This document shows, piece by piece, positions 1 through 64,000 of a stretch of 64,000 nucleotides of DNA (positions are counted from its first letter, which is position 1; every line of letters begins with the position of its first letter). A program made the translations under genes and the position numbers. Origin of the DNA: an uncultured candidate division Zixibacteria bacterium (GTDB lineage Bacteria > Zixibacteria > MSB-5A5 > GN15 > FEB-12); NCBI GenBank assembly GCA_963806185.1, contig CAWDXE010000005.1:192001-256000 (forward strand), in the 5' to 3' direction. The notes beneath the pieces were generated by a model. That model did not search any database, had not been told where the DNA came from, and saw nothing but the letters and a program-made list of their open reading frames with translations.

Positions 1-50
1 TTCGGAGTCGCTTACCACAGATAGGGCATACTCTGAATCCACCTTGATTC

Positions 51-84
51 GAAGCCGGCGTCAGCCAAGGTTGTCGCCGGCTTC
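51..84 (-). terminator. Hairpin downstream of the esterase gene, possible terminator
   Basis: GAAGCCGGCG (51-60) pairs with CGCCGGCTTC (75-84), just past the stop at 107; no clear U tract. Confidence 0.4.
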
Positions 85-106
85 AGGAAACAGGTATTGT
101 CACGTC

Positions 107-2083
107 TCAGCGAGCTTTCGCGAAGATTCCCTCCACCCACTCCTCATACCTCTTGATTGTCACAGCATCCGGGAAATCATGCCCCTTCTCCGGTTCGGAG
201 ACGAATAGCACTCGCGCCTGCGCTTTGCGAAGTTTCTCCACCAGTTTCTGTGTGGTCGCGTACGGACAGTTTCTGTCCTTCTCTCCGTGAAATACAAAGA
301 CCGGAAGATTCCTGAACGCTCTGAGGTTCTTATCTTCGAGAAAATCCGGCTGCGTGCTGTCACCGGTGTACCTTGCACCGAGACTGGGATCGCCGCTAAT
401 TATCGCCAGTGCTCGGAACTTACTGGGGGTTTCATATGCTGTCCGATACACGCCATACCCCCCCATGGAAAAACCGCCCAGCAATACGGCACCGGTATCG
501 ACTGAATAATCCTGAGAGACGGCCGTGATAACGTCAGCGATATCTTCCTGAGCATGATCGCCACTAAAGGCATTCGACTTCCCCCGCCCGAATGGCGCGA
601 CAGCTATGAACCCTTTGGGAATGATATCACGCGCCCCTCGTTTGGTGAAACTCCTTTCATCTGATGCACTCCCGTGAAGATAGACAAACAACGGATAGTG
701 CCTTTCGCGACTGTAATCCGGCGGAAGCCAGACCATGTACGGCTGAAGACTCCCATCGATGCTTGAACGGTAGGCCTTTCGCACAAACCCGGTGGCACGA
801 GCAAGATCATCACTTCCCTGCTCGGCGCGCTCGACCGTTTTGATCAACCCGTCAAGCGCCACCCTCAAATTGCCACAGGATTCATACGGGTGAATCGACT
901 GAAGTTCGCGCTGCGTCTCGCCCAAGAGAAACTGCATCGTGTTGACACTTGAGGCTGACACCTTGCTCCCGACCGCTTCAACGCGATCGCCAAGAACCGA
1001 CAAGTCCACGGCAGGCAATACGGTCAGGCCGCGTTCCCCGTGGCCCGCACGGCCCCCGGCATTCCACCGCACCGTATAGCCACCGACGGCCAAATCCGTT
1101 GTGTTGAGCCAAAGCGATTTTCTCTGAATAGTTGAATCACACGTCAGGGGGAACCGCTGATTCAGCATCCGCTCGCCTTCCCCGGAATAGACACCAACAG
1201 CCACTTCCGAGGTCCGCGCGTCAGGCGCAACACCCACCAAGGCTATTTCCAGGCTGTCGCCCACATTGATATGACCCCGCACCGGCTGTGCAAAGGTGTG
1301 GATAGAATGACGAGCCGCAGGCCGCTGAAACGGAAGGATCGCATATTGACGCTTATGCTGTTCGCTGTCAAGATCGGGATCCTCCACCACACCATACAGC
1401 ATCACCCGATCAGGTTCGGCGGCTTTCACAAACAGCAGATTGAATCCGATTCCTTCTGATAACCACGGGTGATACGGGTGAATGTCAGTCCACGGAAGCA
1501 CCAATTCGAATCTTATTTTTCCGTCTCCCTGAGAGCACTCAAGCCGAGTATTCTCGCTGGTGGGCACAAAAATCCTGTCGACATTGTAGTACCAAAATAT
1601 GTGGCGTGTCCATTCCTGGGACGGTTCATTCACCGCCGAGCAGGCCAGGACGTAGAATTCGTCGGTGGATGCTTGATCCGGTCGCGGCGCGGCAATCACC
1701 AGATCAAACCCGTCACCATTTTGATAAGCGCGATCGCGATAGATCAACTGGTCGGCAGCCATCTCAATATAGAGGTACAAGAACGTACTTCCGTATGCCA
1801 GTCGATAGTGGGCGTCAACGGCCGTATCTTCGACAGCAAGGTACGCGAAGGTGAAAGGTCGTTCCGGCAGGAATCGCAATGATTCATCAAGTCGGCCGTC
1901 GATCACTGGGACGTATTCGAGAAAGTCTACAGCCGGTTCAATCGTCTTCGTTGGCGTTTCAAGACTAACATGTCGTAAAACCGGCCCCACTTGCGCCATC
2001 GATCCTCGTGCGACAATCATCATCAGAATCAGGATCGACAGTAGAGTTACACGTACCGTAGCCATCAGTATCCTCGTCTTCAT
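107..2083 (-). CDS. Secreted alpha/beta-hydrolase (esterase/peptidase) with N-terminal CBM9/DOMON-like domain
   Basis: ATG at 2083 with AGGA upstream; hydrophobic signal peptide; PVIDGRLDE, YLYIE and FELVLPW (CBM9-like); YPLFVYLHGS, nucleophile GFSMGG, FHGEKD, KGH. Confidence 0.8.
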   Translation of the reverse strand: MKTRILMATVRVTLLSILILMMIVARGSMAQVGPVLRHVSLETPTKTIEPAVDFLEYVPVIDGRLDESLRFLPERPFTFAYLAVEDTAVDAHYRLAYGSTFLYLYIEMAADQLIYRDRAYQNGDGFDLVIAAPRPDQASTDEFYVLACSAVNEPSQEWTRHIFWYYNVDRIFVPTSENTRLECSQGDGKIRFELVLPWTDIHPYHPWLSEGIGFNLLFVKAAEPDRVMLYGVVEDPDLDSEQHKRQYAILPFQRPAARHSIHTFAQPVRGHINVGDSLEIALVGVAPDARTSEVAVGVYSGEGERMLNQRFPLTCDSTIQRKSLWLNTTDLAVGGYTVRWNAGGRAGHGERGLTVLPAVDLSVLGDRVEAVGSKVSASSVNTMQFLLGETQRELQSIHPYESCGNLRVALDGLIKTVERAEQGSDDLARATGFVRKAYRSSIDGSLQPYMVWLPPDYSRERHYPLFVYLHGSASDERSFTKRGARDIIPKGFIAVAPFGRGKSNAFSGDHAQEDIADVITAVSQDYSVDTGAVLLGGFSMGGYGVYRTAYETPSKFRALAIISGDPSLGARYTGDSTQPDFLEDKNLRAFRNLPVFVFHGEKDRNCPYATTQKLVEKLRKAQARVLFVSEPEKGHDFPDAVTIKRYEEWVEGIFAKAR

Positions 2084-2300
2084 TTTTCCTACGTTAACGC
2101 AGCATGAAACTACTGCCAATGTATCTAATACAGATACGACAGCCACGTTTGTTTGTTGCTCGATCTCTGCCACTCCAAGGTGGCCTCGTAAGTGCAGACT
2201 CGTCCGGCAATCTCAAGCACGACCCACGATGTCATGATCAGATTCATATTTGGAATCAGCCAATGTGACTGGAAACACCACGCCGATGAAAGTGATGACC

Positions 2301-2375
2301 ATGTCCATCCACACTGACATCCTCCAGGTTATCGGGTATACGTCGATAGTCAAAGTCAGCAAAATCGTTTCGCCC
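2301..2375 (+). pseudogene. Remnant N-terminus of a cysteine synthase-family gene
   Basis: MSIHTDILQVIGYTSIVKVSKIVSP matches the start of the 4667 gene (MRISTSVLQVIGNTSIVQLRKVVPP) at 15 of 25 residues, then similarity stops. Confidence 0.6.
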
Positions 2376-2572
2376 GACCCCCGGAGTGCGTGCTATCGAG
2401 AAGGGCCAAGCATCCATGATCTCAACCATACGAGACTTATCTTGTATCATTACGCCAGGCGCAAATCGCATCCGCGCGATCTCGTTTGAAACACTTTCTT
2501 AACTTCACACGTCATAAACTACAGCCGCCAAAAAGTAACTCGTCATGAGATGATGAAGGAAGGACAGTCCGA

Positions 2573-4462
2573 ATGAAGATTGGATGGGTTCTACTTACGT
2601 TCGCTGCTGCGTTCGCCGGAAACCTGCAGGCGGCGACAATTCACGAAGTGATTGATCAAGGTGACAGCACAGCGGTCGCTGCCATGTTGGACGAAAATCC
2701 AGCCCTTCTGAGCGAGAGGTTGCAGAATGGTCGGACGCCTCTGCATACCGCCGCGTATGGCGGAAAGCTCAACATTGTCCAACTGCTTGTCAGTCGCGGC
2801 GCGGACGTCAATGCCACGACACCGTTGGGAGCTGCACCACTACACGGTTCAGCGCTGGCCGGCCACGAGGCAGTGGTAGAATTTCTTGTCGCCAAGGGAG
2901 CGAATGTTAACAGCGCCAATCGATACGGCTATACGCCGTTGTACAACGCGACTTCGAACGGCAGCATACCAACGATGAAGTGCCTCATCGATGCAGGAGC
3001 AAGGATCGAGCCATTAACGGACTCGGCGCAGGCTCCTCTTCATTCCGCTATTCTTCGCTGCTGGCCTGAAGGCGTGAGGTATCTGCTCGATGCCGGCGCC
3101 AATGCCAATGTCGCGACGGGGGATCACGGAGATGCGGTCTCATTGACGGTCTTGACGACTGCCTGGAGATTGAGCGGAAATGAAAACGCCCCGGCAATCC
3201 TGAAGCTTTTGTTTGAACACGGTGCCACTGCCACATGGCGATTTTCCGGCGGGTACACGGCCTTGATGCATGCTGCCGGGACTGATGACACTGTGATATT
3301 GGGGATTCTGCTTGATGCCGGTGCCGATCCAAATGCCGTGTCGGACAACGGCGCGACAGCTTTTGGCGCGGCGGTCGGATCCAATAATGTAAACGCGGCC
3401 AGGTACCTCATCAACCGTAAGGCATACCGGCTTGAGGCAGAGGCGACCACCGGCCGTATTCCGCTGCATCACGCGGTCATGGGGGGATCGCTGCCGATGG
3501 TCGAGGCCGTGCTGTCGGTGACCCCTGATCCGAATACGATTGACAGCCTCGACTTCACGCCGCTTGACATGGCCCTCCGTTACGGACACAAAAAGGTGGC
3601 CGAATATCTCAAGACGAAGGGAGCCGTCGCCAAGGGTCAGATGAAAGCGCACCTGTCCTCGTCGTACCTGGCCGAGAAACCTGCCGCGGGCGAGGCCTAT
3701 CTGTGGTATCTCGGGAACTGCGGCTACCTGATCAAGACGCGGGATCACTGTCTCATCTTCGATTACATGACGGGAGGCATGAAAGCGACAGAACCATCGA
3801 TTACTAATGGCGTGATTAATCCGCAGGAACTGGCGTCGGAGAATGTGACCGTGTTTGCCACTCACGAGCATGGCGATCATTTTGACTCCACGATTTTCGG
3901 CTGGCCGGCAACGATTCCCGGACTTGACTACGTCTTCGGCTTTCAACCGGAGTCCCTTGCCGTCGAACGCCGGCAGGGCTATGCCGGTCAACCATATAGT
4001 TATGTCGGTCCCGGCATGACGAAGACGGTCGATGGGATGAAGATCTTTGCCGTACGTTCCAACGACGCCGGCGTCGGTTTTGTAGTCGAAGTAGACGGTG
4101 TAACGATTTATCACGCCGGCGATCTCGCCGGATGGCTGCCGGATCAACGGAATGGGTTCATTGCGCAGATCGACTCCATTGACGCGATATACGATGCGGT
4201 TGACGTCGCCCTGGTCAATGTGACCGGCTGTCACCACCAGGATACGATCGCCTTAGCCGAGGGCACGGCCTACACGTTGGAGAAACTACAACCCAGATTG
4301 GTGATTCCCACGCACGGATACATGCGGGAGAATTACTATCGACACTTCATGAATAAATTCGCCGATCAATTCCCAAGCGCAAAATCATTCTGCCCGATGT
4401 GGCGCGGGGATGTCGCGAAGTTCACGGGCGGCAAAAAACCGGCTCAATTCGAGGTTCTGTAG
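2573..4462 (+). CDS. Secreted ankyrin-repeat protein fused to a metallo-beta-lactamase-fold hydrolase
   Basis: SD AAGGA; signal peptide; repeated G-x-TPLH-x-A...GADVN ankyrin units; C-terminal WYLGNCG, THEHGDH (HxHxDH), YHAGD, PTH. Confidence 0.85.
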   Translation: MKIGWVLLTFAAAFAGNLQAATIHEVIDQGDSTAVAAMLDENPALLSERLQNGRTPLHTAAYGGKLNIVQLLVSRGADVNATTPLGAAPLHGSALAGHEAVVEFLVAKGANVNSANRYGYTPLYNATSNGSIPTMKCLIDAGARIEPLTDSAQAPLHSAILRCWPEGVRYLLDAGANANVATGDHGDAVSLTVLTTAWRLSGNENAPAILKLLFEHGATATWRFSGGYTALMHAAGTDDTVILGILLDAGADPNAVSDNGATAFGAAVGSNNVNAARYLINRKAYRLEAEATTGRIPLHHAVMGGSLPMVEAVLSVTPDPNTIDSLDFTPLDMALRYGHKKVAEYLKTKGAVAKGQMKAHLSSSYLAEKPAAGEAYLWYLGNCGYLIKTRDHCLIFDYMTGGMKATEPSITNGVINPQELASENVTVFATHEHGDHFDSTIFGWPATIPGLDYVFGFQPESLAVERRQGYAGQPYSYVGPGMTKTVDGMKIFAVRSNDAGVGFVVEVDGVTIYHAGDLAGWLPDQRNGFIAQIDSIDAIYDAVDVALVNVTGCHHQDTIALAEGTAYTLEKLQPRLVIPTHGYMRENYYRHFMNKFADQFPSAKSFCPMWRGDVAKFTGGKKPAQFEVL

Positions 4463-4666
4463 ACAGGGTTAGGAACGCCCGTCGATACCATCGGTATTTC
4501 GGCAGAGTCGGCTGACACTATCCGGTCCGAGAACCAGTGAGCTTCAGCCACCGGATTTCCCGGCTCTGCCGCGAAAAATCATTTTCTTCTTCCTCCCAAT
4601 GGTGTAGTCTTAGCCGACAAAACCTGATGAATGGAACAATCTCGCCATTCAGGGAAGGGGAATTCT

Positions 4667-5599
4667 ATGCGTATCAGTACTTCCGTCCTGCAAGTGATAG
4701 GCAATACCTCGATAGTACAGCTTCGCAAGGTCGTTCCGCCCGGTTGCGCCGACATATTCGTGAAACTCGAATGGGAAAACCCGACCGGGAGCATGAAAGA
4801 CCGCACCGCCCAGGCGATGATTGCACGGGCCGAGGATGACGGCCGGCTCAAGCCGGGCGATACCATCGTCGAATACACCGGCGGGAGTACGGGTATCTCA
4901 CTCGCGCTCGTTTGTGTGGCGAAGGGGTATTATCTACATATCGTCACCTCCGACGCGTTTAGTCAGGAGAAGTTAAGACAGATGTCGGCCCTGGGCGCCG
5001 AACTGACTCTGGTCCCCAGCGAAGGTGGCTTGACCACCAAAAAGCTGATTCTGGATATGATCGAAGCGGCGAGAGAAATCAGTACGCGGCCGCATACCTA
5101 CTGGACCAACCAGCTTAGCAATCTCGACAGCATTACCGGATACTATCCATTGGCAGAGGAAATCTGGAGCCAGACGGAAGGACGACTTGATGCTTTTATT
5201 CAGAGTGTCGGCACGGCGGCGTCGCTGCGCGGCGTGGCAAGTGTGCTGAAGCAGCACAACCCGAAGGTCAAGATCATTGCAGTAGAGCCGGCCGAATCGG
5301 CTGTGTTGACGGGCGGCCAACCGGGACCGCACAAGATTGAAGGCGTTGGCATTGGCTACGTGCCGCCACTCTGGGACTCAAGCATCGTGGATGAGATCGT
5401 TGCGGTCAGTACGGACGACGCAAAGGCCATGGCCCGCCGTTTGGCCCGGGAGGAGGGACTCTTTGGAGGCACGTCGTCGGGAGCCAACGTTGTCGCGGCC
5501 ATTCGAGTGGCCGAGCGACTGGGCCCGAAGGCCAGAATAGCGACGCTGATGGTGGATTCCGGCATGAAATATCTCAGCACCGACGTGTATCGGAAATAG
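4667..5599 (+). CDS. cysK: PLP-dependent cysteine synthase-family protein
   Basis: IGNT, KLEWENPTGSMKDR (PLP lysine), HKIEGVG, LAREEGL..G.SSGAN, DSGMKYLS. Confidence 0.85.
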   Translation: MRISTSVLQVIGNTSIVQLRKVVPPGCADIFVKLEWENPTGSMKDRTAQAMIARAEDDGRLKPGDTIVEYTGGSTGISLALVCVAKGYYLHIVTSDAFSQEKLRQMSALGAELTLVPSEGGLTTKKLILDMIEAAREISTRPHTYWTNQLSNLDSITGYYPLAEEIWSQTEGRLDAFIQSVGTAASLRGVASVLKQHNPKVKIIAVEPAESAVLTGGQPGPHKIEGVGIGYVPPLWDSSIVDEIVAVSTDDAKAMARRLAREEGLFGGTSSGANVVAAIRVAERLGPKARIATLMVDSGMKYLSTDVYRK

Positions 5600-5669
5600 C
5601 GGCACAAGTCAGTCGGTTGATCAATGCGCGGTGAGGTGACAATCCACAGGCGTCCGTCGGTCGTTCCAT

Positions 5670-8600
5670 TCACCAGGAATTTCTGACGTGTTGTGAGGAA
5701 GCCAGCACGTTGCGGAAGAATGAGAAATATGGTGAGTCGAGCAAGGCCGTCCATGAACCAGGCCCGTTGTCGCGGTCGTACCGTTGGGCCAGCTCCTCAA
5801 GGAATGACACGATTGCCGGGCTACCCGATTCGGCGAGTTCGCGGATGCGGACGGCGCACTTGATGGAAAGCTCAAACAGGTTCTGGTCTTGGGCGTAAGC
5901 AAGCACGGCCTGGAAGTTCTCCAGGGCAGCGTCGCCGCTGCCGGTCAAGCGATAGAATTCGCCCTGAAGAAACTGCCCCTCGCGATCGATAATGATGGTT
6001 CGCGATTCGCGGGCGTCAGCGCGAATCCGCTCCGTGAGCGCCCAGAGGGTATCCGTTTCTTTCACGCTCACTTTGACACGGGCCAGACCAACCCGGGCAC
6101 GAAGGGAAAATTCGCCCGAACCGATGTCATCGGCCAGTTTCATCGCCGCTTCCAGTAATTGTTCGGCCCCGGAAGTGTCACCGGAAAAGAAAGGCCACTT
6201 CACCCAGGCGGACTTTGCATTCGGCCTGAAGGTCACCGTCAGATACTGATTCGGCGAAAGCGAGGGCTTCGTTAAATCTGCTGCGGGCACGATCAAGATC
6301 GCCGCTGACAAGATCGATGTCGCCGAGATTGCCGACGGTGTAGTAGTGGGCATGCCGATCGCCCAAGCGCTCGAAAATGATGTCAGCCTCGGCCAGCATG
6401 TTCGCCGCATCGGCATGTTTACCGAATTCCCGAATGAGGGCCGCGAAATTTCCCCGAGCGTAGGCTTCGTTGCGTCGATCGCCCTGCCGGCGAAAGATGT
6501 CTATTGCCTCGCGCATGAGCGGTTCCGCCTGAACCAGGGCACCCATTTGCCAATGCACAATGGCCAGATTGTTGGCCAGGCGAGCCCGGTTGTACATACT
6601 GGCTTCACGCTGATCGCCGGACAACGATTTCTGAAGGCACGTGACGGCGTCGGGGAGCTTTCCCAGCGCCCATAACGCCAGTCCCAGTCGGTTGTAGGCA
6701 TCGGCGCAAGCAGACGGATCGTCGGACTTGGCCAGAGCCTGGCGGGCCCAGGCTTCTGCATCGGCAAAACGCCCCGTGCGGCGAGCCACCTCGGCCAGCA
6801 GCGTCATTCCTTTGGCCACCAATTCCGGGGATTCCTGCAGTGGGATTTGGTCGAGCGCCGCCCGCAATACCCGCTCACACCGTCCGTACTTTGATTGTTG
6901 CCAGAGAAGTTCGGCTGTGCCAAGCACGGAGGCGAGTGCCGAGGCAGAGTCGGCCAATCCCTCAGCCAGTCGGCGCCATGTCCGAAAAGTACGATACGCC
7001 TCAGTCACGCGTCCCTCGAGTACCAGGAATCGCGCGAATTCCCGGTGAAACGCCACGACCTGCTTCGGCGGAATGAGCGCGGCCCCTTCAGCACCCATCA
7101 ACGATTGGCAGTTCTCGAAATGGTGGGCGGCATCGCCGAGAGCATACATCGACAGCGCCGTCCGGGCAGCCGTTAACGAATAGGAGTACCCCTTGACAGT
7201 CTGCCGGGCACCGGCGTAGTGATAGGCCAGTAATTCAACCTGGGCCGGATCATGCGCTTCCAATCGGCGGGCAGACCGCAAGTGCCAGGCCATGAGATCA
7301 GCGCGCGGTATGCAGGAATGAATCGCTTCCTTGAGCGATTGACTTTCGAATCGATAGGCATGCTCGGCTTCGTTTGGGCGAAGAATCCCGCGGAGACACA
7401 ATTCATTCAGGCAGGAATCAACGTATGGGGCAGCCAATTCGCCGCTTACCTCAGCGATCAGCGCGGCGTCGAATTCCGTCGCGGCGATGGCACACAGCTT
7501 GAGAACCGAGCGGAGTCCTTCCGGTAACGCATCAAATGTTTCCAGATTGAGGTCACGTGCGGAGCGCGGGACGGTGATTTCCGTTGCCGCCTGCCTGAGT
7601 TCCCACCGGGAAGTCACCGGATTGGCGACCAGATCACCGCTGGTCATCCGCTGACTCAGGAATTCGAACACGGTGCGCGGCAGGCCGTCAGACTGCTCGA
7701 TCAATCGGTCGGCCAGATCCTCTTCTCTTCGCCCGTTCGAGAGGTGCGCACTGAAGTACTGACGCCATTCGGCTTTGGACGGCGAGCACAGCTCGCTCGA
7801 ATCAAACGCAGTCGTGCCGGCAGATCCATTGATGACGGTCAAGTCCGACGTCGTGGCCAGTATCGTTGCGTCCAGTTCGGAGCCAAGGCTGCACAGAACC
7901 AGAATGAGCTGCCGGGAGTAAGCATCGGCCCCGTCCAGGTCATCGATGGCAACGATCACGTGATCGCTGATGAGACCGCGGACAATATCCGTGAAGAGTT
8001 TGTCGGCCATTGACTGACGGAGTTGCGGGGTCAGGTCTTTCGTCCAGGCGTCGTTTTCCAACGATCCGTCGAGAACGCCGCTCAGCGCCGCCAACGGCTC
8101 ACCGGCAAATCTGGTCTGCACCCACTGACCCAGTCCGATCGCTGCAGCCTCGGGATTCAGGGCAGCGAGTTCGGACAGCAATTTGCGGGCGACATACCCG
8201 GGTTTAAAGAAGATTGCCTGCCTGGCATCCAGCATGATTCGGAGGCGATTTTTGCTCCCCGTCAAACACGATCGCAACACGAGGCTCTTCCCCGTGCCGT
8301 GGGATCCGCAGACGATTACAGCCTGACGCCTGTTTTCCGAAACGGCTGTATTCAGCCGATCGAAAGCGCGCTGGTACGACGTATGCAGGAACATCTCCCT
8401 CTGCGTGTCCGATGCGGATTCGACAATGAGTTCGTCGATGTATTCCAGACGATGAACAGTGATCGGTTCAACGAACCCCTTGACGGACAATTCCTGGGGC
8501 CGACTGATGACCGAGGTCGGGAGGAGCGCCCGCATAGTATCATTTAGCAGCACTTTCCCCCAATCCGCCTTCGCCATGAGGCGTGCGGCCAGATTGGCGG

Positions 8601-9717
8601 CTGAGCCCATGATTGTATACTCGCGGCGCGTATGTGAACCCACGGCGCCGCAGAAGGTTCGACCACACGCTGCGCCGACGCGGACCTGGAAGTCCGCCTG
8701 ATTGAGCAGACTGATTTGGCGAGCGCATTCCAACGCCCGCCAGTGATCGTCACTGCGCTTCACCGGAGCACCAAACAAAATGAGTAATTTATGGCCGTCC
8801 TTGAACGGGTCGATTCGGGCAAGGCTTCCGCCGAACTTCCGTACGAGTTGCAAAACCTGGCCGACCCGGTTCCTCACGACGTCGATATCTCCGGCAGTGA
8901 GCTGATCCTCCCATGCGCATTCGCAGAAGAGGACGGCAATCTCGCGATACTCGCTGTTCATCCGGCTGGAGCCGGCATCGCCGGCCATTCGCCCGATTAG
9001 CGCCTGCGGCACATACCGCCAGAGTACTGACTCCTTGCATGCCAGTTCCGCCTCACTGAGCGCAACCTGGTTTGGCCTCGTGGGATTGGCCGAGATGGCA
9101 GTTGATTGCTGCTCCGCAGAGGGGAAGGGAGTCGGCGTGCCGGCGGCCTGAAATCTCGTCAGTTCCGGTCCAACCACGATCTCACCGGCCACGGCGCGGT
9201 CACAGCAGGCATACGCTTCGCTCACCACTTTGCCGATCGGCTCAGCCTCGAGCCTATGCTTCGCATCGCCAAAAGAGACGAGCTCAAACGATCCCAGTTC
9301 CGCACCGAGATGAACGCTGATCGGATCAGACTTCAGGTAATCGTGGCGACCATTCACATCGCGAAGTGAACTTTGGATGGCCTCAGCCAGGGCGATGACA
9401 GCGTGCGGATCGGGCAGGTACAGCCAGAGACCGTCGCCCGAAAATTTGAGTACGTCGGCGTCAAATCTGTCGGCTACGTCGATGACCACCGAGAAGAAGG
9501 CATTCAATACGTGGGTGAGAATTTCCGGTCCGTCTTCTCCGCCCGCTTCCAGTTTTGCGGTAAGCCGGGTGAAGCCGGAAGCGTCAAGACAGACGAGCAC
9601 GCCATCGTGCCTGGTCCAGTGATGAATTTCGCCGGGATGACTTCGGTACCATTGCGCCAGCCTGCGCGGCAGAAACGGCAGGATCAGGGCGCCTGATTGT
9701 TCGATTTCACCGGCCAT
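5670..9717 (-). CDS. Class III nucleotide cyclase with two cyclase domains, STAND/AAA ATPase and TPR repeats (sAC/ADCY10-like); one frameshift near 6190
   Basis: LDASGFT and KFSGDG in domain 1; EYTIMGSAANLAARLM in domain 2; Walker A GSHGTGKS, Walker B IDDLD; LAYHY; TPRs continue in ORF 5670..6416 after an apparent extra T in GCCTTTCTTTTCC. Confidence 0.85.
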
Positions 9718-10060
9718 AGATGGTCAACCGAAGGGCGAAAAGTATGAGCAGGTGAATGGCCTGATCGAGATAGAAGCTCTGCTTGCTCCCGGCAAAACCG
9801 TTCACTTTTACGTAGTCCTGAATCCAGTGCTCCACGAAAAGGAAGAGCAGTATCGGAATGGTGGCCCATTGCATGACGACGACAGCGTCTGCCATAACGT
9901 ACGCGGCCAGCAGGGCAGCGGCAATGGTCAGCGTATAAATGGCGACATGCAGCGTGAGGGTGGCTTTGGATTTTTGCTTGTCGCGGGCCATTCGGTCGGA
10001 CTGCAGGGCGAAATCGCCGCACACGTGGCCAAACAGCAGGAAGAACAGCAGATCAGGCAT
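9707..10060 (-). CDS. DUF3307-like small membrane protein
   Basis: MPDLLFFLLFGHVCGDFALQ...LHVAIY...EHWIQD...LDQAIH with hydrophobic helices; overlaps both neighbouring genes. Confidence 0.75.
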   Translation of the reverse strand: MPDLLFFLLFGHVCGDFALQSDRMARDKQKSKATLTLHVAIYTLTIAAALLAAYVMADAVVVMQWATIPILLFLFVEHWIQDYVKVNGFAGSKQSFYLDQAIHLLILFALRLTIYGR

Positions 10061-11582
10061 GGTGTATCTCCGCCTGCACCGGCAGTGTGATTTCAAAAAC
10101 CGTGCCTCGGTCCGGAGTGGAGGATACGGTAATTGTCCCCGCCTGTGACTGAACTGCTTTGGCCACCGACACCAAGCCGATGCCGTGGCCGCTTTTCTTT
10201 GTGGTGAAGCGCTGCCGGAATACCTTGTCAAGGTGTTCGGCGCTGATGCCGGGCCCATTGTCCTCCACGCGGATGACCACCAGATGTCCCTGCTCCCGGC
10301 ATGCGAGCTGGATGGAAACGGTTTTTATTCCCGCGCGCGTGACGCCCTTGAGGGCCTCGGCGGAATTGAGGAGCAGGTTCAGAACGACTCGACGCACGAG
10401 ATCTTCGACAACAGCCACGGTCCTCGGAAATTCGGGCTCTGCCTTGAGATCAAAGGTAATCTCGGAAAAGAGGCTCTGTGAACGGCAGAAGCGCAGGAGT
10501 GTCCGCACAAGATTAACCAGGTCCACCTGGGAGGCGGAGTCGGTGTGGCGATCGAGCACCATCGCCTCCTCGAGAAAGCTGAGTGCCTCGGTGGTGGTGG
10601 ATTCAATGGCGCTGATCGAATGGGCCGATCGCTCTCTCTGCTCCGGCGTCAGGCGCGTCTGCAGGAGTTGGAAGTGTCCGCTGATGACGGCCAGGTAATT
10701 TTTCACGTCGTGCGCAAGCTCCGCGATGACATCCTGAGTGGCGCCATGCTTCTCAACCGCCAGGATGGTTTCGTTCAGTGCTTGCAGTTCCGATATGTCC
10801 TGACAAAGGACGAGGAACAGAACGCCGGAGTCAGATCCTTCGATGACCGATACCGACGACAACACCGGGAACGAGACCCCTCCGCGTATTCCCGTGACTT
10901 CCACATGTCTGGAATCATCTCGGGACGCATCAGTGAGCGAAAGATGCAGATCGGGAAGAAGGTCCTGGATGGTCACGTCCGAGGCATCGCCGGACAACTC
11001 GAACATACGGCCGGCCGCTCGGTTGAGCCGAAAGATCTCGCCGCTCCGCAGCGCGATCAGCACCGCACTGGGAGATTCCTCGATAAGCCGATCGAGAAAG
11101 AAGTTCAGGGTGGTTAGCTCCGTGTTGGAGGCCGCCAGAGCGCGGTTGCTGTCCTCAAGTTCGAGGATGCGCGTGGAATCGGACTCCCTGAGCTTTCCAC
11201 TCAGACTCCTGAGCACTCGGATAGCAAGGGCGGGCCATTCCTGAATGGCACGCTCAAAATTGGCGCGAGTGAACTCCAGCACCTCACAGTCGGAACGGGC
11301 GATTACGGTGGCAAAGCGCGGTGAGGCCTCGACGATGGCCATTTCGCCCAGAAAATCTCCCGGGCCGCGGGTGGCAATCACGCGAACGTTGTCAGAATGT
11401 TCGACGCGCTTTCTGACGTCAAGAGCACCCTGCAGCACGAGAAGCATGGTGTTCCCGGGCTGTCCCTCGGTGAACAATACTTCCCCCGCCTTATACCTCC
11501 TGGCCAGCGAATATTGGCTCGCCAACTGGAGTAAGAAGAGGTCCAGTGCCGGGTTAGTCGAATTGGGATGAATCAGTGCCAT
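10053..11582 (-). CDS. Cytoplasmic sensor histidine kinase with cyclic-nucleotide-binding and PAS domains
   Basis: GEVLFTEG...GDFLGEMAIVEASPRFATVIA (cNMP cassette); PAS NRAAGRMF; H-box LAHDVKNYL; NLLLNS; DNGPGI; FTTK; GHGIGL. Confidence 0.9.
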   Translation of the reverse strand: MALIHPNSTNPALDLFLLQLASQYSLARRYKAGEVLFTEGQPGNTMLLVLQGALDVRKRVEHSDNVRVIATRGPGDFLGEMAIVEASPRFATVIARSDCEVLEFTRANFERAIQEWPALAIRVLRSLSGKLRESDSTRILELEDSNRALAASNTELTTLNFFLDRLIEESPSAVLIALRSGEIFRLNRAAGRMFELSGDASDVTIQDLLPDLHLSLTDASRDDSRHVEVTGIRGGVSFPVLSSVSVIEGSDSGVLFLVLCQDISELQALNETILAVEKHGATQDVIAELAHDVKNYLAVISGHFQLLQTRLTPEQRERSAHSISAIESTTTEALSFLEEAMVLDRHTDSASQVDLVNLVRTLLRFCRSQSLFSEITFDLKAEPEFPRTVAVVEDLVRRVVLNLLLNSAEALKGVTRAGIKTVSIQLACREQGHLVVIRVEDNGPGISAEHLDKVFRQRFTTKKSGHGIGLVSVAKAVQSQAGTITVSSTPDRGTVFEITLPVQAEIHHA

Positions 11583-11875
11583 CGTTTCCACTGTATCGGA
11601 ATTACTCGCGTTCGGTTGACCGAACCAGCCCCAACTTGACGAACTCAATTCCCCTTGCCGATTGCGGCTTCAACGATGGTCCAAACGGAGATCATTCCTG
11701 CCTTAAATATTGGGGATGGCGGTCAACTGTTTATGGGATTTCCACCCCGAAAATTCCGGAAAAATCTACTGTGCAATCCGTCACCATCCGATCTGTTCAG
11801 AAAACGACGGCCTAACCCACACTGATACTGCAAGTTGCGGGATGTGCACAAAAGGTGTTTCACGCTGAAACAGTC

Positions 11876-11891
11876 GGGCAATTCATTTGCG
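11876..11891 (+). promoter_or_regulatory. Putative sigma54 -24/-12 promoter
   Basis: GGGCAATTCATTTGCG: GG(11877-78)-N10-GC(11889-90) with GGCA and TTGC boxes, 65 nt before the ATG at 11955. Confidence 0.5.
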
Positions 11892-11954
11892 AACATTGAA
11901 TGTCAGAAGACGCAGAATCGTCAGCTAGGCCCGCAAGGCCAGGAAGGAAGAAGC

Positions 11955-12548
11955 ATGAAGCCAAAGTCGAACCAGAGCTGGATAAGCAGATCAGTGCTGT
12001 GCCTGGTGTTGGTCTTCTTCTCATTAACAATATTCACAAGTTGCTCCAAAAACCCAGTCACCTCCAACAACCTCACCGACAACACCCAGTCCACACTGGC
12101 GTTGCTGAATGAGAGCTTCACTGAAGACGGCCCGAGTCTGGCCGCGTCGATTAACTTCGCCAACGCTACTGTCGTCTACGACACTACGATAGTGCAATTG
12201 GTGAATCAGTGGGGCTACCAGATGAATGCCATTCACGGGGCAGAGATCCTCGGCTTCTCTCTGCCGTACATGGCTGTCTCCAAACCGACGACGTTGACCA
12301 TTCATGTGACAGAGTACCGGGCCTCTTTCGGAAAGTTCTGGCTGCTTGATTGTGGGCCGGAAGGACAGACTTTTAAGTACCCCCTCTACGTCCAGGCCAA
12401 CGCGGCTGCCCGTAGCGGCTCCTCATTGGTGCTGTTCTACTACAATCCAGTGACCAAGCAGTGGGAAGTCACTGAGAAGGCAAAGGTCAATTCGGGTTCG
12501 AACCCGCAGGTACCGATCTATCACTTCTCGAAGTATGCCATAAGCTAG
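11955..12548 (+). CDS. Lipoprotein with ZU5-like domain
   Basis: SD AGGAAG; lipobox IFTSC; CGPEGQTFKYPL and C-terminal HFSKYA resemble ZU5-like motifs. Confidence 0.65.
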   Translation: MKPKSNQSWISRSVLCLVLVFFSLTIFTSCSKNPVTSNNLTDNTQSTLALLNESFTEDGPSLAASINFANATVVYDTTIVQLVNQWGYQMNAIHGAEILGFSLPYMAVSKPTTLTIHVTEYRASFGKFWLLDCGPEGQTFKYPLYVQANAAARSGSSLVLFYYNPVTKQWEVTEKAKVNSGSNPQVPIYHFSKYAIS

Positions 12549-12576
12549 TCAGTGCCATTCGATTTGCAGTGCGCCG

Positions 12577-12606
12577 ACCCCGGACGGAATCCGTCCGGGG
12601 TTTCTT
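12577..12606 (+). terminator. Rho-independent terminator
   Basis: ACCCCGGACGG-AAT-CCGTCCGGGGT followed by TTCTT. Confidence 0.8.
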
Positions 12607-12632
12607 ATACTATATCACCTCACCAATCATGA

Positions 12633-12662
12633 TTGACCCCGGCCATCAACAGCACGTACCTT
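12633..12662 (+). promoter_or_regulatory. Putative sigma70 promoter of the nitroreductase
   Basis: TTGACC-N18-TACCTT. Confidence 0.4.
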
Positions 12663-12709
12663 TCATCGAGCGACACAACATGTTCACCGACAGAATAGGA
12701 GTCGAGGTT

Positions 12710-13654
12710 ATGACCGACGATTCTGATGGACTTTCGCATCATGGGGTGGATGATCCGGAACGGGAAGGATACCCCAACGATACCTTGCGGTTGTTGATCG
12801 ACCGCTCAAGTTGCCGGAGTTTCGAGGATCGCGCTATTCCCGAGGACATTCTCTCCCTCGTCCTCGACGCCGGCATACACGCCGCCAGCGGCGGTAATCT
12901 GCAGCCGTACTCAATCATCAGAATCGCCAACCCGGAGACCAAGGCGCGCCTGGCCGCGCTGAATGGGGACCAGATGTTCATCGCCGCGGCGCCAGTGAAT
13001 CTGTTGTTCTGTATCGACTGGCACCGCATCCACCGGTGGACGCAACTCGAACAGGCCCCCTTCTCCGCTGACCATTCTTTCCGCCACTTTTGGATTTCCT
13101 TTCAAGACACGATTATCGCCGCTCAGAACATCTGCACAGCGGCCGACGCACTCGGGTTGGGATCGGTTTATGTCGGTACGGTCCTGGAGTGCTTTCGCGA
13201 AATACGCGACCTGTTGAATCTTCCGAAGGACGTCCTTCCCGTGGTGCTGCTCTCCCTCGGGTATCCCAAATTCCGCCCCGCTCCGAAAAAGAAACTCGGT
13301 CAACGAGCGATCGTACATGAGGAGAAGTATCAGGATCTGTCTGATGACGACCTGCGCGGAGTCTTTGAGGCAAAGTACCCGGGATGGAAGATGGAAACCA
13401 CTGAGAAACGGCTCGAACGGATCGCCGAAGTTTGCCGGGCTGTTCATGGTGCGGCGTTTGCCGACCAGTGTCTGGCGACGATCAATCGCCGGGGACACAT
13501 CAGTGCCGCGCAGAATTATTTCGGCTTGCACTACGTGGCGGACGGTATGCCGCTTGGCAATGACGAGTTCCTGAAGATAATGAAGGAGTTCGGCTTCGGA
13601 TGGTTTGAACGATTTGAGCCGGCGGAAACGCGAAGCAACCGCACCGCGAAGTAG
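12710..13654 (+). CDS. Nitroreductase family (NfsA/FRP-like) flavoprotein
   Basis: RSSCRSF, AASGGNLQPY, DTIIAAQN...ADALGLGSVYVG, LGYP; SD AGGAG/GAGG. Confidence 0.85.
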   Translation: MTDDSDGLSHHGVDDPEREGYPNDTLRLLIDRSSCRSFEDRAIPEDILSLVLDAGIHAASGGNLQPYSIIRIANPETKARLAALNGDQMFIAAAPVNLLFCIDWHRIHRWTQLEQAPFSADHSFRHFWISFQDTIIAAQNICTAADALGLGSVYVGTVLECFREIRDLLNLPKDVLPVVLLSLGYPKFRPAPKKKLGQRAIVHEEKYQDLSDDDLRGVFEAKYPGWKMETTEKRLERIAEVCRAVHGAAFADQCLATINRRGHISAAQNYFGLHYVADGMPLGNDEFLKIMKEFGFGWFERFEPAETRSNRTAK

Positions 13655-13690
13655 CTAGCCGGGTTCATAATCCAATAGCGCCCGTTCCAC

Positions 13691-13722
13691 AAAATAAGCG
13701 GGAGATCAAATGACCTCCCGCT
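13691..13722 (-). terminator. Terminator of the peroxidase/cytochrome-porin operon
   Basis: Minus strand AGCGGGAGGTCA-TT-TGATCTCCCGCT followed by TATTTT. Confidence 0.7.
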
Positions 13723-13752
13723 CATCCGGACCGCGGAAATCAAGTCCCGGAT

Positions 13753-15031
13753 CTAGAAGGCAAAATCGAGCAGCAGCCCAAGTTGATCGTTTCTGGCCTT
13801 GTCCGTCTTCCCTATCTCACGATGCGTGTACTCGGCGTTCAAGGCGACGTTGACAGCGGTCCAATCGCCGAGATAGTACCGTAACAAGACGGAGAACGCA
13901 TTGGTCTTTCGTTCTTCGTCGGATTTGGGCGGAGAGATCCAATTGAAGACGAGCGAGCCGACCAGTCGGTTGTTCATGAGCCCAGCGTAATCAAGCTGAG
14001 CGAAACCGCCGGTATATTTGTAGTTCTCGTGGAGCTCGGCGTCGGTTCCCCTATTGTCGATTCCTTTGTCGTCTGATCCCTGCATGAACATCCCATGCAC
14101 ATTAACAGTCTGCCAGTTCAGACTGACATCGCCACCAATGCGACGAAACGGCTTGTGAGCGTAGCCGTTTCCCTGACCAGCCGGATCAAACGCGGAGTCG
14201 CCCGGCAGCTGTCGGCTGCCATCCAAGATAGCCGAAAAGGCCGATTCGCTGTCCCGCGCTCTGTCCTTCACCGCGACCGAGGACCTGAGCGACACGGAGA
14301 TACAAGTCCTTGGCGCGACTATTGTCGGGGTTGGCGCCGCTGCCGTTGACAATCCCGCAGGCATAGCGAAACCCATTCCTGAAATGTCCAGTCACTTCCA
14401 GCCCCATCTGGTTGTCGTCGAACACAAACTGGTTGGACGGAGTTGTGAAGGTGTATATGTCGTAGGGCTGAATCAGGTAGTATGACCTCTTGCTGCTGAA
14501 TGGATGGTATGCCGGCTCAAACCGTCCGACTCGCAGGTTCACCGCATCCTTGACAAGATTACTGAACACCAGATTGACCGATTCGAGTGCCCGCCGGTTG
14601 GCTCGGGTTGGAACCGTCGGCCGAGCCCGTGTAATCGGCGGCCGGCTCATCAATGCGGGGCGTGTAGATCAGAAGATAGGAGATATTCTTGTGCAGGACT
14701 CCGGCAGACAGCAGGTCAAGTCCGTTCAGCGCAAAACCGGCCGTATTGGCCGTCGTTCGTATGGCTGGACATCAGCCCAAAGCTCGTTCTCAAGAGCCAA
14801 CGGAGGAGCAGTCTCAAACACGTTCTTTTCCAGCCCCTCCTGCCCGGGACTCTGATAGCCGGCAATTCCGAAAGCGCTGGCCGAAGTCGTTCAGTTTGGT
14901 GTAGCCGGTGTGGCACATATTGCAGTTGAAGCCGTACTTACGCGCGAAGGCCGGGATCCCCTGGCTTAGCTGAAGGCACCATAAGTAGTATGCCCGTCAC
15001 GATCGCAAATGATCTCATCGACTCTGCTCAT
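13753..15031 (-). CDS. Cyc2-like fused monoheme cytochrome c and outer-membrane porin (several frameshifts in this sequence)
   Basis: SD AAGGAGG before ATG 15031; hand translation gives GIPAFARKYGFNCNMCHTGYTKLNDFGQRFR..GYQ (CxxCH at 14910-14924); barrel strands NLRVGRFE, FRYACGIVNG; ends LLLDFAF. Confidence 0.75.
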
Positions 15032-15042
15032 GATGACCTCCT

Positions 15043-16116
15043 TCACTTTGGCAGCTCTTCAGGTGGAATCGGCTTCTCATTGGCTACCGACGGATTGGTA
15101 CTGACCATGGCCCTGCTCATGAACGCCACCAGAGCCTCCATCTCCTGGCGTGAAAGCCCCAGCGGAAGCATTAGCGGATCGAGGTTCGCGTCGTTCGAGC
15201 CCACCACCGCGATTGTAGAGACGCACGACATCGAGCAGCGTCTTTTCGGTACCGTTGTGCAGGTACGGGGCGTCGACTCGCCGCATCTCGCACGGTCGGC
15301 GTCTTAAACTTACCTGCATCGAGAGGATCCTTGGTTACGGCCTGACGCCCTTCATCGGGTTTGGCTCCGGAGGCCGGGGCAACGCCAAGATTGTGAAAGC
15401 GACCGTCACTGAAGTATCCGCCCCAGTGGCAGAGCGTGCAGTGTCCCTTGCCGTTGAAAATTTCCAGTCCGCGTTTCTCTTGCTTGGTTAGAGCCGTTTG
15501 GTCGCCACGCACGAACCGATCAAACGGAGAATCAGTGGTTACGATTGTCCGCTCGTAGGCGGCAATTGCTTGAGCAACCATATCGAGCGTGATGGGTGTA
15601 TCACCAAAAACCTTCTTGAACGCGTCAACATATCCGGGGATATTGTCAACCGTGCGTAGCATTACGTCGTGCGTGTTGCCCATTTCGATTGGATTGGCAA
15701 TCGGTCCTTTAGCTTGTTCTTCGAGGCTTGGCGCCCGACCGTCCCAAAACTGCAGGGGGCTGTAGGCGGCGTTTGATACCGGCGGTGCGCGTCTTCCGCC
15801 GCGCTGACTATTTATGCCCGAACTTGTCGGGCCCGCGTCGGACCAACCCATCGCTGGACTGTGACAGGTGGCGCAACTGATTGTATTGTCCTTGGATAGC
15901 CGGGTGTCGAAGTACAGTTGCTTTCCCAGCAGTACCTTTGCGTCTGTCTGGAGATTGTTGTCCGGCACCATCACCGGCGGCAGATTACCGAGTCGTTCCG
16001 GTCCCAGCGAATGGCTGCTCACTGTAATGAGAGCTGGTGGTGAGATTGTCGGCGGCGAAGAGGAATGAGCCGGCCAACACTCCCCCTACGAAGAGCAAAG
16101 CGGCGAGTCTTCGCAT
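15043..16116 (-). CDS. ccp: Diheme cytochrome c peroxidase (CCP/MauG family), frameshifted near 16020, 15280 and 15200
   Basis: SD AAGGAGA and signal peptide; LGKQLYFDTRLS, SCATCH, QFWDGRA, GPIANPIEM, CTLCH, FKTPTVR, APYLHNG, LVAFM. Confidence 0.85.
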
Positions 16117-16193
16117 GTAATCTCCTTCTGTCCCGAATTTCTCAATCACCCGATCATTAGTCGAGATTGTGGCTCGCACCGTCCACTTACAAA

Positions 16194-16222
16194 AATGTCC
16201 GCATTACCGCATGTGATGTCAA
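16194..16222 (-). promoter_or_regulatory. Putative sigma70 promoter of the peroxidase operon
   Basis: TTGACA-N17-GACATT on the minus strand. Confidence 0.4.
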
Positions 16223-16530
16223 CTGAAATCTCTGCCCCGAGGCTATCTGATCGGCCACACACGTATCGAAGATGGAATAATGTAAGTCACGGCCCTGATT
16301 GCGGTCCGGTGTACTTCGTGGACGCCGTTACGGCGGATGTGAACAGATGAGGGCGAAGATCGGAAGGACACTTCCTCCGGCGCCTCCACAATATCTTGAA
16401 CTCAAAAGGGCAGAATAGAGAGTGTCCCGGATGAACGGCTGTTCGGCCCGGGACATGGAAATCCAGTAGGTACGTGATCGGCGGTGCATCTTACCCCGCG
16501 GCCACGGCGGGGGCACTCGTGGACAGCCGA

Positions 16531-19086
16531 CTAGGCCGTAACGGGATCTCTGCGTTTTCTTAGGACCTTCAACACCTCGAACCATACGATGCTGATTCCG
16601 GCGGCCAGCCCGCATATCAACAGGTCTACGGAGTGAAGGATCGAGAAACGAAACATGCTTCTCAGAAACGGCACATACAGGATCAAGAGTACAAAGATGC
16701 ACGTGCCGCCCAGCACCCACAAAAGGGCCGCATTGGGCGAGCGCAGCGTCCCCCAGATGGTGCGAGTCCAGGAACGGTTGGCAAGAATCAACGCGAGATT
16801 GGAAAGAATGAGCGTCATCACCGTCAGGGCGCGGACCTCATTCTCAGCACGGCCGAGGCCGCGCGCCGTCATGTAGACCAGCAACACGACCACCAGAGAT
16901 GACAGGCCCTGCAAAACACTTATTATAATGACACCCTTACCGAAAAGCGGCTCATCGGGTTTGCGGGGGGGGCGCCGCATGACATTACTCTCCTCAACCT
17001 CGGCTTCGAATACGACGGAACAGGCCGGATCGATAATCAATTCGAGAAACACGATGTGCACCGGTAAGAGTACCAGCGGCCATTGCATGACCACCGGGAT
17101 AAACGACAGGCCGGCGATCGGGACGTGGACAGCGACGATATAGGCCATTGCCTTCTTGATATTGTCGAAGATTCGCCTGCCGAGTCGCACGGCGCCGACA
17201 ATGGACGAGAAATCGTCATCCAGGAGAACCAGCGATGACGACTCTCGAGCGACGTCGGTCCCGCGGCCGCCCATGGCTATGCCGATATGTGCGGCCTTCA
17301 GCGCCGGGGCATCATTGACGCCGTCGCCCGTCATGGCCACGACATCCCCATTCGCTTTCAGCGCGTTCACGAGACGCAACTTCTGTTCCGGCACAACCCG
17401 GGCAAAGATATCGACATCCCGTATGCGCGCCTGAAGATCCGGGTCGGACATCCTTTCCAGTTCCGCGCCGGTGATGAACTGATCGACGGAGGTCAGGCCG
17501 ATCTGTCGAGCGATACTCTGTGCCGTGCCCGGATAGTCTCCGGTTATCATCACGACCCGGATACCGGCCGTATAACATTCCTTAATGGCCGCAGGGACGG
17601 TCGACCGAATCGGGTCGGCGAGGCCGACCAGCCCCAGAAACGAGAAAACAAAATCGTGTTGTATCTCGGGCAGTGACTGGCTGTTGAAACTCGATCTGGC
17701 AACACCCAGAACCCGCAGCCCCTGATCGGCCAGTTCGCTCACTTTCTGATTGAGTTCACTCTGCCGCTCCCGCGACAGGTGACAGAGATCGAAAATCGCC
17801 TCTGGCGCGCCCTTGGCGGCGATGACGAAATCCTGCCCCCCCGGCGATTGCCACACATGCGACAGCGCCAGCAGATCCTTGGAAAGTGGGTATTCCTGCA
17901 CCAGGTGCCAGTCGCCGTGAAGATGTTCCGTACCCGGGAGATACTCATCCCCCAGTTGCTTGAAGGCCCGTTCCATGGGATCGAACGGATCCCGTTTGCT
18001 GGCAAGAATGCTGTACTCCACGATCGAATGAAACGTTTCAGGCAGACCGCTATCGACGGCCTTCTCTACGTCAAAGAATTCTTCATCGACGACGATGCTC
18101 TTCACCGTCATGCGGTTTTGCGTCAAGGTGCCGGTTTTGTCAACACACAGCACCGTGGCGGCACCAAGGGTCTCAACCGCTGGGACATGGCGGGTGAGCA
18201 CCTGTTTCTGGGAGAGTCGCCACGCCCCCAGGGCCAGGAAGATGGTCAGCACCACGGGAAATTCCTCGGGCAGGGTGGCCATCGCCAGCGTGATTCCCGC
18301 GAGGAATCCATGCAACCAGTCATGACGCGTCAGACCGTAGACTACGATGACCAGAGCGCAGAGCGAGACTCCGACAATAGCCAGATTCCTGACCAAACGG
18401 CCGGTCTCTATTTGCAGGGGCGTGCTGCGCGTCTCCACCGATGCGAGTGCTTTGCCGATCTTACCGATTTCCGTCCCGAGTCCGATGGCATGGACCTCCG
18501 CCACACCCTGACCCTGGACCACCATCGTACCGGAATAGACAAACGGAAGGTCGTCTCCGCCGGGCGGCAGCGAACTGCTCTGACCATCCCAGACCGTTTT
18601 TCGCACCGCTACGGATTCGCCGGTCAACAAGGACTCATCAGCGGAAAGGTTGATGCACGAGATCAGTGAAGCGTCGGCAGGCACGCGATCCCCCTCGTGA
18701 AGCACGACGATGTCTCCCCGGACGACGTCTCGACCGGCGATACGTTGTTGCTCTCCGCCGCGAATGACCAGAGCGCGCGGGCTTGCCAGGTCACGCAGGG
18801 CCTCAATCGCCCGCTCGGACTTGCGTTCTTGATACAGGGTAATGCTCATGACCACAATCACGAATCCGAGGAGCATGATGGCCTCGCGAACGTCACCCAG
18901 AATCAGGTAAAGCGTGCCACACGCTACCAGCAGAAGAAACATCGGCTCGCGGAAGACGCCGAGTGCGATCGCAAGGAGGCTTCGCCTGCGACTTGCAGGC
19001 AGCTCATTGTAGCCGTCGGTCCGAAGACGCAGCGATGCCTCGTCGTCAGACAATCCTTGAATTGTGCTGAGGTCAAGATCGGACAT
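16531..19086 (-). CDS. Cation-transporting P-type ATPase (P2A, Ca2+-like)
   Basis: LTGES, LPEEFP, DKTGTLT, KGAPE, MITGD, GDGVNDAPALK. Confidence 0.93.
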   Translation of the reverse strand: MSDLDLSTIQGLSDDEASLRLRTDGYNELPASRRRSLLAIALGVFREPMFLLLVACGTLYLILGDVREAIMLLGFVIVVMSITLYQERKSERAIEALRDLASPRALVIRGGEQQRIAGRDVVRGDIVVLHEGDRVPADASLISCINLSADESLLTGESVAVRKTVWDGQSSSLPPGGDDLPFVYSGTMVVQGQGVAEVHAIGLGTEIGKIGKALASVETRSTPLQIETGRLVRNLAIVGVSLCALVIVVYGLTRHDWLHGFLAGITLAMATLPEEFPVVLTIFLALGAWRLSQKQVLTRHVPAVETLGAATVLCVDKTGTLTQNRMTVKSIVVDEEFFDVEKAVDSGLPETFHSIVEYSILASKRDPFDPMERAFKQLGDEYLPGTEHLHGDWHLVQEYPLSKDLLALSHVWQSPGGQDFVIAAKGAPEAIFDLCHLSRERQSELNQKVSELADQGLRVLGVARSSFNSQSLPEIQHDFVFSFLGLVGLADPIRSTVPAAIKECYTAGIRVVMITGDYPGTAQSIARQIGLTSVDQFITGAELERMSDPDLQARIRDVDIFARVVPEQKLRLVNALKANGDVVAMTGDGVNDAPALKAAHIGIAMGGRGTDVARESSSLVLLDDDFSSIVGAVRLGRRIFDNIKKAMAYIVAVHVPIAGLSFIPVVMQWPLVLLPVHIVFLELIIDPACSVVFEAEVEESNVMRRPPRKPDEPLFGKGVIIISVLQGLSSLVVVLLVYMTARGLGRAENEVRALTVMTLILSNLALILANRSWTRTIWGTLRSPNAALLWVLGGTCIFVLLILYVPFLRSMFRFSILHSVDLLICGLAAGISIVWFEVLKVLRKRRDPVTA

Positions 19087-19562
19087 AGTCGATATCTGAA
19101 GCGGGCCTCTACCAAGTCGTTATTGTGGCTTCCCTATCCGTTCACCGAGGCCGGTCGCGTTGGCCGATGAACGCAAAAACCAATTATCCGAAAAAATCAG
19201 CCGAAGTCAAGATGGTGGTTTTCATACTACATTATGTGCCCGGATGTGCCCGGTCGTCGGAATCCCACGCTATGTGGCTTTGGCGCAGGCGTTTGGCAGG
19301 TTACGGATCGCACCGAATTCTCAAAAATAGACCGGAAAACTCAAATATAAACGTAGGTTTTCGCTCAACCATCCGATATACTGGAGAGTTAATATTGATT
19401 TGAGCTCTTTGTTTTTCGTAGTCTTGTTCTAATCCACAACTCTCCGCTAAAGCTTAAACTCGAATTGATCGCGCAATTTTGCGCAATGTACACGCTGAAT
19501 TGAGATGACCGGCTTCGCTGTGAAGCTCGCAAATCTCAGGTTCAGCAAGTGAGGAGTGTAGA

Positions 19563-19850
19563 ATGAACATCTACGTAGGCAACATGTCGTACGACACGAC
19601 CGAAGATCAACTGCGCCAGGCCTTTCAGGGCTTTGGTGAAGTATCGACCATCAAGATCATCACCGACCGCGAAAGCGGCCAGCCGAAAGGGTTTGCGTTT
19701 GTCGAAATGCCGGCAGCGCACGAAGCCAACGCGGCAATCGGTAGCCTTAACGGTCGCGAGATCAATGGACGCGCGCTGAACGTCAATCAGGCGAAACCGC
19801 GCGAAGAGAGCGGCAGCCGTAATGGCGGCGGCTCGCGCCGGTCGTACTAA
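19563..19850 (+). CDS. RRM-domain RNA-binding protein (RbpA-like)
   Basis: RNP2 IYVGNM, RNP1 KGFAFVEM, Gly/Arg tail; SD GAGGAG. Confidence 0.93.
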   Translation: MNIYVGNMSYDTTEDQLRQAFQGFGEVSTIKIITDRESGQPKGFAFVEMPAAHEANAAIGSLNGREINGRALNVNQAKPREESGSRNGGGSRRSY

Positions 19851-19899
19851 TCACGACGATCTAAGATCCGTGGCCGCAAGGCCGCAGGATTAATTGCAG

Positions 19900-19932
19900 A
19901 AGGACCGGTCATTGACCGGTCCTTTCTTGTTT
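19900..19932 (+). terminator. Rho-independent terminator
   Basis: AAGGACCGGTC-ATT-GACCGGTCCTT then TCTTGTTT; preceded by a GCAA-loop hairpin at 19866-19890. Confidence 0.8.
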
Positions 19933-20074
19933 CTGGAATATCAGAATGCTTCTGCTCTTCGCGAGGGCCACTTCCCTCGTTCCCTGAAACAAAAGACCAG
20001 CCGATTCGTACGTTATTTCATTTGGTAGTGCGTATCAGATGAGTCGGTGCATCAATCTACCCTCGGGAGTTCGG

Positions 20075-22096
20075 ATGAGTATCACGGTGACATTTCGAAA
20101 TTTTGCACTTATGGCGATTGTCTGGGTTTGCCAGCTCGGCGCGGCCACGGCCGGCCCGGTGGCGTCTTACGACATGAACGTAAGGATAACCCCGGACAAG
20201 TCAGCGCTCACGTGTGACGGAACTGTCTCGTTCGAACTGGCTCCCTATTCAACGGACTCGATAGAAATCCTGTTGAACAAGGTGATGCATGGCCTGACTT
20301 TACAGATCGTGAAGCCGGCAGCAATCGCGGGAAAAGCGAATATACGTGTTGAGGAACACGAAAACGGGCAGACATCGTACTTCGTGCACTTCCCCAGTCG
20401 CCGGCCCGAGGGAGAAACTCTCACTCTCCGCTTCCAGTACCATGCCGGCGAATTCGTCGGCCGTCAGTACTATTTCGACAGCACCTTCTTCTTTGGGGGC
20501 GGCGTGGCGACTGCCTGGTACCCGCAACCGATCGAGGTTATCGGTGCGAGCGAGGGGCAACTGATGGACGGCCGGGGTACAGTGAGGGTTACCCTTCCCC
20601 ACCCATATGTCGCCGTTATGGCCGGCGCAAAAAACGAACTGCGGACCAAAAACCACACCAACATCTGTACATTCTCGATCGTTGAACCGTCGGTCTTCAC
20701 CCTGTTTGCCGGGGAATACCACTCGAGCACACAGTCAGACAAGACGACAGTTTCGGCATATTTTCTGGCTGAGCACCATGATATCAACGAGTACCTGCGG
20801 GGATGCCTGGACATCCTCTCATTTTTGTCCGGCGAATTCGGCGCGTATCCGTATGCGGATTTCTCGCTGATTGAATTCCCGACATACGTATCCGAAAAAC
20901 TCGGTATCGGCGGCGGCAGTGTGGTCGGTGGTATTATGATGCCCACCAACTCGCTGGACAACAAATTCAATCTCGCCTTGTTCGGGCACGAATTGGCGCA
21001 TCAATGGTGGGGCAACCTGGTGAGAAATTCGGGGGCGCGCGGCAACGGGATGCTCGACGAAGCGATGGCGCAGTACGGTTCGCTGCTCGTAGTCGAGCAG
21101 CTCGACGGATCGGTCGGTGCAGAAGCCTATCGGCGGAAAGGGTATCCGGGGTATATCCCGAGCCAGTCAGGGTTCGGCTACCTGCGTGTGGCAGCATCGG
21201 GAAAAGACGAACAACTATCTCACCTGAGCGCTCCGTCGATTCATGTGATTGATGACAGTAAGGGATTCCTCGTTTACAACGTGCTCAGGAACACGCTCAG
21301 CAAAGACACTATGAAGGATATCCTTCGGAATATTGTGGCGAGGCATGCCCGCGGCTACATCACCTGGCAGGAGTTTCTCGATGAAACAGCGGCGGGGGCA
21401 AAGCTGGATCTTCGCTGGTTCTACGACCAGTGGTTCGACCGGACCGGCGCTCCGGAATGGCAGTTCACCTGGCGACAGGATGGCGATACGCTGCGGGTCA
21501 GGGTCAGTCAAGTCGGTGCTGTCTACCGCCTCTCGCTGGAGATGGAGCTGAAAGGAAGGGCCGGGCAGTTGCTCATCGACCGCATTGAGGTGACTGATTC
21601 GGTTCAGGAATTCGCGATCAAGGTTTCGTTTCCGGTTAGTTCGGTGACGCTCGATCCTCATTATCAGGTACCGCATTGGGAGGAAGATTACAAAGAGGAA
21701 GCCTTCGCTCTGGTAACGCCGACCAGGATGACTGAATTGCGGCTTTCCGGGAAGCTCGCCGAGGCGAAAGCGTTGTATGAGCAGTCGATTCCAAACTTCC
21801 CTGAGCCGGACAAGTACGGGGTGCGGTTTCTCATGGAATACGAAATCGGCCGCGTGCTGATGATCGAAGGGAATCCGAAAGAAGCGCTGCCACATTTCCT
21901 GGAGGCGGTGCGGGCGCCCTCACGACGTGACGAATTGTTGGCCTGGGCGTACCTACGCGTGGCGCAAATGGCTGCACTGGTACATGATACAGAAACTCAG
22001 GTCTGGGGTGCGAATGCTGCTATTAGCGCCGATGCCATGCTCGGCGGCAATACCGGAGCCCGGGAGATCGCACAGGCGCTGTTGACACAGGAGTGA
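20075..22096 (+). CDS. Secreted M1-family zinc metallopeptidase with C-terminal TPR
   Basis: HELAHQWWG...LDEAMAQY (HExxH plus downstream E); WFYDQWFD; signal peptide; start may instead be 20039. Confidence 0.85.
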   Translation: MSITVTFRNFALMAIVWVCQLGAATAGPVASYDMNVRITPDKSALTCDGTVSFELAPYSTDSIEILLNKVMHGLTLQIVKPAAIAGKANIRVEEHENGQTSYFVHFPSRRPEGETLTLRFQYHAGEFVGRQYYFDSTFFFGGGVATAWYPQPIEVIGASEGQLMDGRGTVRVTLPHPYVAVMAGAKNELRTKNHTNICTFSIVEPSVFTLFAGEYHSSTQSDKTTVSAYFLAEHHDINEYLRGCLDILSFLSGEFGAYPYADFSLIEFPTYVSEKLGIGGGSVVGGIMMPTNSLDNKFNLALFGHELAHQWWGNLVRNSGARGNGMLDEAMAQYGSLLVVEQLDGSVGAEAYRRKGYPGYIPSQSGFGYLRVAASGKDEQLSHLSAPSIHVIDDSKGFLVYNVLRNTLSKDTMKDILRNIVARHARGYITWQEFLDETAAGAKLDLRWFYDQWFDRTGAPEWQFTWRQDGDTLRVRVSQVGAVYRLSLEMELKGRAGQLLIDRIEVTDSVQEFAIKVSFPVSSVTLDPHYQVPHWEEDYKEEAFALVTPTRMTELRLSGKLAEAKALYEQSIPNFPEPDKYGVRFLMEYEIGRVLMIEGNPKEALPHFLEAVRAPSRRDELLAWAYLRVAQMAALVHDTETQVWGANAAISADAMLGGNTGAREIAQALLTQE

Positions 22097-22220
22097 AATG
22101 ACAGTGGGACACACTGTAGTCAGCCGCCGAATCATCTTGGGGCGTTGCGAACGTCGACATCATAACATATCTTGCCGATAGCAATGTGTCCGGACGGATC
22201 CGGACGCACTAACCGGGATA

Positions 22221-25070
22221 TTGTCAATCGTGCCATTCGACGACCAAAATGACAACACCCGATCATACGTTCAACTTGCACACGATAGCGTAATCGGGCA
22301 CTACCGGATCATCGAGCGAATCGGCGCCGGCGGGATGGGTGAGGTATATCGGGCCCATGACGAGCTTCTTGACCGACCAGTGGCGATCAAGTTCCTGTCG
22401 GCTCAACGATGCCTGAGTGGGGACTACCGCCGACGTTTCCTGCGGGAGGCACGGGCCGCCGCTCGGCTTCACCATCCCAACATTGTCATGACGCTCGACC
22501 TGGGCGAGAACCAGGGGATTCCCTACATAGTTTTTGAGTATCTCAATCCCCGGACGCTTCGTCAGCGGTTGAATGAGTCTACGCCGGATATTGAAGAAAT
22601 ATTGAGGATTTCGATCGGGCTGGTCGACGCCATCGGCGCGGCGCATCGCCACGGGGTCATTCATCGCGATATCAAACCTTCCAATATCCTGCTCGACGAG
22701 AGCGGCAATCCGAAACTCGTCGATTTTGGCCTGGCCATACTCTCCACCGTCGATTCCGACACGCGCACAGCAGGAATTGTTGGAACGCTGGGTTACATGT
22801 CGCCGGAGCAGGCTCGCGGAGAAGAGATTGACGAGCGCAGTGATTTGTTCTCTCTCGGTGTGGTCATTTACGAGATGATCACGGGAATGAATCCATTTCG
22901 CAGAGACTCCGAGGTCTCCAGCCTTCACGCGCTTATCAATGAAGAACCCGGATCGATCCGCAGGCATCGCGGCGACGTTCCGACTCGCTTGGACGATATT
23001 GTGATGGCCTTATTGCAGAAGGATGCGTCGAGCCGTTACCAATGTGCTGAACACCTTCGCGATGATCTCGTTGCCTGCCGTCAGCCGGCCAGCCTTGACG
23101 GGCCGTTGCGTACCGGGCCGTGTGTGGCCGAGAATCGTCTGGCGGTCATGCCCTTTGATAATCTCGCCTCTGAAGATACAGCGAGTCGCGTCGGCGAGAT
23201 GATCGCCCATCTGTTAATCACCGGCTTATCCGATATCCGAGGCGTCAGCGTGGTGTCAGGCCAGCGCCTGTACGACCTGCTGTCGCTGGAGGGACGACAG
23301 GAGACTCGAAAAATCGATCGATCGATGGCGACGCGCCTGGCCCGCCGGGCGGAAGCTCGCTGGATGTTACTTGGATCAATCTTCAGCCAGACGCCGTTAG
23401 TCTTGACCACACAGCTTGTCGACATTAACAGCGGCCTCCTGGTGAAGGGGCACCGTTTTGCTCTTGCCGCCGAGGCTACCATATTTGACGCCGCCGATCA
23501 GGTGCTGGCCAGGCTGCAAACGGACCTTAGCGATCGCGGCGGTGGACAGATGGGCGGGCCGGTGCCAATCACGAGTCTTACCACCCATTCCGCTGATGCG
23601 TTGCGTCATTACCTGCTGGGCTTCGAGTGGCAAGCACGATGGAATGAAGAAGGAGCCAGGGAGGAATACGAACAGGCGGTAGCGTGCGATCCGACGTTCG
23701 CCATGGCCTATTATGGCCTGGCGACTATCCCCGTGCCGAACCGGATGGCCTTGATCGAGAAAGCGGAGTCTCTGGCGGAACGAGCTACATATCGGGAGCG
23801 GTGTTACATCAGAGCCATGCGGTTGCGCCTTCAGGGGGACCGTCAGGCTTCGATGGCGGTACTCAAGGAACTTCTCGAACGGCACAGTGATGAAAAGCTG
23901 GCCTATCATTGGATTGGCGTTCACCATCACTTCCTGGGCAATTTCGAGGAGGCAATCAAGTATCTTCGCAAAGCCATTGAACTGGATCCGTTGTATTTCC
24001 CGGCCTATAACCAGCTCGTGTACACGCTCAATCGCGCCGGTCAGTTTGAAGAATCCATGATTGTCGCCAACCAGTATATCCAGCTTTCTCCCGATGAACC
24101 CAATCCCTACGACTCGCGCGCGGAGGTGCTCGGCTTTAACGGGCGACTGGAAGCTGCTCTCGCTTCTTATCGTGAGGCACTTGCCCGCACGCCGCTTCTC
24201 CCCCCCAGTCTCATGCGAGCCGGCGTGCTCTATGTTCTGAAGCAGGATTACGATTCGGCCAGGGAGCTTTTCGATCGACTGCCGGCGCTGGTTTCGAGAT
24301 CCCCGTGGATTGACCCGCATGTCTACTACGTGACCATTCCTCTGCGACAAGGCAAGTGGCGCAAGGCGCTGGCGTATCTCGACTGTGGGATTGCAGAAGA
24401 TCTGCCGCACGAGGTGCGCCGGTTGCACGTAGCGTATAAACGCGAACTCAAAGCCATCACATATCTGGAAATGGGCCTGAACGCGGATGCGTTGCGGGAA
24501 ATGGACATGGCTATGCCTTCCTTCGGAACGCAGATATGGTATTACTCCGGCATGCATATGCACATCCTTCATGCTTGGCTATTGGCAAGGAATGGACACA
24601 TATCGGAGGCTCTGAAGAAGGTCGAAAGCGAGGTCGGGCACAGCGACGCGATTGAGCCGGTGCTTCGCATGCGGTATCTGCTGACCCGGGGGCTGGTATA
24701 CTATGAGGCGGGAGATCTTGATCGTGCGGTCGCGCTATTGGAAGAGGCTGACGAGACTAAACCGCGATGGCTCTCGACGGAGCACTTTGTTCTCCAGGGC
24801 ATGTTGGCGCGATCCAACCTGCGTCTCGGCAGGCTGGATCGCGCAGTTGAACTCTTCGAGTCTTCGATGCACGTCTTCGCCGAATCCAGAGCCTGGCTCA
24901 TGCTGTTGGACGTCAAGAATCACTATTATCTCGGATTGGCATATGAACAGTCTGGCTGGGCGACGAAAGCAGCAGAGCAATATCGGACGTTTCTGGAAAC
25001 GTGGAAGGACGCCGAGGACGGATTCCCGGAGATTGAAGACGCAAAGGTACGGCTGGCAAAGCTGCCGTAA
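22221..25070 (+). CDS. Ser/Thr protein kinase with TolB-like domain and TPR repeats
   Basis: IGAGGMGEVY, VAIK, HRDIKPSN, DFGLA, GTLGYMSPEQ; LAVMPFDN; DPTFAMAYYGLA and further TPRs. Confidence 0.92.
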   Translation: MSIVPFDDQNDNTRSYVQLAHDSVIGHYRIIERIGAGGMGEVYRAHDELLDRPVAIKFLSAQRCLSGDYRRRFLREARAAARLHHPNIVMTLDLGENQGIPYIVFEYLNPRTLRQRLNESTPDIEEILRISIGLVDAIGAAHRHGVIHRDIKPSNILLDESGNPKLVDFGLAILSTVDSDTRTAGIVGTLGYMSPEQARGEEIDERSDLFSLGVVIYEMITGMNPFRRDSEVSSLHALINEEPGSIRRHRGDVPTRLDDIVMALLQKDASSRYQCAEHLRDDLVACRQPASLDGPLRTGPCVAENRLAVMPFDNLASEDTASRVGEMIAHLLITGLSDIRGVSVVSGQRLYDLLSLEGRQETRKIDRSMATRLARRAEARWMLLGSIFSQTPLVLTTQLVDINSGLLVKGHRFALAAEATIFDAADQVLARLQTDLSDRGGGQMGGPVPITSLTTHSADALRHYLLGFEWQARWNEEGAREEYEQAVACDPTFAMAYYGLATIPVPNRMALIEKAESLAERATYRERCYIRAMRLRLQGDRQASMAVLKELLERHSDEKLAYHWIGVHHHFLGNFEEAIKYLRKAIELDPLYFPAYNQLVYTLNRAGQFEESMIVANQYIQLSPDEPNPYDSRAEVLGFNGRLEAALASYREALARTPLLPPSLMRAGVLYVLKQDYDSARELFDRLPALVSRSPWIDPHVYYVTIPLRQGKWRKALAYLDCGIAEDLPHEVRRLHVAYKRELKAITYLEMGLNADALREMDMAMPSFGTQIWYYSGMHMHILHAWLLARNGHISEALKKVESEVGHSDAIEPVLRMRYLLTRGLVYYEAGDLDRAVALLEEADETKPRWLSTEHFVLQGMLARSNLRLGRLDRAVELFESSMHVFAESRAWLMLLDVKNHYYLGLAYEQSGWATKAAEQYRTFLETWKDAEDGFPEIEDAKVRLAKLP

Positions 25071-25440
25071 AGTTCATCGCGCGGCGGCGCTTCAACCCAA
25101 CCGCTTTGCCGGTCACAAAGTCCTTCCCCCGGCTTCGATTTGCGATCTACATTGCCTTGCCCCGAATTTACGCTCATGCGTTCACTCAGTTCATTCACAC
25201 ACTAATCCGTCAAGTATTGTGCGACGAATCAGGTGGAACGCCATCCTGATTGCTACTCGGCGCATGGCCGGAGCCAGACAGAACTTGTTCGGCGCCAGAT
25301 TCGGGCGTATAATCAGATGCAATGCATGCCCGTAATGGTCCATGCTAACCGGAGTACCCGGGAAATCAAAAGAAGGCCTGCCCAGAGATGAACTTCAGGA
25401 GCCTTCTTCGAGCTGACCGGTGATATAAGGAGATTTTGTT

Positions 25441-26151
25441 ATGAGGAATGTAAGCCATTTTTGTCGGTCACTGTGCGTGCTGACCTGTTTCTTCGCGACC
25501 GTGCTGGCAGCCGCAGCCGGTTTCGCACAGGAAACCACTAAATCAATGCTGACTGACCCGCGCATGGTGGTGATCCCGTCCCGCACACAAGCTGAGATCG
25601 GCAGCGATATCGATAACGCTACAGCCGCCAAACAACTTGCGCTGGATCGCAAGTCACAATCTGAGCTTCGACTCAAACAGATTGAAAGCACTATTGAGTC
25701 GAAGAAGCTGGCCCTCAAAGACGTCAATCGTCGAAAGGATGAAGCCAAGAAGTCCAAGAACGAATCCGGGATAATCGCCGCGCAGATCGAGACCAAGGCC
25801 AATGAACAGGCCGTCGATCTGTTGAATAAACTCAAGGATCTTCGCAAAGCCGAGATCGAGGCCGCCCAGGTCGAAACCGAGCAAGCCGAGATAGACATAA
25901 GTGTTTTGCAGATGGAACGTGAACTGCTGCTCAAGCGAGTGGCCTATGATTCGCTCTCGGCCTCGGGCGTTGACAACCTGACGCTCACCACCGCGCAACA
26001 AGTTCTCAGAGAGCTCGAGGTTCGGCTATTGAAACTGCAGCAGGACCAGGCGAGTCAGACCCAGAAACTGGCGTCGAAGCAGAAAGATATCATTTCGCGG
26101 CGGATGAAACTTCACGAAGCCCAGCTCAAGATGGGCATGCCAAGAGCATAG
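25441..26151 (+). CDS. Secreted coiled-coil protein of unknown function
   Basis: SD AGGAG; signal peptide ending GFA-Q; continuous heptad-like K/E/Q/L-rich sequence. Confidence 0.7.
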   Translation: MRNVSHFCRSLCVLTCFFATVLAAAAGFAQETTKSMLTDPRMVVIPSRTQAEIGSDIDNATAAKQLALDRKSQSELRLKQIESTIESKKLALKDVNRRKDEAKKSKNESGIIAAQIETKANEQAVDLLNKLKDLRKAEIEAAQVETEQAEIDISVLQMERELLLKRVAYDSLSASGVDNLTLTTAQQVLRELEVRLLKLQQDQASQTQKLASKQKDIISRRMKLHEAQLKMGMPRA

Positions 26152-26177
26152 CCGCCACAAGTTTGCCGCAATAACAC

Positions 26178-26208
26178 AAAACCAGCAGGGAACTTCCTTG
26201 CTGGTTTT
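26178..26208. terminator. Bidirectional terminator between convergent genes
   Basis: AAAACCAGCAGGGA-ACT-TCCTTGCTGGTTTT. Confidence 0.8.
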
Positions 26209-26254
26209 CATTGAGTTCTACGCTTTGGAGCACGTTTGATTTCGCGGATCGGCG

Positions 26255-26554
26255 TCAGGGAGTCTTTTTCATCGCCTGACGAATCAACCCGATAATTGCC
26301 ATCAACACACCTCCGCCCACACCACCGCCGGCAACACTGGAAATGAGGGAACTCATTTCAAAGCTGCCGCCACCGGCTCCACCGGCTGCACCCGCTCCAA
26401 GCATCCCGAGTAACTGGCCGCCCAACCCTCCGCCGATGATACCAGCAATGGAATTGCCGATCGGCCCAAGACTGAGTTTCTTCATGACTGACCCTGCGGC
26501 GTTGCCGCCTGCCGCACCGGCAACCAATTGAATAATTAAACTAGTAATATCCAT
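26255..26554 (-). CDS. Small glycine-rich membrane protein
   Basis: SD GGAGG; MDITSLIIQLVAGAAGGNAAG...GIIGGGLGGQLL glycine-zipper pattern. Confidence 0.75.
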   Translation of the reverse strand: MDITSLIIQLVAGAAGGNAAGSVMKKLSLGPIGNSIAGIIGGGLGGQLLGMLGAGAAGGAGGGSFEMSSLISSVAGGGVGGGVLMAIIGLIRQAMKKTP

Positions 26555-26721
26555 AAGACCTCCATGGTTGAATCTGGCGTTTCGTGATTCTCATCAACTA
26601 CCAGAAAGCGATTTCGTTTCGCCCCCGCAATCCAAGTTACATCGTGCACAAACTGGGGCCGCGTATCAGTTGTTCGCGCGGCAAGCCCAGACCCTTCCCC
26701 GGCCGGTCTGCCCCGCGGACC

Positions 26722-26973
26722 TCACCGCAGCAGGCGTATCACAACAAGCAACACCACGGCACCGATCACCGACATCAGCAGTCCTGTGCGGTGGAACTTC
26801 TCGCCCGGCACGGGGGTTTTGACGCGACCGCCGATATAGCCGCCAATAACCGAACCGATGATGCCAACGGCGGTTGTAGCCAGAAATCCCATGTGATCGG
26901 CTCCGGGCAAAACAGCCCGGGCGATGAGACCGGCGAAGAAACCAATGACAATCCACCAGAGGAGATTCATCAT
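26722..26973 (-). CDS. GlsB/YeaQ/YmgE (transglycosylase-associated) membrane protein
   Basis: SD AAGGAG; WIVIGFFAGLIARAVLPG...GIIGSVIGG...SVIGAVVLL. Confidence 0.85.
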   Translation of the reverse strand: MMNLLWWIVIGFFAGLIARAVLPGADHMGFLATTAVGIIGSVIGGYIGGRVKTPVPGEKFHRTGLLMSVIGAVVLLVVIRLLR

Positions 26974-27539
26974 GACACACTCCTTTCCCTATATCGAGAG
27001 TTCACACACGCTCTTCAGCCACATCCGCGGAAGGCGAGACGAATGCCTCGTAGTGGGTCCTTACACCGCCGGGCGACAGGGAAACTCAATCGCATACACC
27101 GCCGCGCCGCGGTCCCGCCCGGGCGTACGCGAGCATTTATTCGCAGCACCGGCAAATACCTGCGCCTGCTTACCGAACAGACCTGAACTGACATATGATT
27201 GCATGCGTGTTGCACCTACTACCTCTGTCAACCGCACACGAGCGTGTGACTCTCGTGCAATTACGGTTCAACTGAGAAATCGGTCGCGATGATAGTTAAG
27301 TGTAGCGAACTGTTTACCTGAGGGCAAGGTTTTTTCTGGGATCTTGTCGCGGTCGATTCGCCCTATGCCGCGTTACAATCACCGACTTCCCCGTCACGGC
27401 GGACCTGCAACAAAACGTTGTTTCCGATGACCACGCATCGTACCTTTTGCGAATCGGCAAACGCACGTTGCGCCGTTGCGGAAGTGTCCTTCGCAAGAAG
27501 ATGACATGACGGTGAGTGCTGCCGGGAGAGGAGATACCC

Positions 27540-29150
27540 ATGAGGCCGCCAACGATACTGTCACTCGGCACGTTCGTCGCCGTCTGCCTGCTCATTTCCG
27601 CTGCGTTTCCGTGCACCAGCCTGCTGGTCACCAAAGGAGCTTCTTCAAATGGTTCGGTGATGATCACCTATACCTGCGACGGTGAATTCCACCCCCATCT
27701 CCGCTGCGATCCGCCCGCCGACTACAAGACAGGCGATTCGCTGGCCATTACCGATTGGGGAGACAGGGTGCGGGGTTATGTGAAGCAGGTTGCTCACACC
27801 TACAACGTGGTCGGTTACATTAATGAACATCAGGTCGCGATCGGCGAGACTACTTTTGGCGGCCGCGAAGAATTGGAGGACACCACCGGTCTGCTTGAGT
27901 ATTGGGATATGATGCATCTTGCGCTGCAGAGAGCCAAAACCGCCCGCGAAGCTATACAAGTAATGACCGATCTGGTGGCGCAATACGGGTACCGTTCGAC
28001 CGGTGAATCGTTTTCCATTGCCGATCCGACAGAGGCCTGGTATATGGAAATGATTGGGCGCGGTCCGGGCGGCCACGGTGCCGTCTGGGTGGCGGTGAGA
28101 ATTCCCGATGGATCAATCTCCTGTCATGCCAACAAGGCGCGCATCGGTGAATTTCCATTGAGCGACTCGAAAAACTGCATCTACTCAAAGGATGTCATTT
28201 CGTTTGCGACCGCCAAAGGGTACTATGATCCAAAATCGGGTCAGCCGTTCCGTTTCTGCGACGCGTACTGTCCCGCCACACCGAGAAACCTGCGCTACGC
28301 CGAAACCCGAGTCTGGAGTATTTTTCGCCGGGCGGCGCCGTCGCAGGAATTCTCTCCTGACTATCACCGGGCCGTGCCCGGTGCCAAGCCGTATCCGCTC
28401 TGGATAACGCCGGATACGAAGCTTTCGGTGGCCGACGTATTCAATTTGATGCGCGACCACTACGAAGGCACGCCGTACGACATGACCAAAGGAATCGACG
28501 CCGGCCCGTACGGGGCGCCTGATCACGTTCGACCGGTTACCTGGACGCTTGATAGCGCTACCTACAGCTGGGAACGGCCGATTTCGACTCAACAGACCGG
28601 GTTTTCTTTTGTAACGCAATCGCGCGCCGCTCTCCCCAACGCAATCGGCGGCATCATGTGGTACGGCTTGGATAACACTTACAGCTCCTGCTATGTCCCA
28701 ATGTACTGCGGGAATACCTCCGTGCCCCATTCGTATACAGTCGGTCGACTCGATACTTTTTCGTGGGAGTCGGCCTGGTGGGTGTTCAACTTCGTGGCCA
28801 ATTTCGCCAACCTGAAATACTCGTCGATGATGCCGGAGATTAAGGCGGTGCAAAGCGAGCTGGAGGGCGATTTCCTGAAAGATCAACCGGCTATCGAGAA
28901 AGCGGCGCTCACACTGGCGATGTCTGATACCGCGCTGGCAATCAAGTATCTGACCGAATATTCAGTGAGTAATGCCGACAAGGTTGTCGCACGCTGGAAA
29001 GCGCTGGGCGAACACTTTATCGCCAAGTACAATGACGGATACATTCAGGACGATGAAGGCGAGCCGCAGGAGAAAGGATATCCCGAGGACTGGCTGCGCG
29101 AGGTGACCAAAGCGCGCCCGGAGCAGTTTAGATTGCCGAAAGGTGATTGA
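27540..29150 (+). CDS. C69-family dipeptidase (Ntn hydrolase)
   Basis: SD GAGGAG; signal peptide then CTSLLV (N-terminal Cys nucleophile); INEHQVAIGETTFGG, GESFSIAD, RDHYEG, ERPIS. Confidence 0.9.
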   Translation: MRPPTILSLGTFVAVCLLISAAFPCTSLLVTKGASSNGSVMITYTCDGEFHPHLRCDPPADYKTGDSLAITDWGDRVRGYVKQVAHTYNVVGYINEHQVAIGETTFGGREELEDTTGLLEYWDMMHLALQRAKTAREAIQVMTDLVAQYGYRSTGESFSIADPTEAWYMEMIGRGPGGHGAVWVAVRIPDGSISCHANKARIGEFPLSDSKNCIYSKDVISFATAKGYYDPKSGQPFRFCDAYCPATPRNLRYAETRVWSIFRRAAPSQEFSPDYHRAVPGAKPYPLWITPDTKLSVADVFNLMRDHYEGTPYDMTKGIDAGPYGAPDHVRPVTWTLDSATYSWERPISTQQTGFSFVTQSRAALPNAIGGIMWYGLDNTYSSCYVPMYCGNTSVPHSYTVGRLDTFSWESAWWVFNFVANFANLKYSSMMPEIKAVQSELEGDFLKDQPAIEKAALTLAMSDTALAIKYLTEYSVSNADKVVARWKALGEHFIAKYNDGYIQDDEGEPQEKGYPEDWLREVTKARPEQFRLPKGD

Positions 29151-29289
29151 AGTTCGTCCGAATCATCGCAGCATATAAGAACCGGCCGGCTGGCACTCTC
29201 GCCAACCGGCCGATCACATTACATGGCAATTTGATCAATCCCCCAATCCCTGAAGCTGCTCTGCGGCGCGCGTCCTCACCGCGACGCAG

Positions 29290-29661
29290 CTACTTTGCCG
29301 CTGTGGCCTTGCGTCGTTCGATCAGGTCGAGTACCAGCGCTCGAAATTCCTGCAGGCGGCAGTTTACCTTGCACTGGCGGAGTTCATCGATCCGGGCGCA
29401 GTAGCCGGAGCATTCGGGCTGGCGATGGTGGGATGGCGGCCTCTCAGACTCCGGCAGATGGGCCTCGATGTCACTGCTCGGGATGACAAACGACGAGCGG
29501 CATTTCGGCTCAAGGTGCGTAAAATGCAGGTAACATCGGTTGAAATCCTCGGGATCGATGGCCAGACCGTCCGGTTCGATTTCGAGACTGTAAAATATAT
29601 CGTCCAGGGTGAACGATTTCCCGCACCCCGGACAAAGCTTGATAGCAGTATTCTCCGCCAA
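29290..29661 (-). CDS. Small Cys/His-rich putative metal-binding protein
   Basis: TTG start after GGGGG; CPGCGK, HFTHLEPKC, HHRQPECSGYC, CKVNC. Confidence 0.6.
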   Translation of the reverse strand: MAENTAIKLCPGCGKSFTLDDIFYSLEIEPDGLAIDPEDFNRCYLHFTHLEPKCRSSFVIPSSDIEAHLPESERPPSHHRQPECSGYCARIDELRQCKVNCRLQEFRALVLDLIERRKATAAK

Positions 29662-29881
29662 TATACCCCCGTTGAACTAAGCCACGGATTATGCTCGAAT
29701 TATCGGCACTGAACGACCGATCATCGAGGTAAATCTGATCGAAATTGTATTCATTCCCCTCGAGGCCAATTCCCTATCTTCAAACTGCCTGCCCGGCAGG
29801 CCTCACCTGCGTTCCGCGGAGCAGGAGGCAGCCCGGCCCGTGATCCCAGTCTAATTTGTCACGCGAAGGCCGGGATAGCTA

Positions 29882-29911
29882 TTGACGTTACGGGTCGACC
29901 TGTTTCATATT
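29882..29911 (+). promoter_or_regulatory. Putative sigma70 promoter of the LRR lipoprotein
   Basis: TTGACG-N18-CATATT. Confidence 0.45.
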
Positions 29912-29943
29912 GGTATGTCGCATCCACGTTCAAGGAGAATCAT

Positions 29944-31455
29944 ATGGTCACCACCGGACCGAAAGTGTGGAGCGTGTTCGCTCTGGCACTCACTGCTGTC
30001 GCTGCCATCACCCTCTCGTGTTCCAGTTCGGGTTCGGGAGGCGTTGATCAGGACGACGACTCCTACCCCTCGTCAATCGTCGATCTTCGCGTTAACGCCG
30101 TGACGGTGAACTCGGCAAGTCTGCGTTGGACTGCCCCGGGTGCCGACAGCACTTCCGGTCGAGCTGCCCTGTATGATATTCGGATTTCCGATCACGAGAT
30201 CACCTGGCAGAACTGGGATTCGGCGACCGCGTTGACGGGTGAGCCGACACCAAGCCCGGCTGGATCGACTGATTCGATGATCGTCACGGGCCTGCTGACC
30301 GATTCGACCTACTGTTTCGCTATCAAGTCCAAGAACAGCGGCGGGCGCTGGTCCTGGCTGTCCAATTGTGTCGAGGTCACGTGCTTCGACAATTACGAGG
30401 TTACCTTTCCGGATGTTCGGCTGGGCGCAGTTATCCGACACACGCTCAGCAAACCGACGGGCTCCATCTACCGTCTGGACCTGTTGGGCGTACAGTCGAT
30501 CATTGCCAACAACGACTCGATCGCGGACTTGACCGGGCTGGAGCATTGCCCTAACCTTCAGAGTATTCTGCTATATCAGAACAAAGTCGGCAACCTTGCG
30601 CCACTGGCCGGACTCACTAACCTTCGGCAGATTCAAATGGGCAAGAATCAGATTTCTGATATTACTCCCTTGGCTGAGTTGGTGAATCTGGAGCAAGTCA
30701 TTCTGAACGAGAACCAGATTACCGATATCAGCGCGCTGACTGATCTGACCAAACTGGCCGACATCAATCTCGCCACGAATAATATCACCAGCGTCGCCGG
30801 TTTGGCGGGCAAGCCGGGCATGACCATGCTGATACTGTCATCAAACAACATTGCCGATCTCAGCCCGTTGGCCGGTCTCACGAATGTCACCTACCTGGAT
30901 CTTGCCGACAACGAAATCGTTTCGGTGGTCGCCTTGAGCGGCCTGACCAAAGTCACGGCGCTCAACCTCTATCACAACAAGATTGTCGATATCACTCCGT
31001 TGACCGGCCTGATCGACCTGGATATGCTCAGCCTCTGGAGCAACCAGATTACCGACATCTCTGCCTTGGCGGGACTCACCAAATTGCGCACCCTCTACCT
31101 GATCAGCAATCAGGTAACCAGTGTCGCCGGATTGGCGAATCTGACCATGCTTCAGTGGCTCTACCTGTCCCAGAATCCGATTACGGACGTGAGTCCGCTG
31201 GCCAATCTGACAGCGCTCAAGGATCTACAGTTACAATACTGTCAGGTGGTCGACCTCACCCCGCTTCAGAATCTGGTCAATCTTGAGAAGCTGGTGCTCA
31301 ATTACAATCTGGTAGTTGATATCGCTCCGCTCGTGGCAAACAGTGGCTTGGGAGACGGCGATATACTCTACCTCACCGGCAATCCCTTGTCGGATCTGTC
31401 ACGCTATACGCACGTGCCGGCACTTCAGGCCAGAGGAGTGTCCGTCACGCTGTAA
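29944..31455 (+). CDS. Lipoprotein with FN3 domain and internalin-type leucine-rich repeats
   Basis: SD AAGGAG; lipobox ITLSC; LRWTAPG...YDIR...YCFAIKS (FN3); FPD cap; tandem 22-aa LxxLxLxxNxIxDIxPLxxL repeats. Confidence 0.9.
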   Translation: MVTTGPKVWSVFALALTAVAAITLSCSSSGSGGVDQDDDSYPSSIVDLRVNAVTVNSASLRWTAPGADSTSGRAALYDIRISDHEITWQNWDSATALTGEPTPSPAGSTDSMIVTGLLTDSTYCFAIKSKNSGGRWSWLSNCVEVTCFDNYEVTFPDVRLGAVIRHTLSKPTGSIYRLDLLGVQSIIANNDSIADLTGLEHCPNLQSILLYQNKVGNLAPLAGLTNLRQIQMGKNQISDITPLAELVNLEQVILNENQITDISALTDLTKLADINLATNNITSVAGLAGKPGMTMLILSSNNIADLSPLAGLTNVTYLDLADNEIVSVVALSGLTKVTALNLYHNKIVDITPLTGLIDLDMLSLWSNQITDISALAGLTKLRTLYLISNQVTSVAGLANLTMLQWLYLSQNPITDVSPLANLTALKDLQLQYCQVVDLTPLQNLVNLEKLVLNYNLVVDIAPLVANSGLGDGDILYLTGNPLSDLSRYTHVPALQARGVSVTL

Positions 31456-31574
31456 AGAACCACGCCATAGTCTGGTTTTTCCTTTTCCCTTGCCGTCGGA
31501 ACGCTCGTGTTCTATGATACGCCCAACGCAGATAATTGGGTCTACATGACCGTTTTCGATTGGGAGTATCTATC

Positions 31575-32183
31575 GTGGCTGAAAAGACATTGGCATCGAT
31601 TACGCAGATTGCCGACACCACCGCCAATCCGGCACCATTGGGGCTGCTTGGATTTGGCATGACCACAGTCCTGCTCAATTTCCACAATGCCGGTTTTTAT
31701 GAACTGAACACCATGATTCTCGCCATGGGGATATTCTACGGCGGAGTGGCACAGGTCATCGCCGGGGCAATGGAGTGGAAGAAAAAGAATACCTTTGGCA
31801 CCGTCGCCTTCACGTCGTACGGTCTCTTTTGGCTGACGTTGGTAGCACTTTTAGTGATGCCGAAAATGGGGTGGGGGGATGCGGCCTCCAAGCCCGCGAT
31901 GGCCGCCTATCTATTTATGTGGGGCCTGTTCACCGGTTGCATGTTCATTGGCACGTTGAGATTGAATCGCGCGCTGCAGTTCGTGTTTGCCTCGCTGACT
32001 GTCCTCTTCTGGCTGCTGGCGCTGGGCGATATCACCGGAAATGCTGCCATCACCGTAATCGCCGGATATGAAGGGATTATTTGCGGGTTGTCGGCCATGT
32101 ACGCGGCCATCGCACAGGTCCTGAATGAAGTCTACGGGAAAACAGTGCTCTCACTGGGGCCGGTTGCATCGTCCTCTCATTGA
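31575..32183 (+). CDS. satP: Acetate/succinate uptake transporter (GPR1/FUN34/YaaH family)
   Basis: [11 protein letters not shown] signature, [24 protein letters not shown] start after GGGAG. Confidence 0.92.
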
Positions 32184-32194
32184 TTATTCGCTTA

Positions 32195-32220
32195 CTGACG
32201 GGGAGGCACCTCCCCGTCAG
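32195..32220. terminator. Hairpin between convergent satP and DinB-like genes
   Basis: CTGACGGGGAGG-CA-CCTCCCCGTCAG perfect inverted repeat. Confidence 0.6.
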
Positions 32221-32696
32221 TCGAACTCGTTTTCCGGCTTGGCTGGAGTCTGCTCAAACCCAACTCGCCCGATAGCAATCTGAGCACGGGCGTAACTCTC
32301 CCCCTTCATGGGCGAGCCGTGGAGTCGGCGAAGCATGGCCAGCTGACCGGTGTGCGTGAGCGCATCAGCAATCGGCCCGGCGAAGCATTTAGCCAGATCG
32401 CCGCGAATCGGCCTATCGGAGGCGAGATAATCATCAAACTGTTTCAGGGAAGCGAAAAAGCGGTCGCGCTCGGCTTCCCAGCTTGTCGGCTCGCTGGTGT
32501 GCCACTTCCATTCCCCCTCAAGCATGGTCACTCCCCAGTCGAATAGGTCACCCAGGTGGGCTACAATCTTCAACGGCGGGTTGGCAATTCCGGCCGCCCG
32601 AAACGAGGCAAACGACTCCGGGACACCGCGCATCGCCTTAGCCGCCCGATACGCAAGAGTGGCCACCGTGTAACGGACAAATTCGCGATCGGTCAT
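32217..32696 (-). CDS. DinB/YfiT-like metal-binding protein
   Basis: IVAHLGDL, DALTHTGQLAMLRRLHG. Confidence 0.75.
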   Translation of the reverse strand: MTDREFVRYTVATLAYRAAKAMRGVPESFASFRAAGIANPPLKIVAHLGDLFDWGVTMLEGEWKWHTSEPTSWEAERDRFFASLKQFDDYLASDRPIRGDLAKCFAGPIADALTHTGQLAMLRRLHGSPMKGESYARAQIAIGRVGFEQTPAKPENEFD

Positions 32697-32916
32697 TGCT
32701 TGATTCTTCCTTCCCGTCGTTTGAATTTCAATTTCATCACGAAAAATGTGCTCGCGACAATAAATGTCAATCACGTATTAATGGGTATTGAGGGCGCCCG
32801 TTCAGGCATGGCTATCCTGCTGTCTGTCGCCGGTTTACGCGGCCCGCAAAAAGTCGCCCCTTTGGTCGGCAAATCATTTACCTTTACCGCTGTCAATATT
32901 TTAGATAAGGCCGACT

Positions 32917-35598
32917 ATGCATAGACTTGACCGCTTTTTTGACCCTCACCGCATCGCCCTGATCGGCGTTACCGTCAACCCCAATTCGGTGGGCGGCAAG
33001 GTGCTTTCCAACCTCGTATCCGGCGGGTACCGGGGTGTGGTCTACCCGGTCAACCCGGACAGTGAAGCGGTAATGGGCATTCCGTGCTACGCCAGTGTGG
33101 GAGTTCTGCCCAAACAACCCGACCTTGCGGTTATATGCACAGGCGCTGACAAGGTGCCCGATCTGGTTCGCCAATGCGGTGACGCGGGCATTCGCGCAGT
33201 CATTATCCTTTCCGCCGGTTTCCGAGAAACCGGAGCCGAGGGTCGCGCGCTCGAGCAGCAGGTGGAGAGCTATCGTCGCAGTTTTTCCGGCATGCGGATT
33301 ATCGGGCCGAACTGTCTGGGGATCATCGTGCCAGGCAAAAACCTGAATATCAGTTTTGCCGGCGCCATGCCCAAGGCCGGGCAAGTGGCATTTATTTCAC
33401 AGTCCGGCGCCTTGTGCACGTCGGTGCTCGACTGGGCCATTGAGGGGCAAATCGGTTTCTCCAATTTTGTGTCCATTGGTAACGCGCTCGATGTCGATTT
33501 CGGTGATCTGATCGACTATTTCAGTGTCGACGATAACACCCGCTCGATGATCCTCTATATCGAGTCCATTACGCGCGCCCGCCGTTTTATGACCGCCGCA
33601 CGGGCCTGTGCTCGAGTGAAACCGATCCTGGCGTTCAAGGCCGGACGGTTTCCCGAATCGGCACAGGCGGCGGCTTCACATACCGGAGCGCTGGCGGCCG
33701 AGGACGCCGTCTATGACGCGGTATTCCAGCGGATTGGTCTGGCGCGGGTCAACGATATCGGCGACATCTTTGATTGTGTGGAGCTGATCGGACGCAACAA
33801 GATTCCGCAGGGGCCGAATCTTGGCATTGTCACCAATGCCGGCGGGCCGGGTGTTATCGCCACCGACGCCCTCATAGCTGCCAACGGCACCCTGGCCAAA
33901 TTATCCGAGACCACGATGGCGCAGCTCAACGAAGCTCTCCCCTCCGCCTGGTCGCACAGCAATCCGGTCGACGTCCTGGGGGATGCAACGTCGAAACGCC
34001 TTGAGAAGGCGGCCCAACTGGTGCTGGCCGACCCTGCGGTCGACGCCCTCCTGGTCATATTGACACCGCAGGCGATGACCAATGTACCGGCGGCCGCCAA
34101 GGTCGTCGGCAAGCTCGTCAAGGAGACGGCCAAGCCGGTCCTGGCCGCTTGGCTGGGAGGGGTGGCAATGAAGGAAGGCGTGCAGGTGCTGATCGAGAAC
34201 GGGGTGGCCACCTACCAGACGCCGGAGCAGGCCGTGCGTGCCTTCATGACGCTCGTGAATTACGGCCGCAATCTTCTCACTCTCTATGAGACACCGAAAG
34301 ACATTCCGGTTGAATTCGAACTTGATCGTGAATCCCTGCGCAAAATGCTCGTGCTTCGCTATTTCTCCGAAGACGGCCTGCTTGCGGAAGATGTGTCGAA
34401 AGAGTTGATCGAGAATTACGGCATCCCGGTCACCCGACCGTTCGCGGCAACCACGTCCGACGACGCCGTACGCGTCGCCAATGACATCGGTTACCCGGTG
34501 GTCATGAAAATCCATTCCCCGGAAATCACGCACAAAACCGACGTCGGAGGCGTGATTCTCGGACTTGAAAATGACACCATGCTGCGGGGGGCATTTGACC
34601 GGATGATGCAGACGGTGCGCGAACGCGCGCCGCAGGCACAGATTACGGGGGTGACGATTCAGCCGATGGTGTCGGCGCGCGATGGAATCGAACTGATTCT
34701 CGGCATTAAACGCGACGCCACCTTTGGGACGGTCATGATGGTCGGCATGGGCGGTATTGCGGCGGAACTGCTCCGCGACCGGGCGCTGGGGTTCCCTCCG
34801 CTAAACGAACGGCTGGCGCGACGGATGCTGGAGCAGTTGAGAATCTGGCCCCTTCTGCAAGGGTATCGCGGACGGCCGGGAGCCGATGTCAACCGCCTGA
34901 TCGAGATCCTGATGCGCCTGTCATATCTGGCGGCGGATTACCCGGAGATCGTCGAGCTGGACATCAATCCGTTACTTGTAACGCCACGTGATATTGTGGC
35001 GCTCGACGCTCGCATCATCGTCGATCGCCAACCGGCCGACAAGGGATTGGACCCGTATTCCCATCTGGCGCTTCGCCCATACCCCGAAAAATACGTCAAA
35101 CAGGTGAAGCTCAAAACGGGTGTAGCAGCCACCCTCCGGCCGATCAAGCCGGAAGATGAACCCCTCTGGCTCGACCTGCTGGCCAGTTGCTCCAAGGAAT
35201 CCATCTATTCGCGATTCCGCTACGCGTTCCACTGGCGATCACATGAAGTCGCGACCCGGTTCTGCTATATCGATTACGACCGCGAAATCGCCATCGTCGC
35301 GGAGATTGTCGAAGAGGGCAAACGTAAGTTCATCGGCGTCGGGCGACTCATCGCCGATCCGGATCACGAAGAGGTCGAGTACGCCGTATTGGTCGCCGAT
35401 GCCTGGCAAAAGCAGGAGGTCGGTACCATACTCACCGACTATTGCGTCGAGATTGCCCATCGCTGGAATCTCAAGCGGGTGGTCGCCCAGACGACTACCG
35501 ACAACAGGGCAATGATATCGGTGTTCGAGAAGCGTGGCTTTGTGGTCACCTATTCCTCAACGGATTCGACGGTCGAGTGTGTGAAGGCACTGCCGTAA
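32917..35598 (+). CDS. pat: Bifunctional acyl-CoA ligase (ADP-forming)-like and GNAT protein acetyltransferase
   Basis: YPVNP, IGPNCLG, SQSGAL, AASHTGALA, TNAGGPG, NPVD, HKTDVGGV, ELDINPL; C-terminal LRPIKPEDE...IDYDREIA GNAT. Confidence 0.92.
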   Translation: MHRLDRFFDPHRIALIGVTVNPNSVGGKVLSNLVSGGYRGVVYPVNPDSEAVMGIPCYASVGVLPKQPDLAVICTGADKVPDLVRQCGDAGIRAVIILSAGFRETGAEGRALEQQVESYRRSFSGMRIIGPNCLGIIVPGKNLNISFAGAMPKAGQVAFISQSGALCTSVLDWAIEGQIGFSNFVSIGNALDVDFGDLIDYFSVDDNTRSMILYIESITRARRFMTAARACARVKPILAFKAGRFPESAQAAASHTGALAAEDAVYDAVFQRIGLARVNDIGDIFDCVELIGRNKIPQGPNLGIVTNAGGPGVIATDALIAANGTLAKLSETTMAQLNEALPSAWSHSNPVDVLGDATSKRLEKAAQLVLADPAVDALLVILTPQAMTNVPAAAKVVGKLVKETAKPVLAAWLGGVAMKEGVQVLIENGVATYQTPEQAVRAFMTLVNYGRNLLTLYETPKDIPVEFELDRESLRKMLVLRYFSEDGLLAEDVSKELIENYGIPVTRPFAATTSDDAVRVANDIGYPVVMKIHSPEITHKTDVGGVILGLENDTMLRGAFDRMMQTVRERAPQAQITGVTIQPMVSARDGIELILGIKRDATFGTVMMVGMGGIAAELLRDRALGFPPLNERLARRMLEQLRIWPLLQGYRGRPGADVNRLIEILMRLSYLAADYPEIVELDINPLLVTPRDIVALDARIIVDRQPADKGLDPYSHLALRPYPEKYVKQVKLKTGVAATLRPIKPEDEPLWLDLLASCSKESIYSRFRYAFHWRSHEVATRFCYIDYDREIAIVAEIVEEGKRKFIGVGRLIADPDHEEVEYAVLVADAWQKQEVGTILTDYCVEIAHRWNLKRVVAQTTTDNRAMISVFEKRGFVVTYSSTDSTVECVKALP

Positions 35599-35689
35599 CG
35601 CGACTTACCGAAGCCGGGAAGATGCCCTGTCCGTTGTGTGGCGCCATGCGCCGGACTGTCGACGACATCGCCGCATCATCATTTCCCGC

Positions 35690-35718
35690 TTGACATCGCC
35701 GACTTGCGAATCTATGAA
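35690..35718 (+). promoter_or_regulatory. Putative sigma70 promoter of the radical SAM gene
   Basis: TTGACA-N17-TATGAA. Confidence 0.5.
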
Positions 35719-35823
35719 TACGGAAGTCGACCGCCCGTTCGGCACACATCTTGCCGGTCGACTCTGAGCACATCCGTTACTACGAGACAGTTGAACCGCA
35801 TCCTTCCCCTTCGGGAGTGAATT

Positions 35824-37056
35824 ATGTCTACCGCTACGATCGACCATCGTTCGCTGTATCGGCTCCCCTGGTCGCTTCCGGACAATGCCATATGCTGGCT
35901 GGAACCAACCAGCCTGTGCAATTTGCACTGCGATGGCTGCTACCGGGAAAGCGACGAAGGACACAAACCGCTCTCTGCCGTGCTCCGCGAGTTGGATATC
36001 TTTCAGAATCTGCGAACAACCGATTGCATCTCCATCGCGGGCGGCGACCCGCTCATCTATCCGGACATCATCCCGCTCGTGGCCGAGATAAAGCGGCGCG
36101 GCATCAAGCCAATTCTCAATACGAATGGCGTGGCCCTCACGCCTGAGCTGCTGCGGGAATTGAAGACGGCGGGATTGTTCGGCATCACGTTCCACGTCGA
36201 CGGCAATCAGGGTCGGTCGGGCCATTGGCTCGGGAAGAACGAGATCGAACTGAATGAATTGCGCCTGAAGTACGCCGAGATGGTCGCGTCAGCAGGTGGC
36301 GTCGCGTGCGGCTTTAATGCCACCGTTTACGATGAAAACAAACACCATCTCCCCGGAATGCTTCAGTGGGCGCGCGAGCATATCGATATCGTGCAGACGA
36401 TGGTATTCATCTGCTTCCGGAACATTGCCCCTGACAACACGTTTGAATGGCTCGCGGGCGGCAGAAGGATCGATTTTCAGTCGCTCTGGTATCACTCTCA
36501 GGAAAAGCGCCGTATCGACATCGGCTCGAAGGAATGCACGGCCCTGGCGCGCGAGCATGATCCGAACTTTGCCCCGGCGGCCTATTTGAACGGTACCGAA
36601 GATCCAACGGCACTAAAATGGCTTCTGTCGGCCCGGATCGGCACTCGCAAGCGAACATACGGGTATGTGGGGCCTAAATTCATCGAACTGCTCATGGGCA
36701 GCTATCATTTCACCAACGGGAAGTATCTCTCCTACGCGTCGCGGTCAGCAACTCGCCAGGGGCGCGCGGCGATCCTGCTGCTATGGCCGTTTGACCGCGG
36801 CATGCGCCGTATTACCAAAGCCTATTTCGGAGCTGTAGCGCGCAACCCCCTCCGGATTTTCCAGCGGGCGCACGTACAGACGATCATGTTCATTCAGCCG
36901 GTCGATTGCATGGTCGACGGCCGGCAGAGCATGTGCGATTCGTGTCCTGATCTGACCGTGTGGGAAGACCGGCTGGTTTGGTCCTGCCGATTGGAGGAGA
37001 TGAAGCGATTCGGTACGTTTCTACAGACCGTGCCGAGATCCGAAAAACCCGTATGA
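35824..37056 (+). CDS. Radical SAM protein
   Basis: CNLHCDGCY (CxxxCxxC), AGGDPL, NTNG; C-terminal MCDSCPD...SC. Confidence 0.88.
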   Translation: MSTATIDHRSLYRLPWSLPDNAICWLEPTSLCNLHCDGCYRESDEGHKPLSAVLRELDIFQNLRTTDCISIAGGDPLIYPDIIPLVAEIKRRGIKPILNTNGVALTPELLRELKTAGLFGITFHVDGNQGRSGHWLGKNEIELNELRLKYAEMVASAGGVACGFNATVYDENKHHLPGMLQWAREHIDIVQTMVFICFRNIAPDNTFEWLAGGRRIDFQSLWYHSQEKRRIDIGSKECTALAREHDPNFAPAAYLNGTEDPTALKWLLSARIGTRKRTYGYVGPKFIELLMGSYHFTNGKYLSYASRSATRQGRAAILLLWPFDRGMRRITKAYFGAVARNPLRIFQRAHVQTIMFIQPVDCMVDGRQSMCDSCPDLTVWEDRLVWSCRLEEMKRFGTFLQTVPRSEKPV

Positions 37057-37077
37057 CTGCCTTGGGCATGCGCGGAA

Positions 37078-37524
37078 TTACGTCGATTCCTCCGCCAGCC
37101 GCTTGAGTGTCACCGTCAGGTTGCGCGCTTCCTTAAGGGTGATCTGCGAGGCGAAGTATTTCTCTATGGCCGCGGCGTAGGCCGGCCAGGACTTGCGAAG
37201 TGTTTCGAATCCCTGATCCGTGAGCACGGCGTTCCAGCCACGTCGGTCGCTGGGGCACCGCTCACGACGTACCAGCCCGGCCTTCTCCAGCTTGTCCAGA
37301 TGACGGGTCAGCCCGCTCCGGCTCAGCACGATAGCGTCAGCCAGCTCATGCATTCGCAAACGACGTCCGGGGGCGCGGCTCAACTCCAGAACGACGTCGT
37401 ACCAGTCGACCGGGATGAACCCGGCCGCCGTGACTTCGGCATCTATCTTCTTGATCAACCGACCGTTAGCGGTAATCAACCAACGCCAGGCGTCGATCTT
37501 AATCGGATCTATCAGGACTTTCAT
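37078..37524 (-). CDS. MarR-family transcriptional regulator
   Basis: LRMHELA...LSRSGLTRHLDKLEKAGLV, SDRRG, LTDQG. Confidence 0.9.
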   Translation of the reverse strand: MKVLIDPIKIDAWRWLITANGRLIKKIDAEVTAAGFIPVDWYDVVLELSRAPGRRLRMHELADAIVLSRSGLTRHLDKLEKAGLVRRERCPSDRRGWNAVLTDQGFETLRKSWPAYAAAIEKYFASQITLKEARNLTVTLKRLAEEST

Positions 37525-37544
37525 GAGACTATTTTACACCGAAA

Positions 37545-37590
37545 TGATTGCAAATGCAACTTTTATTTAGAATAGTTGTTACTGCAACTA
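37545..37590. promoter_or_regulatory. Two palindromic operator candidates for the MarR protein
   Basis: TAGTTG-N6-CAACTA (37573-37590, perfect) and TGATTG-N6-CAACTT (37545-37562). Confidence 0.6.
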
Positions 37591-37643
37591 ACGTAAGTAT
37601 AGATTTCTAATCCGGGCCGTCAGCGGCCACAACTGGAGGATGT

Positions 37644-38144
37644 ATGTTTCGACGATTGTTGGCAACCAACAGCGATACAGCGCAGTTGATCCTGCGCCTG
37701 GTTCTGGGATTGGTGATTCTGCCCCACGGCATGCAGAAAATGTTCGGCGCGTTCGGCGGCTACGGATTTTCCAACACCATGGACTACTTCACCAACCAGG
37801 CCGGCATCCCGGCCCTCTTTGCTTTTCTCGCCATCACGGCGGAGTTCTTCGGCGCACTCGGTCTGATTACCGGACTGTTGTCGCGCATAGCCGCATTCGG
37901 CATCAGTGTGGTGATGGTGGTGGCGACCTTGACCGTCCATTGGTCGAATGGCTTTTTCATGAACTGGAACGGCAACCAGCCGGGTGAGGGGTTTGAGTAT
38001 CATCTCCTGGCGGTCGGACTGGCTCTGGCCGTGATGATCAACGGCGGCGGGAAGTGGTCGCTGGATGGGTTGATAGCCCGAAAGATTGCGGCGGGACGCG
38101 GAGTGCGGGTCGCGACCTCACCTCATATTGCCGCCGTCAAGTGA
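37644..38144 (+). CDS. DoxX-family membrane protein
   Basis: LRLVLG...HGMQK, EFFG, GFEYHLL, GGGKWSLD; SD GGAGG. Confidence 0.9.
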   Translation: MFRRLLATNSDTAQLILRLVLGLVILPHGMQKMFGAFGGYGFSNTMDYFTNQAGIPALFAFLAITAEFFGALGLITGLLSRIAAFGISVVMVVATLTVHWSNGFFMNWNGNQPGEGFEYHLLAVGLALAVMINGGGKWSLDGLIARKIAAGRGVRVATSPHIAAVK

Positions 38145-38181
38145 ATATGGCGGAAGAACACGTCACGTGATGATGATAGTG

Positions 38182-38211
38182 CGGCGGGAGATCGTCCCGC
38201 CGTTTCTTTTT
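38182..38211 (+). terminator. Rho-independent terminator
   Basis: CGGCGGGA-GATCG-TCCCGCCG then TTTCTTTTT. Confidence 0.8.
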
Positions 38212-40505
38212 CAGAAACGAAATTCGAAACCGACCATCGGCAGGATGCCGGCGTCGTAGATATACCCGGAGGACGAATTGACGATCGGGTTGGCGCGGTT
38301 GGTCACGTTGCTTATCGAAACATACACGGCGCCACCGGGATAGCTATAGCCGGCGTGCAAATTCACAAAGGCGCTGGTCGGAAAGCGCAGTGAGTTTTCG
38401 TTGGCCAACTGCGTTTCGTAATAGGCGGGCGAGTAGTACTCGGAGAACCTGACTCGCCGCGCCTCGCGAGTGGGGGTGTACGGGTAGCCGGAACGAATCT
38501 GCAACTCGCCGCCGACAAGCCAGCGCTTCGTCGCATGCCAGTCCAGCGATCCTCCGAAGCGGTGCGGCGCATTTAGTTCATAGGGAGTTGAAATCCCATT
38601 TTCGACTTTCCGGGCCAGAGTGTAGCCATACCAGAGGCGCGTGTCAAATTCCTTCGACGGGAACTGTTTCCTATCCCAGTTGATCGACCCGCCCGTAAAC
38701 GTTGCACTGCCGCTCGACTGTACAGTCAGAAATGACGGGCTGACGATGAATCTGGCGTAATCGACCTGGCTGTAGTCCGGCGTCACGACCGGTCGGTCCG
38801 TGATCTGCTTATGGAACAGCGAAAGATTCCAATCGCGGTGGTTGACGTCGAGCGACCACATATCAGTCTTAAGGGCCGACAGGTTACCGCGATCGGCGGT
38901 AATCAGAACCTGGTACGGCTCGAGGATATTGTCCGCCGGCGACTCGGCGAAAGTCCCGTGAAACAGAGTGAAATCGGTGCGGCTGTCCGGTTGGTAAGAG
39001 AGTGATGCCCGATTAACCAGCACGCTCTTCTGCCGCAGGGCCGCGAAATACTCCGTCCGCAGGCCGCCGCGCATAGTCAACCGACCGACGTTTCGCTCAG
39101 CCGTCAAATAGACCGCCTGCTGGAATTCGGCCGCACTCCCATGGTGCTGCCCCCAGGCACCATTGAGTGCTTCCTGATAGATATAGGCGTTGTTGCTGTT
39201 GGCGAACGGCGGCAGAAAGTTCCAGCCGTTCTGTTCCACCGCAATGTCACGACGAGACCTGATCAGTCCCTGGGTACCCAGTTCCAGGCTGGTCCCCCAG
39301 GATGTCCATTCAGCGGAGAGATTGAACGTATTGTCGCACGATTCTTCACGCAGATCGAGACTGAAGTGATTTGACCCCTCTGTCTGGGGATGAGCCGAAT
39401 ATGCCTTGTTTGACCCTTGAATGCCGAACGAACCACGAAGCAGTACCCCCGGATATAGCGCCTTGACCCGCAGGCCGGCATACGATCCGGTGGTCTTCTG
39501 ATAGGTGTCCACTCCGTCGTTGCCATCGGTGGCTCCGGACGTATTGAATCTGAGGTGGTCGCGGACATGATATTGATCAAGGGTGACAGTGTATACGCTG
39601 GACAGTCTCCAACCCGCGGACACGAACAGATCGAGAAAACTGGTTGGCGGAATCGTCTGTCGATCAGAGCTGGCGTCGATGTTGGTCACGATCTCATCGA
39701 GCACCGACTTGCGCACGGAGCCGAGCAGGGAAAACGAGCCGGTCCCCATCGACTGCCGGGCCGTGACATCGATTGTCGATACCTGCACTTCGCTCGTCCG
39801 GTGTTTGCTGAAATCTTCCGTGGTCGCAAGTTCAACGGCTGACGGTGCGCCGAAGTTGGCCTGGGTTCCGTGCGAATAAAAACGCATCTGACTGATGACC
39901 GACATCGGGATAATCGCAAAGGCGCCGTAATGACTCGGATCAGTGCCGATCGTCAATGAGTTAAGGAAGTACTTCGGATTAGTGCCGTCAACGCGCACCT
40001 GCGCCGAGTGACTTGAACCCTGACGGGCCGCCGCCGGACCGTCAAGCGAACTTATCGGATCGGACGGCACCAGTGCCCGTCGGGCGTGTTCACGCAACGC
40101 AACGGCCGTGGTCACTTGCGCCCGGGTTGGTTGTTCCTGGGGAGTCACGCGAATCGTACCCATGTCGGGTGGCGCGGACAGGAGCTGAATTTCAGCAAGT
40201 GTCACGTCGCCGCGTGGCGCGACCGGAATGACCACTGGTGAAAAACCGACCGCAGAGATCCTAAGTTCGGCAGTCGTTGTGTCACCGCCGGTCGTCAATG
40301 TATACCTGCCGCTGCCATCGGTGGCTCGACCGGCAATGGCCAAACCATCCCGCACCAACAGGACTGACGCTCCCACAATGGGGCAGCCGGTGTCGTCGAC
40401 GACGATACCTGAGATGGCCATTGCCGATACGGCTCCGGCATGGGCAAAGACCAGCACAAGGGCACTGAGGAAGATGATGAACCGAAGACGTTTTGACAGG
40501 CACAT
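38211..40505 (-). CDS. TonB-dependent receptor-like outer-membrane protein with N-terminal carboxypeptidase-regulatory-like domain
   Basis: Signal peptide; ISGIVVD..G.PIVGASV..TDGSGRY..SAVGF; plug-like VDG..YFLN; GGLRTEY; SGYPYTP; ends GFEFRF. Confidence 0.8.
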   Translation of the reverse strand: MCLSKRLRFIIFLSALVLVFAHAGAVSAMAISGIVVDDTGCPIVGASVLLVRDGLAIAGRATDGSGRYTLTTGGDTTTAELRISAVGFSPVVIPVAPRGDVTLAEIQLLSAPPDMGTIRVTPQEQPTRAQVTTAVALREHARRALVPSDPISSLDGPAAARQGSSHSAQVRVDGTNPKYFLNSLTIGTDPSHYGAFAIIPMSVISQMRFYSHGTQANFGAPSAVELATTEDFSKHRTSEVQVSTIDVTARQSMGTGSFSLLGSVRKSVLDEIVTNIDASSDRQTIPPTSFLDLFVSAGWRLSSVYTVTLDQYHVRDHLRFNTSGATDGNDGVDTYQKTTGSYAGLRVKALYPGVLLRGSFGIQGSNKAYSAHPQTEGSNHFSLDLREESCDNTFNLSAEWTSWGTSLELGTQGLIRSRRDIAVEQNGWNFLPPFANSNNAYIYQEALNGAWGQHHGSAAEFQQAVYLTAERNVGRLTMRGGLRTEYFAALRQKSVLVNRASLSYQPDSRTDFTLFHGTFAESPADNILEPYQVLITADRGNLSALKTDMWSLDVNHRDWNLSLFHKQITDRPVVTPDYSQVDYARFIVSPSFLTVQSSGSATFTGGSINWDRKQFPSKEFDTRLWYGYTLARKVENGISTPYELNAPHRFGGSLDWHATKRWLVGGELQIRSGYPYTPTREARRVRFSEYYSPAYYETQLANENSLRFPTSAFVNLHAGYSYPGGAVYVSISNVTNRANPIVNSSSGYIYDAGILPMVGFEFRF

Positions 40506-40777
40506 AAGTCCGCCTCGGGAGGGTCAAATGGCGTGCCTGATTGCAAGTACGACGATGCACTGGGTATGTCGCTATCAGAACGCCGGTTAGCCGCTGGTGG
40601 AAACTTGCACAGACGCAAAGGTTAGCAGTCGATATGCACTGCGACGACAATAGACCGTCGAATCCTCTGCGAACACGGAGGCTTGTTGCTCCGTCGACGA
40701 TCGGCGACTATATTCCGTCCTTCTTGAAGCGACACATGCCGCAGCTTTCGGCGAAAGGTGATTGAGGGAGCGGATAC

Positions 40778-41707
40778 GTGGGACACATAGGCGAACTGGC
40801 GGCGCTGTCAACCGCCCTGCTCTGGTCATTCACGGCGATCTTCTTCTCCGAGGCAGGTCGGCGAATTGGGTCGTTTCGTGTCAACAAGATCCGACTCATC
40901 TTCGCCGTACTGATCTACGGCGCCATCACGCTGGTCACTACCGGCTGGTTCTTTCCCCAAGGGCTCAACACCGAACAAATCTTCTGGCTGTCAATCTCGG
41001 GTCTCATCGGGCTCGTATTAGGCGATGGCTGTGGGTTCAAGGCTCTGGTGATGATCGGTCCTCGTCTGACCACTCTGGTCCTGTCCACGGCGCCGATCGT
41101 TGCCACCATCATCGCCTGGATTTTCCTCGGCGAACGACTTGGCTGGCTCGATCTGGCCGGTATCGTCGTCACCCTTGCCGGTGTGAGCTGGGTGGTGCTG
41201 GAACGTCGCTACAACAATGGTAATCAGTTTGGCTTGAAATCAGATCATCCGGATAGCGGTACGTTGGCGAAGGGAATCTTGTTGGCCATCGGCGCGTCGA
41301 TCGGCCAGGCGGTCGGGCTGGTGCTCTCAAAGCAAGGGATGCTCTTTTCCGGCGGGGCCATTGATCCGCTGCAGGCCTCATTCGTCAGAATGCTGGCGGC
41401 GACTGCTATCATCTGGATTTACGCGGTTATTCGCCGCGAGGTGAAGGAGACGGTCAAGACATCGACCAACGCCAAGGCGATGGGACTGACCGCGGCGGGT
41501 GCAGTGTTTGGCCCGTTTCTGGGCGTGTGGATGTCGCTGGTCGCTCTCAATTACATTTCAGCCGGCATCGCGGCAACCCTGAACGCCACGACGCCAATTC
41601 TTATCCTGCCGACCGTGCTAATCGTCTACAAAGAGAAGATGTCTCCGCGCGCTATCATCGGGGCCGTCCTCGCGGTCGCCGGCGTGGCGATGATTTTCCT
41701 GGCTTAG
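40778..41707 (+). CDS. DMT/EamA-family transporter
   Basis: About ten hydrophobic helices in two repeats; FLGERLG, YKEKMS. Confidence 0.88.
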   Translation: MGHIGELAALSTALLWSFTAIFFSEAGRRIGSFRVNKIRLIFAVLIYGAITLVTTGWFFPQGLNTEQIFWLSISGLIGLVLGDGCGFKALVMIGPRLTTLVLSTAPIVATIIAWIFLGERLGWLDLAGIVVTLAGVSWVVLERRYNNGNQFGLKSDHPDSGTLAKGILLAIGASIGQAVGLVLSKQGMLFSGGAIDPLQASFVRMLAATAIIWIYAVIRREVKETVKTSTNAKAMGLTAAGAVFGPFLGVWMSLVALNYISAGIAATLNATTPILILPTVLIVYKEKMSPRAIIGAVLAVAGVAMIFLA

Positions 41708-41708
41708 T

Positions 41709-42668
41709 ATGCAGTATCTCGATTACAGCAAACTCGCGCCGTTTCTCCAGACGCATTTTGCCGACGGCCAAGCCGATCGGTTGGTCGGGCGTGGACGACA
41801 TTTTGATTCCGGGTATTTTGACATCCACCGCTTCTTCGGCTCCGACGGGATTCGGCCGGAGATCGTGAAAATTGACTATGCGCAGGGACAGTTCGCTTTC
41901 AGCGACGAGCGAATCGAGCAGTTCGCGTCGGAGATAGCCCGGCATATGGCGGCTGAGGGTCGCTTGTACGAAGGCCCTACTGTCGTGAGAGCGGTGACCG
42001 ACGATTGGCGTTCCCTGACGCCATCACTTCTGGTACAGGAGGCGACTTACGGGCAGCAGGCCGGCAGTTGCTTTGCGCTCGACGCTCCGCACCCGCTTTT
42101 CCAATCCTGTGGCGGCACGCTTCGCGACTATTATCCCACACTCATGGCTGACCATGCGCTGGCGTCCAACCCTATTGCCATCTGTTACGGCGCGTGCGGG
42201 ATTGTGCGCGTTACCGAGGGAAGTCAGGGCTTTCTACTGCGCGTGATGAGAGGGAAAAAACTGGCGTCGCTGGAATCCTCTTACGGTCCGTCGGTAGCCG
42301 GTTCGGTCGAATGGGCAACGGATTACAAGACGCTCTGGGACATGACGGTCCGTACTATGATACAGGAGGCGGCCGAAGAACTGGCTTTGCGCCCGGCCGA
42401 ATACCGAATCGTGCCGCTGGCCTATGCCCGGGAGATTTTCCGGGGTGAGAAGCCGCAAATCTTCTGTCTGGTCGAGTGCCGCCTTTCGCGCACCGAACTG
42501 GAGCACCGCCTGCTGAGTATCCCCGACGACCGGAGAGAATTTTCGTCCTACGATTTCCAGCCGCTCTCCGTTAGCGGCGGACTAGCCGCCGAGATGGTCG
42601 CCTCGCTCAATCATGAAGCGAAGATGAACTATCACCTCCTCGAAGAGTACCTTGCCGTCCAGGCATAA
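41709..42668 (+). CDS. Hypothetical protein with degenerate Nudix-like box
   Basis: SVAGSVE...RTMIQEAAEELAL; starts 1 nt after the DMT stop. Confidence 0.6.
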   Translation: MQYLDYSKLAPFLQTHFADGQADRLVGRGRHFDSGYFDIHRFFGSDGIRPEIVKIDYAQGQFAFSDERIEQFASEIARHMAAEGRLYEGPTVVRAVTDDWRSLTPSLLVQEATYGQQAGSCFALDAPHPLFQSCGGTLRDYYPTLMADHALASNPIAICYGACGIVRVTEGSQGFLLRVMRGKKLASLESSYGPSVAGSVEWATDYKTLWDMTVRTMIQEAAEELALRPAEYRIVPLAYAREIFRGEKPQIFCLVECRLSRTELEHRLLSIPDDRREFSSYDFQPLSVSGGLAAEMVASLNHEAKMNYHLLEEYLAVQA

Positions 42669-42700
42669 GAAAACCGGAAGCGTGGGCACTTCCGGTTCTT
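42669..42700. terminator. Bidirectional terminator candidate
   Basis: AACCGGAAG(42672-80)-N8-CTTCCGGTT(42689-97) flanked by A/T runs. Confidence 0.65.
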
Positions 42701-42721
42701 CGTTCAATTGTCAGAGCATCC

Positions 42722-43081
42722 TCACACGTCAACTTCGTCGACATCGGTCTTCGGACGGGTCAGCTTCTCCTGGGTCGTGGTGACAACGTCGGGCCGCTTA
42801 TCTTTGAGTTTGCCCTTATACTTACGCAGTTGAGTCTTGGCGTGGTCGACCGCCATGTCAATGGAGTTGATCATCTCGTCGGTGTCGCCGGTGCCGGTAA
42901 TGGTATTGCCATAGACATTCACCACCAGTTCCGCAATACGACGATGTCGTTCGGTACTGAGGACAAACTCAGCCGAGACGATATTGTCGAAGAAACGGGT
43001 CAGGGAATCGAATTCGGCTTCGCATCTGGTTTTCATCTCTGGCGTCAGATCGAAGTGCCGGGCAGTTACCTTCTTCAGCAT
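42722..43081 (-). CDS. hpf: Ribosome hibernation promoting factor (HPF/RaiA)
   Basis: VTARHFDLT...SIDMAVD..KTQLRKYKGK; SD AAAGGAG; downstream of rpoN. Confidence 0.9.
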   Translation of the reverse strand: MLKKVTARHFDLTPEMKTRCEAEFDSLTRFFDNIVSAEFVLSTERHRRIAELVVNVYGNTITGTGDTDEMINSIDMAVDHAKTQLRKYKGKLKDKRPDVVTTTQEKLTRPKTDVDEVDV

Positions 43082-43132
43082 GGCTGATTCTCCTTTCCAT
43101 GCGTTCACGGAATATAATGATTACACACCGAC

Positions 43133-43279
43133 TTTGGTCGCCGTCGCGCATGCTACACTCGGGCGCGCGACAGGATAGTTGTGGATGAAAGGCGGGAGAC
43201 CGGACGGCTGAGTGTCCAGCCGGGTGAGGCGGAACGGCCTCACGTCGATGTCTGCGCACAGGTTCATCCGATGACCAAA
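43133..43279. ncRNA. Candidate structured RNA in the rpoN-hpf intergenic region
   Basis: Five nested perfect stems of 6-7 bp plus loop-loop complementarity; no family recognised. Confidence 0.35.
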
Positions 43280-43330
43280 AGCGTCAGGTTTACTATGTAT
43301 ACGGTGGGGCCGGCGGGCCGGCCACACAAT

Positions 43331-44731
43331 TTATACCGCACCCTTACGGAAACGGGCCGGTTTGATGCCTGATTCCTCGCGATATTTGGTAACCGTGCGT
43401 CGGGCCAGTTGAATGCCCTCTTTGTGGAGCATTTTGAAAATCTCCTGATCTGACAACGGCTTATCCGGGTTTTCGGCGCGGATAATATCCTCGATCCGCT
43501 GCTTGACCGACCGCTTGGACACGTCCTCGCCGTCGTCTTTCGCAATCCCGGTATTAAAGTAGTATTTGATTTCGTAAATGCCCAAAGGGGTCTGCACGTA
43601 TTTGTCGCTCGAGACGCGGCTGATAGTAGCGACATTCATGTCTACCTTGCGGGCAATGTCCTCCATGATGAGCGGCTTTAAGAACGCCGGCCCTTTCAGA
43701 AAGAATTCCTTCTGTTCTTCGATGATCGCTTCCATCACCCGGATCATGGTTGACCGGCGCTGATTGATGGCGTTCAGCAGCCAACGGGCCTGTTCCAGTT
43801 TTTGCCGGACATAGTCCTTGGTGTCTTTGCTGGTCGTATTCCCCCGCTTAACCAGGTCCTTGTAGCCGGCGTTGATACGGAGCCGCGGAACGTGCCGATC
43901 GTTGTGGAACACGACGAACTCGTCACCAAACCGCTCAATAATCAGATCCGGCACCACCGGCATGGCGCCCACGTCAAACCTTCCCTGCGCCGGCGTGGGG
44001 GCCAGCCCGCGAATGACATCCAGTGCCTTCTGCACTCGTTCGAACGGGACGCCCAGCATCTTGGAAAGCTGCAGCGGCGACTTTTTCTCCAGGTCGTGTA
44101 TGTGCTCGTCGACAATGCGCCAGGCCAGGGTGTTTTCCAGCCCCTTTTCGCGCAACTGGATCAGCAGCGATTCGCGCAGGTCGCGCGCCCCAACTCCGGT
44201 GGGATCGAATTTCTGAATCAGCAACAGAGTGTGGGTGATCGCTTCTTCTTCTATTTGCAGCTCGGCCGCCATTTCCGCTACGCTGATGGCCAGGTATCCG
44301 TCGGAACGAATATTTCCGATGACATACTCGCCGATCATATGCTCCTGTTCGGACAATTTCAAAAACGACAACTGTTCAAGCAGATGGGTGTACAGGCTCT
44401 CACCTGCCGCCGCCGTGCCCTCAAATCGTTCTTCGTCCGACTCCCGCTGCTCGCGAACTTTGTATCCTTCGTCGTCATTGGAGAGGTAATCATCCCAGTC
44501 TATCTTCTCTTTTTCCTGGGTTTGTTCGTTCATCCCCAGATCTTCTTCCGGGGCGGTCTCCGGAGTCTCGTCGGTCAGGTCGACCTCTTCGAGCAACGGA
44601 TTGATGACCAATTCGTGCCGGAGCGTCTGCTCGAGCTTCAAAATGGGCATCTGCAGCATCTTCAGCGACTGAATAAGCTGCGGCGCGAGGGTCTGCTTGA
44701 GAGATTGACGTAAACTAATGCCGAATTTCAT
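43331..44731 (-). CDS. rpoN: RNA polymerase sigma-54 factor
   Basis: PQLIQSLKMLQ, DPTGVGARDL, ATISRV, PLSDQ, RpoN box ARRTVTKYRE. Confidence 0.97.
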   Translation of the reverse strand: MKFGISLRQSLKQTLAPQLIQSLKMLQMPILKLEQTLRHELVINPLLEEVDLTDETPETAPEEDLGMNEQTQEKEKIDWDDYLSNDDEGYKVREQRESDEERFEGTAAAGESLYTHLLEQLSFLKLSEQEHMIGEYVIGNIRSDGYLAISVAEMAAELQIEEEAITHTLLLIQKFDPTGVGARDLRESLLIQLREKGLENTLAWRIVDEHIHDLEKKSPLQLSKMLGVPFERVQKALDVIRGLAPTPAQGRFDVGAMPVVPDLIIERFGDEFVVFHNDRHVPRLRINAGYKDLVKRGNTTSKDTKDYVRQKLEQARWLLNAINQRRSTMIRVMEAIIEEQKEFFLKGPAFLKPLIMEDIARKVDMNVATISRVSSDKYVQTPLGIYEIKYYFNTGIAKDDGEDVSKRSVKQRIEDIIRAENPDKPLSDQEIFKMLHKEGIQLARRTVTKYREESGIKPARFRKGAV

Positions 44732-44875
44732 ACTTAGCGATTCCTGTTGCCGGGCCCGACGGCGCGCGGACTGGTTAATCCTCTGTTCTTCCTCAGGTAT
44801 CGGAAGCGTGCACGAGAGGGTTCACCGGACCGGTCAACATCGTTCAATTATTACGCAGTCCCCAGGGGTCATCCG

Positions 44876-45601
44876 TCAATTGAGTCTGAACTTCTCTCCC
44901 AGATAGATTTTACGCGATTCGGGATCATTGGCCAGATATTCGGATGTCCCCGCTTTTAGTATAGCCCCATCGCACATAATGTACGCTCGATTACAGATGG
45001 AAAGTGTTTCGCGAACGTTATGATCGGTGATCAGGACACCCAGGCCACGCTCCACCAGCCGGTTGATGTTCTTCTGAATATCCTCGACCGCGATCGGATC
45101 GATACCGGCAAACGGCTCATCGAGCAACATGAACTTGGGTTCGTTGACGAGGGCCCGGGTAATCTCAACGCGGCGCCGTTCGCCGCCCGACAACGTATAA
45201 GCTTTGTTCTTTCGAAGATGGGCGATATCCAGTTCCCGAAGCAGATCTTCGAGTCTCGTCTTTCGTTCCTTTCGCGAGAGGTGCCTGAATTGCAGAACGG
45301 CCATAATATTCTGTTCCACCGACAGTTTGCGAAAAACGGAGGCTTCCTGCGCCAGGTAGCCGATCCCCCCGCCCGCTCGCCGGAACATCGGCCATCGGCT
45401 GATATCCTGTTCACCGAGATAGACACGCCCGGCATCGGGCCTGATAAACCCAATGATCATGTAAAAGGTCGTGGTTTTGCCGGCTCCGTTTGGACCGAGC
45501 AAGCCGACCACTTCGCCCGGATTGACCTGCAGCGAGACATCGCTGACCACGGCTCGCCGCCGGTAATATTTCACCAGATTTTTGGATTCCAGTATCGCCA
45601 T
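44876..45601 (-). CDS. lptB: LPS export ABC transporter ATP-binding protein
   Basis: [56 protein letters not shown]. Confidence 0.96.
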
Positions 45602-45644
45602 ACTTTCAATATATTCCGCTTCGTCATGCGAACCAAAAACAATT

Positions 45645-45661
45645 TTGGCACACTATCCGCT
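45645..45661 (+). promoter_or_regulatory. Possible sigma54 promoter of the TPR lipoprotein
   Basis: TTGGCACACTATCCGCT: TGGCAC box, GG-N10-GC spacing, imperfect -12 (CCGC). Confidence 0.3.
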
Positions 45662-45760
45662 TCGAGACCTGAACCCGAGCGATCAGCCGGCAAATGTGAT
45701 AGTCACACAGCCGAGGACACTCCCCGGGGCGATCGGATCTCAACTCACCTGAGGATCAAC

Positions 45761-47941
45761 ATGCATCGTTTACTTCAAATCTGTCTCTACCTCGGTCTTC
45801 TGACCATCGCTTGCAGCAAGGCTCCCGAGGACAAGTTCAAGGCATCGTTGGGCAAAGGGTACCAACTACTTGAGAACTATCAGATCGCTCAGGCCGATAC
45901 GGCTTTCGGCGAAATGACGTCCGCCGATCCATCAAGTCCCATAGGGTTATACGGCAAGGGGTTGGTCCACGAACGGAGATTTGAGTATTACGATGCACTC
46001 GAAAAATACATGGCTCTCCTCCAGTTGAGACCTGATTTCTCCCCGGCCAATGCGGCCACGGCGCGGATATTCCGCCGACTCGACGAACCGGAGCTGGCCG
46101 CTCAATACGCGGCGGTCTATGCCAGACAAAGCGAGAACCCGGCCATGGCCTATATCTCGCTGGCCGCCATAGAGCTGGACGGGAGATCCTTCGCCGACGC
46201 CCAGGCGGCGATTGCCCATGCCGACGACGCCAAGGTAGGCGCTACCTGGAAGGACCTCGTGCTAGCCCGCCTGTATGCCCAGCAATTTCGGTTTGATTCT
46301 GCCTCACAGGCCTTCTCCCGGGCTTCTGCCGGATTGCAGAAAACCCCCCAATGGTACGAATTGGCTGCCGACTATTACGAGGCCCGCGGCCTGAGCGATT
46401 CTGCGGTGCTGATGAGCCGGATGGCAAGCGAGGCCTCGGGAGCTGATCAGGATGACCTGTACGCTTACTTCCATCGATGCCTCAGACTTCGGTATGACTA
46501 TGAGGCCGGACAGATTGCCGGCACCATCGCCGAGCGGGCAAAGAACGATTTCGCCGGCCCGGCAGCCCAGATGCTCTACTACAGGGCTATCGGCGATCGT
46601 TTTGCTGCCGACCGCGCTACCAACAAGGTAACTCGACGCAAGGAGCTGATGTATTCCCCCCTGATCTATGACGCCCGAGTGCGCTGGGCCCTGGCCGATT
46701 TCCAAACGGCTTACATGAATATGGAGAATATTGCCAGAATCTCGAATGACGAAACGGTGCCGGAGGATTTCAAAGATTACATCCGCGGCGTCGTCGTGCT
46801 CACCGAGAACGAAATTGGCGAAGATGACATGGTGTACAAGCGAATACAGTCGGTGGGGGGATTCCGCAATGACCGGCTCGCTTTTCGCATGGCTCAAGCA
46901 GAAATGTTCAAACGGAACGGGGTCGACTCGCTTTTCACGCTGGCCACTCAGGTGCTCGAGTCCAGTCATGGCAATCAGGCAGACTGGCTTACCGGCTTGG
47001 GCAAGTTGTATTGGGGACGAGTCGCTCATGATTCGGCGATGGCGGGTCAGTATTTCGCTCGGGCACTGGAAAAGGACCCGTCATATCAACCGGCCATGGA
47101 ACAACTGATTGACATGTATACCTTCAACTCGAATTTCCTTCATGCCCTTGAGCTGTTTCAACGATATCCCCAGTTCGAATCGATTCCCGGCATGTTGGCG
47201 CGCAAGGCGTACTGTCAAGTGCGGGCCGGTCAGCCCGACGCCGGAGTGGCCACGTTCCTGCAAGCCATGGCCGCGTTTGTCGGCAACGTAAGTAGCCACC
47301 GGGATTTCTACACCTTCTTGGTGAATCGGGGCTTAGCTGAGCAGGCGGTCCAAGTCTCGCAGCGGGCTCTTGAGGCCAATCCGAAAAACCCTTGGGCGTA
47401 TGCACTGGCGGCTCAGGCGGCTTCGGATCGCCAAGACTATCAGAAAGCACTTGAACTTGCCCAGCAAGGGTTGGCCCTGGATGGCGATAACGCCAATCTG
47501 GGGGCTCAGAAGGCGCGGGCGCTCTACCTGTCCGGCCGGAAGGCAGATGGAGTCAAGGAGTTTGATGCCTTGATGAAACGACTGCAGATGAACTTGGAGG
47601 TTCTGCACTACTACTCGCGCTGCCTCGCTTCCGATCACTCCGAATTGCCACGAGCCGGTGATCTGGCGCGACAGGGGCAGTTTGTCGAAGCCGGCTCGTA
47701 CCGGGCTAGTCTCAATCTCTCCTACGTTTACTATCAAACCGGCCTGGCGGCGGAGGCACGGGCCGAGGCGGACCGAGTCGCAAGCTTCTGTCCGTATGAA
47801 CCGGAGCCCGCGTACATGCTTGCGCTCGCCCTGAAATTGGAGGGTCGACCGGAAGCCAAGGCCTTCTTCGAGCGGGCAATTGCTCTGGGCTTGGCCGGAG
47901 CCATGCGCGAGAAAGCAGAGCAAGCAAAAGCATCGCTCTGA
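45761..47941 (+). CDS. TPR-repeat lipoprotein
   Basis: SD GAGGA; MHRLLQICLYLGLLTIAC lipobox; many TPR units such as ALEKDPSY and ALEANPKNPWAY. Confidence 0.85.
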   Translation: MHRLLQICLYLGLLTIACSKAPEDKFKASLGKGYQLLENYQIAQADTAFGEMTSADPSSPIGLYGKGLVHERRFEYYDALEKYMALLQLRPDFSPANAATARIFRRLDEPELAAQYAAVYARQSENPAMAYISLAAIELDGRSFADAQAAIAHADDAKVGATWKDLVLARLYAQQFRFDSASQAFSRASAGLQKTPQWYELAADYYEARGLSDSAVLMSRMASEASGADQDDLYAYFHRCLRLRYDYEAGQIAGTIAERAKNDFAGPAAQMLYYRAIGDRFAADRATNKVTRRKELMYSPLIYDARVRWALADFQTAYMNMENIARISNDETVPEDFKDYIRGVVVLTENEIGEDDMVYKRIQSVGGFRNDRLAFRMAQAEMFKRNGVDSLFTLATQVLESSHGNQADWLTGLGKLYWGRVAHDSAMAGQYFARALEKDPSYQPAMEQLIDMYTFNSNFLHALELFQRYPQFESIPGMLARKAYCQVRAGQPDAGVATFLQAMAAFVGNVSSHRDFYTFLVNRGLAEQAVQVSQRALEANPKNPWAYALAAQAASDRQDYQKALELAQQGLALDGDNANLGAQKARALYLSGRKADGVKEFDALMKRLQMNLEVLHYYSRCLASDHSELPRAGDLARQGQFVEAGSYRASLNLSYVYYQTGLAAEARAEADRVASFCPYEPEPAYMLALALKLEGRPEAKAFFERAIALGLAGAMREKAEQAKASL

Positions 47942-47986
47942 TTGGGGCGACCAGTGGCTGCCTTGACTTATGGGAATCGTCAATTT

Positions 47987-48976
47987 ATGACTCCGTCGTT
48001 ACACTTGGTGCTCGTAACCGGCGGAGCCGGGTACATCGGATCGGTTGTTACGGAACAGCTCCTGCGCGCCGGCCACCGCGTGCGTGTTCTCGACCGATTC
48101 TCCTTCGGGGGCGGAGCACTTCTGCCGCTGCTGCATCATCCCGACCTCGACATTCGCACCGGTGACATCCGCGATCAGGCTGCCGTAACGACCGCAATGA
48201 TCGACGTCGACACCGTCGTGCATCTGGCCGCTATCGTCGGCGATCCCGCGTGCGCCAAATTCCCGGACGAGGCGATGACGGTCAACCGCGCCGGCTCGGA
48301 GCTGCTCTGCCTGGCAGCGATGGACGCGGGCGTGCGACGCTTCATCTTCGCCTCGACCTGCAGTAACTACGGCAAAATGAGTGATCACGACGGCTACGTT
48401 GACGAACAGTCCCCCCTGGGTCCGATTTCGCTATACGCCGAACTCAAGGTCGGGTTCGAGCAGTTCCTGATGGCGCAGAGCAAGTCCGGCTTTGAGCCGG
48501 TTTGTTTGCGGTTTGCGACGGCTTACGGGATGTCGGGACGCCCTCGCTTTGACCTGACCGTCAATGAATTCACGCGGGAATTGCTCCTGGGACGTACGCT
48601 CCAGATATTCGGTCAGCAGTTCTGGCGACCGTATTGCCATGTGGTGGATATCGCAAGCGCCTGCCGGCTGGCGGTGGAGGCGTCGACAGAGACAGTCGCG
48701 CGGCAGGCCATCAACGTCGGCGTTACTTCCGAGAATTACCAGAAGAAGCGATTGGTCGAACTAATATCCGATCAGATTGGCGACCGTGCGGGCAAAATTG
48801 AATTCGTAGCGCGACAAGAAGATCCCCGGGATTACCGTGTGAATTTTGACAAGATCGAGCGGCTCCTGAGCTTCTCCGCCCAGTGGCGAGTACCCGATGG
48901 CATCCGCGAGATTATCGCTGCCATTTCCGGCGGACTTGTGCCTGACCCCGATCTGCCGGCGTATCGAAATGTGTAA
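47987..48976 (+). CDS. NAD-dependent epimerase/dehydratase (extended SDR)
   Basis: VTGGAGYIG, HLAAIVGDP, ASTCSNYG, YAELK, RFATAYG. Confidence 0.9.
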   Translation: MTPSLHLVLVTGGAGYIGSVVTEQLLRAGHRVRVLDRFSFGGGALLPLLHHPDLDIRTGDIRDQAAVTTAMIDVDTVVHLAAIVGDPACAKFPDEAMTVNRAGSELLCLAAMDAGVRRFIFASTCSNYGKMSDHDGYVDEQSPLGPISLYAELKVGFEQFLMAQSKSGFEPVCLRFATAYGMSGRPRFDLTVNEFTRELLLGRTLQIFGQQFWRPYCHVVDIASACRLAVEASTETVARQAINVGVTSENYQKKRLVELISDQIGDRAGKIEFVARQEDPRDYRVNFDKIERLLSFSAQWRVPDGIREIIAAISGGLVPDPDLPAYRNV

Positions 48977-48985
48977 GGGACGGCT

Positions 48986-49714
48986 GTGACGGAAAAGACT
49001 GGAAACATCGGTCCTCTCGAAGCGGTCATCCTGGCCGGCGGCAAGGGGACGCGCCTCTATCCCTACACTTCCGACATTCCCAAGCCGTTGGTACCGATAG
49101 CCGGGCGTCCGGTCATTGAGTTTCTCCTCGATCGTCTGGCGCAGAGCGGCGTCACCAGAGTGCATCTGGCAGTGAATCATCTCTCGAGTATGATTTCCGC
49201 CGCCTTGGGCGACGGCGCCAGGTGGGGGATGAAGATTGAATACGTGGCCGAGAACCGCCCACTCTCAACGATTGGACCACTGGCCTTGATTCAGGATCTG
49301 CCGGACCACTTTGTCGTCGCCAATGGCGACATTATCACTGATCTGGACGTGCGCCAGTTGATGGAGGCTCATCGAGCCAATGGAGCGGAGTTGACGGTTG
49401 CGACGCATCATCGGGTGGAACGTGTCGACTTCGGTGTGATAGAGACTGATGCGAAGGGAAATGTCGTCGGTTTTCGGGAAAAGCCTTCGTACGAATTTGC
49501 CGTTTCCATGGGCATCTATGCCTTGTCCAAAAAGGTGCTGAATGTCATTCCTTCCGGAACGCCATTCGGCTTTGACGAACTAATCCTGAATCTCCTTCAG
49601 AGTAAAGCCAAAGTCTGCGCATTTCCGTATAGCGGATACTGGCTCGATGTGGGACGACCGGATGATTATGAGCGCGCCTGCCGCGAAGTGAATCTATTCG
49701 GCGAAAAACGATGA
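48986..49714 (+). CDS. Sugar-phosphate nucleotidyltransferase
   Basis: ILAGGKGTRL.P.T..PKPL, NGD, WLDVGRPDDY. Confidence 0.9.
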   Translation: MTEKTGNIGPLEAVILAGGKGTRLYPYTSDIPKPLVPIAGRPVIEFLLDRLAQSGVTRVHLAVNHLSSMISAALGDGARWGMKIEYVAENRPLSTIGPLALIQDLPDHFVVANGDIITDLDVRQLMEAHRANGAELTVATHHRVERVDFGVIETDAKGNVVGFREKPSYEFAVSMGIYALSKKVLNVIPSGTPFGFDELILNLLQSKAKVCAFPYSGYWLDVGRPDDYERACREVNLFGEKR

Positions 49715-50553
49715 AAACTCGACTGACGCGCTCACAGTCAAAGAGGTCGCCATATTCACCCAAACGCGCCGGCCGGTTTTGGAATCGTCGTGTCTCCTCC
49801 ACCGATCCCCTCTCCGCCGTGCTGACATACGACGCGCCGCCCATAATCAACAAAGCCTATGACCGATGGGAGCGCGGAGCAGTTTCGCTTACCCTCGGCA
49901 CTTCGCTGCGCCGCATCCGAGCCCTCGACCTGGGAGCAGGAACCGGGCGGATTTCGCTTCTCCTGGCGTCGAAAGGGGCAACAGTCACCTCGATCGACGT
50001 TTCCGAAAAGATGCTGAGCCAACTCACAAAGGCCGCCCGCACGTCCGGATTGAGTTCAAAGATTCGCCCCATTCTCTCAAGCGCCACGAGGCTGCCGATA
50101 CCAGACGACTCCATCGATTTGATCACCTGCTGTGGATTGCTGGAACATCTTCCAGCCAGAGAGCGACGTTCCGCTATGGGCGAAGCTCTTCGGGTATTGA
50201 CTCCCTCCGGCCGAATGATTGTAGTGATTAACAACACGGACTGTGTTTTTCTCCGGCGCCGGTACCCGATGAAGACTCAACGACCCGACGGTTACTTCGT
50301 CGGTCTGGTCGGTTTGTCGTGGCTCCGGCGATGGACAGAAGCTCGCGGGTTGATCGTGACGATTCGCGCAGCGAATCCGTGGTATGCATGCGCCTACTAT
50401 CTGGCATCGTCCGGCGACAGAAGGGACACGACCCTCTCGCCGCTGACCGCCGCCTTTCGCGGACTGGCGGACATTGACTTGAACATCGACCTCGACTCGC
50501 CACTCGTGACAAAACTGGCCTCCCATCTGGTTGTCGAAATCGCTTATTCCTGA
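49711..50553 (+). CDS. Class I SAM-dependent methyltransferase
   Basis: ALDLGAGTG, IDVSEKML, LEHL, RVLTPSG; ATGA overlap with the upstream gene. Confidence 0.85.
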   Translation: MKTRLTRSQSKRSPYSPKRAGRFWNRRVSSTDPLSAVLTYDAPPIINKAYDRWERGAVSLTLGTSLRRIRALDLGAGTGRISLLLASKGATVTSIDVSEKMLSQLTKAARTSGLSSKIRPILSSATRLPIPDDSIDLITCCGLLEHLPARERRSAMGEALRVLTPSGRMIVVINNTDCVFLRRRYPMKTQRPDGYFVGLVGLSWLRRWTEARGLIVTIRAANPWYACAYYLASSGDRRDTTLSPLTAAFRGLADIDLNIDLDSPLVTKLASHLVVEIAYS

Positions 50554-51029
50554 GCTTGGTTACCTCGTCACATGGCGTCCGACCGATTGACTCCCGTCAA
50601 AGCGCCCATTCTCCTACTACTGCGTATGGATTCCGTGGTCCGCGTTCGCATTTGACGGTTCGGATGCGAACTCACCATGAAAATCGCCGGCTCTCGAACG
50701 ATTTTTGACTGCCGGAAGCCAGTTTTTTCGTTCCAGAACCTCCCAAAACGGGCCGCACGCAAAATCTGGCCTTTAATGGATTATTTGCACACCAAGAGCA
50801 CTTTTTCCGTCACCACAGTAAGGGAAACGAATGGAGGAACCGATATAGTTATTGTTGACAGATAATTGCTTAAACAGATTTCTAAAGTGTGGACAGATAC
50901 CAGTCACACAGTATTAGTGCACCCTCGCCCATGGCCGTTCCGGCCAATTACCTTCCCTTGGTCTGGAATGAGCAGTCATGGATAACCCCGATAACAACTG
51001 GTATGGAAACATATGGTGAGGAGTAAACA

Positions 51030-53950
51030 ATGAAACGTAACATGCTACTGCCAGGCTTGCTGGTCTTGCTCTTGCTGCCAGCGTGGCTTTCGGCCGCTAC
51101 CGTCGGCCGAATTACTGGAGTGGTGACTGACGCATCCACGAAGGAGCCGCTGGTCGGCGTCTCCGTGCAGGTGGTCGGTACCAACATGGGAAGCATGACG
51201 GATGAGAACGGGCGTTACAACATTCAGAACGTCCCCGTCGGCACCTACACGATCCGCTACTCGTCGGTCGGTTTCGGGAATGTCGAAATCAGCAACGTTG
51301 AAGTGTCGGCCGATCTGGTCAGCTACTCCAACGCCGGGCTGAGTTCGCAGGCCACCGACATCGGCAAAACGATCACGGTCCAGGCGGAAACCCCGCTGGT
51401 CATCAAAGACCGCACGTCGCAGATCAACGTCATGAAGCGGGACGAGATTCTCGCGTTACCGACGCGCGGCTTTGAACAGGTGGTGGGCATACAGACGGGC
51501 GTGGTGAAAGTCACGCCAAACCCGACCAACCGCCTGCGCGGCGCGCGCGAATCGACGACTACCGGCGAGTTAAACGTCCGCGGCGGCCGGCCGTCGGAAG
51601 TCGCCTACTACGTCGATGGATTCTCACAGCAGGATCCGCTCTCGGGTAACTCGACCGCGAACATCAACAACAACGCCATTCAGGAAGTATCACTCTTGTC
51701 GGGCGGTTTCCCGGCGGAATACGGCAACGTCGGATCGGCGATCGTCAATACGATCACCAATTCCGGCTCGCAGGTATTCCACGGCAACGTCGAAGCCGTC
51801 ACCGACAACGTGACGTCCCGCAATTTCGATCAGAACTACTATTCCGCCGATCTGGGCGGACCGATTCCGGGATTGGAGAAGGCGACCTTCTTTGGTTCCG
51901 CCGAACGGCGCTGGCTGGGCGACCGCCAACCGTCGTCGACGACGCATGATTTCCTGCCGGGTTCACCCGACGGGCTGCCGCACAACTCTCTCGATGGCTG
52001 GTCGTGGCAGGGCAAGATCGATTACAGCCTGACGCAGAACGCCAAGCTGCAATTGTCCACCAACGGTTCAAACGACAAGTGGAGCGAATACCGGCACGAA
52101 TATCTGCTGGACGCCGGCCACATGCCGTGGTATCACGATCAGAATATGGGCCTCAACGGCAAGCTGACCCATACGCTGAACGCGAAGACGTTTTACAACC
52201 TGAGCGCCTCCTGGTTCAAGACGGAGCGGTTCCGCGGCGACGGTATGCTCCGAGAAGATCTCTGGGCCTATGGTCGGCCGACCGGCAAACCCGCGTCTTG
52301 ACCTGACGTCGCTGTTCTGGAACCCCGATGATCCTGTCAACCGCCCGACGCGAATCGACATGGTGGTCGACGGCGTCTCCGCAGCATTCTCGATCATGGA
52401 TACGATCGGCGACGGCCACGGTGACGAAGGCTCGGTCTGGGATGACTATCTCAAGCGCAAGTCTCGCTACATCGGCTTCAAGGGTGACATCACCAGCGAA
52501 GTCTCCGACGTGCACACGGTGCAAGGCCGGTTTCGAATTCCAGCGCCATACGCTCCGGTTCTACCAGCACCTGTTCCCGTCGCTGGTTTCGGCAGGACAT
52601 CGGCGGCAAGGGATTTCAGGATGCCAACCGCTACGGCTATGACGATATACGGCAATCGAATCGGATAATGAGTCGTTCGAAAACGAGACCAAGCACCCGG
52701 TCAATGCGGCCGGCTATGCATCAGGATCGCGTTGAATGGCGCGGTTTGATTATCAACGCCGGTCTGCGCTTTGACTATTTCGACTACAAGCAGAAACGGC
52801 TCAAAAGCCTGACCAATCCATTCGATCCGGATGGCGAGGGCGCGTCCAATCCGACTCTCGACCGTGCTCGACGCCAGCGACTTTGAGCCTTCGAAGAAAT
52901 TCACCGCGCTTGTCGCCCGCGTCTGGGTATCGGCTTCCCGGTGTCGGACAAGACGCAGCTGCACCTGAATTACGGCAAATTCTACCAGCGCCCGGACCTT
53001 ATTCGCCTATATGTCGGATATGACTTCTTCGCATACAAGGTGCAAGACGGGCGGCTACTTCTTCCCGATCGGGAATCCGAATCTCGAGCCGGAAAGATTA
53101 CCCAGTACGAAATCGGTTTCTCGCACCAACTGGGCGAGAACACGTCGCTCGACGTCAACGCCTTCTACAAGGATATGATCGGCCTCGTGCAGGTATATAA
53201 CCAGTCGGCCGACGCCGCGGTCGTATTCGTTGTATCGCAACTCCGACTACGGCACGTCGAAGGGCCTGGAATTCAATCTCCACATGCGGCGTACCAACAA
53301 CATCGAATTGGATGTCAAGTACACGCTGGCGTATGCCACCGGCACCGGTTCGTACGCCAACACGCAGCAGAATATTGCCTGGACCAACTCCCAGGTCCCC
53401 AAGCAGGCCGCACCGCTCGATTACGACCAGCGCCACAATCTGATCGGCGTAGTCGATTATCGACTCGGCCGCCAGCAGGGACCACGCATCGGCGATAAGT
53501 ATCCGCTGGAGAACTTCGGTATCAACATTGTTTCCCAGGTTGGCAGCGGTCTGCCGTATTCGCCGCAGAATCTCTACAACGAAGTGACCCTGGCGGCGGT
53601 TACGCCGACACCTTCGGCGGCGCGCAACAGCGCCTACGGCCCATGGACGATCAATATCGATCTCAAGGCGGAGAAGATCATTCAACTTCAAGGCTACAAG
53701 ATCACTCCGTACCTGTGGGTCAAGAACCTGCTCGATCGGGACAACGTGACTTACGTCTATGAAGGCACTGGTCGCCCGAACACCACCGGCTGGCTGGCTA
53801 CATCCGAGGGTCAAGCAGTTCGTAGTCGATCAAGCCGGACCGGATTATACTGGCTTGAACGGCGAACAGAAATACAAACTGAAAGAACAGAACCCGACGA
53901 ACTACTCCAACCCGCGGATGTTCATGTTCGGCGTTCGGTTCTCGTTCTGA
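51030..53950 (+). CDS. TonB-dependent receptor with N-terminal carboxypeptidase-regulatory-like domain (multiple frameshifts from about 52290)
   Basis: SD GAGGAG; GRITGVVTD..TKEPL; VRGGR..EVAYYVDG; GGFPAEYG; NAGLRFDY; NYGKFYQRP; GLPYS; ends NPRMFMFGVRFSF; pieces alternate frames. Confidence 0.85.
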
Positions 53951-53994
53951 TCGAGAGAAAAATAGGAATTCGTATGGATACGAGGACAGATTTC

Positions 53995-56900
53995 ATGAAA
54001 CAAAAATTATGGATAGGCGTGATCCTGTCGCTTTTGGCCGTAGCGGCTCTGGCTGCACCGCCCCAACAGCGGGGCAAAGCGCCCAAGAGTGCAGCCTCTT
54101 TGGACACCGACACGTGGATCGATGCCAATCGTCTTCTCATGTTTGTGACCAACGACGGCTCGTTCGCGTCAGATCTGGGAGGAATCCTGGGTAAGACTGA
54201 CGGTCTGTATTATCCCTTCACTTCTTTGGCCGACATCCGGTTCAAGAAGAACGACAACTCGGTGGTTTACGCATCTGGCCTCTGGCTGGGCGCAAAGGAT
54301 TCGGTCACCGGTGACATATTGATCACCGTCGCCGAATACTCCGAGGAAAATGTGCCGGGCCCGATGGTTGACGGTGAGGCCAGCCCGGATGATCCGTTCT
54401 ACTACGTGTACAAAATCAGGTCCGACAGCACAGGTGACAACGCCAACCGAGATTACCGAGACTGGCCGGACACACTCGGAGCTCCGGTCGACATCGACCG
54501 GAAAGCCGGCGCTGATTGGTAACCAGATGCTCTGGGCGGTATACAACGACGCCGATCCGGCCAACACACCAACAAAGCCGGTTCGACCGAACCGCTCGGT
54601 GTCGAAATCCAGCAAACCGACCATCGGCTTCAGCCCGCCAAGGTGCGTTCGGCGACATTTTGTTCGTCAAGTTCAAGATCAAGAACAAAGGCTCTAAGAC
54701 CCTGGACAGTATGTTCGTGTCGCTCTGGGCGGATCCTGATCTGGGCGACGCTTCCGACGATTTGGTCGGTTGCGATACACTCCTGTCGCTCGGATACTGC
54801 TACAACGGAGATGCGGTTGACGGCCAATACGGTTCGCGTCCACCCGCGGTCGGTTACGACTTCTTCCAGGGGCCGATGGATTCAACCGGCATCGAGACTG
54901 ACACAGCGCTCATGTGGGGACAGAAGTGGCCGGGAAATCGTAAACCTGCCGATGTCGTCATTCAACAAGTACATCAACGGAACCGATCCGCAGAACTTCA
55001 ACCAGACCTACAATTATATGCGGGGTCTGCGGACGGCAAGCGGTGATCCTGGCGACCAACGGACGAAATTCGCCGTGCCGGGCGATCCGGTTACCGGCGG
55101 GTGATCTGGACGCCAATCCTGCTGACCGTCGCTTTATGTTGACCACTGGACCGTTCAAGTTCCGTCCGGGTGACAGCACTGAAATCGTGGCCGGCATCAT
55201 GGCTCAGCAGGGCGCCGAACCGCCTCCAGTCTCTGACTGCCTTGAAAGAGTTGGATGACATTGCTCAGAAGACCTACAACAATAACTTCGTCGTCGTGAA
55301 ACCGCCGGCGATCCGGTGGTAACGGTGACCAACCAGAACGAGGAGATCGTCCTGTCCTGGACGGACACTTCGGAAATCGAACACGGCGACTTCCCGTTTG
55401 AAGGATACACGGTTCTTCAGGGAAAACGAGTCGGTTCTACGATCGAATACACCGAAATCCCGCAACAGACGTATGACCTAGTCAACGGGTACAAGATCAT
55501 TCTGGATTCCATTCCGGACACCGACGCGCAGCAGCCGCTCTTGAAAGTGCAGAAGAAGGGAAACGACCGCGGGGTCAAGAGGTATTTTTCCACGCGCACC
55601 GACTACAATACCGGCGAGCCGCTTTCCAATTTGAGCGAATACTTCTATCGGATCGAAGCCTATTCGTACAATCCTTCCGCACCGGCCGGGGACAGAATTC
55701 AGCCGTCGAAAGGCAAGAATGTAACGGCCGTGCCACAGGGACCACCGGCTAACTATGATCCGAGCTATGTAGGTACTGACGTGTTCCCGGTCACGCACGT
55801 CGGCAATTCCGACGGGACAATTGTGCCAACCGTCATGGATCCCACTCTCCTGACCGGGCACGACTACCAGATCAGAATAGACACCATCCCTGAATTCGAC
55901 ACGGCAATCGTCGACGTCGAGGATTCTGTCATAACAATTGCAGATTCGACAGTCCGAGGTGACACGGTCCTTTACTTCAACCGTGACAGCTCGGTAACAC
56001 ATCCCGAAACCACAATTACCACCACTACGGTATGGGAACTTCGGGACATGACTCTGGACTCAGCATTATTTGATACGATGCTGAATCAGAGCGGTGACGA
56101 TGAGTATCCAATCGTCGACGGGTTCCTCATGAAGGTTCTGGGTCCGCCACCGGGATTGAAGGGCGGCGAGCCGGGCGATGCCAATGAGGGATGGGCAGTA
56201 TCAAGCGGCGCTCGTCGATTCACGCAGATCGGCGGAGACGGCCTCGCTATGGAAGGATTCCGCGCAACTGTTGGCTGGGCCAACGAACCGTCGTCTTTCT
56301 TTGGTTCTCGCGGTCTATCGTCGGTTGGTGCGGACAGGCTTCGCAATATTGAGCTGCGACTGGCAGTGACTGATTCAACCGGCGTGTTTGATCCCGGCGA
56401 TCCGAATGTATCCTATGCCTATCGCTGGGGCCGTAACTTCCAGGCCGCCGCCGCCAAGCCGGAGTTCGCGCCATTTATCATCAATACCGGTGCCAGCTAC
56501 GATTACCAGGACTATGTACAGAGTATGCCGCTGGCTGTGTATGACATTGAAGCTGACCCGCCGCGCCGGCTGGCCGTTGGCTTCCTCGAAAACAACGTTG
56601 CCGACGGTGAAGTGAACGGCAGATACTGGCCACCGTACAACGCCGCTGCCAACGGCGACAACGTTGACGCGGGCGGGCCTCGCGAATGGCTGTTCATATT
56701 CGACGCCGATTATACCGGCGCGACGCCTGATGCGGGCCTGCAGGTGAACGTCCTCGGTGCTGTCACTCCTATAATGTATCACGCCACGTGGACGCGGCGC
56801 GATGACGTCGGCTGGTCCCCGGGCGGAGTGGTCGATGGCTTCGAGCTCTTTGCCAACCATGTCCTGCTGCCCGCTGATACGTTCTCGTTTACGGCTGCGC

Positions 56901-57250
56901 CGTGGACGAAAACAAACGCCGGCGGCAGCGTGAGATTGGATGATGTCCGGGCCGTACCTAACCCGTACTACCTCTACTCCTCCTACGACAACAGCACCAA
57001 CTCGCGGCAGATTCGCTTCTCGAATCTTCCGGAGAGGTGCACCATCAGTATCTACACGATCACTGGTGATCTGGTCTCCAAGGTGGAGAAGAACTCGACC
57101 GATTCGTGGGCGTACTGGGATGTCCAGACCGATAATGGGATCCCCGTGGCGTCAGGTATATATATCTGGGTGGTCGACGCTCCCGGAATTGGACAGAAAA
57201 TCGGCAAGATGGCTGTGTTCACCGAAGTGGAACAGCTTCCGCAGTACTAG
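53995..57250 (+). CDS. Large secreted protein with FN3-like region and C-terminal T9SS/FlgD-like sorting domain (frameshifts about 54500-55320)
   Basis: SD GAGGA, signal peptide MKQKLWIG; IDANRLLMFVTNDG, YASGLWLG, WADPDLG, PPAVGYDFFQGP, DRRF..TTGPF, IVLSW..FEGY; C-terminal VPNPY..IRFSNLP..CTISIYT..GDLV..WD..VASGIYI. Confidence 0.8.
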
Positions 57251-57270
57251 AAAGCGCAGAGGATAAGATC

Positions 57271-58269
57271 ATGAAATATAAATCGTTTGTAATCTGGCTT
57301 GGGCTGCTCATCCTCGGTGCAGCGTCGGTGCAGGCCGGCAGCGAGCTGAAGATCGGCACCTCGGGCGGCGCGGAACTGCTGATTCCAGTCGGTTCGCGCG
57401 GCACGTCCATGGGCGGTTCGGTAGTTGCCAATAGCTTTGGCATCGAGGCGATCTACTGGAACCCCGCCGGTTTGGCCACTCTTGAAGGAACCGAGGCAAT
57501 GTTCAGCCATCAACCGTGGCTTGCTGACATCGACGTCAACTTCGCCGGGGTCGGCACCACTATCGAAGGCTTTGGCACTCTCGGTGTCTCCGCCAAAGTC
57601 GTTTCCATCGGCAAGATGGAACAGACGACCGAAGCGGAACCGGAAGGAACCGGGAAGATCTACGAACCGACGATGACGGTGATCGGCGTGACGTACGCCC
57701 GTTCGTTGACCGCCAACGTCAACTTCGGCGTGACCGGGATGCTCATCAACGAGCGCATTTTCGAAGTGAGCGCCAACGGTATGGCGTTCGACTTCGGCGT
57801 GACGTATGATCCCCGGTGGCACGGTATGACATTGGGCATCGTGTTGAAAAACTACGGCCCGGATATGAGATTCAAGGGGCCGGGGTTTGAGCGCACGTAC
57901 GAAGAGGCGGGGCAACGGCAGGTGGCGTCCGAAGGGGCGTCATTCCAGATACCCAGCTATTTCAGTATCGGACTCGCTTACAATTTCTATGAAAAGGAAA
58001 TGCATTCAGCCACGCTCACCGGAGATTTCCGGGCCAACAACTTCCAGGAAGATTTCTGGCAGGGCGGTTTTGAGTATGCGTACAACGACCGGTATTTCGT
58101 CCGGGCGGGGTACAACTACTCGACGCAGGGTGACTGGATTCACGGCGCCGCGCTCGGACTGGGACTGAATCTCCCGTTCGGCGAGAACAAACTGTCTTTC
58201 GAATACTCCTGGAATCAGACCGACGTATTCGACGACAGTCAGTTCTTCACCGTCAAGGCTGACTTCTAG
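57271..58269 (+). CDS. PorV/PorQ-like (UPF0164) outer-membrane beta-barrel
   Basis: Signal peptide; LLIPVGSRGTSMG, IYWNPAGL, AFDFG, LKNYG, VRAGY; ends in F. Confidence 0.85.
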   Translation: MKYKSFVIWLGLLILGAASVQAGSELKIGTSGGAELLIPVGSRGTSMGGSVVANSFGIEAIYWNPAGLATLEGTEAMFSHQPWLADIDVNFAGVGTTIEGFGTLGVSAKVVSIGKMEQTTEAEPEGTGKIYEPTMTVIGVTYARSLTANVNFGVTGMLINERIFEVSANGMAFDFGVTYDPRWHGMTLGIVLKNYGPDMRFKGPGFERTYEEAGQRQVASEGASFQIPSYFSIGLAYNFYEKEMHSATLTGDFRANNFQEDFWQGGFEYAYNDRYFVRAGYNYSTQGDWIHGAALGLGLNLPFGENKLSFEYSWNQTDVFDDSQFFTVKADF

Positions 58270-58291
58270 GCCGACTGATTCCGCAGAAAAG

Positions 58292-58325
58292 AAACGGATC
58301 GCGCCGCTAGGTGCGATCCGTTTTT
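58292..58325. terminator. Bidirectional terminator
   Basis: AAACGGATCGCGCC-GCTA-GGTGCGATCCGTTTTT between convergent genes. Confidence 0.85.
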
Positions 58326-58342
58326 CGTTGATGATATCCGGC

Positions 58343-61300
58343 TCAAATCTCAGCTGCCGATTTCTTGCCGAAGAGCGAATACAGGACCGGCAGGATAATC
58401 AGCGTCAGGGCGGTCGACGTGAGAATGCCGCCAACGACTACGGTGGCCAGCGGCCTCTGAACCTCCGCGCCGAAGCCACCGGAGAACGCCATCGGGCAGA
58501 ATCCAATGGCCGCCACCAGGGCCGTCATGAGAACGGGACGAAGCCTCACCATCGCTGCCTCGGAAATGGCCGAGTCCAAGTCACGGCCGTCGGAACGACT
58601 GCGTTTGATCTGCGATACCAGGACCAGGCCGTTGAGGACGGCAAGCCCGGAAAGCGTGATGAAGCCGACTCCGGCGGAGATGGAAAATGGCAGCCCGCGC
58701 GCCATGAGAGCAGCCATGCCGCCGATGGCGGCAAGCGGAACGCCGCTGAAGATGAGCAGCGCGTCCCGCAATGAACCATAGGTCATGTACAGTAGCCCCA
58801 TAATCAGAACCAGCGCCAGTGGCACAACTATTGCCAGCCGCAACTGGGCTCGTTCCATGTTTTGGAATTGCCCGCCGAATTGCACGTAGTAACCGGGCTC
58901 AAATTTGACGTCGCGGTCGATCCGCCCGCGCAGTTCGTCGACAAACGACCCGACGTCGCGCCCACGGACATTGCACTGTACCACGGCCCGTCGTTTCCCC
59001 CACTCCCGCGTAATGGTAGCGTACCCTTCCGTGAGCTGCGGCTGAGCGATCCGATCGAGCGTGACTATGGCTCCGTCATTCCCACGGAGCGGTATCAATT
59101 CAATGTCCTCGGGCGACGAGGCCCAGGCGCTGTCTAATTTCAGCACGAGGTCAAACCGTCGCTGCCCTTCAAATACTTCACCGACCGTCGTACCCCCCAG
59201 CGCCTGGATATACGATAGCACTTCGTTGGCCGGAATGCCGAATCGCGCCGATTCGACCCGATCCACCGCCAGCCGTAATTGCGGCTGGCCGGTCATCTGC
59301 TCCACTGAGACGTCGGCACTGCCTCGGACCTGCGAGGCAAGCTGGGCGATCTCGTCGGCCTTTACGCGAAGCATTTCAAGATCATCCCCGAACACTTTGA
59401 TGCCCACGTCGGAGCGAATCCCGGCGATCATCTCGTTCACGCGCATCTCAATCGGCTGAATGTACAGCTTGTTCATACCGGGCAGGTCGACCAACTCCCG
59501 ATCGATAGCCGCCACCAGTTCATCCTGGCTCCGGGCTTTCTTCCACGCCTCGCGCGGGGTAAGGGTGATGAACATATCGGTCAGTTCGATTCCCATCGGG
59601 TCGGTCGAGAGCTCGGCCGTCCCCGTGCGCGACCAGATGTCGGCTATTTCATCCGGGAATTGCTTCAGCAGCAGTTGTTCCACCCTGGTGCTGTAGTCCA
59701 CTGATTGCGGCAGTGACACGCCCGCCAGCCGAACCGTGTTGATGACGATGGTTCCTTCATTCAGCCGGGGAATGAACTCCTTGCCGATTCGCGAGAACAT
59801 TACAGCGCCAATCAGCATGAGTACGATCGAAGCAATGCTTATCGCCGCCCGGTTGCGGAGCGCCCAGTGCAAAGCCGGCCGGTAGGCGCGCTGTGCCAAG
59901 CGAACCAGAAACGGCTCACGGTCCGAGCTAGGTTTCTTTAGGAATGTGGCCACGAGAGCAGGAATGACCGTAAACGACAGAATCAGTGCTCCGATGAGCA
60001 CGAAAACGACGGTCAGCGCCATCGGGCGGAACATCTTCCCTTCCACGCCTTCAAGCGTCAGGATCGGGAGATAAACGAGGATGATGATCAACTCACCGAA
60101 CAACGTCGGTTTGCGTACCTCCAGGATAGCATCGCGAATGATCTCCAGTCGATTGCGCCCGGATTTGTCGTGCGAGAGGTGCCTCAGGGAATTCTCCACC
60201 TGAATGACGGCGTTGTCGACCGCCAGACCGAAGTCGATCGCCCCCAGGCTCATCAGACTACCGACAATCCCTACCCTCGTCATGGCGTCGAAAGCGAAGA
60301 GCATTGACAGCGGAATGGAAGAGGCCGCGATAAGCCCGGCGCGAAAATTCCCCATGAAGAGGAACAGAATCGCCACTACCAGAGCGGCACCGTACAGCAG
60401 GTTATCACGGACGGTATGCAGGATCCTGTCCACCAATTCGGTGCGTACGTAAACCGGGCGCAACTCAACATTCTCGGGCAGGGATTTCTTCACCTCTTCG
60501 AGTCTGGCCGCCAGCCTCGCGGCTACGTCATGCGAATTCTCCCCGGTGATCATGAAACCAAGTCCCAGCACAACCTCGCCCAAACCGCCGGCGGTCGAGG
60601 CGCCGCGACGGATTTCGTGACCGACGACCACCTCGGCGACATCTCTCACCTGAAGGGGCAATCCGCCGCGAGTACCGATTACCAGGGCCTCAATCTCATC
60701 GCGCGTCGTGACCTGTCCCAATCCCTGAACCACCGTCTGTTCGCCGCCGCGCACCATGGTCCCGCCGGAAACGTTTCCCAGACTCTCGCGCAAGGATTCG
60801 GCGACGTCATGGAGACTCAGATTGAATTGCACAAGCCGGTTTGGATCGACGAGAATCTGAAATTGCTTTTCGAAGCCGCCCCAGGTGTTGATCTCGGCCA
60901 CACCCGCCACGGCCTGCAATTGCGGTTTGATGATCCATTCCTGCACGGTTCGCGCTTCGGTCGGATCGGCTGATCTGGCGATGACCAGGTAATGGAAGAT
61001 TTCGCCGAGTCCGGTCGAAACCGGCCCCAGTTCCGGTCGAGGCAGACCGTCGGGCAATTGCACGCTGACAAGCCGCTCCGTCACCTGCTGGCGAGCCTGA
61101 TAGACGTCGATCTTATCATCGAATATGAGCGTGACGTTGCTCAGCCCGAATTTCGAGATGGACCGAACTTCCTGAAGTCCGGTGAGACCGGACAATTCAC
61201 GCTCAATCGGGTAGGTGATTTGGCGTTCGATTTCCTCGGGGGCCCATCCGACCGCCTCGGCGTTGACCTGAACCATGACGGGTGTCGTATCGGGAAAGGC

Positions 61301-61411
61301 GTCAAACGGCAGGCGCAGGAACGCCAGCGTGCCGACAACGACCAGCAATCCGGCCAGCGTCAATACGAAATACCTTCGCCGGATGGCGAATTCGACAATG
61401 AATGTTAACAT
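58343..61411 (-). CDS. czcA: CzcA/CusA-family heavy-metal RND efflux permease
   Basis: DAFPDTT, EIERQITYPIE, TGLGEI, SLGAIDFGLAVDNAVIQVEN, RLRPVLMTA, GAEVQRPLATVVVGG. Confidence 0.93.
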   Translation of the reverse strand: MLTFIVEFAIRRRYFVLTLAGLLVVVGTLAFLRLPFDAFPDTTPVMVQVNAEAVGWAPEEIERQITYPIERELSGLTGLQEVRSISKFGLSNVTLIFDDKIDVYQARQQVTERLVSVQLPDGLPRPELGPVSTGLGEIFHYLVIARSADPTEARTVQEWIIKPQLQAVAGVAEINTWGGFEKQFQILVDPNRLVQFNLSLHDVAESLRESLGNVSGGTMVRGGEQTVVQGLGQVTTRDEIEALVIGTRGGLPLQVRDVAEVVVGHEIRRGASTAGGLGEVVLGLGFMITGENSHDVAARLAARLEEVKKSLPENVELRPVYVRTELVDRILHTVRDNLLYGAALVVAILFLFMGNFRAGLIAASSIPLSMLFAFDAMTRVGIVGSLMSLGAIDFGLAVDNAVIQVENSLRHLSHDKSGRNRLEIIRDAILEVRKPTLFGELIIILVYLPILTLEGVEGKMFRPMALTVVFVLIGALILSFTVIPALVATFLKKPSSDREPFLVRLAQRAYRPALHWALRNRAAISIASIVLMLIGAVMFSRIGKEFIPRLNEGTIVINTVRLAGVSLPQSVDYSTRVEQLLLKQFPDEIADIWSRTGTAELSTDPMGIELTDMFITLTPREAWKKARSQDELVAAIDRELVDLPGMNKLYIQPIEMRVNEMIAGIRSDVGIKVFGDDLEMLRVKADEIAQLASQVRGSADVSVEQMTGQPQLRLAVDRVESARFGIPANEVLSYIQALGGTTVGEVFEGQRRFDLVLKLDSAWASSPEDIELIPLRGNDGAIVTLDRIAQPQLTEGYATITREWGKRRAVVQCNVRGRDVGSFVDELRGRIDRDVKFEPGYYVQFGGQFQNMERAQLRLAIVVPLALVLIMGLLYMTYGSLRDALLIFSGVPLAAIGGMAALMARGLPFSISAGVGFITLSGLAVLNGLVLVSQIKRSRSDGRDLDSAISEAAMVRLRPVLMTALVAAIGFCPMAFSGGFGAEVQRPLATVVVGGILTSTALTLIILPVLYSLFGKKSAAEI

Positions 61412-61421
61412 GCTCCCCCGC

Positions 61422-62894
61422 CTACTTCGCATCAACTTCGCAACAACCGGCGCCAAGGCTCGACTTGCGAAGTTCCGTTTTCAGCAGATAGCTGCCGTTG
61501 ACCACGATCGATTCGCCGACTTCGACTCCGCTCACCACCTGATAATACCGGTTATCACCGCGTGCCAAGGTGACCTTGCGCGGGCGAAACCGGTCGGCCG
61601 CTTCCTGCACGAAGACGACATTGCAGCACCCCTCCCATTGCACGGCATCTTTCGGCACAAGTACCGGCGTAAAGGATGGATTGACCTCGATGGTCATGCG
61701 CCCGAAATTGTTGGCGCGAAGATTGCGCGATGGCTGGGCGAGGCGGGCACGGACGACCCCGGTGCGGGTGGCCTCGTCGAGATACTGAGCGACCCAGATC
61801 ACTTCGCCGGCCACGTTGCCGAGCGTGCCGTCACTGGAAAACGACACCGATTGCCCGACATGTATATCACTCAATTCGTGCTCTCGCATGTGGGCTTCGA
61901 GCCAGAGTGCCTTCGGATCACCTGTCAGGGCAAGGGTAGCACCGGCTTCAAGCTGTTCCCCCAGAGGGGCGCGGCGTTCCAACAGAGAGCCGGTGACTGA
62001 CGAACGCACAATCCAGCGCGGCGATACATCATTCGTCTCGGCCAGCCGATTGATGTCCTCGCGAGTCATGCCGGCCGAGCGCAGCAACCCTTCGCTATTA
62101 AGCACTCTTGATCGGGATACGTCCGCGACTGCTGCCAATGATTCATATTCGGCCCGACTGATATGACCGCGTGCGACCAGCGAGTCGGCTCGACGGCGAT
62201 TGTTTTCCGCCACGACGCCGTCGGCGCGTGCTTCAAGAAAATTGGCCTGCAGAGTGGCCATCTCCGGCGATTGGAGTTCGGCGATTGCTTGTCCTTCGGC
62301 AAGAAGGTCTCCCGGTTCGGCGAGCCAGTGCATGACGGTGGCGTCAATGGTGCTCGAGATGATGACCAGTTTGGTTTCGTCAAAACGTGTTTCGGCCGGA
62401 GCGGAGATCATGGTCGCAGCCGACCCGCGAATCGCCGCTTCAACAGTCAAGCCGGCGCGGGAAGATGTTTCTACCGAGGCAAATTGAATCGTAGCATTGT
62501 TCGTGGCGCAATCTTCGGCATTGGGATGCAGAAAGATGCTGGTCACAATCGGCTTCGCCTCGATGACGATCTCCGGTTCCTGCATGAAACGAAGGCGCGG
62601 ATTACAGACACGGCAATGCGATTCCGGCAGGTTGTGCTCCCCGCACCAGTCGTCTCGATCCTGAAAAGCCGTCACCAGTTCCGGATGACAGCGCGTACAT
62701 TGCGATTCCGGTACGCGATGTTCGGCGCACCAGTCGTTCATATCCATCGGAACGGTCTGCGAGGCGTGTTCGGCGTCTATGCCCGGCTGCTCGAGCGCCT
62801 TGCGGGCGTCGCCGGTCAGGCTGATGATGCCGATGCCCAGCAGGACACCGACGATGAGCATCAAGAGCAACGGAATGTAATTTCGTTTGTTCAC
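61422..62894 (-). CDS. czcB: RND periplasmic adaptor (CzcB/CusB-like) with N-terminal tandem metal-binding repeats
   Basis: GTG start after GGGAG; membrane anchor; WCAEHRVPESQCTRCHP and WCGEHNLPESHCRVCNP; LDEATRT, VPKDAV, IVVNGSYLL. Confidence 0.88.
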   Translation of the reverse strand: MNKRNYIPLLLMLIVGVLLGIGIISLTGDARKALEQPGIDAEHASQTVPMDMNDWCAEHRVPESQCTRCHPELVTAFQDRDDWCGEHNLPESHCRVCNPRLRFMQEPEIVIEAKPIVTSIFLHPNAEDCATNNATIQFASVETSSRAGLTVEAAIRGSAATMISAPAETRFDETKLVIISSTIDATVMHWLAEPGDLLAEGQAIAELQSPEMATLQANFLEARADGVVAENNRRRADSLVARGHISRAEYESLAAVADVSRSRVLNSEGLLRSAGMTREDINRLAETNDVSPRWIVRSSVTGSLLERRAPLGEQLEAGATLALTGDPKALWLEAHMREHELSDIHVGQSVSFSSDGTLGNVAGEVIWVAQYLDEATRTGVVRARLAQPSRNLRANNFGRMTIEVNPSFTPVLVPKDAVQWEGCCNVVFVQEAADRFRPRKVTLARGDNRYYQVVSGVEVGESIVVNGSYLLKTELRKSSLGAGCCEVDAK

Positions 62895-63008
62895 AGTATT
62901 CTCCCGACCGGACGTACCGGCCATCAATTTGGCAAGTCAGCCTCGCGGAATGAGGCAACTTGAATTCTTCTGACGTTGATTAGGCGCGCCTTGACGTGGC
63001 GCTGGAAT

Positions 63009-63311
63009 TCAACAGGAGACGGTTTTGGGAGGACGATCGAGGGAACGTTCGAGGTCGGCGAAGATGACGAATTGCGAAAGCAAGTCGGTTGTCCCGACAA
63101 TCGGATCCTCGGCCTGAAGAATGGATTGCACACCGGCCCAACTGACAAGTTGTACGCCATGACAGCAGACAAAGTCGGTGCAACAGCTACCGTCCGCGTC
63201 GGGGCACCCGGCACAACAGGACCCCGGTTCATCCTGCAACGGAGCAGCCATAGCCACCGCGCCGGCTATCAGCAGGAGGGCGGTAATAAGTATGGTGGCA
63301 GCTCTTTTCAT
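63009..63311 (-). CDS. Small Cys-rich signal-peptide ORF ending in RPP (CzcI/DUF2946-like)
   Basis: MKRAATILITALLL...SCCAGC..SCC..VCCH...LDRPPK; first gene before czcBA. Confidence 0.65.
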   Translation of the reverse strand: MKRAATILITALLLIAGAVAMAAPLQDEPGSCCAGCPDADGSCCTDFVCCHGVQLVSWAGVQSILQAEDPIVGTTDLLSQFVIFADLERSLDRPPKTVSC

Positions 63312-63331
63312 AGGTTTGTCTGGTTTCCGTG

Positions 63332-63361
63332 ATAATATACGCGATTAGTCCAACATGGCAA
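63332..63361 (-). promoter_or_regulatory. Putative sigma70 promoter of the efflux operon
   Basis: TTGCCA-N16-TATATT, or N18-TATTAT. Confidence 0.5.
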
Positions 63362-63415
63362 GAGGTGATTTGTTGCAGCCGACAGCACGGTCATAAGCGG
63401 TTGAAAGTTTGACGG

Positions 63416-64000
63416 TTACCCCGCTTTGGGGACGGCCGGGCGGCGAATCTGATGAACCAGTATTCCCTTTGGCTGAAGCTTGAGAAACTTCGCAATCACC
63501 CCGTAAACTTGCTCGGCGTGAGTGACCGGGCCCATATGCCCTGCGCCGAGCAGGCCACGGACCTCAATCCTGGGCAGTGATTCCCAGAGACATTGAGCGA
63601 TGGCCCGTGTCGAGGCGGGCGACCTGACACCATATAGCAGCAGAGTGGGAATATCCAAGGTGCGGTATGTCGAGATTCCGACCGTGTGTCCCATGACCGC
63701 GTCGAAGTCGGCCACTACTTTTGGCATCCGCCGGGCCACTGCCTCGCGCTGCCAGTCCTCCATTTTGTCCCAGGCATGCCCGCCCGACCAGTAATCGACA
63801 AATCTGCGACCTGCGTCGTGACAATCGTTTCGTTCGACCGACAGCCGAACGTCGTCGCGCACCGCCCGAATCTCGCGGGCCGGCGGACTCTCAGAATCAG
63901 CTTCAAGCAGGAGATTGAAGAGCACCGGTTCGTAGAGCACGAGGCTCCGGATTCGATTGGGATATGTGAAGGCGGCGGCCAGAGCGACCGCCGCACCATA
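63416..64000 (-). CDS. Alpha/beta hydrolase, 5' end outside the window
   Basis: Frame open to the edge: YGAAVAL...RIRSLVLYEP, PTLLLYG, GAGHMGP. Confidence 0.85.
   Translation of the reverse strand, partial: YGAAVALAAAFTYPNRIRSLVLYEPVLFNLLLEADSESPPAREIRAVRDDVRLSVERNDCHDAGRRFVDYWSGGHAWDKMEDWQREAVARRMPKVVADFDAVMGHTVGISTYRTLDIPTLLLYGVRSPASTRAIAQCLWESLPRIEVRGLLGAGHMGPVTHAEQVYGVIAKFLKLQPKGILVHQIRRPAVPKAG

Follow-up and report, generated by a model that had tools for sequence, protein, structure and literature searches.

A cyclase, a cyclic nucleotide-binding kinase, a DUF3307 protein and a lipoprotein likely form an undescribed messenger circuit in Zixibacteria

Four linked genes of an uncultured Zixibacteria bacterium, encoding a cyclase, a histidine kinase, a DUF3307 protein and a lipoprotein, likely constitute an undescribed messenger circuit that controls the lipoprotein, rather than a phage defence system. 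They lie in a window of 64,000 nucleotides (positions 192,001 to 256,000 of contig CAWDXE010000005.1). The gene order, the co-inheritance, the intact catalytic and binding motifs, the linkage to the lipoprotein gene and a conserved sigma54-type element were observed directly, and the best reading of them, given about an even chance of being correct, is a cyclic nucleotide (cNMP) circuit that controls sigma54 transcription of surface lipoproteins. No paper describing the cassette was found in the openly accessible literature searched.

Cassette layout and inheritance

Three tightly linked genes of the minus strand have overlapping start and stop codons, by 8 nt between kinase and DUF3307 (10053-10060) and by 11 nt between DUF3307 and cyclase (9707-9717). 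A sequence-only reading of this DNA had described these genes and overlaps, and its domain assignments agree with the Pfam matches: cNMP_binding, PAS, HisKA and HATPase_c in the kinase, which has no hydrophobic window of at least 1.6, in line with the absence of a membrane segment noted there; and Guanylate_cyc, AAA_16 and TPR in the dual cyclase-STAND-TPR protein. Its description of the operon as self-contained is not supported: the unit includes a fourth linked gene just beyond the stretch that it covered, encoding the lipoprotein and equipped with a sigma54-type promoter, and a response regulator, if there is one, works in trans. The features are as follows.

10053..11582, minus strand: soluble histidine kinase with cNMP-binding domain, coiled coil, PAS and HisKA/HATPase_c (509 amino acids from ATG, matching a 509-residue database protein)
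9707..10060, minus strand: DUF3307 protein (117 amino acids; Pfam), four-helix model
6178..9717, minus strand: ADCY10-like tandem class III cyclase with STAND NTPase and TPRs, main frame (1179 amino acids; Pfam)
5670..6191, minus strand: C-terminal TPR tail of the cyclase (about 170 amino acids), second frame, the frame switch lying near 6190 in a pyrimidine run
11583..11954: divergent intergenic region from kinase to lipoprotein (372 bp)
11856..11872: perfect 17-bp palindrome (arms of 7 bp, spacer of 3 bp) that stops 4 bp short of the -24 element
11877..11890, plus strand: sigma54-type promoter element facing the lipoprotein gene (-24 GG, ten bases, -12 GC)
11955..12548, plus strand: lipoprotein with ZU5-like beta-sandwich (197 amino acids; lipobox Cys30)

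There was no Rfam match in 4500-14000, and sigma70 promoters and terminators were no more frequent than at shuffle level.

Of 90 fetched loci, 84 have the triad in this order, in 84 other Zixibacteria genomes of 13 families, which excludes a chance arrangement and settles the concern, raised with the sequence-only reading, that it might not be conserved elsewhere. A DUF3307 orthologue is present in 88 of 285 genomes, one per genome. The kinase and cyclase trees are congruent, with 37 of the 42 well-supported kinase splits also present among those of the cyclase and a patristic r of 0.87.

The lipoprotein gene is located at most 1 kb downstream of the cyclase gene in 43 of the 69 loci with room for it, and stands beside the triad in tandem, convergent and divergent arrangements; it is not adjacent in families f6, f17, f18 and part of f20. 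A close lipoprotein subfamily is found in 82 of 88 triad genomes versus 13 of 197 others, and within the window's family in 15 of 15 versus 1 of 93, by a profile built from triad-adjacent copies and among kin genomes that are not independent. Agreement between the lipoprotein and cyclase trees is no more than loose (r 0.34), and the window's genome has a single copy as far as was found.

Sigma54 promoters have the consensus GG at -24 and GC at -12. An element of this type, conserved in spacing and position, precedes 50 of the 72 lipoprotein genes, compared with a mean of 5.1 after shuffling, and a stricter pattern occurs upstream of 51 of 72 lipoprotein genes versus 5 of 78 kinase genes. The palindrome is a predicted regulator site; it is limited to families f1, f4, f5 and f9 and one second copy in f16, and is absent from f14 promoters.

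Proposed writer, reader and output

The best PDB match of the cyclase is the human soluble adenylyl cyclase ADCY10 (4clf, 4oya; E 5e-66 versus 9e-37 for the next family), and two stretches of the protein align to these structures as a tandem C1-C2 pair in one chain. The Asn and Arg of class III C2 domains have catalytic-site roles. The window's cyclase possesses D45, K91 and D95 in C1 and R301, D303, K310, T368, N375 and R379 in C2, of which D45, K91, D95, N375 and R379 are kept in all 72 cyclases; Table 1 of PMC12867704 gives Asp47 and Asp99 of ADCY10 as metal-binding. Bicarbonate activation as the default was rejected because, of the ADCY10 bicarbonate site placed at Lys95 and Arg176 in a passage of the same paper, only half is present: K91, the Lys95 equivalent, is invariant, whereas none of 57 sequences has Arg at position 169 and the Arg176 equivalent is Tyr, Met or Phe. 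In the STAND part (Walker A at 471-478, Walker B near 592), the Walker A Lys is kept in 56 of 57 cyclases and the acidic Walker B residue in 54 of 57. Proteins of the STAND family switch upon binding a ligand, and by this precedent the STAND-TPR part would with good probability gate the C1-C2 cyclase on a cytoplasmic ligand.

The cyclase product is very probably a cNMP that would be read by the kinase pocket (G79-E80...R89), in which G79, E80, R89 and A91 are kept in 72 of 72 kinases. The most likely product is cAMP, though with only somewhat better than an even chance, because the adenine-reading Lys (Lys334 in ADCY10) is replaced by Arg301 in 71 of 72 cyclases, the region reading Arg-x-Asp...Lys. 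The window's genome (G000) has no class III cyclase other than this one as far as was found, and among its three cNMP-domain proteins only the kinase has the canonical Gly-Glu...Arg pocket. The writer-reader logic claimed earlier is consistent with this conservation of catalytic residues and pocket and with a sole cyclase and a sole canonical pocket, and to that extent stands.

The H, N, G1, F and G2 boxes of the window's kinase are intact (phospho-His H291, N406, D441); its best NCBIfam match, AtoS, is far below the cut-off. The sequence-only reading had noted that no response regulator is encoded in the window; no receiver domain lies there, and the matches elsewhere on the contig (35046, 70365/70725 and 267992) all lie outside 192001-256000. 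The genome possesses rpoN and about 20 enhancer-binding proteins, and a phylum-wide orphan NtrC-type regulator (G000:C3:175873-177393) is a candidate partner in trans. In four f14 genomes an NtrC-type gene is located between the cyclase and lipoprotein genes and forms one clade with this orphan (support 100, from a quick tree); this adjacency is one event in one genus, and those copies lack the GAFTGA motif. The candidate is near-universal (242 of 285 genomes), and therefore its co-occurrence cannot support the partnership. With moderate confidence, the cNMP would determine how far the enzyme acts as kinase or as phosphatase on an NtrC-type regulator whose gene lies elsewhere, and it is comparably plausible that this regulator would control the sigma54 promoter in front of the ZU5 lipoprotein gene or genes; equating it with the orphan is tentative.

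The DUF3307 protein has the invariant residues H12, D16, Q20, H38, H78, D82, D99, Q100 and H103, and its His/Asp set is a predicted metal site. The earlier description of a His/Asp-rich membrane protein agrees with this set, and membrane location is a prediction: the model has four apolar helices, but only one hydropathy window exceeds 1.6. No significant fold match was obtained in the PDB with Foldseek or by profile search, and the best VIA matches (Z 7.8) were generic bundles only; DUF3307 is not named as a member in the main text of the Lipocone paper. Outside the phylum, DUF3307 adjoins a cNMP-domain or cyclase gene in five of 11 loci and neither in the other six. Because the His/Asp set is kept and such neighbours occur in other phyla, DUF3307 may erase the signal, conceivably as a metal-dependent cNMP hydrolase that would remove the messenger, an assignment that is possible but doubtful.

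Phosphotransfer is not a universal output. The phospho-His is kept in 61 of 72 kinases, the window's included; Asn is at H+4 in all 61 but an acidic residue is at H+1 in only 49, and in the other 11 the catalytic core is degenerate. Output may instead be by protein contact, the same writer-reader pair acting through a cNMP-bound kinase or pseudokinase that binds a regulator or binds DUF3307 as a membrane scaffold or effector, with the lipoprotein merely co-regulated. This alternative is considered unlikely. It would account for the 11 degenerate kinases, which form one clade (support 0.997) and retain both the pocket and the lipoprotein link, for the small stand-alone cNMP proteins that adjoin DUF3307 in loci L205, L216 and L217, and for the frequent overlap of the palindrome with the promoter, as expected of a repressor site. 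However, most kinases keep the His, and a His/Asp set that is invariant across distant DUF3307 relatives is more readily explained by a catalytic or metal site than by a scaffold.

The lipoprotein and further alternatives

The lipoprotein has no Pfam match. Its fold matches include ZU5 and GAIN domains: the top 10 Foldseek matches are all ankyrin ZU5 (best E 2e-4), a profile match to ZO-1 ZU5 has E 4e-4, and the VIA match (Z 8.4, rmsd 3.4, 120 aligned) scores just about 1 higher than unrelated sandwiches. Where the ZU5-like domain ends, all 56 aligned lipoproteins have the invariant HFS motif (H190-F191-S192, nt 12522-12530, in the window's copy). Passages of PMC3210808 describe HF/S as a self-cleavage motif, and the lipoprotein is predicted to cut itself there, leaving a tail of six residues (six or seven in 50 of 73 lipoproteins).

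Such a tail permits a bolder, quite unlikely reading, a bacterial counterpart of adhesion-receptor-to-cyclase signalling: the exposed six-residue tail of the self-cleaving ZU5/GAIN-like surface lipoprotein would act through DUF3307 or the TPR solenoid to turn on the ADCY10-like STAND cyclase, whose messenger, possibly not cAMP, would be read by the cNMP kinase and lead to sigma54 transcription of more lipoprotein in a feedback loop. DUF3307 would then be a new family of cyclic-nucleotide enzymes or receptors, one also found in phages. In RRNPP-like peptide quorum sensing, a short exported peptide is imported and binds a TPR domain. A closed peptide loop of this kind, in which the cleaved tail signals via DUF3307 or the TPR solenoid to turn the cyclase on, much as a tethered agonist or a quorum-sensing peptide does, is likewise quite unlikely. 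The invariant HFS, the short tail, the fold matches and the occurrence of diverged lipoprotein copies in tandem arrays (up to five or more) are in its favour, as is the finding that the ten pseudokinase loci whose contig includes a lipoprotein gene all have one from the same lipoprotein clade. However, the pieces usually stay associated after ZU5-type cleavage according to parts of PMC3210808, the tail is a beta-strand in the model, and tails vary very little, whereas quorum peptides are strain-specific. Further against it, no import route is linked, no transporter recurring in the flanks, and the window's lipoprotein groups with f5 copies whereas its cyclase does not.

Phage defence, an option of the sequence-only reading, has been set aside as improbable. 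In the manner of Avs and Pycsar, the TPRs would sense a phage protein, the cyclase would make cNMP, and the response would protect or kill the cell. Passages of PMC13581612 describe STAND-TPR sensors of phage proteins as common, and part of bioRxiv 10.64898/2026.08.12.744502 predicts a clade of STAND-fused cNMP cyclases to be immune. The base-reading position of the cyclase is non-canonical, and distribution is patchy in places (14 of 107 genomes in f1), with host families mixed in the tree in the window's part of the phylum. Phages carry relatives of DUF3307; matches in a viral library were limited to other DUF3307-type proteins, and no close relative was found on viral contigs. In contrast, the triad is near-fixed, single-copy and syntenic in several families (18 of 21 genomes in f5, 9 of 10 in f16, 5 of 5 in f18 and 12 of 15 in f20), and the cassette encodes no nuclease, TIR or pore effector. 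Beside the cyclase there is no CNBD-TIR or 3TM effector, its partner being a HisKA kinase, and no toxic N-terminal effector of Avs type, its N-terminus being the C1-C2 pair. PADLOC gave weak matches, confined to the cyclase and cNMP domains that are shared, and domain matches of 13 neighbours in the window and of 23 genes that recur in the flanks were generic only.

The cyclase changes frame near 6190, its last 170 or so residues being read in the second frame down to 5670, and this frameshift is probably an assembly error. Decay of the cassette in the window's genome, with a real frameshift and a truncated cyclase that is dead or deregulated, is very improbable: the switch is present in the assembly, 6 of 84 orthologous cyclases are split likewise, and genome G121 has a truncated kinase with no cyclase nearby, but frame splits affect 5 of the 52 loci tested in G000, which puts the indel rate of the whole assembly near 10%, identity to the closest relative is still 63% past the switch (75% before it), and all motifs are intact.

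Comparison with known systems

If the cNMP circuit exists as proposed, a cNMP signal would feed directly into two-component and sigma54 control, in a phylum whose signalling is almost undescribed. The cassette is a compact, expressible system for asking what the STAND-TPR tail of ADCY10-type cyclases senses, a question not known to be settled for the human enzyme. It also bears on the purpose of stand-alone bacterial ZU5 lipoproteins and on the role of DUF3307, a bacterial and phage family found repeatedly beside cyclases and cNMP domains and mentioned by name in one paper of the literature searched.

Bacterial cyclase-STAND-TPR proteins are of the SWACOS-type clade. The name SWACOS occurs in a part of PMC13581612. 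Like ADCY10 and proteins of SWACOS type, the Zixibacteria cyclase has C1 metal Asps and C2 Asn/Arg in a tandem core followed by a P-loop NTPase and TPRs; it differs from ADCY10 at the Lys334 and Arg176 positions. ADCY10-like cyclases make up 10,061 clusters when matches with E of 1e-30 or less are counted, and 56 others have no cNMP kinase, DUF3307 or lipoprotein gene within 6 kb. Pycsar and Pucsar likewise combine a class III cyclase with a co-encoded cNMP-binding protein, but the Zixibacteria reader is a histidine kinase instead of a CNBD-TIR or 3TM effector, and the cyclase is a 1350-residue STAND-TPR fusion for which no defence context was found. Avs and other bacterial NLR-like STAND sensors share the succession of N-terminal enzyme, STAND NTPase and C-terminal TPR sensor, whereas the N-terminal enzyme here is a messenger synthase and not a toxic effector, and inheritance is near-fixed in several families.

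SatD has a cyclase-like palm. In SatD-DUF3307 pairs, as in the cassette, DUF3307 is directly behind its partner gene (L200, L206 and L207); in contrast, their DUF3307 proteins have 250-270 residues with a second membrane region, and there is no kinase or STAND protein. The soluble PAS-HisKA kinase, the sigma54-type promoter and the NtrC-type candidate partner recall NtrB/NtrC-type systems with sigma54 output, from which the cassette differs in a predicted input that comes from a co-encoded cyclase by way of a cNMP pocket, in a regulator that is not co-encoded and in the existence of a pseudokinase clade. The ZU5-like fold with HF/S at the domain end is shared with the ZU5/GAIN autoproteolytic domains of PIDD, the CARD8/NLRP1 FIIND, Nup98 and adhesion GPCRs. 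Whereas bacterial ZU5 domains appear in passages of PMC3482391 as parts of large toxins or surface enzymes, the Zixibacteria protein is a stand-alone lipoprotein of 200 residues with only six or seven residues past the motif.

Gene content, conservation and inheritance of the cassette

The three minus-strand genes of the triad, encoding a cNMP-sensing kinase, a DUF3307 protein and a cyclase-STAND-TPR protein, lie where the sequence-only reading had put them; the overlaps of 8 nt and 11 nt that it described between them are present, its domain calls are upheld by Pfam, and the window lacks a receiver domain, in line with its statement that no response regulator is present, there being 64 receiver matches genome-wide. 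The features of the window locus are as follows.

11582-10053, minus strand: kinase (Pfam cNMP_binding-PAS-HisKA-HATPase_c)
10060-9707, minus strand: DUF3307 protein (Pfam)
9717-6178, minus strand: cyclase, main frame (Pfam Guanylate_cyc-AAA_16-TPR)
to 5670, minus strand: cyclase C-terminal ~170 residues, second frame (alignment with intact orthologues)
11856-11872, no strand: perfect 17-bp palindrome (pattern match)
11955-12548, plus strand: lipoprotein (flank-ORF clustering), divergent from the kinase, 372 bp apart
43331-44731, minus strand: rpoN (sigma54), the sole copy found in the genome, ~31 kb from the cassette

Among 285 genomes of a phylum that we infer from record titles to be Zixibacteria/Zixiibacteriota, the kinase is found in 63 (E 1e-60) and the DUF3307 profile matches 91, strongly and in single copy in 88. 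Ninety loci were fetched, 60 through kinase matches and 30 through DUF3307 matches, with genome G279 left out. The neighbourhood search proposed from sequence alone finds the triad conserved: all three genes share the same order and one strand in 84 of the 90 loci, while of the other six, two run into contig ends, one is a second copy in genome G245 that lacks DUF3307, one has a truncated kinase (G121) and two hold distant DUF3307s. The cassette is nearly fixed in families f5 (18/21), f16 (9/10), f17 (11/14), f18 (5/5) and f20 (12/15), and rare in f1 (14/107 strong matches), f4 (3/33) and f13 (0/9). FastTree trees of the kinase and cyclase from 72 loci, compared with each other and without a species tree, agree in 37/42 and 29/32 of their well-supported splits (r 0.87). 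Most families cluster in these trees; f1, f3, f4, f9, f10 and the second G245 copy are intermixed, which suggests that in these groups the cassette moves as a unit. G245 itself possesses a native full triad (L047, contig C9) and, at L173 (contig C5), a copy of foreign appearance that has a pseudokinase and lacks DUF3307. Among the matches listed in an all-genome scan, the kinase was near 24 of the best 80 cyclase loci (23 triads and one 3-kb contig labelled Calditrichaeota), and no cNMP domain, DUF3307 or lipoprotein was detected within 6 kb at the other 56.

Proposed circuit, kinase and DUF3307

The most likely reading, to which we give about half of our confidence, is a circuit in which a ligand would throw the STAND-TPR switch of the cyclase, the resulting cNMP would set the kinase or phosphatase activity of the cNMP kinase, this activity would act on an NtrC-type regulator encoded in trans, the regulator would drive sigma54 transcription of ZU5 lipoproteins, and DUF3307 would remove the messenger. 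The kinase pocket residues G79, E80, R89, A91 and D135 are invariant (72/72), and by this measure the kinase is the only canonical cNMP reader found in the window's genome, because its two other cNMP-domain proteins lack the pocket Arg. All kinase boxes are present in the window copy. Sixty-one of 72 orthologues have the His and an Asn at H+4, with an acidic H+1 in 49 of those 61; the other 11 form a single clade in which the core is degenerate: ten lack the His, and one has a His but lacks the ATP boxes. Given this clade and the variation at H+1, phosphatase or binding activity may be as important as autokinase activity. Output through protein contact is the foremost alternative to the proposed circuit, if an unlikely one.

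Residues D16, Q20, H38, H78, D82, D99, Q100 and H103 of DUF3307 are invariant even in 15 sequences of ~23% mean identity. The structure is predicted with confidence as a bundle of four helices (pLDDT 90.5), for which structure and profile searches found no significant solved-structure match. Eleven DUF3307 loci were found in 50 outside-phylum genomes, a biased sample out of 69 chosen originally by cNMP motif; five adjoin a cNMP-domain gene or class III cyclase and six do not. Further neighbours are a fourth cNMP type (L205), an unrelated cyclase-STAND-TPR gene (L199) and SatD (L206, L207 and, weakly, L200). At L199 (1-3235, genome G073) the gene right after a single-domain cyclase-STAND-TPR gene encodes a member of another DUF3307 subfamily, a cyclase-DUF3307 pairing independent of the cassette; at L205, L217 (Verrucomicrobiota), L216, L213, L218 and L214, DUF3307 lies by a stand-alone cNMP protein, Crp regulator, cNMP-GAF-SpoIIE protein or class III cyclase. 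Guilt by association suggests, as a hypothesis, that DUF3307 handles cNMP in a metal-dependent manner, in the simplest case by erasing it. The family is also present in phages, including jumbo phages, where short forms are common (Atlas and BFVD matches), and is reportedly named in a phage genome paper; the phage proteins are candidate cyclic-nucleotide counter-defence enzymes.

The ZU5-like lipoprotein, its putative promoter and a candidate regulator

Clustering of 1,315 flank ORFs brought out a single family, the ~200-aa lipoprotein, which occurs in 49 genomes from nine families; the window copy is the sole one found in its genome. Its lipobox Cys and C-terminal H-F-S are invariant (56/56 aligned), and a ZU5-like fold is indicated, with moderate scores, by the model, Foldseek, VIA, a PDB profile search and Atlas. 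HF/S is a self-cleavage motif in PIDD and Nup98 (available part of PMC3210808), and bacterial ZU5 autopeptidases are known from large toxins and surface proteins (available part of PMC3482391). Predicted cleavage at HF/S would leave a tail of 6-7 residues in 50 of 73 lipoproteins; peptide feedback by this tail is a quite improbable alternative to the proposed circuit.

Of the 69 loci with room for it, 43 carry the lipoprotein gene no more than 1 kb downstream of the cyclase. The gene keeps its place next to the triad whether the layout is tandem, convergent or divergent, and is unlinked to the triad in f6, f17, f18 and part of f20. With a profile built from triad-adjacent copies, and counting related genomes that are not independent, the close subfamily is found in 82 of 88 triad genomes versus 13 of 197 others (E 1e-30); relaxing the threshold to E 1e-8 takes in a more distant subfamily and brings the others to 70/197. 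The lipoprotein tree fits the cyclase tree loosely (8/14 supported splits, r 0.34), and the lipoproteins of the ten pseudokinase loci form one clade. At the genus g23 loci L034, L036, L033, L038 and L045, the cyclase is followed by a tandem array of between four and six diverged genes for ZU5 lipoproteins, several of which have a sigma54-type element of their own.

Upstream of lipoprotein genes, the spaced pair that recurs most often (28/72) has the -24/-12 form of the sigma54 consensus. A tolerant sigma54 pattern matches 50 of 72 lipoprotein upstream regions, versus a mean of 5.1 and maximum of 10 in 30 base shuffles, and a strict pattern matches 51/72 versus 5/78 kinase upstream regions. The 17-bp palindrome, a pattern derived from the same set, is present in 38/72 (shuffle mean 1.2); it adjoins the -24 element in eight regions and elsewhere overlaps the promoter or sits 69-92 bp upstream, and no match was found among the 72 regions in f14, f19, f20 or the native copies of f16.

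The window's genome encodes about 20 enhancer-binding proteins. Four genomes from a single f14 genus carry an NtrC-type gene between cyclase and lipoprotein; the best match to that gene in the window's genome, C3:175873-177393 (L203 7874-9394), is an orphan that lacks a kinase gene within 15 kb. Being highly conserved and present in 242/285 genomes, this is likely a global regulator, whatever its tie to the cassette. A quick tree places it in one clade with the adjacent f14 copies, with a common recognition helix; the f14 copies lack GAFTGA, and no regulator copy in G227, G228 or G232 scores like those of the triad-less relatives G215 and G230. The f14 adjacency is one evolutionary event, and a lead rather than a pairing.

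Defence, frame integrity and comparison with known systems

Defence, which the sequence-only reading had allowed alongside regulation, is very unlikely: STAND-TPR sensors of phage proteins are published (available part of PMC13581612) and STAND-fused cyclases are predicted immune (available part of bioRxiv 10.64898/2026.08.12.744502), but non-defence STAND clades occur interspersed (the same part of PMC13581612), and the search of the cassette and its neighbours turned up neither a toxic effector nor a defence gene.

The window cyclase frame ends at 6178 and its final ~170 residues follow in another frame to 5670, a break overlooked in the sequence-only reading; alignment with intact orthologues places the switch at about 6190. 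Among the 84 orthologous cyclases, 65 are encoded by one ORF of at least 1300 aa, contig ends truncate 13, and the remaining six are split. Local decay of the cassette through a real frameshift is the least credible alternative, an assembly indel being likelier because 5 of 52 other loci tested in this genome are also split and the cyclase tail is still conserved.

Elsewhere in the window, two overlapping ORFs in different frames (13753-14653, minus strand; no Pfam match) resemble one split outer-membrane-type gene, probably another assembly frameshift. A 949-aa Ser/Thr kinase-TPR protein (22221-25070, plus strand) has PADLOC matches to its generic kinase domain, and 2573-4462 (plus strand) encodes an exported-looking fusion of ankyrin repeats and a metallo-beta-lactamase fold.

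The cassette is real and conserved, and probably regulatory. Its components are all of known kinds; no account of the circuit turned up in searches of an open literature library, nor in the available parts of PMC8195603 or PMC12419801. The cassette cyclase, the sole class III cyclase found in the window's genome (82% complete), has D45, K91, D95, N375 and R379 invariant (72/72) and retains the Walker A Lys (56/57 sequences). Its nearest solved structure is human ADCY10, in which Lys334 reads adenine (available part of PMC12867704, including Table 1). Since Arg301 (71/72) aligns with Lys334, with D303 and K310 conserved alongside, the product need not be cAMP. The ADCY10 bicarbonate site requires Lys95 and Arg176, of which the cassette cyclase retains the Lys alone, a pattern reported for a pH-regulated sea-urchin enzyme (both from the same part of PMC12867704).
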